DNA of 64,000 bases from Eledone cirrhosa (Eukaryota). How positions within the stretch are numbered: position 1 is the first letter of the stretch; every line of letters starts with the position of its first letter. The DNA lies in NCBI GenBank assembly GCA_964016885.1, contig OZ024741.1, positions 335,978,001 through 336,042,000 of the forward strand, in the 5' to 3' direction. Positions 1 through 64,000 of the stretch are shown here, one piece after another. The notes below the pieces were generated by a model. The model did no database searches. It worked only from the letters and a program-made list of their open reading frames with translations, and had not been told where the DNA came from. The translations under genes and the position numbers were made by a program.

Positions 1-1
1 A

Positions 2-387
2 ATGGATCGTATGCAATGTTTTGAGTGACACGGGTGCTTCAAAATTGGAAGAACATCCCTGGAAGATGACAAGTGATCTGGAAGACCTGCCACGAGTGTC
101 ACCCACAGAAATGAGGAGAAAATTAATCAGCTTGTGTATGAGGATCGTCGGAGGACAATCAATGATATTGCTGATGTTGTTGGTCTGTTGTAGAGGTCTG
201 TGCAGGCAATTTTAACTTCTGAATAGAACATGCAGTGTGTAACTGCCTAGTTTGTCCTCCATCTGCTGACCACTGAGCAGAAAGAACATCATGTCGAAGT
301 CTGTTAAAATCTGTGTCAGCGAGTTGCTGATAACTCAGCCTTCATGTCGAGGATCATCTTCGGTGATGAGAGTTAGGTCTACGGTAT
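2..387 (+). pseudogene. Decayed mariner (Tc1/mariner) transposase fragment
   Basis: Frame 2 reads CFE*HGCFKIGRTSLEDDK*SGRPATS...EDRRRTINDIADVVG...FVLHLLTTEQKEHHVEVC...FMSRIIFGDES*VYG. This matches the mariner HTH region, the WVPHEL-like motif and the first catalytic D (TGDESW), with several stops. Confidence 0.85.
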
Positions 388-859
388 AACCTACATGACC
401 ACGTTACTGTGTGGACTGGGGACTTGGGGCTGGGAATAGGGAGGTAGATCCAGGTGCATGTATGAAGTGGGGGTTCAGGCATGGCTGGAGTGTTAGGACA
501 TGGAAAATGCATGAAGGGATGGGATGTGGACGGTTGAAGGTTGTTAGGGTGTGGAGGTGTATGGAGGGATGAGGAGAAAAGTAGTATGAACAAGTTGTCT
601 TTGCCAGGCTGACTTTAAGATCTTAAGATTCTGGGCCTTGCTTCCAGGTCTGGAATTTCTTCTCTAGTTATATATATATGATATTGGAAATATCCACATA
701 CACTGAACATGGTAAATAGAATATAACAGTGATACTCAAAATTGGCAACACATATCAATACTTGTTAGTCATTCTCTTAACGCCAGATTTTGTCCAGTTT
801 ATCCAATATACACAATATATATATATATAGAGAGAGAGAGGAACTGTTGTAATTCCTGA

Positions 860-3297
860 AAGCTAACCTGCTGAAGGCAACAGATGAAATCTGTGGCTGG
901 AGCAGACCTATAGGGAGGAGGAGAGTAACTTGGTGGTGGAACAGTAAGGTGGAGGAGTCAATCAAGGCCAAAAAGCAGACTTGGAAAGAGAGAAGTAGAG
1001 AAGACTATCAAGTGCCCAGGAGGGAAGCTAGAAGACAAGTGTACTTCGCAAGAAGGGAAGGAGAGGAAAGAAAGTTCAAGCATGTGCGACAACGTGAGGA
1101 CCAAAAATGTGAGGTGTTCAGGATTGCTAGGCAATGTGTCACAGAAAACCGTGATATTGTCGGGGAGAAGTGTGTCCGTAATGATGATGATGTACTTGCC
1201 ATCACTGACGCTGATAAGAAGGTAGCTTGGAAGTGTCGCTATGAGAGGCTACTAAATGAGGAGAATAAGTGGGAAAAAGATAGTCTGTCCCAAATCAATC
1301 CAATAGAGGGACCAGCAGTGCAGGTTGAAGGTAGTATAATAAGTAAGGCGATCAAAGATATGAAGGCAGGCAAGGCGGCTGGGCCTTCGGAGATAGTTGC
1401 TGAAATGCTGAAAGCATCTGAGAGCATATGGTCACAGGATAGTAAACCAAGTCATATAGAATAGGGTCATACCAAAGAACTGGCGTAGCAGCATCATCAT
1501 TAACTGCTACAAGGGTAAAAGAGATGCCCTAGATAGGGGAAACTATAGAGGCATTAAATTAATTGACCAGGTCATAGAGGTCACATAAAAAGTTATTGCG
1601 CAACTAATCAGAGAGCGAATTGATCTAGATGAAATGCAGTTTGGATTTGTGTCAGGTAGAAGTACCACAGACGCTCTTTTCATTGTACGACAACTACAGG
1701 AGAAGTACCTAGCTAAAAGTAAACCCCTATACTTAGCTTTTGTTGACTTGGAAAAAGCCTTTGACAGAGTCCCCCGCTCCATTATCTGGTGGGCTCTCAG
1801 AAAACTAGGTGTTGATGAATGGCTTGTGAGAGCTATACAAGCCATGTATAACGAAACAGTCAGCAAGGTTAGAATTAACAACGAATATAGTGAAGAGTTT
1901 AGCATAAAAGTTGGTGCTCATCAGGGATCTGTCCTTAGCCCCCTCCTATTTATTATTGCCATTCAGGCTATAACAGAGGAGTTCAAGACCGGCTGCCCAT
2001 GGGAACTTCTCTATGCAGATGATCTAACGCTCATAGCTGAATCTATGGCTGAACTAGAGAAGAAATTCCAAACATGGAAGCATGTCCTAGAATCAAAAGG
2101 CCTTAAAATTAACTTGTCTAAGACTAAAGTTCTAGTATGTAGGAAGGAAAATAGAGCACTGGTCCCCTCTGGGAAATGGCCATGCTCAGTGTGTAGGAAA
2201 GGAGTAGGCAAAAACTCCATTTTATGTCCCAAATGCAAAGTATGGGTGCATAAAAGATGTAGTGGGATCACAGGTAAGCTAACTAAGAGCATAGATTTTA
2301 TATGTAGCAAGTGCCCACAGGATACTAGCTCCTTCCATTTCCCAGATGGTTCTATAGAAATAGTGGACACCTTCCGTTACCTGGGTGACAAAATCAGCAG
2401 TGGTGGAGGGTGCTCTGAAAGTACAGTAGCTAGAGTCAGAACAGGATGGAAAAAGTTCAGAGAGCTTATACCACTATTGGCCACTAAAGGTTTCTCTCTA
2501 AAAATGAAAGGCAGACTGTATGATGCCTGCATACTAACAGCAATGTTACATGGCAGTGAGACATGGGCATTGTGTGCAGAGGATCTATGCAGACTGGAGA
2601 GGAACGAAGCTTGCATGCTCCGTTGGATGTGTAATAGTAATATACGTGAACGACAAAGCATAAATGAACTAAGTGAGAAATTAGGAATAAGAAGGATCAG
2701 ATGCTGTTTACTCGAGAGAAGACTACGTTGGTATGGTCACGTGATGCGCATGAAAGACGACAGCCGTTTAAAAAAGTGCAGGCGATCAAAATAGATGGTA
2801 GCTATGGAGTAGGCAGACCCAGAAACACCTGGGACGATTTGATAAATTCCAACCTTACACACTTACACCTCTCCAAGACAATGTCACTGGATTGAGATCT
2901 TTGGCACTATGCAGTAATACAGAAGTCTTGCCTTGCCTAAGTACAAAGCAAAACCTACAGTCAGTAGGCACCTCTTAACCAAAAATACACCCCCATCCCA
3001 CTATCCCTACTCCCACCCCCATCTACACCACTCCTTTCAATGTAAAGTTATGTTGGTACCACAACATCCAGTCCTAAATAAATGAGGTCGTGTAGGTGTC
3101 ACGACAAAAAAAACACACAGTCCCCCCTCCCAGTCCACACTGTAAACGTGGTTGGTGTTAGGAAGGGCATCCAGCCATAGAAAGTCTGCCAAACAGTCCT
3201 ATACGAGCAAGACAACCAATCTTGCCTCAAGTGGGACAATTCCCGTCTAAACCCATGCTAGCGTGGAAGATAGACGTTAAACGATGATGATGATGAT
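860..3297 (+). mobile_element. RTE-clade LINE, 5'-truncated and frameshifted (family A)
   Basis: ORFs 949-1464 (KAAGPSEIVAEMLK) and 1634-2794 (QFGF, AFVDLEKAFDRV, HQGSVLSP, LYADD, LRWYGHVMRM), then GRPRNTW, a 3' UTR and a (GAT)n tail near 3283-3297. Confidence 0.95.
1634..2794 (+). CDS. LINE reverse transcriptase fragment with embedded PHD-type zinc finger
   Basis: 386-aa ORF with RT motifs and a C4HC3 pattern (CSVC...CPKC...H..C...CSKC). Confidence 0.9.
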   Translation: MQFGFVSGRSTTDALFIVRQLQEKYLAKSKPLYLAFVDLEKAFDRVPRSIIWWALRKLGVDEWLVRAIQAMYNETVSKVRINNEYSEEFSIKVGAHQGSVLSPLLFIIAIQAITEEFKTGCPWELLYADDLTLIAESMAELEKKFQTWKHVLESKGLKINLSKTKVLVCRKENRALVPSGKWPCSVCRKGVGKNSILCPKCKVWVHKRCSGITGKLTKSIDFICSKCPQDTSSFHFPDGSIEIVDTFRYLGDKISSGGGCSESTVARVRTGWKKFRELIPLLATKGFSLKMKGRLYDACILTAMLHGSETWALCAEDLCRLERNEACMLRWMCNSNIRERQSINELSEKLGIRRIRCCLLERRLRWYGHVMRMKDDSRLKKCRRSK

Positions 3298-3337
3298 ATA
3301 TACGTATATGCATACATACACACACACATGCATAAAT

Positions 3338-3374
<37 letters not shown>

Positions 3375-4060
3375 AACACACACGCTTCTCATTGCTAGCA
3401 CACAAAACCATAGAACTGGGTGTAAGATAGCAAAAGAAATAAATAACAGTTTTTTTTTTAGCTGCACATGTGGTTCAATTTTATATTTCTCCAATACAGA
3501 AGCTAATCTCTAAAAACAATCTAGGTTCCTTGTTGTTATTTAGACAAGCAACGATAACTTTTATTCAGACCCTGATGCTGCTTAACATTAAAGGGCCACC
3601 ATACATAAGAATTCTCTAGATGAATTTTTTAAAAAAATATCAGAACCAATTCTAATGGGTATTAGATCGACATGCTTCTTGAGAGATGTGAGATGTTATC
3701 ATAGATGCTGATGTAGAAAATATATGACCGATCAAGAAATGTAGATTTAAAAAAAAATTGATGCTAATGATAACATACATGTAACAGGCTGGTATGATAT
3801 GGTATGATACATACCATCATGCTGTGGCCTGTTCCTGGAGATTCTGTTGATAACATTGTAGTTATTTTGTTGTTTATTTGTGTTGACACTTTGGAATGTT
3901 TGCCATGATTTAAAGTCATCTCTGCAGTAAATTATAGAATATAACTGAATCAGTGTTATATATATATATATATATAACACTGTATATGTAAATATTGTTT
4001 AGCAATTGCATCAACATGGCAACAATTAGCCAGCTAGAGTTCTCCCTGTATATGGGAGAC

Positions 4061-4103
<43 letters not shown>

Positions 4104-4107
4104 CATA

Positions 4108-4143
<36 letters not shown>

Positions 4144-5053
4144 ACAGTAACATGTAGATAGATAGATTTTTGTTTGTGTGTGTATGTGTGTGTGTGCCAC
4201 ATATTGCCACATATCAATGCTCATACATACGTACCTAGAGGCTATATTATGGTTTTGATAATAAATATATTTTGTCATTGTCTTTATTCAATTATATGGC
4301 ACTTTATTTCTTCTTGCTTGTCTCTCTCTCTCTAACAAAGGACATGTCTATCTATTGGTTTATTAAACCAAACCAGCCAGCCAGCCATCCTTCTAACTAT
4401 ATATATATATGTGTTTGTGTGTGAGTATTCTTATAAATGCATATATATATGTAAAAAGTTCATAGGCTGACCAAGATACTCTCATGGAATGACCAAATTA
4501 GGTTTATTTCCTAGAAAGAAACAATACAGTTATTATGAGTTGAAATTAATGCATGCAAAATTTCACAGCACTAGTATCATTACTTCATTGTCAGCCTACC
4601 CTCATATATGTATCAATGGAGAAATCCCAAAAGTAAGTACATGACTAACTGAACATCGTAAAAGTTTTGTTGCTTACTGCTTTCACACAAAAGATTTCAG
4701 TTTCAGATCTTTTGTTGTGGGTGATCTTCTCTATCAGAAAGCTCAGATACCAGAGTACCTTAGCAAGAGACACAAATGATGAGGAAGACCTACAAACCTT
4801 GATGAGGAACAAAGATTTTTGGTGTGAAATTGTGCTTTCTTTCTCATCTAAGAGTGATGGATAAGATAAGATATATCAATGAAGAATACCACCTCATATA
4901 TTTGTACGCTATTCTGTTTTTTTTTTATTTCTCAACATTCTCTCCAATTGAGAATAACCCAGCCTTCGACACAGAAATAAGACGTTTTCATTGGAATTTA
5001 TACAGTGTCAACTAGTACTCGTGTATAAGCATTAATGTATATTAATGTATAGA

Positions 5054-5241
5054 GTGGTGGATTGGCAGTACCGGTAGAGGGTCGGACGCCATGCTTTGAT
5101 GCATAGAGTTACGGCCCTTGCCATTCTGAGTTCAAATCCCGCCGAGGTTAACTTTGCCTTTCATCCTTACGGGGTCGATAAAATAAAGTACCAGTAATGA
5201 ACTGGGTAATTGCTGGCCTTGTGCCAAAAGTAGAAACAATT
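5054..5241 (+). mobile_element. tRNA-derived SINE with Nin/Deu-like central domain
   Basis: A-box TGGCAGTACCGG, B-box GTTCAAATCC, core GCCTTTCATCCTTACGGGGTCGATAAAATAAAGTACCAGT; ATTAATGTAT on both flanks is a candidate TSD. More than 10 related copies lie in the window. Confidence 0.85.
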
Positions 5242-5359
5242 AATGTATATATTACTACTCCTTAAATGGCGTCAAATTGGCAGATTTGTTAGAATGTTGT
5301 ATAAAATGTTTTGTGATATTCAATTAGGCTTTCTGAGCTCAAATCCTGCCATTTTGAAA

Positions 5360-5640
5360 AGTATTTCCAAGGGCTGAAACACTTGCTTGAATGAGGGGTT
5401 CTTTTCTGAAGACCTTCAGCTGCCCAGCTCGCCTGAGAGTTTCTTACCACTATAAAAGTTATGTGAGTTAACCTTTTCCCCAGAGAAAGCCTTCCCTCTG
5501 ATTGCTGTCTTTACTTCCTGTGAGGTGATTTCATTCCATTCCTGGGTGCAGGGAGGGATTTCCAAATGTTCCAGCCATGGGAGCATTCATTGGAGTTGAA
5601 ATGAGATGATTTTCTCATTTCAACATTCTTCTTGCCTACT
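5360..5640 (-). pseudogene. Degenerate non-LTR retrotransposon fragment (pre-RT region, possibly R4/Dong-like)
   Basis: Minus strand reads ...QEWNEITSQEVKTAIRGK..., resembling the EIT..EV..AI motif that precedes LINE RT domains. Confidence 0.4.
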
Positions 5641-5689
5641 CTCTGTCAAGAATGACCACGTGCTTTGCACCTAGAAAGTTCCACTATGA

Positions 5690-5935
5690 GGCACAAAATC
5701 TGGGCAAGGTTGTTTGTGGAAGACCAGCAGTCACCCATGCATATCAGTCTCCCCTCTCCATTCCACCAATGTTGTCCAAGGGAAGAGCAATGGCTGATAC
5801 AGCTTGGCAACAGTGACGTTGCAACTCATATCTACAGCTGAATGAACTGGAGCAGCATGAAATAAAGTGTCTGGCCCAAGGATACAACACATTGCCTGGT
5901 CTTGGAATCAAACTCACAACCTGACAATTGTAAGC
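5690..5935 (-). mobile_element. Second tRNA-derived SINE family (CORE/V-like TCCTTGGGCAAGACACTT block)
   Basis: Shares the tRNA-like head and GTGTATCCTTGGGCCAGACACTTTATTTC block with the + strand copy at 60296-60420. Confidence 0.6.
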
Positions 5936-5950
5936 CCAACACGTACACAT

Positions 5951-5983
<33 letters not shown>

Positions 5984-5986
5984 GTT

Positions 5987-6186
5987 NNNNNNNNNNNNNN
6001 NNNNNNNNNNNNNNNNNNNNNNNNNNNNNNNNNNNNNNNNNNNNNNNNNNNNNNNNNNNNNNNNNNNNNNNNNNNNNNNNNNNNNNNNNNNNNNNNNNNN
6101 NNNNNNNNNNNNNNNNNNNNNNNNNNNNNNNNNNNNNNNNNNNNNNNNNNNNNNNNNNNNNNNNNNNNNNNNNNNNNNNNNNNNNN
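5987..6186. other. Assembly gap (200 N)
   Basis: Run of N characters. Confidence 1.
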
Positions 6187-6539
6187 CATTAACTGTTTTG
6201 TTACCATATTTCTAATAAAAGACTCTACTCTTTGAAAATAATGAAGAATTTTTAGGTATTTAGTAATATAACCAAATTTCTCATTATCAAGCTAGTTTTT
6301 AGAACATAACTTGAAGGATCTTATATAAAATTATGATGGCAGGTTTTTAGATAAATATAAACACTTTAACACTTTCATTATCATATTTCTAATATAAGAC
6401 ACTACGTATCATTTTCAAATCATTTTGAAAATAATGAAGAATTTGGAGGGATTTAATAATATAAATAAATTTCTCATTATTTAGCTGATGTTTGGAACAT
6501 AACTTAACAAATTTATTTCTGTTAAACATTTGTTGCCAT

Positions 6540-7128
6540 AAATGAATTGAGAGAGAGACTGAGCATAAGAGGAATCAAATGCTGTGTGCAGGAGAGGCGG
6601 TTGCGTTGGTATGTACATGTGATGACAGCTGCATAAAAAGGTGCAGAGCACTAGAAGTCGATGGAAACCATGGAGTGGGGACACCTAAGAAGACCTGGGA
6701 TGCGGCGATAAAAGCCGACCTTACCCAATTACACCTCTCAAAGGCGATGACACACGACCGTGACCTCTGGCATCATGCAGTAATACGGAAGACCCGACCC
6801 CCATGGGTACAAGCCGAAGCTGAAGCATATAGACAATATGCCCCCACACCCTCTCATTGCAAAGTGGTTGTGGAGGTGCCACGGCAAAAAAGCACCCAGC
6901 CCACACTGTAAAGTGGACGTGTAGGTGCCACGGAATAAAGCACCCAGCACTCACTGTAAATGAGGTTGGTGTTAGGAAGGGCATCCAGCTGTAGATATCA
7001 AGCCAGAATCAGTTCCTGTATGAGAAAGGCATGGTCAGCCGACCAGACACTGCCCACAACAGGGCAACCCGTCTAACCCATGCTAGCGTGGAAGAATGGA
7101 TGTAAAATGGTGATGATGATGATGATGA
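6540..7128 (+). mobile_element. RTE LINE 3' end (family B, 5'-truncated)
   Basis: Closely similar to 9938-10533 (DDSCIKRCRALEVDGN..KTWD) with a (GAT)n tail. Confidence 0.9.
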
Positions 7129-7890
7129 TTTCTCATAAAAGACGCTCGCTATGATTGCCAAACTATTATGAAAATATTGAAGAATTTGAAGAGTTTTAGT
7201 AATATAACTAATTTTCTCATTATCAAGCTAGAATTTAGAACATAATATAGGTAATTAGATAAAATTTTGTTGGAAGATTTTTTAGATATCGCTAGGTGTA
7301 TCACAGATTTTAGAATATGTACACTATATTCCTGCATGACTTACATGATGACTAAAAGTCTCAGCAGCAGGAAGGATATCTAGCTATAAATGTTTGTCTT
7401 GAAACACTCCATCTAACTAATGCCAGCATGGAAAAGTGTATGAGTAAACAATGATGATGATGATGATAATCACTTTAGCACGAACTAGCAATGGGGGGGG
7501 GGGGGGTCAGGAAGGTTTGGTATGAAAAGGGTTAACTTGTCTCCACTATAACTGATGTGTTTTAGCTGCAAGATCTTCTTTCAATACATTTAATCAGTTT
7601 CTTACACATTCCTGACAGAATAATTTTTTTGGGGTTCACAATGGAAATCCCTGCATATTTACATAGGTATTCACACTGACCATTGCTGACACATTCCATC
7701 CTCTCCACCACCTCTGACACATTCCATCCATCACACCACTTCCAACACATTTACCATTGTTAGCAAAAGGATATTGATTTGTGTCCTTTCTATCATTCTT
7801 ATACACATCTCCCAAAGCTTGATGTTGTCATTTCAAGCATCAGTGTTACCTATAGCTGCCATGTTGTACAATACTGAGTCAATTACAGAT

Positions 7891-7923
<33 letters not shown>

Positions 7924-8439
7924 GAGAGAGAGTGAGAGAGATAGTGAGAGAGAGAAGCTGTGGATGGTCAATTACAGACACACACACACACAGGAGCTGT
8001 GGACAGTAAATTACACACACACATGCAGAGAGGCTGTGGATGGATTATTTTAATAAAAACAAGAATAATAGTGACTGTATAAGAAAGGAAGCACTTCAGG
8101 TTTATAATTATAGTAGGTTGGTGGAGATGCTCACAGTTTTACATGAATTCAGCATCATCTGAGACTCATCAATAGAAATGTTCTCTGTTGAGGATACAAT
8201 CATTACCAAGGAAAGGGGGAAGCCTAGGCCTGGACATTTGATAGGCTATGAAGAGCAGGAAAATACATCTGAATTACACACTGACACATGGACAATACAG
8301 ATATTCACACACACACACACCCTCACACACACACTTCACACACACACACTTCACACACACACACACACACTAACTTTCTCAAATACTCACACACACTCAA
8401 CCACACATGAAGGCATAAAGATTTATCATAAAGTGGTCG

Positions 8440-8628
8440 TGGTTGTGTCATGACAAAAGGCACCCAGCACACACTGTAAATGTGGTTGGCATTAGGAAGG
8501 GTATCCAGCTGTTGAAACCTAGTCAGAAACAGTCATATATGAGCAACTGACCTTACATGTCTCTAATGGGACAACCCATCTAATAGATGCTAACATGGAA
8601 GAGGGGCGTTAAATGATGATGATAATGA
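8440..8628 (+). mobile_element. RTE LINE 3' UTR fragment
   Basis: ACACTGTAAATGTGGTTGGCATTAGGAAGGGTATCCAGC block followed by a (GAT)n tail. Confidence 0.7.
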
Positions 8629-8902
8629 TTTAAAGACACATTCTGTGTGAAAAATAACAATTTAGGGTCGTCATACACACTGCAATGAGGAAGTTAAAAT
8701 GACTTAATAATACTTATGTTGTGCTAGGAGTTGTGACTGGTAGATAATATCAGCAATGGATAGACCAATGGGCACAATGTTTCCTTGGTTCGATCTGAGG
8801 AGTTCCACTTCACTTGGTAAGTGAAAGGGATCTGGGATCTTGTCGATTCGTATCAATTATACAATAATCAATATGTGGTGCTGAGAAGAAGATATTAGTC
8901 AA

Positions 8903-10533
8903 ATGACAGGGAAAGGCACCACTGATGCGCTCTTCCTTGTGAGGCAATTACAGGAAAAGTACCTAGCTAAAAGTAAGCCACTCTACTTGGCATTTGTCGA
9001 CCTTGAGAAAGCCTTTGACAGAGTTCCACGTGCAGTAATCTGGTGGGCTCTTAGAAAACTAGGAGTAGATGAATGGCTTGTGAAAGCGGTACAAGCCATG
9101 TATAGGGGAGCAGTCAGCAAAGTTAGGATTGGCAATGAGTATAGCGAGGAATTTAGCGTACAGGTTGGGGTCCACCAGGGCTCTGTTCTTAGCCCTCTCC
9201 TGTTCATCATAGTCCTGCAGGCAATAACGGAGGAGTTTAAGACCGGATGCCCATGGGAACTCCTGTATGCTGATGACCTCGCACTCATAGCTGAATCTAT
9301 GGTAGAACTAGAGAATAAATTCCAAACCTGGAAGCAGGGACTAGAGAGAAAGGGCCTCAAAGTCAACATGACAAAGACTAAGGTCCTTATAAGTAGACGA
9401 GAAAACAGAACCCAGATCCCCTCAGGGAAATGGCCTTGCTCAGTATGTAGGAAAGGTGTAGGTAGGAACTCCATTCTTTGCCCCAAATGCAAACAATGGG
9501 TACACAAGAGATGTAGCGGGATCTCAGGAAGCTTAATTAAGAATGTAGGATTCACATGCAGCAGCTGTGCTGAAACAGCAAGCAAACAGCCACAGGTAAC
9601 AAGTACCACCAATCTCTGGGAGGGCCCTGTAGAAACAGTAGACAGCTTCTGCTACCTAGGTGACCGAATTAGCAACGGAGGTGGGTGCTCAGAAAGTACA
9701 ATAACTAGGGTAAGAACGGGATGGAAGAAGTTTAGGGAACTACTACCACTGCTAGCTGCAAAAGGCTTCTCCCTCAGAATGAAAGGCAGACTGTATGATG
9801 CGTGTATCCGAACAGCGATGTTGCATGGTAGTGAGACCTGGGCGCTGAAGGTGGAAGACCTACGTAGATTAGAGAGAAACGAAGCCTGCATGCTCCGATG
9901 GATGTGTAACAGTAATATACGTGAACGACAAAGCATAAATGAATTGAGAGAGAGACTGAGCATAAGAGGAATCAAATGCTGCGTGCAGGAGAGGCGGTTA
10001 CGCTGGTATGGACATGTGATGCGTATGAAGGATGACAGCTGCATAAAAAGGTGCAGAGCACTAGAAGTTGATGGAAACCGCGGAGTGGGGAGACCCAAGA
10101 TGACTTGGGATGAGGTGATAAAAGCCGACCTTACCCAACTACACCTCTCAAAGTCAATGACACACGACCGTGACTTCTGGCGTCACGCAGTAATACAGGG
10201 TACCCGACCTCCCATGGGTACATGCTGAAGCATATAAACAATATGCCCCCCCCCCCCCCCACCGCAAGGTGGTCGTGGAGGTGCCACGGCAAAAAAGCAC
10301 CCAGCCCACACTGTAAAGTGGACGTGTAGGCGCCACGAAAAAGCACCCAGCACTCACTGTAAATGAGGTTGGTGTTAGGAAGGGCATCCAGCTGTAGAAA
10401 TCAAGCCAGATCAGTTCCTGTATGAGCAAGGCATGGTCAGCCGACCAGACACTGCCCACAACAGGACAACCCGTCTAACCCATGCTAGCGTGGAAGAACG
10501 GACGTAAAACGGTGATGATGATGATGATGATGA
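8903..10533 (+). mobile_element. RTE LINE (family B), 5'-truncated, with uninterrupted 441-aa RT/PHD/C-terminal ORF (8903-10228)
   Basis: TTDALF, AFVDLEKAFDRV, HQGSVLSP, LYADD, PHD cysteines, LRWYGHVMRM, GRPKMTW; 3' UTR and (GAT)n tail. Confidence 0.95.
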
Positions 10534-11544
10534 CTGTATGCATGCATGGTCCCATGATTCTTGGGGGATTCATATCGGTGCTGTGTTGACATAGGGTGAT
10601 TCTAGGGCATTTTTGAACTTGGTACAGCACACCCTTCTCCAGCAGATTTCTTCTAGACAAAGTTACTGAGTGAGATAATGGAAGTGAGAAAGAAATACAG
10701 AGGAAGGATCAAACCCAGTACTGGATTGGTACTTTTTTTATCCACTTTGAATGGATGAAGGTCAAAGTTGACCTCGGTGTGATTTGAGAGAGAGCAGAAA
10801 GCCGAAACAAATACTGCAATGTATTCTATCCAATGTTCTAACAACTCTGCCAATTTGCTGCTATCAGTGAAATGACTAGTTTCAATTTAATATGATTTCA
10901 GTTAAGTATGGGAGATAACTCTATATATGTTTCAGTCGTAGCAAATGGAGGAATATGTTTATGATGTGTCATATTTTGCTACAAAGAGGAATAACAATTA
11001 TTTATTATATGAGGAATAAGGAAAAACAACAACAAAAACAACAAAATTTGTTGCTCAATGATTAGTAGTATTTTAATCTGATTTTAACAAGTATGGGAAA
11101 CTCCAGACATGTTTCAGTCATATTAACCTCTTCAGCAAAACACGGATTTCTCCATTAGTACTAAGAGAATCACTATACCGATGATATACAATAATGTACG
11201 TAAGTAAAAAAAAAAAATTGCTAGATAATAATGCTCTCTTTATTAACCACAAGGGTTTACATAAAATATACATTAAGGACAGTACAGGACAGTACAAATG
11301 GGCATTTCTGCATGTAAAAAAACAAAAACAGAGGATGTAACAAAAAAAATAAACAATGAAAAATTCCCCAATAGGGGGGGAGACTTCCGAGGGACATTTG
11401 TGGAGAAAGCTCATTAAAAGGCCACAGTGACCCTGACCACCAGGGCAAGTGCCCTCTCCCAGTTTTCCACCTTTAATTTACAGACACATACTCAGAGTAA
11501 GCCCATAATAATAATAATAATAACAACAGTAATAATAATAACAA

Positions 11545-12295
11545 CTGTTTCTACATTTGGCACAAGCCCAGCAATTATCCAGTACATTACTGGTACTTTA
11601 TTTTATCGACCCCTGTAAGGATGAAAGGCAAAGTTAACCTCGGCGGGATTTGAACTCAGTCTGTAAAGGGACGTAACTATGCTGGAAAGCATGGCGTCTG
11701 ACTCTCTACCGATACTGCCAATCCACCGCCCATAATAATAATAATGATTTCTTTATTGGCCACAAGGGCTGACATCAAGAAAAACATTACAGACGGCACA
11801 GGACGGTACGATGTGGGTTTTGTGCGTGTAAATATTTTTATTATTTATATAAGAAAAGACAAAAAAGGACATAGAAACATATATAGGCCCATAATAATTG
11901 TTTCTACTTTTGGCACAAGGCCAGCAATTACCCAGTGCATTACTGGTACTTTATTTTATCGACCCCCGTAAGGATGAAAGACAAAGTTAACCTCGGCGGG
12001 ATTTGAACTCAGACCATAAAGGGCCGTAACTCTTTGTTGTAAAGCATGGCGTCAGACCCTCTACTGATACTGCCAATCCACCGCCCTATATATGCCCATA
12101 ATAATTATAATTGTTTCTACTTTAGGCACAAGGCCAGCAAATACCCAGTGCATTACTGGTACTTTATTTTATCGACCCCGTAAGGATGAAAGGCAAAGTT
12201 AACCTCGGCGGGATTTGAACTTAGAATGCAAAGGGCCATAACTCTATGCTGCAAAGCATGGTGTCCTACCCTCTACCGATACTGCCAATCCACCT
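11545..12295 (-). mobile_element. Cluster of three Nin-type SINE copies (about 11545-11730, 11897-12087, 12110-12295)
   Basis: Each is the reverse complement of the 5054-5241 SINE. Confidence 0.85.
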
Positions 12296-12539
12296 TAATA
12301 ATAATAATGATATTAATAATAATGATAATAATAATAGGCCACTTAGTAAATGACTTCATATTTTGGACACAAGCTGTGGTCAGCAGCTGGTCATCTTTCT
12401 TTTCTATACTCATATGTTGGCAAATAGTTTTTTCACCTGAAAATGAGCTAATATAGTAATTGTACTCTGCACACCCTCTCTTGTAACTATAGCAACAGCA
12501 CAAATAGCTGAGTATAGAGCATCTGTTATTGAGAGGGGG

Positions 12540-12965
12540 TTTTAGTGGTGGTGGTGATAGTGATGGTATTGGTGGTGGTGATGGTGATAGTAATAGTGGT
12601 GATGATGGTGGAAGTATTGGTGGTGGTTGTGATAATGGTGAGGGTATTAATAGTGATGATGATGGTAGTGGTGTTGGTGGTTATGATGATGAGGATGTTA
12701 GTGGTCCTGATGGTGATAATGGTGGGTATTGTTGATAGTTATGGTTTTGGTGGTGGTGATGGAGATGATGGTGGTGGTGATGGTAGTGATGGTAGTGGGG
12801 GCTTATTAGTGATATTTGTGATGGTGATTGAGTGAGTATTGGTGGTGGTGATGGTGATAGTAATGGTGGTGGTAGTGGTGCGGATTATTGGTGATATTTG
12901 TGATGGTGATTGAGCGGGTATTGGTGGTGGTGATGGTGACAGTGGTGGGAGTAGTGGTGGTGAGA
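12540..12965. repeat. Degenerate (GGT/GAT)n microsatellite
   Basis: Trinucleotide periodicity; produces the poly-V/M/G ORFs in the track. Confidence 0.9.
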
Positions 12966-13269
12966 GGGAGTTGGTTCTATTCCCCCACCCTACCATGCTA
13001 CTTTTAATGTCACTATATGCCAATATATTGCAACAAGAGGAGAGAGAGAACAAAAAATAACATAAAATCATCATCATCATCACCATCAAATATATAAAAT
13101 AAAATAAATAAATGGTAATGACTGTATGTGGATAATATTGGAAAAGTAAAGGAGACCTCCCATAGTGAACAATATTAAATGTGTACAGGACCAAATCTAA
13201 TAATATCCTCTATGTGTGTGTGTGGTTGTGTGGGTGTAAATATATGTTAGTATAATATAGAAAACTGTT

Positions 13270-13830
13270 AAGCAGTCTAACTCCAGGTAGAGCCACTACT
13301 TTTCTGAATTGAGAGATCACAACTCCAATATTATGGATATGTGGTTAGAATGTCTCAGGAAAGAATCATTGGACAGATTTGAGAGATCAGAGCTCTGGTA
13401 CTATGGACATGGTGTTAAAATGTTTCAGAAAAGATTCACTGGACAGATTTGAGATGTTACAACTCTGATATTATGGATATGTGGTTAGAATGTCTCGGGA
13501 AAGAATCACTGGACAGATTTGAGAGATCACAGCTCTGGTACTATGGACATGGGGTTAGAATGTCTCAGGGAATATGGCTGGACAGATTTGAGATGCTACA
13601 GCTCTGATATTATAGACATGTGGTTAGAATGTCTCATGAAAGAATCGCTGGACAGATTTTATGGGCAAAACCAACTGACAGGAGACCCAGGGGTTAACTT
13701 TGAGCGAAGATGGTTGGATAACGTCCATGAGCTCAGCTGGTCTTGTTTTAAGGATGGTTGCTTTTGACAGGACCTGCTGGAAGATGTGTTTGAGGACCCT
13801 CTCAGGAACTAGGGGGTGAAGAAGAAGAAG
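13270..13830 (+). mobile_element. RTE LINE 3' end (different family, (GAA)n tail) containing five tandem ~70-bp units at 13309-13658
   Basis: Unit translates IERSQLQYYGYVVRMSQERI (RTE QLRWxGHVxRM motif), followed by RRPRG...RWLDNV and GAAGAAGAAGAAG. Confidence 0.7.
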
Positions 13831-14109
13831 TTAAGCAGTCCAGACAGAAACGAGCCAAATAGGGTGGGAGTCTATATGTGATAAATAACTGTTCTAGAAA
13901 TAGCAGCCAATTTCACACAAATCACACTCTATAAGCTATTTTATAGCAGCTGATTGTTATTGCAATTTTTTTCTGCACCTGAGCTTCGTACATCTTATAT
14001 ATATATGTATATATTTATGTTGTTCAGAAACTATGTATGCAAAAGGAGGGCGGGTGATTGGTTGAAAAAATAAGGAAGGTGGAATGACACACATGAGGTG
14101 TTGTGGAAA

Positions 14110-14360
14110 TTATATTATTTCATGTGGAAATATTGGTTTCATCTGGAAACATATTGGTTTAATGTGGAAATAATACTAGTTCCATGTGGAAATATATTAG
14201 TTTCATTGTGGAAATATATTAGTTTCATGTGAAAATATATTAGTTTCATGTGGAAATATATTGGTTCCATGTGGAAATATATTGGTTCCATGTGGAAATA
14301 TATTGGTTCCATGTGGAAATATATTAGTTTCATGTGGAAATATGTTAGTTTCATGTGGTA
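14110..14360. repeat. 21-bp minisatellite (TAGTTTCATGTGGAAATATAT)n
   Basis: About 11-12 units; 7-aa periodicity in the ORFs (HETNIFP). Confidence 0.9.
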
Positions 14361-14847
14361 ATGATAAACAGAAAGCAAAAATAATAGCCTGCACGAAATA
14401 CAGAGTAGCAAGGTTTACACACACACATACACAAACACACATGCAAATACACACACATATACACACATGTGGTGGTAGTGGTCATGGTAGGGGTAATGGA
14501 GGTAGTAGTGATGGTCATGTTGGTGGAATTGTTCTGCCTAGCAAAAATTTACCCTACACTGACCAAAATAAACATGGCCTTTTTTTTTTTTTTACTCTTT
14601 TTAAAAATATTGGTATAGGGAGCTGAAAAATCCTTATATTATATGGTATTTTAATTTGAACCATTCTAATACAAATCCTGCCGAAAACCAGCTCTGGTTA
14701 TATGAAACAAAACTAACCATTTTCAAGGGTTCCTATATAAATTAAAATCTCCCAGCATAATTCTTTACAAGAATCATATGTTAAGTTACTATTTTAGTAA
14801 TGAAATAATAATTTTAGTAAATCCCTCGAAATTCTTCATATATTGAG

Positions 14848-15823
14848 ATAATAATAATAATGAAATTATTGTGTACAGTCCTCAGGTGCACTACAACTCG
14901 TCAAAGGTGCATGTATAGTACATAGAGTAATATACAAATGTCAGGAAAGTGAATAGTGTATGAGTCATGATATACATGTGTACGTGTGTATGGAGGGGGA
15001 ATATTAGGCGTAGTGTTGGCGAATCTCAAGAAGCATGGAGGTTGTAAAGGATGCAGTGTCTCGACAGCTAACAACTGATGCAGGTAGTTTGTTCCATGCT
15101 TCAGCAACTCTGAGCATGAAAAAGTGTTTCTGAAAGTCATGGGAGCTGTGCTGTTTTCTGCCCACGTGTGTTAGACACATGGAAATCAAAAAGGTACTCA
15201 GGGTTGTTGTTGGTAATTTTGTGGGTATTTACCAAGTCAGTTGCCAGATGTCGGAACTTCAATGTATCCATGCCCAGGGAAGCAAGGTGTTCAGAGTATG
15301 GTAGATGCCTGATGGAGGGTATTCGCTTGGTTGCACGTCTCTGAACAGTTTCCAGGCAGTCAATGTTCTGAGCAAGATAGGGGTTCCAGACTGGTGATCA
15401 AATTCTAAGTGTGACCGCACTATAGCTATATACAACTTTAAATAGATAGCTGGAGAGCGACTGACAAAGGTCTTGCTGAGTGATGCTAAGACACCCTCAG
15501 CCTTCTTGACAATTTTTGAGACGTGCTTCGTCCAACGCAAATCGCTGCTGACCGTAATGCCCAGGTCACATTTACAAGAAGACTTCTTGATATTAGTGTT
15601 GTGGAGGTAGTATGTGGACGCTGGGTTTTTACTCCCAAAATGCATGGTGGTACACTTGTCCACAGCTAGCTTGAGTTGCCAGTCTGTGATCCATTGTTGC
15701 ATTGTGTCCAGGTCAGATTGCAGGCAAGATCTAGAGTGTTCAGGATCGGTCCTTTTTATCCCAAGGTACAGCTTGATGTCATCTGCATATTTTAGTACTG
15801 TGGCATTCTTTAAGTTGGCATCT
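14848..15823 (-). mobile_element. CR1/L2-group LINE, 3' portion
   Basis: KYADDIKLY, WQLKLAVDKC, DLGITVSSDLRW, RSHLEF, RVAEAWNKLP; tail ATAATTTCATTATTATT. Confidence 0.9.
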
Positions 15824-16339
15824 ATAAAGGATAGGGTTCCTATTTAAATTAAAATCTTCCAACAAAATTTTATATAAGAACCATATATAAAGTTAATATC
15901 TTAGTAATGAAATAATTAATAAATTTAGTAAATCCATCAAAATTCTTCATTAATTGAAATACAAGGTTCCTGTTTAAATTAAAACCGTCCAACATCATTT
16001 TATATATGGACTATATGTTAAGTTACTATCTTAAAAATGAAATAATTAATAATTAATAGAATCAAAATAAAGATAGAAGCATAGCCATAGCATTGACTAC
16101 ACAAGGGCTTATATAATTAATAATTTTAATAAATTAAGTAATTGAAATAGTGTATTTCATCAGAAATATGGTCACAAAAGTGTTAAAACAATATAACTAA
16201 CTAGCAGGATTTTCAAAATATCTCGAAGTAGTTAACATTACAAGTTTCCATAAACTTCAATACAAGAGGATACAACACTGAAACGGAAAACAAAAGTACA
16301 TATGTATTATACACTTATATGGATGCTCACTTGTACACA

Positions 16340-17750
16340 CAGACACATAAATATATATATATGTATATATATTTATATATATATCATCACAGTGATGTTG
16401 ATGACAATGGTGATGATAATGATGATATATTTACATACAAACACATACGAATATGTGTGCATGTGTATATATACATATATATGTGTATGTGTATGTGTGT
16501 ATTTGTATGTATATATATTATGTGTGTGTGTGTATATATGTATGTGTGTGTGTATATATATATGTGTATGTGTATGTGCATATTTGTATGTATATATATT
16601 ATGTGTATGTGTGTGTATATATGTGTGTGTGTGTTTGTGTGTATGTAAACTCATGCCTACCCATAAATTAATATATAGCTACTTGTACTTCCCTCCCTCT
16701 ATGAACTGGTTGAAAAATTGAAGTTTATTATTCATTTTGTATGTCATAACTCTTTAGATTCCTATCTTTTTCTGGTAAGATCATAAATATTTATCACCAT
16801 ATACACAGAGGCCGGTGATAATCACACAAATGATTGTCAGATTTGGTGCTTTATAATGGAAGCTTCTGCATGTCTTTACACCAAACACATTTATCTCAGT
16901 CTATTTGTGTGTGCGTATAAGTATGTGTGTGTGTATGTGTGTGACTGTGTATGTACGTGTGCTTCTATCTATGTGAATGTGTCTGTCTATCTGTGTGTGT
17001 ATGTATCTGTGCTTCTATGTGAATGTGTCAGACTATCTGTGTGTTTATGTACCTGTGCTTGTGTGTGTGTGTGTGTGTGTGTGCATGCTTGTCTGAGTGT
17101 GTGTGTCTGAGTTTTTCTGTCTCTTTGTGTCCATGTTTCTGTGTGTGTGTATGTATGTATATGTACTTCTATCTATGTGAATGTGTCAGACTATCTGTGT
17201 GTGTGTATGTATCTGTGCTTGTGTGTGTGTGTGCATGCTTGTCTGAGTGTGTGTGTCTGAGTTTTTCTGTCTCTTTGTGTCCATGTTTCTGTGTGTGTGT
17301 GTGTGTGTGTATGTATGCGTGCTTCTATCTATGTGAATGTGTCTGACTATCTGTGTGTGTATGTATCTGTGCTTGTGTGTGTGTATGTGCTTGTCTGTAT
17401 ATATATGCGTGTGTGGTGATTGTGTGTATGTGTACTTGTGTCTGATGATCTGAGTGTGTGTGGTTGTTTATGTGCATCTATGTGTGTACCTGTTTCTCTG
17501 TCACTTTGTGTCCATATATGTGTATGTGTGGTTATGTGTGTATGTGTATGTTGGATTGGTTTATGAGTGTACATCAATGGTTGTGACAATATAATTTGTA
17601 TTTGCCATATAAAATATATATACATCCATATTTATATATGTAACTTTGTTTTCAAACATATACATGTAAATATGTTTGCATTAGACACACACACACACAC
17701 ACAAACATACACACACACACACACATCTGTGAGAGTGTGTGTGTGTAATC
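16340..17750. repeat. (TG)n/(TA)n-rich microsatellite block with an internal ~180-bp duplication
   Basis: Dinucleotide repeats; the 17010-17190 segment recurs at about 17165-17360. Confidence 0.85.
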
Positions 17751-17949
17751 ATTTTAACAAATGTGCAGGAAAGTATTCAATATTATATTAGAACATAGAA
17801 ATTTAGTTTATTTCTGTTGACCCAGTATCCTGATAGAGAAGACTGGCGCTACCATAAAAGTCAACTAGGGAGCTCCCTTAGGCACAAACCCCAAGCTGGC
17901 ACACTACTGAACCTTTAAGCTTCATAGTTTTATACAAATTTGTATAATT

Positions 17950-18972
17950 AGATGTTGTTTACCTTGACTTTACTAAAGCTTTCAATTCTGTGCCACACAA
18001 AAGGCTTATGGCAAAACTCTCACAATGGGTGAGAAGGATGATCTTTTTAACTGGTTGAAGTCCTTCATTCTCAGTTGAAGAGAGGTAGTCACGGTTCTAG
18101 GACAGTATTCCTCAACATATGAGATGTCATCTGGTGTACCACAGGGATCTGTTCTTGGCCCCCTTTTGTTTGTGGCATATATTAATGATATAGATGCCAA
18201 CTTAAAGAATGCCACAGTACTGAAATATGCAGATGACATCAAGCTGTACCTTGAGATAAAAAGGACAGATCCTGAACACTCTAGATCTTGCCTGCAATCT
18301 GACCTGGACACAATGCAACAATGGATCACAGACTGGCAACTCAAGCTAGCTGTGGACAAGTGCACCACCATGCATTTTGGGAGTAAAAATCCAACGTCCA
18401 CATACTCCCTCCACAACAATAATATCAAGAAGTCTTCCTGTGAATGTGACCTGGGCATTACGGTCAGCAGCGATTTGCGTTAGACAAAGCATGTCTCTAA
18501 AATTGTCAAGATGCCGAGGGTGTCTTAGCATCACTCAGCAAGACCTTTGTCAGCCGCTCTCCAGCCATCTATTTAAGGCTGTACATAGCTATGGTGCGGC
18601 CACACTTAGAATTTGCATCACCAGTCTGGAACCCCTATCTTGCTCAGAACATTGACTGCCTGGAAACTGTTCAGAGATGTGCAACCAAGCGAATACTCTC
18701 CATCAGGCATCTACCATACTCTGAACACCTTGCTTCCCTGGACATGGATACATTGAAGTTCCGACGTCTGGCAACTGACTTGGTAAACATCCTTTAAAAC
18801 GTCCATGTCCTGAGATTCGTCAACACTACACCTAATATTCCCCCTCCATACACATACACACATATATTAACTTCCCTGACATTTGAATATTATTCTATGT
18901 ACTAGACATGCACCTTTGACGAGTTGTAGTGCACCTGAGCACTTTACACAATAATTTCATTATTATTATTAT
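17950..18972 (+). mobile_element. CR1/L2-group LINE fragment
   Basis: SGVPQGSVLGPLLF, KYADD, HLEFASPVWNPY; stops and frameshifts; same 3' tail as other copies. Confidence 0.9.
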
Positions 18973-19249
18973 AATTTCCTGAGATCATTAAATAAATTGC
19001 GAAAGAACTTTGCTATGTTGCAGAATTGTGGAAATATCAGAAATGATGGAGAGGGTCATATGGTGTTATGGCATGTAACATGATTTGGTGTAGGTGAGAG
19101 TGGACTGTGTAGTGGAAAATATTGGCTTAGTAATTTTCTTGGTGTAGTCAGATCAAGATGTGTAAAATACTAGCTTTGTCAAATAACCAAGCTGTAAGTT
19201 GAAATCATTTTATTTGGGTAAACGGGGTGCATAACTGAGAAAAGAGGCA

Positions 19250-20970
19250 TACATTGTAGAGCTAGCCTAGAGTGCTAAATACCTAGTCACACAATATAGA
19301 GCCATCCTAGAGTGCTACATCCTCAGTCACACATTGTAGAGCCAGCCTAGAGTGCTACCTACCCAGGTAAACAGTATAGAGCTAGCCTAGAGTGCTACCT
19401 ACCCAGGTACACATTGTAGAGCTAGCCTAGAGTGCTACCTACCCAGGTACACAGTATAGAGCTAGCTTAGAGTGCTACCTACCCAGGTACACATTGTAGA
19501 GCTAGCCTAGAGTGCTACCTCCCCAGGTAAACAGTATTGAGCTAGCCTAGAGTGCTACCTCTCCAGGTACACAGTATAGAGCTAGCCTAGAGTGCTACCT
19601 ACACAGGTACACATTGTAGAGCTAGCCTAGAGTGCTACCTACCCAGGTAAACAGTATAGAGCTAGCCTAGAGTGCTACCTCCCCAGGTACACAGTATAGA
19701 GCTAGCCTAGAGTGCTACCTACACAGGTACACATTGTAGAGCTAGCCTAGAGTGCTACCTACCCAGGTAAACAGTATAGAGCTAGCCTAGAGTGCTACCT
19801 CTCCAGGTACACAGTATAGAGCTAGCCTAGAGTGCTACCTACACAGGTACACATTGTAGAGCTAGCCTAGAGTGCTACCTACCCAGGTACACAGTATAGA
19901 GCTAGCCTAGAGTGCTACCTCCCCAGGTACACAGTATAGAGCTAGCCTAGAGTGCTACCTACCCAGGTACACATTGTAGAGCTAGCCTAGAGTGCTACCT
20001 ACCCAGGTAAACAGTATAGAGCTAGCCTAGAGTGATACCTCCCCAGGTACACAGTATAGAGCTAGCCTAGAGTGCTACCTACACAGGTACACATTGTAGA
20101 GCTAGCCTAGAGTGCTACCTTTCCAGGTACACAGTATAGAGCTAGCCTAGAGTGCTACCTTTCCAGGCACACAGTATAGAGCTAGCCTAGAGTGCTACCT
20201 ACCCAGGTAAACAGTATAGAGCTAGCCTAGAGTGCTACCTACCCAGGTACACAGTATAGAGCTAGCCTAGAGTGCTACCTCCCCAGGTACACAGTATAGA
20301 GCTAGCCTAGAGTGCTACCTCTCCAGGTACACAGTATAGAGCTAGCCTAGAGTGCTACCTACCCAGGTAAACAGTATAGAGCTAGCCTAGAGTGCTACCT
20401 ACCCAGGTACACAGTATAGAGCTAGCCTAGAGTGCTACCTCCCCAGGTACACAGTATAGAGCTAGCCTAGAGTGCTACCTCTCCAGGTACACAGTATAGA
20501 GCTAGCCTAGAGTGCTACCTACCCAGGTAAACAGTATAGAGCTAGCCTAGAGTGCTACCTACCCAGGTACACAGTATAGAGCTAGCCTAGAGTGCTACCT
20601 CCCCAGGTACACAGTATAGAGCTAGCCTAGAGTGCTACCTCTCCAGGTACACAGTATAGAGCTAGCCTAGAGTGCTACCTACCCAGGTACACATTGTAGA
20701 GCTAGCCTAGAGTGCTACCTCCCCAGGTACACAGTATAGAGTCAGCTTAGAGTGCTAAATGCCTTGGTACATATTGTCGAGCTTGCCTAGAATACTAAAT
20801 TCTCAGGCGCAGATGGTAAAGCTAGCCTAGAGTGCCGAATATCTAAGCACCCCGTGTAGAGATAGCCTAGGGTGCCAAATACTTAGGCCCACATTGTAGA
20901 GTTAGCCTAGGGCACTAAATACCCAGGAACACATTGTAAAACTAACCAGAGTGCTAAATACTGAGGTACT
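19250..20970. repeat. 40-bp satellite (GCTAGCCTAGAGTGCTACCTACCCAGGTACACAGTATAGA)n, about 42 units
   Basis: Exact 40-bp period, homogeneous centre, degenerate edges. Confidence 0.97.
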
Positions 20971-21074
20971 GTATCTGAGATACTGTATGTGTGATACTGT
21001 TAGTCCAAAGTGACAAAGTAAATTATAAACCAGATCCTACATCTTCAACATTGAGTATTCCAGTTGTTTGATAG

Positions 21075-21435
21075 CTTGAACACTTTTGTGACCCTATCTC
21101 TATTTCAATACACAGCTTTTGTGTCCCATTCACACACTTTTGTGACCCTATGACTATTTAAATACATTGCCTATGTGTCTCAATTAACACCTTTGTAACC
21201 ATATTCTTATTTAGATACACAGATATGTGTTAATTTAACACTTTTGTGGCCATTGTCTATTTAAATACACTGCCTATGTGTTTCAATTAACACTGTGTCT
21301 ATTTAGATAAACTACCTATGTGTTTATTTAGTTCTTTTGTAACTATATTCTAAGATAGATACACTGCTTATGTGTTCCATGTAACACTTTTGTGACTATA
21401 TTTCTTTAAAAACCCACTGTCTATGTGTTTTACTG
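21075..21435. repeat. Degenerate ~50-bp tandem repeat (AACACTTTTGTGACC...ATACAC..CTATGTGT)
   Basis: About 7 diverged units; the start resembles the TTAACCCTTTTGTGACCATATT terminus of the local MITEs. Confidence 0.65.
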
Positions 21436-21614
21436 AATGCTTAAAATAATCACTTTTGATGGACTTAATAAAATATTTTTTTGATTATAAGACGCTGTTT
21501 GGGGAATAATTTACCAAAAGTTTCTTTCAAATAGAATATCAGTGTACAAAGAGAATTTCTTCTGTATATCAATTTGCTGCTTCTTGCATAAAGTTATGAT
21601 TGGGGCGTTTTGAT

Positions 21615-21840
21615 TTAACCCTTTAGCATTTAAAGTGGCTGTATCTGGCTAGAATTCTCTCACCTCTTTCTGTTCAAACCAGTTGTAACTAGCTGCTCAT
21701 ACTGATGTTAAGGTATTGTTCTCAAAATAAATAATATCAAAATATCATAGATTCGATATTATCTGAGATAATTATGTGAGGTAAAGCCTTTACCGTGAAA
21801 ATATGATAGTAAATATAGAGTAATGTAAATACTAAAGGGC
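21615..21840. mobile_element. ~225-bp TTAA-flanked MITE (piggyBac-like), family 1
   Basis: Termini TTAACCCTTTAGCATTTAAA...GTAAAT(G)CTAAAGGG(TTAA). Other copies at about 29766-29945, 40357-40731 (inverted, SINE inside), 41424-41632, 49664-49889 and 61394-61612. Confidence 0.75.
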
Positions 21841-22339
21841 AAAATAATACAACACAAAACATTTTGTCATAAAACCAAGTCAGTCATTGGCAGGTTTGTA
21901 TCAAAATGGTTAATTATTTTATTTTCAATTTTCAGAAAATATGTTATAAAAGAAATTGCTTTTTGCTTTTAAAATCAAACCTAAACATTAACCCTTTTTG
22001 GTGCCATATTTCTAATGACAGACACTACCTACGATTTTCAATTAATTTTGAAAATAATCAAGAATTTTTAGGGGTTTAGTAATATAACTAACTTTAAGCA
22101 TAACTTAATGTAGTTTTGGAAATAAAATTGTGATGGAAGTTTTTTTAAAGATAAATATTAATACATTAAAACAAATAGTTTTGTATCATAAAATCAGAGG
22201 TGGTTTCTTCGTAATTTTTATTTTATTTAATAGGTATGTATATATACATACCTCTCTCAATATATATATATATGTGCGTGTGTGTATGTGTGTGCGTATG
22301 TGTATGCGTATTATATATATATACACAAACAGCAGAGCA

Positions 22340-22936
22340 TAAACAAACTAAGTGAGAAATTAGGCATAAGAGGGATCAGATGAAATTACATTGGTATGGT
22401 CAAGGGATGCGTATGAAGGATGACAGCTGTATAAAAAAGTGCAGGGCAATCAAAATTAATGGAAGCTACGGAGTAGATAGACCCAGAAAGACCTGGGATG
22501 AGGTGATAAAAGCTGACATTGCACACTTGAACTTCTCTACGACAATGACACAGGATCAAAATCTTTGGTGCTATGCAGTAATACAGAAGACCCGCCTTGT
22601 AGGCACCTCTTATCCAATATACACCCTATACACTCACACCCCCTACACCTCGCTCCCACTTCCGCCTACACCACCCTTACTCTGTAAAGTTAGGTTGGTA
22701 CCTCAAAACATCCAGTCCATACTGTATAGTGGTCGTGTAGGCAACACGGAAAAAGCACCCAGCACACACTGTAAATGTGGTTGGCATTAGAAAGGGCATC
22801 CAGCTGTAGAAAACCTGCCAGAAACCGTCCTATATGAGCGAGACACAGTCACTCGACCAAACTTGCCTGAAATTGGACAAACTCGTCTAACCCATGCTAA
22901 CATGGAAGATAGACATTAAACGATGATGATGATGAT
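22340..22936 (+). mobile_element. RTE LINE 3' end
   Basis: LHWYGQGMRMKDDSCIKKC...RPRKTWDEVI, 3' UTR, (GAT)n tail. Confidence 0.9.
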
Positions 22937-23424
22937 ATCAGGATTAAACCAGTATTAAACTAATTAGACCATTATTCAACAGAGTACTCAATACTTGGGA
23001 TAGTAGAGTGTGACTATATTAGAAAGAGTCAGGGCACAATGTCTGGAATTAGCTGTGAAAACGGCAAGAACTCAGCTGTCGAGCCCTGACACTTTCTAAT
23101 ATATATATATCATTATCATCATTGTTTAACATTTATTTTCCACACTAGCATGGGTTACATGGGTTGTCCATTTGAAGCAAATCAGATCAAGTGACTGGAT
23201 CTTGCTCATACAGAACTGTTTCTAGCTTGGTTTCTATGGCTGGATGCGCTTCCTAACATCAACCACATGTATATATATATATATATATATATGAGTATGT
23301 TTGTTTTTGTTTCCTTTTTTTGCACACACAAACCCATATTTGTACCATTCTGTACTGTTCTTAATGTATATTTTGTAAACCCTTTGTGGTTAATAAAGAA
23401 ATTATCATTATCATTATTAAAAGG

Positions 23425-23851
23425 TTGGTGGGTTGGCAGTATCGGTAGAGCATCGGAAAATATGCTTTGTGGCATAGAGTAATGGCCTTTTACGTTCTGA
23501 ATTCAAATCCCGCTGTTAACTTGGCCTCTCATCCTTACGGGGTCGATAAAATAAAGCACCTGTAATGCACTGGGGTTGATTTAATCGACTTTCCCCTCTC
23601 CTTCAAATTGCTGGCCTTGTGCCTATACTAGAAACAATTATTTTTATTATCATTATTCATCAGGGCAGTGGATTGGCAGTATCGGTAGAGGGTCGGACGC
23701 CATGCTTTCCAGCATAGTTATGTCCCTTTACGATCTGAGTTCAAATCCCGCCGAGGTTGACTTTGCCTTTCATCCTTACGGGGTCGATAAAATAAAGTAC
23801 CAGTAATGCACTGGATAATTGCTGGCCTTGTGCCTAAAGTAGAAACAATTA
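23425..23851 (+). mobile_element. Two tandem Nin-type SINE copies
   Basis: Both match the 5054-5241 consensus (about 23425-23640 and 23665-23851). Confidence 0.85.
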
Positions 23852-23881
23852 TTCATCATTATTATTATTTCCATTTTACAG

Positions 23882-24032
23882 AAATACTCACAACCAGCAG
23901 CTAGAACATCAGCTGGTCGCAAGGATAAGGATGCTGCAGTTAACTCCCCTTACTATAGAGAAATTACTAAATCTTCACATGGAGATCAAAGTTGTACCAA
24001 AGGAAGAACTGATCAATTTGAAGACTTACCAA
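23882..24032 (+). CDS. Candidate internal exon of an unidentified host gene (151 bp)
   Basis: Acceptor TTTCCATTTTACAG and donor CAA/GTATGT around non-repetitive sequence; open frame NTHNQQLEHQLVARIRMLQLTPLTIEKLLNLHMEIKVVPKEELINLKTYQ (a second frame is also open). No homolog recognised. Confidence 0.35.
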
Positions 24033-24624
24033 GTATGTATATTATTAAATTGTGTCAATGTGTGTTTGGGTGTATCTGTGTGTGTGTATTAAATTGTGTG
24101 CGTGTGTATTATGTTGTGTGTGTGTATGTATATTATGTTGTGTGTGTGTAGTTGCCTTGAAGGCCTACCGATACAGTATGTGTATTATATATGTCATTGT
24201 GTGTGTGTATATGTGTGCATATTATGTGTGTGGGTAACCTGAAGACCTACGAAGTGTACCAAGTATATCTAGTATGTTGTATATGTGTGGTTAAATTATG
24301 TTTTTCTCTCCCATTACAACTGATTATCTTAAATATTCCTCTTTCACAATTATTTTCTTATTGCTATTATGCTATGCATCTTTTTTTATTTTATTTATCT
24401 CAGGCCATATTTTGTATATTTATTTTTATTATCCTTGTTATTTTCACAAAGCTGCATGGTTACAAACAAAACTTTGTAGTTAAAGTTTGCTTTGCACTTA
24501 AATAGATTTGGGATTTTTAATCATATTGCACTACACTTTTACAACCACGGGTCACTCACAAACCTTTGTAGGTGAAATTTGGTAGATAGAAGCAGCTTAG
24601 AAGCATATCAGATGAATAGTTTCT

Positions 24625-25605
24625 ATTCTTGGGTGGTAGAATTAATTAGTCCCCCAGTTTAGCACCACCACCTGATGGTAGACTTAATCTGTCACCCAGT
24701 TTAACACCACCATCAATAATCTTTTGGATGATTTTATCAGAATACACATGGGTGGTAGACTTAATTTGTCACCCAGGTTTGACACCACCACCTGTCACCT
24801 GTCCTTGAGTGGTACAATAAATTAGTCACCCAGTTTAACACCATCACCTTCCCTTGGGTGGTACATTTAACCTGTCACCCAGTTTAACACAACCACTTGC
24901 CCTTCAATGGTAGATTTAATGGACAACATAGTTTAACACCACCACCTGCCCTTGGGTAGTAGATTGAATCAGTCACCCTGTTTAACACCCCCTCCACCTG
25001 GTCATTGGATTCTTTTAACAGAGTCCACTCTGTTGAACCCATTTAGACCATGTCACCAACCTTAAAAGAACTACCTCATTTAAGTGACAAAGTTCATCGA
25101 TTCTGTCCTTCATTCAAGTTAAATCTATCACCATCAAGATTAAGCCTACCACCCAAAATTAAATCTATCACCCAAGATTAAGTCTACCCCTATCATGATT
25201 ACGTCTAGCCACACCAGGATTATATTTACTATTCAAATCTGCCACACACAAATTCAGCCTGCCACTCGAGGTTAAATCTGTCACACAAAAATTAAATCTA
25301 CCATCTAAGTTTAAAATCTCCCACACAATTTAAGTCTACAACCCAAGATAAATTCTACCAGCTAAGATTAAATTTACCACACAGGATTAAATTTATCCCC
25401 AAATATTATGTTTACCCTCCAAGAATAAGTCTACCACCGTCAATATTATGTTTAGTAGCTATCATTTAAATCTACCATACAAAGATTATCTCCTAGCCAA
25501 AGATTAAAACTACCTCTTAAGATTAAAATACTCCTATGATTAAAATTACCACTTAAAAATGAAGTCTTCCATTCCTAAATCAAGTCTACTCTACAAAGAT
25601 TAAAC
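24625..25605. repeat. Two adjacent degenerate minisatellites with related units in opposite orientation (~49-bp unit, then ~20-bp unit)
   Basis: TTGGGTGGTAGACTTAATCT-containing units at 24625-25000; AAGATTAA(G/A)TCTACCACCC-like units at 25120-25605. Confidence 0.65.
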
Positions 25606-26165
25606 TGGGCCAAGTCGTTAGCCTATGGCTATGCTGAAGCACGGTCTTACAGAGTCCTAGAGGATTATGGTGATACCAGTACTTGAGTTAAATATTTCAT
25701 TGTTCGTGCAAGATAAGAAATTATGTTGACATTGGTGTGAAGGGAGATAACTCAGTCATGCATTAATACTCTAGAGTATTTCTGTTTGTATGTAGTTTTC
25801 ACAACACTGGCGTAGATATACAGGTGTTCGCGTGCGCACACACACACACACACAGCAGCATCTTTTAAAGTTTATTTTCCATGCAGGCATGAGTTGGCTT
25901 AAATTTTCATGTAGCAGGCACACCTGGGTACCTAGTCATTATTTTCTCTCTTTGTGTGTGGACGGGTGTGTTCATCATCATCATCACCATTTAACGTCCA
26001 TTTTCCATGTTAGCATGGGTTAATCGAGTTGACCTGTTGTGAGATAGGTCAAGTCAAGTAACCATGTCTTGCCCAAACAGAATACATAAATTACCATGGG
26101 CGTAGTAAAAACCTGTTTCGATCATTACCACCAGAGTACTCGATACTTGGTGTAGTAGAGTATGG

Positions 26166-27830
26166 TAATAATAATAATAATGAAATTATTGTGTACAGTG
26201 CTCAGGTGCACTACAACTCATCAAAGGTGCATGTATAGTACATAGAATAATGTACAAATGTCAGGAAAATGAACAGTGTATGAGTCATGATATAATAATA
26301 ATGAAATATTGTGTACAGTGCCCAGGTGCACCACAACTCATCAAAAAGTGCATGTACAGTACATAGGGCAATGCACAAACATCAGTAAAATGAACAGTGC
26401 ACGAGTTATGATACACACGTGTGCATGTGTATAGAAGGGGTACATCAGGTGTAGCCTTGGCGTATTTCGGGAAGCATGAGTGTCTTAAAGGATGCAGTGT
26501 CTCGGCAGTTTGTTCCATGCTTCAGCAACTCTGAGCGTGAAAAAATGTCTACGAAAGTCATGGGAGCTGTGCTGTTTTCTGATCTTGTAGGCATGTCCAT
26601 GTGTGTTAGACACATGGAGATCAAAAAGGTGCTCAGGGTTGCAATTGGCGAGATGGTTAATAACTTTGTGGGTATTCACCAAGTCCATTGCCAGACGTCG
26701 GAGCTTCAATGAATCCATGCCCAGGGAAGCAAGGCATTCAGAGTATGGTAGGTGTCTGATGGAGGGTATGCGCTTGGTTGCATGTCTCTGAACAGTTTCC
26801 AGGAGGTCAATGTTCTGAGCAAGATAGGGGTTCCAGACTGATGATGCGAATTCCAAGTGTGGTCGTACCATAGCTGTATACAGTTTTAAATAGATGGCTG
26901 GAGAGCAGCTAACAAAGGTCTTGCTGAGTGATGCCAAGATACCCTCGGCCTTCTTGACAATCTTAAAGACATGCTTTGTCCAACGCAAATCGCTGCTGAC
27001 AGTAATGCCCAGGTCACGTTCACAAGAGGACTTATTGATATCAGTGTTGTGGAGGGAGTATGTGGACGCTGGATTTTTCCTTCCAAAATGCATGGTGGTA
27101 CACTTGTCCACAGCCAGCTTCAGTTGCCAGTCTGTGATCCATTGCTGCATTGTGTCCAGGTCTGATTGTAGGAAAGAGTTGTAAATTTTAGGATCAGTCC
27201 TTTTGATTTCAAGGTACAGCTTGATGTCATCTGCATATTTCAGTACCGTGGCATTCTGTAAGTTGGCATCTATGTCATTAATATATGCCACAAACAAAAG
27301 GGGACCAAGAACAGATCCCTATGGTACACCAGATGACATCTCATATGATGAAGAATGCTGTCCTAGAACCGTGACTACTTCTTTTCGGCTGAGAATGAAG
27401 GATTTCAACCAGTCGAAAAGATCATCCCTCACACCCATTGCAGAGTTTTGCCATAAGTCTTTTGTGTGGCACAGAATTAAAAGCCTTAGCAAAGTCAAGG
27501 TAAACAGCATCCACTCATGAGCCGCTGTCAGTGATCCGGGTGATGTCTTCAAGGAACTCGATAAGCTGATCACAGCAGCTGGAGTTAGGGATAAATTCAA
27601 ACTGTGAGGGCCGGATGAGGCTGTGAGAGCTCCAGAAGTTCCAAAGTGTTTCTCTGACACAGGATTCCATCAGTTTGGCCATACAGCTAGTAAGACTGAC
27701 TGGACGATAGTTGACAGGTTACATGCGGTTGCCCTTTTTGAACAGGGGAATGACACTGGCAGTTTTCCACTGCTCCGGAGTAGCACCATTGTTGAGACAG
27801 TATTGAAAGAGTCAGGATCCTGACAGCTGA
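26166..27830 (-). mobile_element. CR1/L2-group LINE (longest copy in window) with a duplicated 3' end
   Basis: 270-aa RT ORF at 26485-27297 plus upstream frameshifted RT segments; the 3' tail appears twice (26166-26290 and 26295 onward). Confidence 0.92.
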
Positions 27831-28208
27831 GCTATTGCCGTTTCAACAACTAGTTACAGAATAGATAGAAAAGTTGTGTATATATATGTGTGTATATACA
27901 CATATATATAAGTGTTAAGATTTTTATGATAAACTTATATAACTTAGATATATGGTGAATATAATAGAAAAGTTTGACACTACTGCTTGCAGGAACCAAA
28001 CTACACACTATATATATACATATATATTTATTAAAATAACAGATTAAAGTTTAAGCAAAGAATCGCTGCTTTCACCCTTAACGGGATCTTCTGAAACTAA
28101 CAAAGTCAATATATATATATATATATATATACTTTGTTTTTTAATCTGTTTTGCAAGATTTCTTATCTGAAAACGTGTGTTGAAACAGATATTGTTATAT
28201 ATATGTAT

Positions 28209-28462
28209 GTCATCATCATCATCATCATCGTTTAACATCTATCTTCCATGCTAGCATGGGTTTAGATGGGTATTGTCCCACTTGAGGCAAGATTGATCGT
28301 CTCACTCGTATGGGAGTGTCTGTCAGGTTTTCTATGGCTGGATGCCCTTCCTAACACCAACCATGTTTACAGTGTGGACTGGGAGGTTTTCACCGTGGAC
28401 TGTGTGTTTATTTGTTGTCGTGACACCTACACAACCTCATTTATTTAGGACTGGATGTTGTG
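28209..28462 (-). mobile_element. RTE LINE 3' UTR fragment (family A)
   Basis: Reverse complement of about 3060-3297. Confidence 0.8.
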
Positions 28463-28699
28463 GTATATATATAAGATGGGCTACTGCATATTGTTTGTCA
28501 ACCAAATTTCACTTGCAATATATTGGTCAGCCTACATCCATAAGTTAACCCTCGGTGGGATTTAACCCAGATCTGGTTTATTTTACCAACCCCAGAAAAT
28601 TGAGGGGCAATTGTAACTTCAGCAGGATAAAAGACTGTAATTATATATTAGATATTGCAAGACATTGCGGCTGATTATTTAACAACTCTGCCAATCCAG

Positions 28700-29130
28700 G
28701 TAGTGGTGGTGGTGGTGATGATGATGATGAAAATAGCCACAATGATGATAATGATGATGGCTATGTTAACAAGGATGATTATAGCAATGATGAGGATAAA
28801 GATAATGATGTCAACCAATATGATGATGATGATGGTAACAATAATAATGATAATGGTAACACTGATGATAATGATGGTAACTGATGATAATAAAATGATG
28901 GTGATGATGATGATTGTAACAGTGTTGGTGATGATGATGATAACATTGATGATGATGATGATGATGATAACAGTGATGACGACGATGATGATAATAACTG
29001 GGATGATGATGAAGGTAACAGCGATGATGCTTCTACTGATGATGATCATAACGATGATGATGATGATAACAGTGATGATCATGATTATAGTAATAGTGAT
29101 GATGATGATAACAGTGATGTTGCTGATGAT
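28700..29130. repeat. (GAT)n degenerate microsatellite
   Basis: Produces the poly-M and poly-I ORFs. Confidence 0.95.
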
Positions 29131-29943
29131 AAAATACAAAGTGACTGAAATATTTGGAATCAATCTCAATCACTGAAATACATTTACTGTTGACAGAAAC
29201 TAAGTTAATGGTCTTAATATTTTATCATGTAAGGATTGACTCACAATTAACTCCAAATTTAAGTCATTATATTAATGGAATTTTGAGGAATTTGGTGTTT
29301 TTTTATTTTAAAAATTTGTATTTTTCGTTTAAAACGTTTGTTTATTTATTATTATTATTTTTTTTTTTACAAAAATACAATTGTTTGTATTTGGACTCGA
29401 ATAACTTTAGCTTCTGAAATAATGATTTTATCATATTCTTCATTTTTATACCGTATTACTCTCTCTCCATCACTGTCATCCATCATTTAATACTTATTTT
29501 TTCCATGCTGGCATGGGTTGGACACATTATTACAGACCAAGTCAGTATTTAATCTGATTCACTGACCACCTAGACATACGTTCCAGTTTTGTCATGGTTT
29601 CTACTGTTGTATGCCCTTCCTAATGCCAACCACTTTACAGGTTCATACTCAGAACATGCTCACTCATCTTTCAACAAATTGATTGGAAGGCAGCATTTCC
29701 CTCTACACGCTCATTAGGTAGAGTTTATTGTGGCAGCAGAAAGAGGGAGGTGTTTTTTTTATCTTTAACCCTTTAGCATTTAAACCGGCCTTATCCGGCC
29801 AGAATTCTCTCACCTCTTTCTGCTCAAACCGATCATACGTATGTGAAGGTATTGTTCTCAAAATAAATAATATCAAAATCTTATATATTCAATATTATGT
29901 GAGGTAAACCTTTACCATAAAAATACAATACTAAATAAAGAGT

Positions 29944-30835
29944 AATCATCATCATCATCATTTAATGTCGATCTTCCATGCTAGCATGGGTTTAGACGGG
30001 AATTGTCCCACTTGAGGCAAGATTGGTCATCTTACTCGTATAAAACTGTTTGGCAGGTTTTCTACGGCTGGATGCCCTTCCTAACACCAACCACATTTAC
30101 AGTGTGGAACTGGGAACTTTTTACCGTGTTACCTACATGACCACATTACAGCGTGGACTGTGTGTTTATTTGTTGTGACATCTACACGACCTCATTTATT
30201 TAGGACTGGATATTGTGGTACCAACATAACTTTACAGAGAAAGGGGTGGTGTTGATGGGGGTGGGGGGAGTTGGGGTAGTGGGAGGGTGGGGTGTATATT
30301 TGATTAAGAGGTGCCTACTGATTGTAGGTTTTGCTTTGTACTTAGGCAAGGCGGGTTTCCTGTATTACTGCGTAGTGCCAAAGATCTTGGTCCAGTGACA
30401 TTGTCTTAGAGAGGTGTGTGTAAAGTCGGAATTTATCAAATCGCCCCAGGTTTATCTGGGACTGCCTACTCTGTAGCTTCATTCAATTTTGATCACCCTG
30501 CACTTTTTTATACAGTTGTCGTCTTTCATGCGCATCATGTGACCATACCAACATAGTCTTCTCTCGAGTAAACAGCATCTGATCCCTCTTATACCTAATT
30601 TCTCACTTAGTTCATTTATGCTTTGCTGTTAACATATATTACTATTACACATCCAGCGGAGCATGCATGCTTTGTTCCTCTGCACACAATCCCCATGTCT
30701 CACTGCCATGTAACATAGCTGTTCATATGCAGGCATCATACAGTCTGCCTTTCATTTTTAGAGAGAAACCTTTAGCGCCCAATAGTGGTATAAGCTCTCT
30801 GAACTTTTTCCATCCCGTTTTGACTCTGGCTACTA
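29944..30835 (-). mobile_element. RTE LINE 3' part (family A)
   Basis: Reverse complement of about 2425-3297 (RVKTGWKKFRELIPLL...GRLYDAC), abutting an old SINE at about 30838-30970. Confidence 0.9.
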
Positions 30836-32519
30836 GCCTGGTACTTTTTTTATTGACTTCAAATGGATGAAAGGCAAAGTTGACTTTGGCGGGATTTGAA
30901 CTCAGAGAGTAGATGGCTGAAACAAATACCTCAAAGCATTCTATCTGACATTCTAACAACTCTGTCAATTTTCTGGTAAACTAGTTGCATTTTACCACTA
31001 GGGAGGTTGTCAGGTTGTTGGTTTGCCTGAAGAGCTCTCCCAATGCTATGATTCTTCTATTTGATTCTCTCTCTATTAGGATACACTACACCCATTACAC
31101 TCTGTAAAGTTGTTGCATCCAATTATCTGTTTTCTGTGCTAGCAAGGGTTGGATGGGTAATCATAGACCAAGTCAGTAGTTGATCAGTCATTGACTTCTC
31201 AGTTGTAGCCTGGAGTGGGTGGGGAGCCATATGTTTCTTACATACTTTCTGCACTCTACAGTATGCATCAAGTGTAGTTTATTATCAAGGTACCAGTACT
31301 ATAGAAATTGTCATCTGTCTGAGAGGCAGAGGGAAAAAATGAAAGGGAGGTGAGAAAGCGATATAGAGAATAATCCCTCTCCCCCAGTATTCAATTGGTA
31401 CTTTATTTATCAACTTTGAAAAAATTAAAGGTAAAGTTCACCTCGGCAAGATCTGAAACCTAGGAATATGTTATCCAATAGGTTTTTCTTTTTTCAAAAT
31501 GTACAAGTGCAATTTAAAAGAAATTTCACTGCCAATTTTAGCAGAATGGCAGGCTACAACAAGGTCCCTATATTGTATAGTTTTTGTAGTTGTTTAGCCC
31601 TGGGTCAGCAGTAATCAAGGTCCCTATATTGTATAGTTGTAGTTGTTTAACCCCCTATATAAGTTGTATAGTTGTTGTAGTTGTTTAGCCCCAGGTCAGC
31701 ACTAATCAAGGTCACTCCATATTAGTTGTATGGTCAGCCACAGGTCAGCTCTTTACCTGAAATTGCCATTTGAATATACAAATATACACCATGTGGATTA
31801 TCTTAGCAATGTAGTTAATTGAATAATAAATATTTATGAAGAACTTCATATAAGATAAATTTAGTAAAAATATACTGGATATACTTGAATATAAGCTGAG
31901 AAATATTTGACCAAAAAATCGATGGCAAAATGGGAGGATGTGGGCTCAGCTTATAAACACTGTCTTGATTAGCTGCCTCAGCTTATAAATAGGGTTTGGA
32001 TTTTTTTCCTATTTCTCAGACATAAAATAGGGTCGGGGTGTCAGCTTATATTTGGATCAGCTTATATTTAAGTATGTACGGGAACTGTACTTTTTTAATT
32101 AGAAATATCCCTGTAAAAGCAAGGAAGTGCAAATACATTTTCTACACTTTTTTTTTTATTGTTTGACCTTACATTCTCTACTTCGTTTGTCCATTGAAGG
32201 TTTCTTTTAATTAGAATTGGATTGCATTAATTATAAACAAACTCTACTCACCACACAAATATCAAGCTCCAATGAGAAAGTACTATCCCTGGAGTTGTAA
32301 TTCTTTTTTTAAAAAGGTGATGTAGTTGGAATACATTAAAAACGATGTATGAGGGTTAGCTGAAATGAAAAGTTTATAGGCTGAACAAGATACTCTCATG
32401 GAATGTGACCACATGAGGTTCATTTTTCCACATAGTCAACCTTAGTGGTAATACTTTAAAAGTGATATAGTTGGAATTCTTTAAAAGCAAAATGAATAAA
32501 TATTAAAGACAACAACAAT

Positions 32520-32860
32520 AAAAAGACAGGGAAATCCAAGCCAATTGGCTAGATATTATCATTAAAAATGTTGTTGAAAAAAAACTTGTTTTCTTATAGA
32601 TGTTACAGCCCCAGCTGACAGAAACACCACTCTAAAAATATTTGAGAAACTCATTAAATATGAGGACCTTGAAATACAAATTAGTAGAATGTAGCATCTC
32701 AAAACAATACATTGCCTTTAGTCATTGGGGCACTAAGAATGATAGCCAAGGGGGCAAACAATTAAATAGCATAAATTCCTGGCTGCCCTAAAATCTGTGA
32801 GTTGTAAAAAAGACCTTCTCATGGGTACTTACAACATTTTACACAAGTTTTTCTCCATGT
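32520..32860 (+). pseudogene. Restriction-like endonuclease C-terminus of an R4/Dong-type (R2-group) non-LTR retrotransposon
   Basis: With frameshifts, reads KTDREIQANWLDIIIK...TCFLIDVTAPADRNTTLKIFEKLIKYEDLEIQISRM...VIGAL, matching the (R)PD..D..K..KY REL signature. Confidence 0.75.
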
Positions 32861-33042
32861 ATGTGCAAAAATTATACATACATACTGATATATATATATA
32901 TACAAATATGCACACGCACAGGTTGTAAACTGAATCTTCTGGATTATTTTAACAAGCTTAGTACTACAGGGTATATTGGCATATATTAGTATATCACCTA
33001 ACACTGATGAGCTAGCTGTCTCTTAAGGTTTCTGGTTGAAAC

Positions 33043-33924
33043 TTGGGTGCAGTATGTCCAACGACAAAGGCAAAGTCAAAACACAATAGTAATAATAATA
33101 ATTATATATATAATAATAGAAAATCACCTGAAAATAAATCACGTTGTAGAAAGTATATCTGGTACAATCCTATTTTTAATGCCTCGATTAGTACAAAACT
33201 ATCTCTTTCATTCTTTAAGTTAATCAACAAACATTTCCCTAGTTCCCATAAATACAGCAAAATTCTGAACTCTAAAACTATTAGACTATCATACTCCACG
33301 GCACCAAACCTTGAAGCATACATAAAAAAACTTAACTTAAGGCAATTAAACAACTCTACAAAACAAAACATTTTAGTAACAGATGGGCAGAACGTAATAT
33401 CTGCCTCCCAACCACTAAATGGGAGACGGGTATTACACAATCCACCTGTACCGCTATCACAACCTATCCATGGTATACCCGCTACCCACAACAAAGAATG
33501 TAACTGCCATCTACCTGAAAGATGTCCATTGAAGAATGAATGCCTAAAGTCCAACATTGTTTACCAATGCACGGTTGAATCAAACGACCAGAAATGGTAT
33601 TATATCGGATCTACCACCACCTCGTTTAAATCTCGCTGGTACCGTCATCGATTCTCAATCAAACATCCTAATCACCGTTTTGTGACCACGCTCGCCAACA
33701 AGACCTGGCAACTCCGTGAACGCAACCAACAGTTCACCTTAAAATGGGATATACTTTCCAGCACAAGTGCATATCGGAGTGGATTGAAGTACTGCAGGTT
33801 ATGTAACCTTGAACTCTTTTACATATTAAAATTCAAAAGCAAACTACTTAAAGATAGAATTGAACGATCATTATACTGCAACCACAAACTAAAAGCTAAA
33901 TTATCTCACTATAAAATAACTTAA
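33043..33924 (+). CDS. Penelope-like element: RT C-terminal linker plus GIY-YIG endonuclease (5'-truncated)
   Basis: Uninterrupted ORF with IWYNPIFN, KHFP, IRLSYS, CNC..CPL..C, NIVY...YYIGST..FKSRW..H, LANKTW, KWDIL, CRLCNLE. Confidence 0.88.
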   Translation: MGAVCPTTKAKSKHNSNNNNYIYNNRKSPENKSRCRKYIWYNPIFNASISTKLSLSFFKLINKHFPSSHKYSKILNSKTIRLSYSTAPNLEAYIKKLNLRQLNNSTKQNILVTDGQNVISASQPLNGRRVLHNPPVPLSQPIHGIPATHNKECNCHLPERCPLKNECLKSNIVYQCTVESNDQKWYYIGSTTTSFKSRWYRHRFSIKHPNHRFVTTLANKTWQLRERNQQFTLKWDILSSTSAYRSGLKYCRLCNLELFYILKFKSKLLKDRIERSLYCNHKLKAKLSHYKIT

Positions 33925-34373
33925 CATTCGAACCCGTAACTATAACATCGCTTTCTAGCTAACTACCTTCTCTTCCCCCACACTACAAGACAATAGTGCT
34001 TATCACTATAAATGGTAACCCAGTGCAATTCATAGATTACTACTACAAACCCAAAGTTCACTCACCACATAAACTTCGTCTGTCCCCTCTCTACATCCAT
34101 TACACTCTCTCTCTCGCCTTTGGCCTACCTCCCTCTCCACATCTATGAACCTGCCCTCTGAGGCAATAAATAATTCCGACCTTAACTATCAACGCATCTC
34201 TCCAAAAGTAACCAGTATAATAAAACCCCTACCATAACATATCTACAAACCACTCTCTCCTACTTCTCCAACCCCTGCATATCTTTCTCTCTCTCTCCCT
34301 CTCCCCTACTTTTCTACTCTATCTTCCCCAACAACCCCACTTAACAGTATTTACATTGTACATTTTACCATTC

Positions 34374-34485
34374 TGCTCTGAGGATACAGTGGTCACAGCA
34401 TTGGATATTTGAGTTCTGCAAATACTTGTAAATTTGCACATAGCATAACTAGGCTGTAGTACCACCGTGGAAACATTTGTAAGCA
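34374..34485 (+). ncRNA. Minimal type I hammerhead ribozyme motif in the Penelope 3' region
   Basis: Stem I TGCT/AGCA; CTGAGGA at 34378-34384; stem II TACAGTGGT/ACCACCGTG around a long loop; GAAA at 34470-34473; near-palindromic stem III ACATTTGT; GTA cleavage triplet; AATAAA at 34491. Confidence 0.7.
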
Positions 34486-34676
34486 CACGGAATAAATTAC
34501 CTTTTTTGATGTCTACCTGTTATTATTCATTCTTTATATACACTCCGGAATACAGAAGGATCAGGAACTAAGTTTCTTCAACAATTCTTCCATAACTCGT
34601 AGAGTAACCTCTCACCGTACGTCAACCATATCCAGTGTAGTAATTAACCAGTACTTCATCTTGGGTAATCCTATAC

Positions 34677-34798
<122 letters not shown>

Positions 34799-34894
34799 AT
34801 GAAGAAAATGTCAATAAAAATAGAGGATTTTTGAAGTAGGATGTTCTTCACTCATTAAATTAATATTTTAGCAATGACTAGAGGGCAAAAAGTA

Positions 34895-36020
34895 TTGTAG
34901 TGAAGTAGTGAGGTGTAGTGGTGTAGTGGAGTAGTGAGGTGTAGTGGTGTAATGAAATGTAGTGAGGTGTAGTGGTGTAGTGAAGTAGAGTGGTGTAGTG
35001 AGGTGTAGTGGAGTAGTGAGGTGTAGTGAAGTAGTGAGATGTGGAGTAGTGAGGTGTAGTGGAGTAGTGTGGTGTAGTGGTGTAGTGAAGTAGTGAGGTG
35101 TAGTGTGGTGTAGTGGAGTAGTGAGGTGTAGTGGAGTAGTGAGGTGTAGTGGTGTAGTGAGGTGTAGTGGTGTAGTGAAGTAGTGGTGTAGTGAAGTAGA
35201 GTGGTGTAGTGGAGTAGTGAGGTGTAGAGGTGTAGTAGTTTAGTGAGGTGTAGTGGAGTAGTGAGGTGTAGTGGTGTAGTGAGGTGTAGTGGTGTAGTGA
35301 AGTAGTGTGACATAGTGGTGTAGTGAGGTGTAGTGGAGTAGTGGTGTAGTGGTGTAGTGAGGTCTAGTGGAGTAGTGGTGTAGTGAAGTAGAGTGGTGTA
35401 GTGGAGTAGTGAGGTGTAGTGGAGTAGTGAGGTGTAGTGGTGTAGTGGAGTAGCGAGGTGTAGTGGTGTAGTGAAGTAGTGTGACAGAGTGGTGTAGTGA
35501 GGTGTACTGGAGTAGTGGTGTAGTGAGGTGTAGTGGTGTAGTGAAGTAGTGTGACAGAGTGGTGTAGTGAAGTAGTGAGGTGTAGTGGAGTAGTGAGGTG
35601 TAGTGGTGTAGTGTAGTGAGGTGTAGTGAAGTAGTGTGACATAGTGGAGTAGTGAGGTGTAGTGAAGTAGTGTGACATAGTGGAGTAGTGAGGTGTAGTG
35701 AAGTAGTGTGACATAGTGGAGTAGTGAGGTGTAGTGAAGTAGTGTGACATAGTGGAGTAGTGAGGTGTAGTGAAGTAGTGTGACATAGTGGAGTAGTGAA
35801 GTAGTGTGACATAGTGGAGTAGTGAGGTGTAGTGAAGTAGTGTGACATAGTGGAGTAGTGAGGTGTAGTGAAGTAGTGTGACAGTGGAGTAGTGAGGTGT
35901 AGTGAAGTAGTGTGACATAGTGGAGTAGTGAGGTGTAGTGAAGTAGTGTGACATAGTGGAGTAGTGAGGTGTAGTGAAGTAGTGTGACATAGTGGAGTAG
36001 TGAGGTGTAGTGGTATAGTG
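34895..36020. repeat. (TAGTG)-based satellite with a 36-bp higher-order unit in its right half
   Basis: AGTGAGGTGTAGTGAAGTAGTGTGACATAGTGGAGT repeated at about 35615-36000. Confidence 0.95.
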
Positions 36021-36739
36021 AAATGAAAGTTTAAAAAAAATAACAAAATGAAAAAGAAAATACAAGAAAACTGAACACTTTGTTTCCAGCTTCATTGCAC
36101 AGACATTTGCAATTTCTGTTTCTTCAAGTAGTCTGTGATCAATTTGTGATCAATTGTGCTCAATTCTAAATTAGAAACAAGAGAGAGGAAAAAAAGTATT
36201 AAACACACAAAAAAAAAATCTAAAGAAAAAACAACAAATCTGATCAAATATTTGTTAAGCAGAACATTTTTTTTTCCCATTTCTTTCTTTTTTCTCTCCT
36301 ATTATTAATCCTTGTACTGTCCCCTATACCTTGAGTCCCATGGGCCAATGAGGAGATCATCATCATCAGGATAGAGAAGGAAGTGCTTTCCAAGCAGTTT
36401 GTTGAAAGGTGGGTGAGAGTGGCAAGCATGGCCAGAGTGAATGGTCCAGCCTTGAGTATAAGTCTCTAAATTGGAGGAGGACAACTGGGATGGGCCACAT
36501 GCACAAGCGATCAGGGTGACCATGTCTTTTGGCAGGATTTCTCTTTGAGTGATTTTCAGGAGTTGAGTTTGAGGAGTTTATTTTTGTTTGTTTGATTTTA
36601 AAATATTTATTTTATTAGTTTTTAATATAACATTTTTTTACACACAAAAACCCACACTGTATCGTACTGTGCTGTCTCTGTTGTTTGCTTAATATCAGCT
36701 CTGTCTAGCTAATAAAAAAGCCATTATTATTATCATTAT

Positions 36740-37230
36740 AGGCGGTAGATTGGTAGTATCGGTATAGCGTCAGACACCATGCTTTGCAACATAGAGTTAT
36801 AGCCCTTTATGTTCTGAGCTCAAATCCCGCCGAGGTTAGCTTTGCCTATCAACCTTATAAGGCCAATAAAATAAAGCACCAGTGATTAACTGGGGTCGAT
36901 TTAATTGACTTTCCTCTTCCACAAATTGCTGGACTTGTGCCTATAGTAGAAATCATTAATGGGTGTGATGTCCTCTTTCCTTTACTTAATGTAAACCCAA
37001 CTCTGCATTGATTTTGTCTTGGGACCTTCTGACCAATAAAATAAATTATCATCATCATTATTATTAATTATGTCCCTTTATGGTCTGAGTTCAAATGCTG
37101 CTGAGGTTAACTTTGCCTTTCATCCTTACGGGGTCAATAAAATAAAGTACCAGTAATGCACTGAGTTCGATATAATTGACTTTTCACTCTCCCCAAAATT
37201 GCTGGCCTTGTGCCTATAGTAGAAACAAAT
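36740..37230 (+). mobile_element. Two Nin-type SINE copies
   Basis: About 36740-36955 and 37070-37230 match the SINE consensus. Confidence 0.8.
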
Positions 37231-37614
37231 ATTATCATTATTATTATTTACAAATCAGCTTAACCCCCCCCCCCCCTCCCCCATTCTGTTATAGGAGAAT
37301 AATTTAAATTTATTATTATTTTTTATTTATCTATTATACCCCCCCCCCCCTACACACACACACACATCCTTTGCATTCACCTAGCATGTCATGCATGTTT
37401 TACGGCAATAACTTGTTTGAATAAATTAAGGAACGAATGTGAAAGGTTTTGAAATAATGACTACGTTAATCAATATTTAATTTATCTCACACAACCATTT
37501 AATGATTTTGAGTTAATCGCTTCACTTGATCAGCCAAAATATTCATCACATAAACACTGTGAAAACCCTATTGACTTTTACAGAATAAACAATATAGCAG
37601 GTATGACATCACTG

Positions 37615-38336
37615 TTAGTTTGGATGGTTGGCTGGTTAGCTATGTAGCTGGTTGGTTGGATGGTTAGCTATGTAGCTTGTTGGTTGGCTGGTTAGGTAAG
37701 TAGCAGGTTGGATGGTTAGCTATGTAGCTTGTTGGCTGGATAGTTAGCTATGTAGCTTGTTGGTTGGATGGTTAGCTATGTAGCTGGATGGCTGGTTGGT
37801 TAGCTATGTAGCTGGATGGTTGGATGGTTAGCTATGTAGTTTGTTGGCTGTTTAGCTATGTAGCTTGTTGGTTAGATGGTTAGCTATGTAGTTGGTTGGA
37901 TAATTAGCTATGTAGCTGGATGGTTAGATGATTAGCTATGTAGCTGGTTGGTTGGTCATTGGTTGATTGCATGTTACGGATGGTGGGCTGGTTTGTAGGT
38001 GAGTTAGCTGGCTGGATGGTTAGCTATATAGCTGGATGTATGAATGGTTAGTGGGCTGGTTTGTAGGTGAGTTAGCTAGCTGGTTAGCTTTGTAGCTGGA
38101 TGGCTGGCCAGTTGGTAGGTCAGTTGGTTGGTTAGCTATGTAGATGGCTAACTATATAGCTGGCTGGCTGGTGGATTAGATGGTCGGTTTGGTAGGTAGG
38201 TTGGATGTCTGGCTGGTTAGCTTTGTAGCTGGCTAGATGGCTAGCTGATGAGCTATATAGCTGAGTGGTTGGATGGTTGATTGTATGGATGGTTGGTTTT
38301 TATGTGTGAATGTTTGATTGGTTGGTTGGTTGGTTT
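37615..38336. repeat. Degenerate tetranucleotide-derived repeat (GTTAGCTATGTAGCTGGTTGGATG)
   Basis: Recurrent TTAGCTATGTAG core separated by (GGTT/GGAT/GGCT)n. Confidence 0.85.
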
Positions 38337-38577
38337 AACCTGCCACTATCTGCGGCATAAGTCAATGTGAAAGAATCTACTTCTGGGAATCAAAACAATC
38401 TTCTTGTGAGCTTTCCCTTCTCCACACAGTGCTGCTCTCCAAATAATATCTAAAGTATACAGAAATATAAATGTTTGCTCTCTAACATTGTGGCTAGAGG
38501 ACTTAGGAGAATTCTTTATGGAGTTTTAGGTTGTTATAAAGTATCTGGTTATACAGAAACTATTGCAAAATAGAGTA

Positions 38578-38835
38578 CACCACCACCAACAACAGCAGCA
38601 GCACCACCAACAGCGGCAACACACCATCAACAGTAGCAGCACCACCACAACTAAAACTAACAGCAGCAGCACAATCACCACCACCAACTGCCACTACAGC
38701 CAATAGTAGTAGTAGCACCACCACCAACACCACCACTATCAATACCACCACACCACCATCTCACTGCCACCATCACTATCACCATGCTACCACCGTATCA
38801 CCACCACCACACTACCATCACCACCACACCACCAT
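38578..38835. repeat. (CAC/CAG)n microsatellite
   Basis: Seen directly. Confidence 0.9.
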
Positions 38836-39368
38836 CTTATATAAGAATTAAAAGACCAGCATTGATCCTTAGGGAAAAATTTAATGGGTAGAAATGTAGA
38901 GAAGAGAGATTTGATTGTGAAACAAGAAAATGCTTTTTCTGAAGTTAGAATCAAATAGAACTGAAGCTCAATTATAGTTAACTGTGTTAGAATAAATATT
39001 TGATGTGGAGCATAAAAGTTGTTGAGAGCTAAAGTTAGAATAAAATCAGCCTTGAAAGATACGAAAGAAACAATGACTAATTGAAGGGTCTAAGCATTCT
39101 ATTTATTTTTTTCATGTGTTTCTGAGATTTTTCAATTTGGAGTTTGGTAGAGGCATGTCTAGAGATTCAAATTAAATTGGTGAATGATTCCACATTGACG
39201 TTAGAGACAGGTGCCTGGTACTCATCAGGGCCTGACTTTCACCTGCTGAGGACTTAAGCTGTATGAAATTTGAGGCTCTTCTCTAGAAAATTTCAAGTAA
39301 AAAAATGTTAAAGAATTTTACATGATTGTTATTTTTTTATAATAATGTTAATAATAAATAATATATAT

Positions 39369-40076
39369 CAGTCCAGACTGTAAAGTGGTCATGTAGGTGT
39401 CATGACAAAAAGCACCCAGTCCAGACTGTAAAGTGGTCATGCAGGTGTCATGACAAAAAGCACCCAGTCCACACTGTAAGGTGGTCATATAGGTGTCATG
39501 GCAAAAAGCTCCCAGTCCACATTGTAAAGTGGTCATGTAGGTGTCATGACAAAAAGCACCCAGTCCACACTGTAAAAAAGGTCGTGTAGGTGACACAACA
39601 AAAAGGACCCAGTCCACACTGTAAAGTGGTCATATAGGTGTCATGGCAAAAAGCTCCCAGTCCACATTGTAGTGGTCATGTAGGTGTCATGACAAAAAGC
39701 ACCCAGTCCACACTGTAAAAAGGTCATGTAGGTGTCATGACAAAAAGCACCCAGTCCACACTGTAAAGTGGTCATGTAGGTGTCATGACAAAAAGCACCC
39801 AGTCCACACTGTAAAGTGGTCATGCAGGTGTCATGACGAAAAGCACCCAGCCCATGCCATAAAGTGGTCATGTAGGTGAGACAACAAAAAGCACTCAATA
39901 CTCACTGTAAATGAGCTTGGCACTAGGAAGGGCATCCAAATGTATAAACCAAGCCAAAATCAGTTCTGTATGAGCAAGACATAGTCAACTGACCTAACAT
40001 TGCCAACAACAGGACAACTCTCCTAACACTTGCTAGCGTGGAAAAATGGACATAAAACGGTTATGATGATGATGAT
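39369..40076 (+). mobile_element. RTE 3' UTR with its 48-bp module expanded to about 11 tandem copies
   Basis: Unit AGTCCACACTGTAAAGTGGTCATGTAGGTGTCATGACAAAAAGCACCC, followed by the normal RTE 3' end and (GAT)n tail. Confidence 0.9.
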
Positions 40077-40366
40077 ATATACGTATATAAATTTTGATGA
40101 TTTAATGTGAAAGAATAAAAAGTAATGATAAAATGAAATTATATTTTTTTAATGTAGCCCCTAGGGTGTGTGATCCTAAGCTATAGCTTATAGGTAAGTC
40201 AAGCTCTGGTACTTGTAGATCTAGAGAGCTATTAACTGTCTACCACAAGATTTCTAACATAAGGAGTAGTGAGTGCAATAAAATGAAGAATCTGGAAAGA
40301 TTTACTAGAATTAATAAAATGTTTGTAACATAACTTAGCAAAAGGTTCTCATATTTTAACCCTTTA

Positions 40367-40552
40367 GGATTGGCAGTATCGGTAGAGGGTCGGATGCCAT
40401 GCTTTGAAGCATAGAGTTACTTCCCTTTATGATCTGAGTTCAAGTCCCGCCGAGGTTAACTTTACCTTTCATCCTTACGGGGTTGATAAAATAAAGTACC
40501 AGTAATGCACTGAGATAATTGCTGGCTTTGTGCCAAAAGTAGAAACAATTAT
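40367..40552 (+). mobile_element. Nin-type SINE inserted into a TTAA MITE
   Basis: SINE consensus interrupts the MITE between TTAACCCTTTAG and the rest of the MITE body. Confidence 0.75.
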
Positions 40553-40864
40553 TCTATATATACTATTGTATTTTCACAGTAAAGGCTTTACCTCACATAT
40601 TGAATCTTTGAGATTTTGATATTATTTATTTTGAGAACAATACCTTAATGTTAGTACGAGCAGCCAGCTACGGACAGTTTGAACAGAAAAAGGTCAGAGA
40701 ATTCTGGCCAGTTTAAATGCTAAAGTGTTAATTTAACTCTTCTGTGACCATATTTATAATGAAATATACTCTCTTTCAATTAATGCAGAATGATTAATTA
40801 TTTCATTCCTAATGTAATAACTTAACATATGGTTCTTGTATAATATCATGTTGGAAAATATAAA

Positions 40865-41232
40865 TCATCATCATCATTTTACGTCCACTTTTCCCTGCTT
40901 GCAAGGGAGGGACGGGAACTGATTCTGGCTTGATTTCTACAGCTGGATGCCCTTCCTAACACCAACCTCATTTACAGTGAGTGCTGGGTGCTTTTTTGCC
41001 GTGGCGCCTACACGTCCACTTTACAGTGTGGGCTGGGTGCTTTTTTGCCGTGACACCTCCACGACTACTTTGCAGTGGAATGATAGGGACTCTAGTCCTA
41101 TCATCTCATTTCTACAGCTGAATAAACTGGAGCAATGTTAAATAAAGTGTCTTGCTCAAGCAAACAACACATCACCCAGTCTGAGAATTGAACTCACAAC
41201 CTTTCGATTGCAAGGCCAATGCTCTAACCACT
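40865..41232 (-). mobile_element. Composite: tRNA-SINE head joined to an RTE 3' UTR and tail
   Basis: 41105-41232 is the second SINE family head; 40865-41075 is RTE 3' UTR. A near-identical junction occurs on + at about 54005-54220. Confidence 0.6.
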
Positions 41233-42669
41233 AATATATATATAGGAATTGTTTTAAATGGATGGTTTTCTTTCATAGAACCAGGGATGATTTTGACATG
41301 ATTGATTTTGTTTGATAAAACCAGGGTTTGTTTTAGTTGGGTTCATAACAAAAGGGTTAAGAAACAAGTATCTTTTTTGTTATTCTTCATATGACCAATG
41401 AAAAACATTTATTTTATTCTATATTAACCCTTTAGCATTTAAACTGGCTGTATCCAGCCAGAATTCTCTCACCTCTTTCTTTTCAAACTGGCCATAACTA
41501 GCCACTCATACTGATTTTAAGGTATTGTTCTCAAAATAAAAAACATCAAAATCTCATAGATATTGTGAAATAATTGTGTGAGGTAAAACCTTTACAGTGA
41601 AAATACAATAATAAATATAGAGTAAAGGTTAAGTAATTAAAACATAGGCTGTGTTTCCTAGTCTTGTATAGTCATGGTTTCATTTCCTATTCATCCTAAC
41701 CCACAAGACAGAAAAAAAACATTTCCAATCTGGCTTGCCTCCCAAAAGCATTAACTAACCCTTCTCTGATATCTTTCAATTAATTACAATCTCCAGATTT
41801 CATATCTCTCTTCTATGGTGATATTAACTGATTTATATAGTGGCTGTTGAGTATATTTATTTACAACACTTATTCTAGGTAATTCATATTTGGCAGTTTT
41901 TCTTCCATTGTCATTTTCGTGTTATTTTGATGGATACTAACAGTTGGAAATGAAGCTTTTGAGGGTTGGCAGGGGGTAGGTGGGCTGGGATCAGAGGGTT
42001 AGAATTAAATCATTTGTGAGGACATCACTTCTGACATTTGTGGTACACATGCTTCATAGCATGACCCCATTAATCTCACACTATGACATTTCTCATAAAC
42101 CCTCAAACAGCAGGTATTTGGTTTTATTGCTGTTTGTTATTAGTGGTGGTCATGGTTGATGGGATTGTATGGCGTTGGGTTTGTTTTAAGTTGGTTTTAT
42201 TTGTGTTTGTTTATCTGTCTGTCTCAATTTCATTGATTCTCATCACATTCTGTTATTTGTTACTGTAAGCTCTCTCTCTCTCTCTGAGAGTTGGGACCTC
42301 TGTCCATTCTGACCATGAGAAATTCTTCTAATTGCTTGATCACTGTAACAGCACGCTTGTGAAATTAACGTCCAAGTGGCTGAGCATTCTACATACACGT
42401 GTCCCTTAACGTAGTCTCCAGGGAGCTTCAGCATGAAACAGTGTGTGACAAGGCTGACCTTTTGAATTATAGGTAAAACTAATTTTTTGCCAGCTGAGTC
42501 AACTGGAACAATCTGAAATAAAGTATGTTGCCCAAAGCTAGGAATTGAACTCATATGCCAGTTACCTTCACTGTAAACTCTACTATATTTTGTTCTTAAG
42601 CATGACATGAAAGATATCACATGATTGTTACTATACAGGGTGTTTCAAATAATTTGATATCAATAGCCT

Positions 42670-42982
42670 TAAAGGAAAAGAATGTTTGTCGATGAATGGA
42701 CAATACATCGTTTCTCTTTGTATGAATAAATGACTCCAGAAAGGGGGTGAACAATCAAAATTAACGATCCTTTATTAAATACATTTAATAAATTACCTAC
42801 AACCAAAACAGTGTAATATATTCTACGGTGCAGGAATAAGCGAATCCTTTCTCGTCTGTTCGTGTCCGCGGTTCGTGAGAAAGCTCCTGGTGTGTGACCG
42901 GATGTATCTTGCCCCCCGCTCTCTGAAAGATCATTAATGGGAGGCAACTGCTAGTTGCTAAGCGACCATCTCAGTCACTACA
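42670..42982 (-). repeat. 3' LTR (313 bp)
   Basis: Minus strand TGTAGTGACTGAG...TTTTCCTTTA; aligns to 45950-46293; preceded by a weak PPT-like GAGGTGAA. Confidence 0.95.
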
Positions 42983-43099
42983 TTCACCTCGGAGCAGATT
43001 TTTTGTCGAAAAATCGTTAACGATGAAGCGAAGGACCCACAAGGTAGTTAACAAAATGTAGAAGCATGTATCAACAAATTATGAAAGAGAAAAAAAAAA

Positions 43100-44180
43100 A
43101 TAGGTTCATGCCTGCAAGTTTGGTGTCTGCAACAGTCGCCTCTTCTGCTAATACTTCATCTGGAACAAAGTGGTGTTTGTATGATTTGGACCGGAAGGCG
43201 ACTCTGAAAGCAAGCGCATCCATGATTGCGCCTTCCACATGTCCTGGCTCTATGTTCTGAATGAACCGTTTGTCTTTGTCTAGACACCCTATCATACCAA
43301 AGAAAGTGTGCAAGTACGGGTTTGACCCTGCGGAAAATACACATTTGTTAATTAGTCCCAGGGACTTTTGGTAAGGGAAAATCCCTGTATCTGATGCTCC
43401 TGCGCTTAAGGATTTCAGCACTCTCATGGTCTCATTGACTCCAGCTTCATTGACCACCAAACAAACCAAATCAGTTATGGTTAGATTGAGCGTGTCTCTG
43501 AAGTGGTCAAGGACTTCTATGATATGGTCCCCCTTCTCAACAGCGATAGATCATGAGTGTTATAATTATAAAGGAAATAATCTATCGCTGCCATCACTTG
43601 GAAAACTTGATCGTTCCTGACTATATGGCTCAGGGCACCGTTGAGGAGCATGTCCTGATCGTATCTGTATGGGTGCGTCATACGATGATTATTGAAGGCC
43701 TTGATGTTTTGCTTATAATCCCCCACTTCCAGACCGGTGGCCGCATTCTCCACCTTGTAAAGAGTGACTATATACATTAGCCCGTGGTGGTGATTTTGGG
43801 TAGAGGTTGTTGCGGTTGGTTTGGGGAAGCTGGCATCTTCGGTGATGTTGAAAAAATCAGCAGGGGTAACTGACTCTTTCTGTCTGATAAAGTCATAGTT
43901 TTGGAGATCAGTATTTATGTCAAATTTAAGGTAGGACTGGCAGTATTTGATCATGAAATGTAGGACGTTTCGGGAGGATCTCCTGAGTGTTGGCTTTTGT
44001 CAAAATAAAATCATGTGCTGCTTTGACATCCCCTTCATAGAAAATGGTTATCTGTTGGGGCTGGAACAATTCAGAGCTGAAGACATCGAAGTCTTTAGTT
44101 GTTTTGCTGAGACTGAATTCCAGCTTCTCGCGACCAGATGCGGTTACCGCCCGCACAGTAGAGTTGGTAGAACTTGACAT
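43100..44180 (-). pseudogene. Endogenous rhabdovirus-like (Mononegavirales) nucleoprotein N, two frameshifts, probably 3'-truncated
   Basis: ORFs 43926-44180, 43517-43954 and 43071-43469 join into about 360 aa. NDQVFQVMAAIDYFLYNYNTHDLSLLRRGTIS, EVLDHFRDTLNLTITDLVCLVVNEAGVNETMRVL and IFPYQKSLGLINKCVFSAGSNPYLHTFFGMIG align in order with vesiculovirus N as recalled (NDSNYTKIVAAVDMFF...H...RYGTI; ATFGHLCKITGMSTEDVTTWILNREVADEMVQM; YMPYLIDFGLSSKSPYSSVKNPAFHFWG). Confidence 0.85.
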
Positions 44181-44224
44181 GATGTTTCAAAGGATTATAC
44201 AGCAAACAGTAAAAAACAATAAAT

Positions 44225-44703
44225 CCGAGTTAGTAATTCGTAACTTTCCCTGCGTCAACTGAGGGAATGAATGTAACAGGCTTTGATACTGGTTGCCCAC
44301 TTCAGCCAAGAAAAAGGAAGGGCTGTTTCAGCATCAAAAAGGCGTTGTCTGCGGATGTCTACCGACAAGGAAAAATGGTGTAGAAAATCCGCTCCCAAAA
44401 ATGGCGGATGGCAAGTCGGCGATAGTAAACTTCCACTTCAATTCACGACGCAAATTTTTTTAACCGAAGAGGAAGCGAAATTTGCCCGTACGTTCGAATG
44501 GCCGTGTGGTTGACTGCTCGTAAATTTATATTTGATTCAGATGGGGTTTTTTTGAGATAACTGACTGGCCAAATACTCAGCGACGCGCCAGTATCGACAA
44601 GGAAAAATTTTTTCGACCGCAGGTCGTATACGAAAAGATGGCGGTTCGGTCGATTTTCCCAGAGTTCACTAACCGCCCCTAGTGGCTCTGCTTTGCGTTT
44701 TCC
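44225..44703 (-). pseudogene. Retrotransposon aspartic protease (start of pol, truncated before RT)
   Basis: LFVYDLRSKKFFLVDTGASLSIWP (DTG at 44587-44595), LRAVNHTAIRTYG, WKFTIADL, ILGADFL-like motif across frameshifts; GGAAAAC candidate gag-pol slippery site near 44697-44703. Confidence 0.9.
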
Positions 44704-45484
44704 GATCTCTTGTAATTACAGGGCGTGCGACAACGTTGTGCCCTACTGCCGAAGTTAGCATGATACCAACAAAACGAGAATTATTGTTGTCTGCGTTGTA
44801 GTGCTGGCGATGAATAGAAGACAGCGGCGAACGGTACTCGTAGCGGTTTCGAGGAATAGCAGACGGAGGCGAACGGTACCTCAAACGTTGAGAAGGCTCC
44901 CTGTGTTGTACGGTCAAATCCTCCACTTTTTGGGTGAGCGCATCGATCATCTCCAACAGTTTGCTGTCGGCCACAGAAGAAGAAGCCACACAAGGATTAT
45001 GCCGACTGCTGTTAGAGTCCACCTCTAGTATTCTATCCGCGGTTGCGGCAAGTTGATCTAACGATTAGCTCTCCAAATTATTGACCAAGACCATTTGCGC
45101 ACTTGGCGGCAAACGAGAGAAAAATAGTTGTTTGAGGAATGGGGTGTCCATCCCCTGGGAGTCGCTCAACTCCCGCAGATGTCGCAAATAGGAGCTTGGC
45201 GTCCTGTCACCCATTTGCGCATCATCTAACAATTCCCGAAAACGACTTTCCGCTCACTTGGTATTCCTCCGAATAATTTCCCCTTTCAACGAGCCATAAG
45301 TAACGTCTGCGGCTAAATTGGTCACCACATCCTTCACGGAAGATGCCAACGACACAGGCAAGCCACTAACTAGTACCTTCAGTGTATGCTGTTCTTTGGT
45401 TTTGGTTAAATCAAAATAGCATTCAAGCTGCAAAAACCATAATTTGATGTCGCCTGCGAAGGACGGCAAATGATGTGGATTCAT
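44679..45484 (-). pseudogene. gag: gag of CsRn1/Kabuki-type gypsy element
   Basis: LPSFAGDIKLWFLQLECYF...RFRELLDDAQMGDRTPSSYLRHLREL...LDQLAATADRI...CWYHANFGSRAQRCRTPC (C-X2-H-X9-C-X3-C); two in-frame stops and one frameshift. Confidence 0.9.
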
Positions 45485-45930
45485 GATTGCCGAAGAATCT
45501 CCCAGGACGAACTATGTCTTTGAAGCAGCCACTCGACCAAAAGGCCACACTGGAACTCCGAAATCCGTTCACGCGAATTCAATCGAAATCAGTCGAAGAA
45601 TCCAAGATGGCCGGTTGAGAAAAGGTGAAGACGCCGTCACGTGGCACGATGTAGCCAATCAGATTGCTTGGATTGAAGGAGATACACTGTGCGCGGGAAA
45701 ACCGCACAAGGAAGAAGACACGCAGAATAGCGGGAAAATGTCGGCCATTTAAAAAATTATCATGAGGAAATGACGGTGAAAAATCCGGAAAGAAAAAAAA
45801 ATGTTTACAGTGTGAACAGCGAACAGAGTTTAGAAATCATCTAATTTTTTTTTTGGAAAAGGTTTGGATTCAAACCAAAGAAAAATAAAAAAAAATTTTT
45901 TTCTTTTTTTTTAGTATCCGCGTATTGGAA

Positions 45931-45948
45931 TCACGTCGTCGGTCACCA
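45931..45948 (-). promoter_or_regulatory. Primer-binding site complementary to the tRNA-Trp 3' end
   Basis: TGGTGACCGACGACGTGA(TTC) lies 1 nt inside the 5' LTR; the animal tRNA-Trp 3' end is ...GAATCACGTCGGGGTCACCA (near match). Confidence 0.85.
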
Positions 45949-45949
45949 A

Positions 45950-46293
45950 TAAAGGAAAAGAATGTTTGTCGATGAATGGACAATACATCGTTTCTCTTTG
46001 TATGAATAAATGACTCCAGAATGGGGGTGAACAATAAAAAATTAACGATCCTTTATTAAATACGACATTTAATAAATTACCTACAACGTCAATTTAAACA
46101 TACCTTGTGGGTTAATAAAAAAGTGTAATATATTCTCCGGTGCAGGAATAAGCGAATCCTTTCTCGTCTGTTCGTGTCCGCGGTTCATGAGAAAGCTCCT
46201 GGTGTGTGACCGGATGATCTTGAACCCCGCTCTCTGAAAGATCATTAAGGGGAGGCAACTGCTAGTTGCTAAGCGACCATCTCAGTCACTGCA
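45950..46293 (-). repeat. 5' LTR (344 bp)
   Basis: Matches the 3' LTR apart from about 8-9 substitutions, small indels and a ~30-bp extra segment near 46088-46122. Confidence 0.95.
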
Positions 46294-46336
46294 GCCTGTT
46301 CCAAGGTTGTCACATGAAAATATATATTGTCAATTA

Positions 46337-46521
46337 ATTGTTTCTACTTTTTGGCACAAGGCCAGCAAAAACTCAGTGTATTACTGGTACTTTATTTTAT
46401 CGACCCCCATAAGGATGAAAGGCAAAGTTAACCTCGGCGGGATTTGAACTCAGAATGGCAAGGGCCGTAACTCTATGCATCAAAGCATGGCGTCCGACCC
46501 TCTACCGATACTGCCAATCCA
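46337..46521 (-). mobile_element. Nin-type SINE
   Basis: Reverse complement nearly identical to 5058-5241. Confidence 0.9.
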
Positions 46522-46572
46522 TAATGTTATAATGTTGACAACTTTTGAGGAATAAATCTTATATTGCTCAAC

Positions 46573-46808
46573 ATTAACACTTTCATGATTGCATTTCTAA
46601 TGAAATACACTCTTTGTTAAATAATAAAGAATTTCGAAGGATTTACTAAAATCATTAATTATTTCATTACTAAGATAGTAACTTAATGTAAGGTTCTTAT
46701 ATAAAATTATGTTGGAAGATTTTAATTTAAATGGAAACCTTTAAAATGGATGGCTTTATTTCATATAACCAGAGCCAGTTTTGGCTGGGTTGGTAACAAA
46801 AGGGTTAA
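46573..46808. mobile_element. TTAA-flanked MITE, family 2
   Basis: TTAACACTTT...GGTAACAAAAGGGTTAA; related pieces at about 14650-14845, 15830-16185, 40732-40860 and 62185-62778. Confidence 0.65.
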
Positions 46809-47351
46809 GCCTGCTTAGTCTCGTTGCCCTAGACTTTCTAGTTTCTGGGATACTTTTATCTCAAATGATATCAAACATTTTTGAAACACCCTGAATTTTT
46901 TACTTAACATTTGTATGAATAACACCACTATTTACCTAGTTTGGTAATTTTGTCTCCTGAATCTGGTCATATTATTTTTTTAAATATTATTCTAGGACCT
47001 TGTGTTTCATTATCAATATTCAGTTTTCTTTTTATTATAATTTGTTTTTTTACAATCAAAACAGTTAAGATATCAGCATAGTTAAAGTTTTGAGCTTTAG
47101 AATTTAAAAAAGAAATGGATAGTTAAGTAATTCAAAGAATTTCACTGTATTGTTTCCTTACAGGCTTATTTTATTTTTTTTTAGCTGAATATATAATTAG
47201 GATGTACATAACAACCCTCAAAATATGCAGTCAAAGAACCCCCCCCCCCCCCCCCCAAAAAAAAAAACACTGCAGTTCTGCTAGATTAATTGTTTTTTAT
47301 CTCTTCATGTAGCTTTTATTTTTTTTTTATAGTTATTTTATTTGTGAATAG

Positions 47352-47525
47352 ATTAAACAAAGGGAATCACAGCGTGTCATGCAAATATTTCATAGTTTGT
47401 GCAAACAAAATTGTGAAAATGTTAGCATGTGGGTGGTGGTGAAGGAGTTCAGAGATGCACTGAAAAAGCCAGTTCCACCTCATGAATTTCATTCTTGCAG
47501 ATAGCCATCTCTATCCCAAATGGAA
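47352..47525 (+). CDS. Candidate host exon (174 bp, phase 0-0) with an in-frame TAG at 47502-47504
   Basis: T-rich acceptor ending TTTGTGAATAG and consensus donor GAA/GTGAGT; reads IKQRESQRVMQIFHSLCKQNCENVSMWVVVKEFRDALKKPVPPHEFHSCR*PSLSQME. Confidence 0.3.
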
Positions 47526-48222
47526 GTGAGTAGAGAAGTCGGGGTAGTGGTTTAAGTGCTGGAAGTGGTATTAGTGACAAGGGTTTAAGGAGTGGTGATA
47601 GTGGTAGTGGTTGTAAGGGGTCGTGTAGTGGTGGTGGTGGTAGTAGTAGTAGTGGTAGTGGTTAGGACTCAGGAAATGGCAGTAATAGTAAGGGCTCAGG
47701 TAGTAGTATTAGTGATAAGGGCTCAGGAAGTGGTGACAGTAGTAGCAGTAGTGGTGGTAAGGGCCCAGGATACCAAGCATTTCCACTACTAAGGGTTTAA
47801 ATGAGAGAAGAACCACCACTTTGTCTGATAGATCAATTAATGGTTTTTGATTTGGGTACAAGGGTCCAATAATTGGAGGCAGGGGTGCAAGAAGGGAAAG
47901 TTGATTAAATTGACTCTAGTGTATCACTGGTACCTTTTTATCGACTCTGTAAGGATGAAAGACAAAGCTAACCGTGGCAGGATTTGAACTCAGAATGTAA
48001 AGGGATGTAACCATATGCCCCAAAGTATTTTGCCTGGCAATCTAATGGCATTATCAATCAACCAGCCTACTATATTAATTAATAAATATAATCATATCTC
48101 GAATTTGGTGAAATTGGTTATTCTTCACATATAGTTATTATAAGCTATACAACTCTTAGATTTAGCAGGACTAAAGGTATATAACCCTTAAATTTAACAG
48201 GGCTGAAGCTATACAACCCTTA

Positions 48223-49088
48223 ACAGACTGGCAACTGAAGCTGGCTGTGGACAAGTGTACCACCATGCATTTTGGGAGGAAAAATCCAGCGTCCACATAC
48301 TCCCTCCACAACACTGATATCAAGAAATCCTGTTGTGAACGTGACCTGGGCATTACTGTCAGCAGCGATTTGCGTTGGACAAAGCACATCTCTAAAATTG
48401 TCAAGAAGGCTGAGGGTGTCTTGGCATCACTCAGCAAGACCTTTGTTAGCCGCTCTCCAGCCATCTATTTAAAGCTGTATACAGCTATGGTATGACCACA
48501 CTTGGAATTCACATCATCAGTCTGGAACCCCTATCTTGCTCAGAACATTGACCTCCTGGAAACTGTTCAGAGATGTGCAACCAAACGCATACTCTCCATC
48601 ATACACCTACCATACTTTGAACGCCCTGCTTCCCTGGGCATGGATTCATTGAAGCTCCAACGTCTGGCAATGAACTTGGTAAACACCCACAAAGTTATTA
48701 ACCATCTCCCCAACAACAACCCTGAGCACCTTTTTGATCTCCATGTGTCTAACACATGTAGACATGCCTACAAAATCAGAAAAAAGCACAGCTCCCATAA
48801 CTTTCGTAAACTTTTTTTCACGCTCAGAGTTGCTGAAGCATGGAACAAACTGCCTGCGTCAGTTGTTACCTGCCGAGACACTGCATCCTTTAAAACCCTC
48901 ATGCTTCCCGAAATACACCAAAACTACACCTGATGTACCCCTTCCATACACATACACACATGTGTATATCATGACTCATGCACTGTTCATTTTCCTGACG
49001 TTTGTACATTACCCTATGTACTATACATACACTTTTTGATGAATTGTAGTGCACCTGAGCACTGTACACAATATTTCATTATTATTAA
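48223..49088 (+). mobile_element. CR1/L2-group LINE 3' portion
   Basis: DKCTTMHFG, DLGITVSSDLRW, LEFTSSVWNPY, RVAEAWNKLP, tail ATATTTCATTATTATT. Confidence 0.9.
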
Positions 49089-50561
49089 CTTTAACAGGAC
49101 TAAAGGTAGATACCCCTAAATTTAATATGACTAAAACTAGACAACCCTTAAATTTAACAGGGCTAAAGCTGAAGAACCCTTAAATTTATTAGGACTAAAA
49201 TTTAGGAAATTGATCTATGCCTCTATTTTACTATACATTCAGAAATTATTTCCATTATTTTCTAAGTTATTTGAGATTGATAGTGATATATTTTTCCAAC
49301 CAAGTCTTTGAGGGACCAGCATGTAACCATAAAACCCTGAGTAGCAATTGAGAGTAATCTCAGTAATATATTATAAACATATACAATGTACTCTACTTTG
49401 GTATTGAGCACTTTTTTCCATGTTTACAAATCCAAATGTGTATGTGTGTATATATATATGTCAGATAGAACACTTTGCAATGTTTGATTCAGCTCTCTCT
49501 GCTCTGAGTTAAAATCCTGCCAAGGTCAAATTTACCTTTCATCCTTTCAAGGTCAATAAATAAAGTAGCAACCCAGTACTGGAGTTGCTTCTTCCACACA
49601 CACACACTCTCTTTCTCTGTCATCACTTATGTTCCAACCTGGAGAGGGATGGCCTCTACCAGGTTTAACCCATTAGCATTTAAACCGGCCATATCTGGCC
49701 AGAATTCTCTCACCTCTTCCCGTTCAAACTGGCTGTAACTGGTCGTTCATGATGTTAAGTTATTGTTCTCAAAATAAATAATATCAAAATCTCATAGATT
49801 CGATATTATGTAAGATAATTATGTGAAATAAAGTGTTTACAATGAAAATATAATTGTAAATATAAAGTAATGTAAATGGTAAAGGGTTATGATGTGTCAT
49901 GATGATTCCCCTACAACTTCATTAAGAGATCAATACTGACTTGGTTTGTGACAACCTGTCCAAATTTGTTAACAGGAAAAGTAGACATTAGATAATGATG
50001 ATGATTGTTTTCCCATGAAATAATTGGTCAGCTGCATGAAACACATGACAACCTACCTACTACTGGTACCATGATAAAATGCACTCAGTAGATTGTTGAA
50101 ACATAAGTAAGTGAAATGCAAACCCCCTGGCCCATCTGATAGGCTAATGGTTCAAATGCAGGCAGACCCCTGGCCAATCTACGAGGCTAGTGGCTCAAAT
50201 ACAAGGCCCTGGTCAATCTGTGAGGCTAGTAGCTCAAATTAAGTACTGACTTGGTTTGTGACAGCCCATCCAGCCCTTTCTAGCAGAGAAAGTAGACATT
50301 CAATGGTGATGGGATGATCTTTGTTTTTCAATAAAATAATATATTGGTTAGGTGAAATGGGAGGACTCTCTTCAGCTGTGTCAATGATATGCCAACTTCT
50401 TTAATGTTGGGTCTATGTTAAAATGAACCTGGTAGAGCACAGGAATGTATGTAAACCAGATATATGTTCCCAACCTATCTATGAACTCAGTAGCTTCACT
50501 TGAGTACTATTAATGTCTGTGAAAATCTTCCCTACTCTTGCTAGCAGTGATAGCTAATATA

Positions 50562-50742
50562 AATTGTTTCTACTTTTGGCACAAGGCCAGCAATTACCCA
50601 GTGCAATACTGGTACTTTATTTTATCGACCCCGTAAGGATGAAAGGCAAAGTTAACCTCGGCGGGATTTGAACTCAGATCGTAAAGGGAAGTAACTATGC
50701 TGGAAAGCATGTCCGACCCTCTACCGATACTGCCAATCCACT
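50562..50742 (-). mobile_element. Nin-type SINE
   Basis: Matches consensus; CTAATATAA on both flanks is a candidate TSD. Confidence 0.85.
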
Positions 50743-51156
50743 AATATAATGATTTTTGTTTCCCAATGAAATGAATAATATATTGGTTAGGTGAAGTCTG
50801 AGCTTCATCTCTGATATTCTGTAAACTCGATTAAGGTAAATAGTTTTACTAAATTCAAAAAGTACTAAAGAGAAAGGAAAAAATATTGACTTCTACTTTC
50901 GGCACAAAACTGGCATATTTTGTCAGATGAGCAAAGTTGATTTTAATCAACCCCAGTACGTGACTGGTACTTTATTTCATCACCCTCCCCCTTCCACAAT
51001 GTAAGAAATGCTGTCTTCTTTTATTGTTGTTGTCAACAAAAGCAATTTGTTGTCAGGGTGAGAAGAATGGAAAAACTGACTTGAAAATGAGGTTTGATTC
51101 ATATCACTTCTCCTCTAATGGCATGGGAGGAAGCATGATAAACAATGAAGATATTT

Positions 51157-52470
51157 AGAGAGAGGGGGGGGGGATAGATAGAGAAGCGGATGAGAGAAGG
51201 AGAGAGAGAGAGAGAGGCAGGGAAGTTGTTAGAGAGAGAGAAGGAAAAGAGGGAGAGAGGGAGGTGGAAGATAGTTAGAAAGGGAAAAGAGAGAGAAAGG
51301 GAAGAGAGGGAGGGAGGGAAGGAAGGAAATAAATAGTTAGAGAAAAGGGGAAGAGGGAGGGAGGGTAGTGGAAGAGAGAGAAGGAAGCGTATGATAGAGG
51401 GAGGGAGAGAGAGAATGGGCAGAGAGGGTGAGAGAAGTAGAAGAGAGAGAGAGAGAGAAGGCGTGAGATAGAGGGAGGGAGATAGAGAAGAGAGGGGAAG
51501 AGAGAGAGAGAATGGGCAGAGAGGGTGAGAGAAGTAGAAGAGAGAGAGAGAGAGAAGGCATGAGATAGAGGGAGGGAGATAGAGAAGAGAGGGGAAGAGA
51601 GAGAGAGAGAGTGAGAGAGAGAAGGCGTGAGATAGAGGGAGGGAGATAGAGAAGAGAGGGGAAGAGAGAGAATGGGCAGAGAGGGTGAGAGAAGTAGAAG
51701 AGAGAGAGAGAGAGAGAAGGCGTGAGATAGAAGGAGGGAGATAGAGAAGAGAGAGAGAGAGAGAAGGCGTGAGATAGAGGGAGGGAGATAGAGAAGAGAG
51801 AGAGAGAAGGCGTGAGATAGAGGGAGGGAGATAGGGAAGAGAGGAGAAGAGAGAGAGAAAAGGAGAAAAGACGTATACTTTATTGCTAACTTTCATTTGG
51901 TTGATGACAGAAACTATATTCTCTTTCTCTCATTCTCTCTCTTTCTCTCTCATTCTCTCTCTTTCACTGACTCTTTCTCTCTCTTTCTTTGATTCTTTCT
52001 CTTGCCTCCTCATTCTTCGTCTCTCTCTCTTTCTCATTCTCTTGTACTCTCTCTTTCTCTTCATCTCTCTTTCTCTTTATTCTCTCTTTCTCTCTCCCAT
52101 TCTCTCTTTCTATTTCTCCCATTCTCTGTCTCTCTCTTTCTTCCTCTCTCTCTTGCCCTCTTTTCTCTCTTACTTGCCTCTCTTTCTCCCCCCTCCCCCT
52201 CACCTCTCTCTCTCCTCTGTCTCTCTCTTTCTCTACCTCTCTCATTCTCTCTTTCTCCGCCTCTCTTTCTCCCCCCTTCCCCTCTCCTCTCTCTCTCTCC
52301 TCTGTCTCTCTCTTTCTCTACCTCTCTCTCTCTCTCTCTTTACCTCTCTCTCTCCTCTCTTCCCTCTCTCCTCTCTTCTTTCTCTCTCTCTCTATCCTCT
52401 CTTCTCTCTCTCTCCCCTCTCTCTCTCCTCTCTCTCTCACTCTCTCTCCCTCTCTCTCCCCACCATTTCT
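51157..52470. repeat. Polypurine (GA-rich) tract immediately followed by a polypyrimidine (TC-rich) tract
   Basis: 51157-51870 is almost all A/G and 51920-52470 almost all C/T. Confidence 0.95.
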
Positions 52471-53369
52471 CCACACTATTATTATCATTATTATCATTAT
52501 TATTATTATTAGAGAGAAACGTGAATCATTTTCTGCAGAGAAGTAAGAGAAAAAGAAATTATACAGTAAATATAAATATAAATAATAATAAATATAAATA
52601 AATATATCTCTTTCTCTCTATATATAAATATAAATATAAATATAAAGTAAATATAAATATAAAGTAAATATAAATATAGTGAATGTGAAATTAAACTAGA
52701 GTTGTTAAGTGCCAAGTTTAAGAGGCAGAAGATGCAGCAGGATTTACCTACCAGTTATTGTTTCCATTCCTGAAGAGAAAAGAGATTTCCAACTGCTGAG
52801 AAACAGGATGTTTCTGGGAAGATTCACTAGATTTTTATTTTAAGACATCAGGAAATCGTGATTAATGGAACAGAGCTTTCAGCTATCATCCACTCATGGA
52901 GAATAGCAACTGTCTTGGAAAGATATAAGACACATTAATAAATAAACAAGGAAATATTCCGGCTGATTAGAATGAATTAATAAGGAACTGAATTTTACCT
53001 AACTTCATAGCAGCTAGCTCAGTCTTATAATACAGCCAAAAAAAATTTAAGACAGAGTAAGTCTTAAATCAATATAGTTTTGTTGATATTGCTATTATCA
53101 TTATTATTATCACTTTGTACATAACCCATTGTTTTGACATCAAACTTTAACAAAGGTATGATTGTGTGTATATATATATATATATGGTAGAGGTAGACCA
53201 CGTGGTAGAGGTAGACCACAAAAAACATGGGCAGAGGTGGTGAGAACAGACCTCAGACCGTGACAAGTGGAGAGATGCTGTGCTGAATAAGACCCGTCCC
53301 ACCCTTGCAAGCAGGGAAAAGGGGACGTAAAATGATAATGATGATGATATGATATAACATAATATAACA

Positions 53370-53588
<219 letters not shown>

Positions 53589-54250
53589 TCATTAGTTAAG
53601 CAAAACAAGACCACAAATTTCACAAGGAAGACATTATTAAAAGATTGTCAACATATTTAGTTTGATGTAAGGAATGAAGAGAATAATAATAATAATAATA
53701 TTAATAATAATAATGCCCGTTTACAATTGTTTTGCTACTCCATATAATATTTCTGGATCAGATGACTATGTATCATAATTGATCTGGTTCAGTTGAAAAT
53801 AATTAACATATTTAAAAAAAACAGAGTGGCTCATCGGAACTCAAAGGAATATAAATTAAAATAATATTACATAATATAATGTTCCATATATTAGTTTTTA
53901 CTATGATGCTTTTGTTTCATCAGCTGTCAGCCATAATCAAGCAGTACTCATCTGTTGAGGCTGCATTGTGTGAGATCTGCCTATGGGTAACAAGCTTGTT
54001 GCCCATAGCTGTAGAAATGAGATGATAGGGACTGGGGTCCCTATCATTCCACTGCAAAGTGGTCGTGGAGGGGCAACGGCAAAAAAGCACCCAGCACTCA
54101 CTGTAAATGAGGTTGGTGTTAGGAAGGGCATCCAGCTGTAGAAATCAAGCCAGAATCAATTCCCGTCCCACCCTTGCAAGCAGGGAAAAGTGGACGTAAA
54201 ATGATGATGATGATGATGATATATATTTGTTATATTATGTTATATCATAT

Positions 54251-54313
<63 letters not shown>

Positions 54314-54331
54314 ATATTATGTTATATCATA

Positions 54332-55211
54332 TCATCATCATCATCATTTTACGTCCCCTTTTCCCTGCTTGCAAGGGTGGGACGGGTCTTATTCAGCACA
54401 GCATCTCTCCACTTGTCACGGTCCTTCGTCATCTCCACCATGAGCTTCAGCGATCTGAGGTCTGTTCTCACCACCTCCGCCCATGTTTTTCGTGGTCTAC
54501 CTCTACCACGTCTTCCTTCAATTGGCATTTCCTGGCACTCCTTCACCCATTGGTCATCCTTCATGCGCATCACATGTCCATACCACCTCAGTCTCCTCTC
54601 TCGCACACTACATTCTATCCTTCTCAGACACAGTTTCTCTCTCAACACATTCTTGCTGGGTCATTCACGCATATTGACATTGCACATCCAACGGAGCATG
54701 CTTGCCGCATTCCTCTCCAGCTGTCGCATATCTTCTGCAGTTGCTGCCCATGTCTCACTACCATGCAGCATCGCGCTCCTCACACAGGCATCATATAACC
54801 GGCCTTTCATACACAGGGAGAAACCCATCTTCATCAGCAGAGGAAGCAGCTCCCTAAACTTCTTCCAACCCGTCCTTATTTTAGATACTATGGCCTCGGA
54901 ACCCCCCCCCCCCCCCCTCCCATGCTAATCTGATCTCCTAGGTACGGGAAGCTATCCACCACTTCTATAGCACCCGCCTGCATTTGAAAAATATGTCTAT
55001 CAATGCGACTTCTACTCTTTAATTTCCCTGTACATCTACTGCCTACGTATTTCTCCCTACCTGTTTGCCTGATATCCCACTACATCTCTTGTGTATCAAG
55101 GATCTGCATTGTGTTCATTTTATAGAATTTATGCCAGTTCCTTTTCTGCATATCGAACATGGCCATTTCCCTGATGGAATCAGAGTTTTGTCCTCTTTTC
55201 TACTCATCAAC
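54332..55211 (-). mobile_element. RTE LINE 3' part (family C)
   Basis: GKWPC, GWKKFREL, GRLYDAC, LRWYGHVMRMKDD, GRGRPRKTW, (GAT)n tail; the 5' end abuts a SINE at 55212-55382. Confidence 0.9.
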
Positions 55212-55661
55212 ATCGGTAGAGGGTCGGACGCCATGCTTTGCAGCAAAGAGTTACGGCCCTTTATGGTCTGAGTTCAAATCTCACCGAGGTTAACTTTGCC
55301 TTTCATCCTTACAGGGTCGATAAAATAAAGTACCAGTCATACACTTGGATAATTGCTGGCCTTGTGCCAAAAGTAGAAACAAATATATCAATTTACCATG
55401 ATCAATCAACCCTCTCAAACAATTATAAAACAATGAATTAATTAAGAATCTATCTTCGACTTTTGTTTTATTTTCATTTTTCAATATACACACACACATA
55501 TATATATATAAATGACTCTGCAGCTCAATTAAAATCCTTGATGGAACTTTATATGATGAAAGCCTACCACAAAAACTATAGCTCCCACTGCCCAATCTCA
55601 TTGAAACCATCGCTTCTAGGGTGCATTGAGTTCTAGCAACATTATTGGCCTCACCTTAAAC

Positions 55662-55749
<88 letters not shown>

Positions 55750-55914
55750 CATGATAGGCTTCCATAGTTTCTGTCTACTAAATTTATGAATCTTCAAGCT
55801 GGGACTAGCAGTTACTTGCTCAAGTTGCAGCACAGTAGGACTAAACACAATCCATCACCTGGTCTGAGAATCGAACTCACAACTTCATGATTGCTCTAAA
55901 CACTAAGCCATACA

Positions 55915-55958
<44 letters not shown>

Positions 55959-56732
55959 GTATATATTCATATTCATACACTCATAGATTTTTACTATATC
56001 TTTTACTCTAGTATCTTTTGTCATACCAAGAAACAGTCAGTATATTCCTCCTCTCTTCTAAATGTTACTCATAATTCTGGATGATATAATATTGCTTTTC
56101 AGTACAATTGAATATTTTTTCCATTTTAACAACTGAGAAATAGTGATGACGATGATGATGATGACAATGAGAAATATATTTACTTTGATATTCAGTGTTA
56201 TTCTTCTAACAGTGGCAATATAACTTAATATTTTACTACTTCACACCTTTGTAATAAATTGCAACTAAGAAATATATTCATTCTAAAATTCCCTGTCTTG
56301 CAATAGTGAAAATATAACTCATTGTTTCAATGTTGTAATATTGTTTCATCTAAATTGTATTTAATCATATTTGGACTTAGTATTGAGTGTATTAGTCTTT
56401 AACTATTGATTGATGTATGGAAGAATTTGTTATGTGCTATCTCTGGGCTGTTACTGTTCATCATCATCATCGTTTTAACCTTGCTGTCAAGAGTATACAT
56501 AAACCAATTTAGTACTGAAATGGTGCCTACTGATCTCCCAGATAAGCCAAGGATCTGTCGACTTGCTTATGTATGGTCTCAATATATATATATGTATATA
56601 TATACACAAAACGCCAGCATCAACAGTTTTCCAAGAGATGTCAACATGAACGGACATGTTATTTTTATCTAAATACATTTTTTTCCAATTCCACCCTGCC
56701 CATTCCTTCAATCTATTTTATTTCTCATTCTT

Positions 56733-56768
56733 TCTTCTGATGAAAGACTAGCGTTTGAAACGTTAAGA
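56733..56768 (+). ncRNA. Minimal hammerhead-like motif (Penelope-type)
   Basis: TCTT-CTGATGA-AAGACTAGCGTTT-GAAA-CGTT-AAGA: stem I TCTT/AAGA, short stem II, palindromic AACGTT. Confidence 0.45.
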
Positions 56769-56908
56769 CCCTCTTCCTGCTAGTTCAAGTGTTAACCTAA
56801 TATATTCCTTCCATATACTGTACCGATTGTGTTGTTATTTCTGTTTACCTTTTACATATATATATATTTTTTCATTTTTTCATTTCATATATATATATAT
56901 ATACATAC

Positions 56909-56984
56909 ACAGAGTGCCCTAAAAGTCACTAGACCATTTTATAAATATATATATAATGGTCTAGTGACTTTGGGGACATCCTAT
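56909..56984. mobile_element. ~75-bp fold-back Tc1/mariner-like MITE
   Basis: CAGAGTGCCCTAAAAGTCACTAGACCATT...AATGGTCTAGTGACTTTGGGGACATCCT inverted repeat. Confidence 0.6.
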
Positions 56985-59699
56985 ATGTGTAAAAGTGGCA
57001 AATTGGTAGAATCTTTAGAACGTCAGATAGAATAGTTTGCTGTATTTGCTCCAGCTCTCTGCTCTCTAATCCCATTCATGTCCACTTTGCCTTTCACCCT
57101 TTCAAGGATGATGAAAGAAAAAATACTAGTGTAGTAGAGGGGATGATTCTCCCTGTATCTCTATCCCCCCCCCCCCCCCGAAGAAATCAGCTGTGTTCAG
57201 ACCTGGAGAAGGGATGGGCTCCACCAGGGTTAAAATGCCCAAGAGATGCTGTATGTCACTACATTTCCTCTACTATCCACGGAAGAGTTACAGATCCCTT
57301 CACACAAGCATGCATGTGTGTATGAATGACATCACCAGCATATCAGCTTCCCTGTTGTATGTATGTACAGCTTGTTGATATGATTGTTATTTTAAAAGGA
57401 CCAGAACTGTTTAACCCTTTTGTGACTATATTTCTAATGAAATAATCTGTTAATATCTTCAGATTAATTAAAAATCAAACTACTATGTAAAACAAGCCAT
57501 CTGTGTCCCCCCTCCTATTTCTATGATGAAAATACCTCCTGTTTTAAAGTGTTCTCTATCATCATCACTATTTGCCATCCATTTTTCCATGCTAGAATTG
57601 GTTAGATGAGTTGTCCCATTGTGAGACAAGCCAGATCAGATTTATATTAAAACCTCCCATAGCAATTATATTTTAAAATCTTTTTGTTATATATCAAACA
57701 TCAGCTTAATAAGAACAAAAAATGGTATTTTACTAAATCCATTAAAATTCTTGATTATTTAAAAAATGAATTCCAACTTATAGATAGTGTATTTCTTGAA
57801 AACTATATACACAAAATAGTTGAACAAATGTTTGGAAAATGTTTAAGAAAACATTTTTACATAAAATTGTTTTGAAGGATTTAACTTTAAAATGGAAGGC
57901 TTTATATGACAGGAACATTGATGGTTTCAGATGTGTTTGCTATCAAAAATTAGTAATAATGGTATTTTCTACAATACACTGTTAATGAAACCTGCATAAG
58001 CAACCATCTCTAGTACTGCGTGTGTGTGTGTGTATGTATAAGTGTGCATGTATGTGTGTGTATATATATAGCTTTTCTTTAAAAATTAAACCTTTTTTAA
58101 ATGATCTTCCTTCTTAAATTAAGTATATTTACCATTTGATATTCTTTTCCTAATGATACTCTTCTTAATCTATTTTGTAGATGTAGATTGATACTCTTTA
58201 ATTGACATTCTGAAAGATATCCTCTTTACGATAGTTCTTCGAAATGCACTCTTGACTTATCTAATAATGCATTTTTTCCTCTTTTTAATCTTCAAACTTT
58301 TCACACATCTTTCGACGTAAATAATATGTAATTGAAATTCTCATCCTTGAAAAACATATAATATAAAATACCTTATAATCTCAAACAAAATAATATATAA
58401 TTTTCTCTACATACTTTCTAAGTAAATCATTCATCAAATTTAATGGTTAGCAAATAATATTGGAGTTATCTTTTCCTTTACAATTGAGCAAACATAGACA
58501 TGATAACTTGCACGATTATTAATCTATATAGGTATTTATATACTTACAACCTGTTGTCATGTAATAAGATAAAATGTACTTACAACCATAATTCTTCATA
58601 TAATCTAATTGATTATATATATACAATATTATAACTCATAATATAGCTAAATAATTTTTTTTTAAATTCTAGAATCATATTCCACCATTCCTACAAACTG
58701 TTAATTCTTTTTAAATTCACGTAAATACAAGCTATTCTTTCTTTCTCTTTCTTCTTCCTACACATACATACATATATCCTAATAATTATTTAAATCTACC
58801 TAGCGTCTAAAAATAACGTTTTTTTCAGCCCTATACCTCAACCTCATTTGCATACTCATCTTAAAAATTTGAAATATTTGACTTTTCTTCTCTTTCCCTT
58901 TTTTTCTTTTACTATCCAGGAAAAACTTTAACGGTTAAGATTTTCTTCCTGGATATGTCAATATTTATAAAACAAACTTTGTATTTTATCTGATAAGAGC
59001 ACACCAAAGTTTTGGTACCCTTGAAATATATATAATAGAATAAGTATGGTTTTATAAATATAGTTTTCCATTTATTTAATATCATTGTATGTATATATAT
59101 ATATATGTGTGTGTGCGTGTGTCTGCATATATACATACACATGTGTGTGTGTGTGTGTGTGTGCATATATATATATACACACATGTGTGAGTGTGTTTGT
59201 TTATATCCGTACATTGAGAATATTATTACTGGGATTACTCAAGTAGCACAATTGAGTAATCTTAGTAATATATATATATTCACCAATCTGAGAAGCAGAT
59301 CGATAATGGAGTCAGGTCCATAACTCCTATGGATGACTCCAAGCTAATCTTCTGCGAAACGCCTGTAATAAGTTGATACACAATAAAAACCCAAATACAT
59401 GTAACCAAAACTTCATCGTTTTTCTTAATACACACACACATATATATATGTATATAAACTAGATCAAATGAGTTGGTAATACTACTGTGTCTGTGTGTAT
59501 GTGTATGCACACATACACAATATTAAAAAAACAGTTGTAACTCTTAGGTTAATGGTTTTTAAGAATTAAAAATCATCCTACTGAATGATACACCATTACT
59601 AATTCAAGCGTCTATAAATTTTATATTGTTTTTTTCTTAATATACTATATAGTTAGAATTAAAATTAGTCATATCTTTAATTTGATAAGCCCTGATTTT

Positions 59700-59893
59700 C
59701 CTGAAATTTGCCAACACTACACCTGATATTCCTCCTCCATACACACGCATGTATGTGTGTGTGTGTGTGTGTTTGTGTGAGTGTGTGTCTGTGTGTATAC
59801 CATGACTCATGCACTGTTTATGTAATATACAAGCACCTTTGATGAGTTGTAGTGCACCTGAACACTGTACACAATAATTTTCATTATCATTAT
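59700..59893 (+). mobile_element. CR1/L2 3' end fragment
   Basis: GAGTTGTAGTGCACCTGAACACTGTACACAATAATTTTCATTATC tail. Confidence 0.75.
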
Positions 59894-60295
59894 TCAATTT
59901 CACTCCTATAATCTTTATTCAAGTTAAAATACAAGCATTAATTATAACAGTCAAACTAACCACTACTCAGTATATGTATTACTAAACATTTTTATTTGTG
60001 CATCTTGTCTTCCATAATGTTTCACGTTTTCCTGACTATATGTAAAGTTTGTTTAAGCTTTTCTAATTTTTCGTGTTTGGAGATATTCGACATGTGGTTG
60101 GTAAAAGAAATATCTTTTTTATATTATCTAATGATTCTGATGAATTCAATACAGAGGAATAGAATGCTACTTCTATCTGTATTTGAATGAAATGTGTGTA
60201 AATGAATTAAATAATGTATTGAACCTTGGTTATTTATTTATTTATTATATATATATCATTCATCATTTTATGTCCGCTTTTATATATATATAAGT

Positions 60296-60420
60296 GAAGG
60301 CGTGTGGCTGAGTGGTTAGAGAATTGGATTCGCAATCGTAAGGCTGTGAGTTCGATTCCCGGACCAGGCGATGCGTTATGTCCTTGAGCAAGACACTTTA
60401 TTTCACGTTGCTCCTTCTAC
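60296..60420 (+). mobile_element. tRNA(Arg-like)-derived SINE head plus CORE/V-like block
   Basis: TGGCTGAGTGG A-box, GTTCGATTCC B-box, TTCGCAA anticodon-like loop, then TGTCCTTGAGCAAGACACTTTATTTC. Confidence 0.7.
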
Positions 60421-60535
60421 CTGGAGTTGCGACCGATAGATAGTATTAGCAATTGGAAAGACCAACGGAAACATTGTTCCCTCGGTCCGATTTGACGAAA
60501 GTCGATCGTTCCTTTAATATATATATATATATTAT

Positions 60536-60635
60536 ACAGGGTGTCCTAAAAAATGTATACACACATTGATTACCTGTACTGGTAATATTTATTAGAATGC
60601 TGTTGAAGTGTGTATACATTTTTTGGGACACCCAG
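60536..60635. mobile_element. ~100-bp Tc1/mariner-type MITE
   Basis: TA|CAGGGTGTCCTAAAAAATGTATACACAC...GTGTGTATACATTTTTTGGGACACCCAG|TA. Confidence 0.8.
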
Positions 60636-61639
60636 TATGTGTGTGAGTGTGTGTGTGTATATATATATATATACATGCACATACATACTCACAGATACAC
60701 ACACACATATATATATAGCATTATATTTTATCATCATATAAACATGAAATATGAATATTTTAGTACATAGTGTGTCATCTAATATCTAAGTGTGATGTGT
60801 TTTTTTAATGTTTTACTGCTGTTTTTTTTATATAATCTTTCTGATATTTTATTAGCCAAAGCTAGTGGACATTAATAATAAAAATAAGCCAGAAAGAAAA
60901 CAAAAGAAAAGATACACTAAATACATTAACGGAGGCGGTGTAGAGTTGTATGGTGTGTTGCTTGGGCCCAATATTGCATGTAGAGCATGGAATAAGTTAC
61001 TGAAATACCACTGCAATTTGTCAATAAATTACATTTTTAAGCCTGTGATATTCCATCGTTTCTAGGGAGCTGCATTGCTCACCGCATTTTGTCATCATTT
61101 GCTGTTTGTCTTACTGAAGTATTAAATGTTCCTCATGAGGGTACTTGGCTGTTTCTGTGCTTTAGCCTTGTTATCACTCATGATACAACTATAAGTGTTC
61201 TGGGGGTTGCCTCAAATAATCCATTTTAAAACTGTAATGTTTGATTTGTGTGACATTTAGCTGCTATTTAGATCATGGCATGTAACTGTGTAGGGCTAGT
61301 CTTTTCAAATATTCCACATTGGTCGTCACATTTTATAAAAATAACATTTTCCACTGTTTAACACATTTATTATCAACAGAAAAATAAGGAAATTTAACCC
61401 TTTAGCATTTAAACTGGCTGTATCCAGCCAGCAATCTCTCACCTCCTTCTGTTCAAACCAGCCACTCATACTTGTGTTAAGGTATTGATCTTAAAATAAA
61501 TGATATCCAAATCTCATAGATTCGATATTATGTGAGATAATTATGTGAGGTAAAGCCTTTACTATGAATATATAATAGTACATATAGAGTAATGTAAATG
61601 ATTAAGGATTAAAACAAACAAATCATATCACATGGTTCA

Positions 61640-62065
61640 AGTGATAGGAAATCTCATTGGAAGGAAGCTGTAGTAGAGGAAGACAAAGTAAGATGTGGTG
61701 AGATGAGAGCTGATCACAAAATGCTGAAAGCTCCTAGTGGAGATGACAAAGGAATGTAACATGTGGAGGGAAGCTATGGTGGGAATAGCCTGTCCAAACC
61801 ATGCAAGCAGTGAAAAACTGATGATGATGAGAAGGACCTGTCCAAGCCATGCATGCAGTGAAAAACTGACGATGATGGTGATGATGATGATGGGAATAAG
61901 CTGTCCAAGCCATGCAAGCTGTAAAAACTGATGATGATGATGGGAAGCACCTGTCCAACCCATGCAAGCAGTGAAAAACTGATGATGGTAATGATGATGA
62001 TGATGATAGGAGGGACCTGTCCAACCCATGCAAGCAGTGAAACACTGATGACGATGATGATGATA
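61640..62065 (+). mobile_element. Old RTE 3' end with its terminal module repeated about 5 times
   Basis: CCTGTCCAACCCATGCAAGCAGTGAAAAACTGATGATGATG reiterated at 61788-62065. Confidence 0.75.
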
Positions 62066-62227
62066 CGTTTCTTTCATCTTGCTCTAATTAAATAATGATA
62101 AATACATATATACCATGTTAAAAGCTAAGGATGTACTAATTAATCGTTACCAAAATTGTCATGGAATTAAACAACTCATTAATTAGCCTGTTTGATACCA
62201 ATCTGAACAAAACCAGGTCTGCTTCTA

Positions 62228-62582
62228 TAATAATGATAATGAAATTATTGTGTACAGTGCTCAGGTGCACTACAACTCGTCAAAGGTGTATTTATAGTAC
62301 ATACAATAATGTACAAATGTCAGGGAAGTGAATAGTGTATGAGTCATGATATACATGTGTGCGTGTGTATGGAGGGGGAATATTAGGTGAAGTGTTGGCG
62401 AATCTCAGGAAGCATGGAGGTTTTAAAGGATGCAGTGTCTCAACAGCTAACAACTGATGCAGGTAGTTTGTTCCATGCTTCAGCAACTCTGAGCGTGAAA
62501 AAATGTTTCTGAAAGTCAAGGGAGCTGTGCTGTTTTCTGACTTTGTGGGCATGCCCACGTGTGTTAGACACATGGAAATCAT
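62228..62582 (-). mobile_element. CR1/L2 3' end inserted into a family-2 MITE
   Basis: Closely similar to 14850-15190; TTCTAT on both sides. Confidence 0.8.
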
Positions 62583-63285
62583 ATTCTATGAAATATAACC
62601 TCCCATTTTTAAAGAGTTTCTATTCAAATTAAAATCTTCCAGCATAATTTCATATAAAAAATATCTTGTTAGGTTTACTATATAAGTAAGGATGAAATAA
62701 TTAATAATTTTAGTAAATTCCTCAAAATTCTCCATTAATGAGTGTATATCATTAGAAATATGTTCATAAAAATGTTAAAGCAGTATAGAAGCACTTCACA
62801 GTTTTCTATCTCATTATCTTCCTATGCTTCTGCTGCACAACTATTGAAGCTAATGTACAAACAATTCAATATGCATATTAGCACAGCATAAATAAATTCT
62901 ATGAATTGTGGATCTTGTAAGACATGTAATAAGTGAGACACTCAATGATGAAATCCTATTTAAAGTTCTCTAACTTCTATATGAGTTTAGAGAGGAATTT
63001 CAAAAGTAGATCTTTCAAATACTTAAGTAGCAGCTATATAAAATGAAATAATTATAATTATATATATATATATATATATAGATAGATATAGATATAGATA
63101 TATATAGATATATGTATATATACATGGGTGTGTATGATTGTGTATAGAAGATTATATTAATAAAAGGAATTCCACCTTTATATATGCATGTGTGTGTCTA
63201 TATATATGTATATATGCATGTGTGTGTATGTATTTGTGTATATATATATATATATACACACACACGTATGTATATATGTGCATAC

Positions 63286-63318
<33 letters not shown>

Positions 63319-63330
63319 TACATGTTTCTT

Positions 63331-63385
<55 letters not shown>

Positions 63386-64000
63386 TAGTGTGGAAGGTGG
63401 TCATTAAACGATAATGATGATGATGATATGCACATATACAAACGCAAATACGTAATGAGATTTTTAAACAATTTTAGTTACACTGCGATTTTCTAAAAAA
63501 ATAAAAAGTAAGTTTCCTTTCTGCTAAAAGAAAATTGTTATCAGACATCTCTGAAAAGACATCCAATTCTCCAGTGTTGCTACATATAAGAGTATAATCT
63601 AATTAAGATATATAGCAACATAGGAACAGCGTGTTCATTTTAACTGTATTTTCAAAATTCATGCTGCTCTGGTGTATTTTACACATGCACACTTAAGAAT
63701 ATTCTGCCAGTGTTTTATGAACCATGACTGACATGCATTAAAATATCTTTGCCATCCAGTTTTTAAAATATTTTTATGAACATTAAAATCACTACAAGTT
63801 AAATGTATTTCAAGTTTTTTTAGTCACCTCTGATAATAAAATAATGAAATATATATCAACATTTTTCTGTTCCGCTTTCTTAATTTGAAAATATAAGTGG
63901 ATATTTATGTATGTACAGAGTGGGTGGAAAGAAACTCCCTATTTAAAATTATTAATAATTTTATTAATTATTGGTCGATTTTCATAAAACCTGTTTTATT

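Follow-up and report, generated by a model that had tools for sequence, protein, structure and literature searches.

A rhabdovirus nucleoprotein segment in place of about 2.9 kb of pol in a CsRn1-type gypsy element of Eledone cirrhosa

The 64,000-nucleotide stretch of Eledone cirrhosa DNA analysed here (the window) carries on its minus strand a 3.6-kb CsRn1-type gypsy element (42666..46297) with two LTRs, a 4-bp TSD, a tRNA-Trp PBS, a CHCC gag and a protease, in which ~2.9 kb of pol has been swapped for 1.1 kb of a rhabdovirus nucleoprotein (N) gene. Very probably, this chimera arose when RT switched template onto viral N mRNA and back, after which the product was integrated as a unit by a helper integrase. 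Taken by itself, the window copy is no more than a dead fossil, gag and N both being broken; more interesting is the genome-wide pattern, in which it is one of about ten captures recording how RNA viruses become inherited DNA. The route by which non-retroviral RNA viruses reach germline DNA usually has to be reconstructed from decayed clusters; several captures in this genome still come with parent families, joins and TSDs, so that the template (mRNA or genome), the RT strand and the part played by microhomology become readable and testable. The mechanism is already known from mosquitoes, mouse and nematode, and we found no report in the literature of such captures in a cephalopod genome.

Table 1. 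Features of the chimeric element, in window coordinates.
Feature	Position	Strand	Remarks
TSD, upstream copy	46294..46297	.	GCCT on +
5' LTR, 344 bp	45950..46293	-	ends TGCAGT...CCTTTA; family ends TGTAGT...CCTTTA
PBS, tRNA-Trp	45929..45948	-	two changes vs perfect complement; host tRNA-Trp(CCA) genes compared
gag	44718..45484	-	ATG 45484; broken by stops and a frameshift
gag motif C-X2-H-X9-C-X3-C	44771-44718	-	residues CWYHANFGSRAQRCRTPC
Aspartic protease (LVDTGAS) and start of protease-RT linker	44232..44715	-	broken; tblastn with family pol
5' junction	44223..44231	-	viral gene-start-like 9-mer overlapping 6-7 of 9 element match
Rhabdovirus N mRNA segment, sense	43119..44231	-	~50 nt 5' UTR; ATG 44180; coding part split into three frame pieces; lacks N 3' end
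3' junction microhomology	43111..43118	-	6-7 of 8
Retrotransposon 3' UTR with family purine-rich tract before LTR	42983..43118	-	83-96% identity to relatives' same part
3' LTR, 313 bp	42670..42982	-	
TSD, downstream copy	42666..42669	.	GCCT on +

On the minus strand the element reads AGGC, 5' LTR, PBS, gag, protease, N-like segment, 3' LTR, AGGC, the order and flanking GCCT duplication (plus strand) that the initial annotation had described. Over 312 aligned bases the two LTRs show 10 substitutions, and a further 4 indels separate them. The gag product matches DUF7041 in Pfam (E 6.3e-9) and is 90% identical to one family gag over residues 1-245, and the protease of a relative gives an RVP match just under the cut-off (E 0.00057). 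The family PBS is the complement of the 3' ends of host tRNA-Trp(CCA), for which nine genes were found in two arrays (ARAGORN, run on the first four pattern loci, found no tRNA), and the window PBS, initially called tRNA-Trp, is indeed complementary to it save for two changes. Because a pol ORF from the family matches the whole 64 kb at 44665-44223 only, RT, RNase H and integrase are absent from the window copy, as had been noted from the outset. Judged by its tRNA-Trp PBS, CX2HX9CX3C gag, LTRs with a 4-bp TSD, and the PR-RT-RH-IN order of its parent family (the window copy being without RT-RH-IN), the element has the CsRn1-type features first recognised in its PBS and gag. TSDs of 4 bp are also found at a solo LTR and at a sibling chimera of the same family. 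The published CsRn1 clade shares the PBS, gag motif and TSD length, with parents of 5.3-5.9 kb, and differs in that viral cargo is not described in the available text of that source (PMC2582038); our assignment is by the features listed above.

Pfam, PDB and fold evidence confirm that the 1.1-kb segment is a rhabdovirus N. The initial annotation had proposed comparing it with the Rhabdo_ncap profile and with the N structures of VSV and rabies virus, and both comparisons bear out the identity. The profile (PF00945) matches two of the three N-like frame pieces, one just over the cut-off of 26 bits (26.6 bits, E 3.5e-6) and one below it (17.8 bits, E 0.0017), the first piece giving no match; a sibling N with 94% identity scores 81.2 bits. 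In a PDB sequence search the last window piece found SVCV N (E 0.004) and the middle piece nothing credible. A fold model of a sibling N copy (pLDDT 89.6) is predicted to have the two-lobed helical fold of VSV and rabies N, with VSV, lyssavirus and SVCV N at ranks 1-38 among the matches listed (query TM 0.67-0.77); it was built on an alignment of 132 N-like rows and thus leans toward the N fold, and a single-sequence model was useless (pLDDT 39). Initially described as a gene from ATG 44180, the viral part begins at 44231, ~50 nt upstream of that codon, and ends at 43119, ~60 codons before the N stop seen in sibling copies, while 43118-42983 proved to be retrotransposon 3' UTR.

Named viral N proteins are 23-28% identical to the N of the captured lineage, and an L piece from another locus reaches at most 52% identity to a named virus; neither close identity to, nor a clade with, a described rhabdovirus was found for this N. 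In a quick tree the octopod N rows form their own long branch (N clade SH-aLRT 99), and in the same clade, at 43-60% identity, are UniRef100_A0A0L8FVJ3 from Octopus bimaculoides and GAB1603531.1 and GAB1610042.1 from Argonauta hians, all of them automatic annotations only. A word-index protein search with the sibling N gave no match among 2774 candidates; a full HMMER scan found matches. This animal's germline appears to have been reached repeatedly by a rhabdovirus lineage that has no close named relative, and rhabdovirus reads in cephalopod transcriptomes should be treated with caution, as they may be partly endogenous.

Homology to the parent family ends at 44223 in 25 of the 29 fetched gag/protease relatives and at 44224-44235 in the other four; 27 of the 29 run on into RT, and none into N (40 of 400 gag candidates were scored, and all N candidates, 7/7 DNA and 21/21 protein). 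The genome also contains full-length relatives that retain RT, RNase H and integrase, supporting the existence of an autonomous helper family, the partner in trans that had been postulated. The first letters of the viral segment, AACTCGGATTT, resemble the AACTC(G/A)ATTT that two related copies have after the A-run + CT of a gene junction; a third related copy has AACACGGATTT at its N start, again resembling the viral start in the window. An A-run followed by CT is the gene junction pattern of rhabdoviruses. The segment thus looks as though it starts at a viral gene-start signal, an assignment that leans on related viruses (~66-75% alike) and on this junction pattern, and 44231 is presumably the mRNA start. 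The first nine viral nucleotides match the parent at seven positions in five of the six rows listed, a level reached at only 5 of the 5799 positions of one full parent; the closest relative (C3 copy) matches at just six of nine. At the 3' join, the 8-mer matches the subfamily sibling L010 at 7/8 and seven other parent rows at 6/8 or lower. Microhomology joins are also produced by DNA break repair. Neither an inner TSD nor poly(A), which the initial annotation had named as signs of a later independent insertion, was found at the N segment. The single outer TSD, together with microhomology at both joins, argues for a template-switch origin and integration as a unit, as first proposed.

Both joins are spanned by short-read contigs, at 43857-44265 (5') and 43060-43206 (3'). 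Read-contig depths were ~5-9 on window-specific pieces and 11-12 on the L010 join; such a difference could reflect a hemizygous insertion, but we make no such claim, these being summed values that are unreliable. No empty site was seen, the chosen flank itself being a high-copy repeat and RAD reads barely informative at the ends. Reads of two other samples bearing the same species label contain N-type sequence, none of it tied to the window copy and one matching the C4 sibling; no RNA run is listed for the locus, a result that is uninformative on expression.

The genome contains ten N loci of the same virus lineage (7 DNA matches; 21 protein matches at 10 places), nine of them joined to LTR-element sequence, as is the largest L piece, and an L gene is located in the closest relative of the window element. 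The window copy is probably an LTR-made nrEVE, with virus joined directly to element inside integrase-made ends. Seven of the nine oriented N loci are antisense to their element, whereas the window N is sense. In several of the antisense copies the 5' LTR is truncated, pointing to plus-strand capture; three siblings truncated in this way carry clean 4-bp TSDs and were therefore integrated already chimeric. Window N and siblings are separated by 42 synonymous and 13 non-synonymous differences (dN/dS 0.07, within an overall range of 0.04-0.07; neutrality test p below 1e-13, despite the frameshifts in the window copy). This divergence is virus-like and, because it lies mostly at synonymous sites, the sibling N copies are separate captures. 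ADAR-type A>G hypermutation was not seen among the private changes. Two chimeric copies have both joins in common but their own TSDs; CpG decay accounts for just 6 of the 31 differences between L008 and L009.

Under the template-switch origin, an active CsRn1-type gypsy family in a rhabdovirus-infected germline cell would have packaged viral N mRNA together with element RNA in one of its particles. In making the minus strand, RT would first have copied the 3' LTR and 3' UTR of the element, moved to the N mRNA through a short microhomology, run to the mRNA 5' end and returned to the element RNA at the protease-RT linker, losing pol and gaining N. Plus-strand synthesis would, as normal, have restored two LTRs, integrase supplied in the particle would have inserted the product with its 4-bp TSD, and the copy would have decayed afterwards. 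We infer the germline infection, the co-packaging and the identity of the switching strand. Copy-choice virus-LTR hybrids have been demonstrated experimentally in mosquito cells, but according to the conclusion of the same report homology does not drive virus-LTR recombination in mosquitoes, which counts against microhomology-led switching here (PMC6797480).

Alternatively, a complete integrated element may have been broken later and patched by viral cDNA through microhomology-mediated repair, deleting pol. This too would fit the microhomology seen at the two joins and a segment ending at the mRNA start, and the LTR divergence of the window element, 3.2%, is slightly above the 1.9% and 2.0% of two ordinary LTR pairs. 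We nevertheless consider such a patch quite unlikely, because break repair should show no preference for LTR elements, whereas nearly all the viral loci are joined to them and the window itself is mostly LINE, SINE and simple repeat; the siblings that integrated already chimeric also speak against it. The window has many LINE RT fragments, as might suit an independent LINE-made retrocopy of N that landed inside the element, but this highly improbable reading is refuted by the junction sequences, where poly(A), an inner TSD and the N 3' end are all missing and 2.9 kb of pol is gone exactly between the joins. An assembly chimera or viral-read contamination is scarcely conceivable: though the only public runs with the stretch come from one sample, possibly the assembly's own, the contig is 416 Mb long, the TSD is matched, the frames are decayed and both joins are bridged by read contigs.

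The initial annotation also suggested a mobile carrier, in which case the window chimera would be a non-autonomous family spreading N through the genome. Both LTRs, the PBS and the purine tract are kept, so copying in trans would be possible, and two other chimeras occur twice each (L008/L009 and L012/L013). The window joins, however, were found once, at one of the ten N loci and in 0/29 gag relatives, and gag and N are broken; for this assembly the suggestion is largely refuted, and we regard it as very unlikely.

A protein function of the window N is excluded by its frameshifts. Retention of the copy as a source of antiviral piRNA would be compatible with the template-switch origin and seems doubtful to us: in Aedes, antisense piRNAs that come from EVEs act to restrict virus (PMC6797480), and somatic piRNAs are described as numerous in molluscs, where a clear siRNA pathway is lacking (PMC12479628), but the window N is sense to the element's promoter, with no sign of a same-strand LTR cluster within the window. 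A bolder reading, which we offer as unlikely, is that CsRn1-type LTR families are a recurring recorder of one rhabdovirus lineage, with either RT strand capturing mRNA and with antisense cassettes that are updatable and piRNA-supplying. Minus-strand capture would then yield sense cargo with both LTRs, as in the window, and plus-strand strong-stop DNA priming on mRNA would yield antisense cargo preceded by a 5' LTR that is truncated and lacks the PBS. Antisense cassettes could be re-copied in trans and brought up to date when RT switched, at homologous sequence, to more recent viral RNA; this would account for two insertions with shared joins, separate TSDs and virus-like synonymous differences. 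If true, the cassettes would supply antisense piRNA in animals without a clear siRNA pathway and form an updatable, heritable antiviral record.

RT-made chimeras of an LTR element and negative-strand virus RNA are reportedly known from mouse as IAP-LCMV recombinants, said to have been described by Geuking in 2009; these were somatic and experimental, with no fixed germline insertion. In the nematode Bursaphelenchus xylophilus, eBxnv-1 is a nodavirus RdRp inside a Bel/Pao element, for which RT copy-choice was proposed; like the window copy, it occurs once and consists of a gene from a non-retroviral RNA virus enclosed by two LTRs, with PBS and PPT present (PMC5177903). Our case differs in its negative-strand virus N and gypsy CsRn1-type host, in the replacement of pol with gag kept, and in that both joins and the TSD are resolved against living parent copies, with about ten sibling captures (PMC5177903). 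Anakin, a Pao element with a chuvirus glycoprotein, likewise has a Mononegavirales-like gene inside LTR boundaries, but it keeps pol and amplified one capture, whereas pol is gone from the window element, which shows no amplification (PMC7642597); several insertions with the same joins were not found for the window chimera and were found, at two sites each, for two others. In Aedes, nrEVEs from the N, G and L genes of rhabdoviruses occur in linkage with Ty3/gypsy, LTR and gag sequences flank a CFAV fragment, and a complete Pao element contains one bunyavirus piece; near-identical unlinked copies are left unexplained in these accounts (10.1101/127498, PMC6797480, PMC5497376). There, 543 of 614 nearest LTR elements have the same polarity as the EVE, in contrast to the mostly antisense N loci here, and the EVEs pile up in piRNA clusters, whereas the N loci of E. 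cirrhosa are dispersed, several of them as discrete TSD-bounded insertions (10.1101/127498, PMC6797480, PMC5497376).

The window copy is a real, dead, single-copy capture. Every part of the minus-strand order claimed in the initial annotation (LTR, tRNA-Trp PBS, CHCC-type gag, protease, N, LTR) was located, including the flanking duplication, and stops or frameshifts break gag, protease and N alike. The PBS of the family is complementary to host tRNA-Trp(CCA) genes; with the gag motif, it matches the CsRn1 features listed in PMC2582038, as had been proposed. Over 312 bases the two LTRs show 10 substitutions, plus 4 indels, versus 1.9% and 2.0% for two ordinary LTR pairs of the same genome, suggesting from sequence divergence that the insertion is young, about as old as its relatives. 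Stretches L180 and L181, on C4 elsewhere in the assembly, carry tandem arrays of genes for the tRNA that primes these elements, tRNA-Trp, with dozens of pattern matches.

Features of the window element, the N loci and the closest relative. L-handles are other stretches fetched from the same genome, with positions within the stretch; C-handles are places elsewhere in the assembly; LTR-B is a second LTR family, distinct from that of the window.
Feature	Location	Orientation	Setting	Flanking duplication
LTR, upstream	window 46293-45950	minus
PBS, gag, protease, foreign segment, 3' UTR (in that order)	window, between LTRs	minus
gag CX2HX9CX3C motif	window 44771-44718	minus
LTR, downstream	window 42982-42670	minus
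Window N	window	sense	both LTRs	AGGC at both element ends (minus-strand reading)
N	L011	sense	behind LTR-like end and Trp PBS; spans near gene start to A-run
N	L010:3617-5821	antisense	window's LTR family; full 3' LTR	CGCT
N	L008:4689-7074	antisense	LTR-B; 5' LTR cut at nt 132	TATA
N	L009:4434-6257	antisense	LTR-B; 5' LTR cut at nt 132	GAAC
N	L086	antisense	between repeats starting TGTAG, with purine tract
Five tandem 1.8-kb units, part of N each	C28 (L152:1716-8000 + L084:1-5340)	antisense	LTR-B internal sequence
N and next viral gene	L012:3561-5957; L013:3582-6797 (two loci)	antisense	short element's internal sequence
Short N piece	C25
Closest relative of window element (91%)	C3 (L089:130-8668 + L150:4998-10000)

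The cargo is a rhabdovirus N. Two of the three window N pieces match the Pfam Rhabdo_ncap profile (E 0.0017 and 3.5e-6), and a sibling N on C4, 94% identical in DNA to the window N, scores 81.2 bits against the profile and E 4e-9 against VSV N. The predicted fold of this sibling (pLDDT 89.6, with a 132-row alignment as input) likewise points to N, as VSV, lyssavirus and SVCV N fill ranks 1-38 among the Foldseek matches listed. The nearest database proteins belong to Octopus bimaculoides and Argonauta hians, at 43-60% identity, whereas the N of named viruses reaches only 23-28%. These hits, together with a SINE motif, suggest an octopod host. Among the 41 rows of a quick, unrooted tree (6 of them this genome's and 35 taken from 150 database hits, the rest omitted), the genome's rows, the octopod rows and one unnamed row formed one clade (SH-aLRT 99), on a long stem that carries a long-branch warning. 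Sequence of N type corresponding to window:43828-44065 also occurs in RAD reads of two other samples under the same species label, one loose end of which matches the C4 sibling.

Relatives of the element allow the joins to be placed. Scoring 40 of 400 candidates gave at least 54 matches to the gag-protease part. The genome also has full parents of ~5.3-5.9 kb, complete with RT, RNase H and integrase, which could supply the autonomous partner in trans that had been postulated. Homology to the window stops at 44223 in 25 of 29 fetched relatives and at 44224-44235 in the other four; 27 run on into RT, and none of the 29 has N downstream of gag-protease. Compared with one full parent, ~2.9 kb (positions 2283-5217) has been swapped for 1.1 kb of virus. 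The closest relative, at C3, shares the altered PBS of the window copy and has an open 901-codon RT-RH-IN frame; its 3' UTR is joined to ~5 kb of antisense, broken sequence of the rhabdovirus L gene, including a repeated inner piece, and no 3' LTR was found in the L089/L150 stretches.

The viral part begins AACTCGGATTT at 44231. Ahead of the next gene, two related copies have an A-run, CT, then AACTC(G/A)ATTT; the N start of a third carries AACACGGATTT. We take this pattern to resemble rhabdovirus gene ends and starts; on this likeness, the 5' join probably sits at the start of the N mRNA. There the parent matches the viral 9 letters at 7/9 in five of six printed rows (7/9 is reached at 5 of 5799 parent positions), and the closest relative at 6/9. 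The viral 8-mer at the 3' join agrees with the subfamily sibling L010 at 7/8 letters and with seven other parent rows at 6/8 or fewer. Some 60 N codons are missing. Neither join has a poly(A) or inner TSD, the signs set beforehand as marking a later independent insertion, and both are bridged by short-read contigs of one sample, possibly the assembly's own.

A protein search of the genome with N returned 21 matches at 10 places, nine of them joined to LTR-element sequence (two sense, seven antisense); no LTR link was seen at C25, and no 3' LTR was found at L011. In L010 the 5' LTR breaks off at nt 180, its T-run joined there to the A-run of the viral gene end. A 2.2-kb stretch (96%) is common to L012 and L013 and contains N, a gene junction and the viral gene that follows; L012 has a 102-bp direct repeat on either side in place of a 4-bp TSD. 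The C28 array adjoins another, separate member of the family to which the window element belongs. LTR-B at L159:1086-3425 is non-coding (~2.3 kb, 400-bp LTRs, Trp-type PBS), starts TGTAGTGAC as does the autonomous family, and is abundant (2046 first-look candidates, 40 scored).

Sense cargo between both LTRs, joined at the mRNA start, fits a minus-strand double switch onto mRNA, and antisense cargo behind a correctly begun, early-ended 5' LTR fits plus-strand strong-stop DNA switching onto mRNA, with which the T-run/A-run join of L010 agrees well. Sense viral RNA would be the template in both routes, and the two-gene copies would need a read-through or full-length template. Antisense products could instead arise from a minus strand copying the viral genome strand, which would give the same outcome. 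The joins and the lack of inner TSD or poly(A) fit the template switching and unit integration originally proposed; all switching steps are ones we infer.

Between window and L008, N shows 42 synonymous differences in 199 sites and 13 non-synonymous in 722 (dN/dS 0.07); the ratio is 0.07 for window against L010 and 0.04 for L008 against L010. Such low values, though the window copy is frameshifted, indicate divergence in replicating virus, not fossil copying; judged by substitution pattern, the N copies are separate captures, not one fossil recopied. A weak mosaic sign at window:43119-44180 has the first part nearer L008/L009 and the later part more L010-like (2 of 300 permutations, lenient as the grid is coarser than the observed value). 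The likeness of L008 and L009 is harder to place. They lie on different chromosomes with separate 4-bp TSDs, yet have the same truncated 5' LTR and both joins in common, and both lack a PBS. Even so, of the 31 differences between their N sequences 17 are synonymous (against a neutral share of at most 27%, p ~0.001), transitions are about as many as transversions, and no substitution falls within 365 nt across one join, a feature noticed after the fact. The pair could stem from a hot spot captured more than once, from copies re-mobilised in trans and then refreshed, or from gene conversion.

Rhabdoviruses in cephalopod metatranscriptomes are the subject of Rey-Campos 2023, which could bear on novelty. 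The initial annotation knew of no LTR-borne N in a cephalopod, and we found no report of LTR-borne rhabdovirus EVEs there in the openly accessible literature searched, PMC12548735 included. The mechanism is not new: published cases are an RNA-virus gene within a nematode LTR element (PMC5177903); in Aedes, hybrids of virus and LTR sequence, rhabdovirus EVEs linked to gypsy and an EVE flanked by LTR and gag (10.1101/127498, PMC6797480, PMC5497376); and an amplified Pao-chuvirus hybrid in mosquitoes (PMC7642597). The host group is probably new, and the window capture offers unusually legible joins and an informative sibling set. In Aedes, EVEs have the same polarity as the LTR element closest to them in 543 of 614 cases (10.1101/127498, PMC6797480, PMC5497376), whereas ours are mostly antisense, a comparison that is not like for like, as the Aedes figures concern neighbouring elements and the Eledone loci are direct joins.

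Stretches L167, L087, L088, L153, L155 and L156 comprise a weak rhabdovirus glycoprotein match (E 0.006), two Rhabdo_ncap matches of another lineage and three further L places; L156 appears scrambled. No LTR link was seen for the two N matches or for two of the L places, and the third L place is near a diverged LTR-B element. No host gene was recognised among the ORFs scanned, a subset of those in window 1-64000. Outside the element, the window consists of SINEs, pieces of LINE RT and tandem repeats, such as a 40-bp unit repeated 37 times at 19257-20757.

What the first reader, a model, noticed from the sequence alone, without database searches (positions are those of the whole stretch)
43100..44180. 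Molecular fossil of a divergent negative-strand RNA virus that reached this animal's germline
The reconstructed ~360-aa N keeps the order and spacing of rhabdovirus N blocks. The usual GLSxKSPYSS motif reads GLINKCVFSA, which suggests a distant lineage. The lesions can be located: a probable 1-nt loss near 43970 (QEILP/NVLHFMIKY), and a frameshifting deletion near 43515 that removes roughly the SRFKDCAA-equivalent segment. The start codon is retained in the context TTTGAAACATCATG; an AACA gene-start-like signal there is speculative. Cephalopod rhabdoviruses are little described as far as I know.
Basis: partly seen in the sequence, partly recalled or inferred. Interest (0 to 1): 0.75.

Follow-up and report, generated by a model that had tools for sequence, protein, structure and literature searches.

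The report
Rhabdovirus gene inside octopus retrotransposon
This is a broken copy of a rhabdovirus coat-protein gene sitting inside a jumping gene of what is probably an octopus genome, likely copied in by that jumping gene's own enzyme, and it is one of about eleven such copies that likely record repeated germline infections by a poorly known virus lineage.

Summary
Confirmed, and richer than reported. The rhabdovirus N remnant (44231-43111, minus strand) is cargo of a CsRn1-like Ty3/gypsy retrotransposon: LTR-PBS-gag-protease-[N]-3'UTR-LTR, with a 4-bp target duplication. N stands where about 2.9 kb of RT/RNaseH/integrase lies in intact relatives. Both junctions show 5-6 nt microhomology, which points to template switching onto N mRNA. 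The genome holds N-like sequence at 11 loci, 7 abutting LTR elements, plus L fragments at 4 loci. The closest copies differ mostly at silent sites (dN/dS 0.04-0.07), so they are likely separate captures of circulating strains. Their nearest relatives are predicted proteins of Octopus bimaculoides and Argonauta hians; named rhabdovirus N proteins are about 21-28% identical. The capture route is known from Aedes. Cephalopod rhabdoviruses appear in one 2023 paper title (text not held); I found no paper on these insertions. Expression and function are untested. The scan's earlier notes held no match.

The parts
46294..46297 (.). Target-site duplication, 5' side (GCCT on +, AGGC on -)
   Evidence: flanks
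45950..46293 (-). 5' LTR, 344 nt, TG...TA
45929..45948 (-). Primer-binding site TGGTGACC..., tRNA-Trp type (assignment from recall and from PMC2582038 for the CsRn1 clade)
44700..45484 (-). Broken gag: DUF7041 domain (E 6e-9) and CX2HX9CX3C (CHCC) motif at 44771-44718
44223..44665 (-). Protease (LVDTGAS) and protease-RT linker, broken; homology to intact relatives stops at 44223
44221..44231 (-). Likely viral gene-start motif AACTCGGATTT; contains the 5' junction overlap CGGAT (44227-44223) shared with retrotransposon relatives
44181..44231 (-). Viral N 5' UTR, 51 nt, matching sibling L019
43972..44180 (-). N, N-terminal frame from the ATG to the first frame break
43530..43971 (-). N, middle frame (Rhabdo_ncap 89-210), ends at the second frame break
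43111..43529 (-). N, C-terminal frame (Rhabdo_ncap 223-329, GLINKCVFSA), truncated at the 3' junction
43111..43116 (-). 3' junction microhomology TGCAGG shared by sibling N copies and retrotransposon 3' UTR
42983..43118 (-). Retrotransposon 3' UTR with T-run and a weak purine tract before the LTR
42670..42982 (-). 3' LTR, 313 nt; 304 of 312 aligned bases equal the 5' LTR, plus indels
42666..42669 (.). Target-site duplication, 3' side (GCCT on +)

Best explanation
The stretch is a dead, non-coding copy of a rhabdovirus N gene carried inside a CsRn1-like Ty3/gypsy retrotransposon, and it likely arose when that element's reverse transcriptase switched templates onto a viral N mRNA in an infected germline cell. 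Inferred order: minus-strand synthesis copied the 3' LTR and about 135 nt of 3' UTR, jumped at a 6-nt match onto N mRNA some 65-70 codons before its stop, ran to the mRNA's 5' end at the gene-start motif, jumped back to retrotransposon RNA in the protease-RT linker where 7 of 9 bases match that motif, and the hybrid was integrated with enzymes supplied in trans. It then decayed (2 frame breaks, 3 small in-frame gaps). The same process likely happened at least 7 separate times in this genome with different strains of one octopod-associated virus lineage. Shown: anatomy, junctions, copy family, silent-site excess. Inferred: mRNA template, order of jumps, germline infection, independence of events.
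For: LTR pair, 4-bp TSD, PBS, gag with CHCC motif and protease flank N. 9 of 9 fetched relatives of the element align to the window up to 44223-44224 and then continue into pol; 3 of them plus L018 were seen to resume at 43114-43118 only where 3' UTR was matched (L018, L038, L042). About 2.9 kb (L038) is replaced by 1.1 kb of virus. Junction overlaps of 5 and 6 nt; chance for random position pairs 0.005 and 0.0015. The N-to-next-gene junction in L020/L021 reads ATCAGAAAAAAAA-CT-AACTC(G/A)ATT, and the window insert starts at AACTCGGATT. Window vs L016: 40 of 53 differences at third positions, dN/dS 0.07; vs L018 54 of 73, 0.074; L016 vs L018 0.04. Siblings use other junctions, the other orientation and three LTR families. 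An L-gene remnant abuts the same retrotransposon family at C3.
Against: The overlaps are read from sibling copies (69-90% identical), not from the true parents; L038 and L042 differ inside the 3' overlap. Tassetto et al. 2019 concluded that virus-LTR recombination in Aedes cells looks sequence-independent (passages). The 5' overlap alone could explain a switch at the gene start without a run-off from an mRNA end, so an antigenome template is not excluded. 4 of the 11 N loci (L019, L022, L023, L075) showed no LTR piece of the three families beside them in my scans. No live virus was found. The host name is inferred.
Confidence: 0.85

Rival explanations
1. One ancient N insertion was domesticated by the host or by the retrotransposons and then multiplied, with selection on the protein acting inside the octopus genome.
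For: Several copies keep long open frames (393, 373, 323, 320 codons). L016 and L017 share both junctions yet differ at 20 of 31 sites in third positions (p 4e-4). Relatives exist in Octopus bimaculoides and Argonauta hians.
Against: Most copies, the window's included, are truncated or frame-broken; open frames mostly lack the N start and lie antisense to their carriers; junctions, orientation and carrier family differ; silent sites are saturated between groups while carriers' LTR pairs are 97-100% alike; gene-end/start signals, a second gene and L remnants mark a viral source.
Confidence: 0.07
2. The hybrid formed at the DNA level: free viral cDNA was patched into a break in an already integrated retrotransposon by microhomology-mediated repair, or an antigenome rather than mRNA was the template.
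For: Microhomology plus deletion is also typical of end-joining repair (established knowledge); only one such junction pair was analysed in depth.
Against: The insert starts exactly at the gene-start motif; 7 of 11 N loci and the largest L locus abut LTR elements, as co-packaging predicts.
Confidence: 0.07
3. Contamination or misassembly joined viral reads to a repeat.
For: The only runs holding the stretch are one sample of one study.
Against: An RNA virus gene with decay, inside matched LTRs and TSD on a 416-Mb contig; run contigs bridge both junctions; 11 loci.
Confidence: 0.01

Closest known systems
Rhabdovirus-derived EVEs associated with Ty3/gypsy elements in Aedes aegypti (Whitfield et al., bioRxiv 10.1101/127498; passages read)
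   Same: Mostly N-derived, next to Ty3/gypsy LTR elements, L rarer.
   Different: Host is a mollusc; the carrier here is whole enough (both LTRs, TSD, both junctions) to read the event; no G remnant was found (a blank that shows no absence); piRNA output untested; the window is not an evident one-strand cluster.
Virus-LTR retrotransposon hybrid vDNA and the CFAV EVE in Ty3/gypsy (Tassetto et al. 2019, PMC6797480; passages read); antiviral EVE piRNAs (Suzuki et al. 2020, PMC7522710; abstract only)
   Same: Copy-choice recombination during reverse transcription; viral piece flanked by LTR and gag.
   Different: They report no sequence dependence, whereas both junctions here overlap by 5-6 nt; antiviral function is shown there and untested here.
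CsRn1 clade of Ty3/gypsy (PwRn1, AgCR; PMC2582038; passages read)
   Same: tRNA-Trp-type PBS, 4-bp TSD, CX2HX9CX3C gag motif, TG..(T/A)A LTR ends.
   Different: This copy has lost RT, RNase H and integrase and carries viral cargo; no RT tree was built.
Rhabdoviridae N and L, nearest Alpharhabdovirinae (VSV, sigmaviruses, ledanteviruses, almendraviruses)
   Same: PF00945 N; gene-end/CT/gene-start junction of VSV type (VSV consensus recalled); an L remnant in the genome is 45-52% identical to these L proteins and scores 460 bits on VSV L against 44 or less on non-rhabdovirus L.
   Different: N is only about 21-32% identical to non-octopod hits and sits in its own clade; the L remnant has a 2.6 changes/site branch and joins no sampled genus.
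Cephalopod rhabdovirus sequences of Rey-Campos et al. 2023 (Front Mar Sci 10:1209103; title only, in a reference list; text not held)
   Same: Rhabdoviruses in cephalopods.
   Different: Cannot be compared; they may be the live relatives, or partly transcripts of insertions like these.

Membership tests
Non-retroviral endogenous viral element | Homology to a protein of a non-retroviral RNA virus | tested here: met
   Pfam PF00945; PDB N proteins E 4e-9 for sibling L016
Non-retroviral endogenous viral element | Joined to host chromosomal DNA | tested here: met
   LTRs, TSD, repeat-rich flanks on C2; junction-bridging contigs
Non-retroviral endogenous viral element | Inherited in the population (germline, other individuals) | tested here: inconclusive
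   Holders are one sample; RAD-seq runs of other samples cover too little
Rhabdoviridae | N of the Rhabdo_ncap family | tested here: met
Rhabdoviridae | Stop-start gene junction signals | tested here: met
   gene end A-run, CT, gene start in L020/L021; start motif in window
Rhabdoviridae | L-protein placement in the family | tested here: met
   L071 frames: all 120 listed hits are full-length L proteins, the named ones rhabdoviruses or unclassified mononegaviruses; VSV and rabies-type L far above other families. That this L belongs to the same virus as the N is inferred.
Rhabdoviridae | N-P-M-G-L gene order | tested here: inconclusive
   Only N followed by an unidentified, P-positioned gene (L020/L021; no Pfam or Atlas hit); no G found
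Alpharhabdovirinae or a named genus | Monophyly with members in an L tree | tested here: inconclusive
   Long branch, quick tree, no outgroup from other subfamilies
CsRn1 clade Ty3/gypsy (carrier) | CX2HX9CX3C gag motif | tested here: met
   definition
CsRn1 clade Ty3/gypsy (carrier) | 4-bp TSD | tested here: met
   also L039-L041 flanks
CsRn1 clade Ty3/gypsy (carrier) | tRNA-Trp PBS | tested here: inconclusive
   TGGTGACC present; match to tRNA-Trp is recalled, host tRNA not compared
CsRn1 clade Ty3/gypsy (carrier) | RT phylogeny | not tested
   PR-RT-RH-IN order in relatives shown; no tree
piRNA-producing antiviral EVE | Antisense piRNAs from the locus that cut viral RNA | not testable with these tools
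   needs gonad small-RNA data

The most novel reading that the evidence does not exclude
Octopods have kept a running genomic archive of one rhabdovirus lineage: CsRn1-like retrotransposons capture its N gene again and again, mostly antisense to their own promoter, and existing hybrids are refreshed by recombining with newly infecting strains (L016/L017 share both junctions but differ mainly at silent sites in the inner N), giving cephalopods a heritable, updatable small-RNA antiviral memory like that of Aedes.
Probability: 0.2. Interest if true: 0.85.

Novelty: new member of a known kind. Interest (0 to 1): 0.62.

Why it matters
It shows at base resolution how a cytoplasmic RNA virus gene enters a mollusc germline, extending the LTR-capture route known from mosquitoes to cephalopods. 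The set of copies (60-96% protein identity, plus relatives in two other octopod genera and L remnants) indicates a diverse, long-associated rhabdovirus lineage that reaches the germline, gives baits to find the living viruses in a group now entering aquaculture, offers dated calibration points through LTR pairs, warns that rhabdovirus hits in cephalopod transcriptomes may be endogenous, and makes EVE-based immunity outside arthropods directly testable.

Tried and rejected
Word-index protein search with sibling L016 found nothing among 2792 candidates; the index-free search did. IMG/VR scan: no relative. Glycoprotein PF00974 in the own genome: 0 matches, controls blank too, so no evidence of absence. 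The gene after N in L021 has no Pfam or Atlas hit and only 2 matches in the genome. Sequencing runs: no RNA holder listed. Second read lay on the LTR-flank junction gave one contig with only 30 bases on the LTR side, short of the 31 needed. No tRNA in the window. A paper for an octopus substitution rate was not held, so the age rests on recall. Earlier scan notes: nothing by sequence or words; 8 of 290 notes shown by place were on other subjects. Rejected: the AACA next to the ATG as gene start; the T-run as viral poly(A); the tify and other weak Pfam hits as chance; orientation bias (5 antisense events to 1 sense) as significant, the count being too small.

Full report
Observation. The minus strand at 44180-43111 holds three frames of a rhabdovirus-type N. 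Pfam Rhabdo_ncap matches two of the three, in order (E 0.0017 and 3.5e-6), and GLINKCVFSA aligns with the conserved G(I/L)SxKSPYS block of solved N proteins. Against the open-frame sibling L016 the window copy has 5 gaps, 2 frame-changing, near 43970 and 43525. The copy lacks roughly the last 65-70 codons seen in L017 and L018.

Carrier. The N remnant lies inside an LTR retrotransposon on the same strand: 5' LTR 46293-45950, 3' LTR 42982-42670, 304 of 312 aligned bases identical plus indels, a 4-bp duplication on both sides, a PBS, gag with DUF7041 and a CX2HX9CX3C motif, and a protease. These match the features given for the CsRn1 clade in PMC2582038 (passages); no RT tree was made. The family is common: 53 matches from 40 scored of 396 candidates. 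Of 8 relatives fetched, 4 have LTR pairs 97.0-98.8% alike spanning about 5.9-6.4 kb; RT, RNase H and integrase domains were shown in L035, L039 and L024. All 9 relatives compared (these 8 and L024) align to the window up to 44223-44224; retrotransposon 3' UTR resumes at 43114-43118 in the three loci that matched there (L018, L038, L042). So 1.1 kb of virus replaces about 2.9 kb (L038). The T-run near 43090 is retrotransposon UTR.

Junctions. At the 3' join TGCAGG is shared by sibling N copies, the window and the L018 3' UTR; L038 and L042 differ slightly there. At the 5' join CGGAT is shared by 8 of 9 relatives' linker (one has a neighbouring change) as printed, the window and the viral UTR of L019. 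Random position pairs reach 6 and 5 nt with frequency 0.0015 and 0.005. L020 and L021 keep a viral gene junction, ATCAGAAAAAAAA-CT-AACTC(G/A)ATT, of the VSV pattern (pattern recalled); the window's viral part starts at AACTCGGATT (44231), 51 nt before the ATG, and L019 has AACACGGATT at the same place. Run contigs bridge both joins at depth 6-9 while retrotransposon parts are at hundreds; the runs are one sample, possibly the assembly's own.

Family. Three searches gave N-like sequence at 11 places, the window included (lower bounds). Seven abut pieces of three LTR families: window, L016, L017, L018, L020, L021, L024; L019, L022, L023 and L075 showed none. In the other six N is antisense to the carrier. 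None of the listed matches shares the window's 5' junction. Window vs L016: 40 of 53 differences at third positions, dS 0.24, dN 0.017; vs L018: 54 of 73, dS 0.36, dN 0.027; silent sites are saturated to L019, L020, L023, L024. Such divergence likely arose in replicating viruses, giving at least 7 captures. Two hybrids occur at two loci each with different flanks (L016/L017, L020/L021), and L024 is a five-unit tandem array. L020/L021 differ neutrally (7 of 15 at third positions), but L016/L017 do not (20 of 31, p 4e-4) and are identical over the last 172 nt: unexplained, and the basis of the refresh idea. L-gene remnants occur at 4 places; the largest, about 4.3 kb and broken, lies antisense between pieces of the window's retrotransposon family.

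Placement. Of 182 hits (150 listed) the best five are 43-60% identical: P0001 is annotated from Octopus bimaculoides, P0002 and P0004 from Argonauta hians, P0003 and P0016 are unnamed (10 of 150 looked up). In a FastTree of 9 natural frames and 138 of the 150 hits (12 short ones dropped) these form one clade, support 99, stem 1.19; its sister is unreliable. One L frame is 45-52% identical to 120 listed L proteins, mostly alpharhabdoviruses, and in a quick unrooted tree with 68 of them has a 2.6 branch in no genus. The ICTV 2026 profile (whole text) names molluscs as hosts only for Gammarhabdovirinae. Linking L to N is inference. A parasite such as a flatworm as the virus's main host is not excluded (PMC9241645, passages), but capture by the host's own retrotransposon requires viral RNA in host germline cells. 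The host is inferred to be an octopus from these relatives and an earlier scan note.

Age. LTR divergence is 2.6% (8 substitutions), like intact relatives. With a rate recalled from the octopus genome paper (about 3.6e-9 per site per year; not held) this is a few million years; treat as rough.

Literature. Capture of RNA-virus pieces by Ty3/gypsy elements is known in Aedes (abstract of PMC7522710). Searches for octopus or cephalopod with EVE or rhabdovirus terms (listings) showed no paper on these insertions; two returned 0. The library lacks most subscription papers. A reference list revealed Rey-Campos et al. 2023 on rhabdovirus in cephalopod metatranscriptomes (title only; not held), so the host range is not new and overlap with that work, including its supplements, is unknown. 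A marine invertebrate virome preprint had no rhabdovirus mention.

Verdict. Real; a new member of a known kind, unusually well preserved as a record of mechanism and part of an apparently undescribed family of captures. Function untested. Interest 0.62.

Noticed in passing
L071:5297-9900 (G000:C3:130.160-130.165 Mb): About 4.3 kb broken rhabdovirus L gene, antisense between an LTR piece and the pol of the same gypsy family; further L pieces on C23, C27 (two inverted copies) and C3:37.5 Mb.
   Followed up: partly
L016:4188-5891 and L017:4133-5855: Same LTR-N hybrid at two chromosomes; shared junctions but silent-site excess in N and no differences in the last 172 nt; L017's 132-bp repeats are 100% identical, so it is young.
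   Followed up: partly
L018:5735-5750: The viral gene-end A-run is fused to an A-run inside the LTR, a second case of junction microhomology.
   Followed up: partly
L021:5743-7050 and L020:3859-4285: Gene junction followed by about 1.3 kb of a second viral gene, P by position, with no database match.
   Followed up: partly
L076/L024 (G000:C28:117.475-117.485 Mb): 1796-bp tandem unit carrying the 5' half of N, five copies at 98-99.8% identity, next to nested LTR elements.
   Followed up: partly
L019:4290-5603: N copy spanning gene start to a terminal A-run, without an LTR found; may be a whole-mRNA copy made by a LINE.
   Followed up: no
L023:2993-5533: N fragment between 172-bp direct repeats beside a Helitron-like ORF cluster (recognised from recall).
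   Followed up: no
window 853-2791, 8885-10225, 15262-15843, 26488-27318, 48175-48933: LINE reverse-transcriptase fragments on both strands; no one-strand bias in the window.
   Followed up: no
window about 5750-6150: Run of N.
   Followed up: no
window 19251-20960: 40-bp minisatellite, about 43 copies.
   Followed up: no
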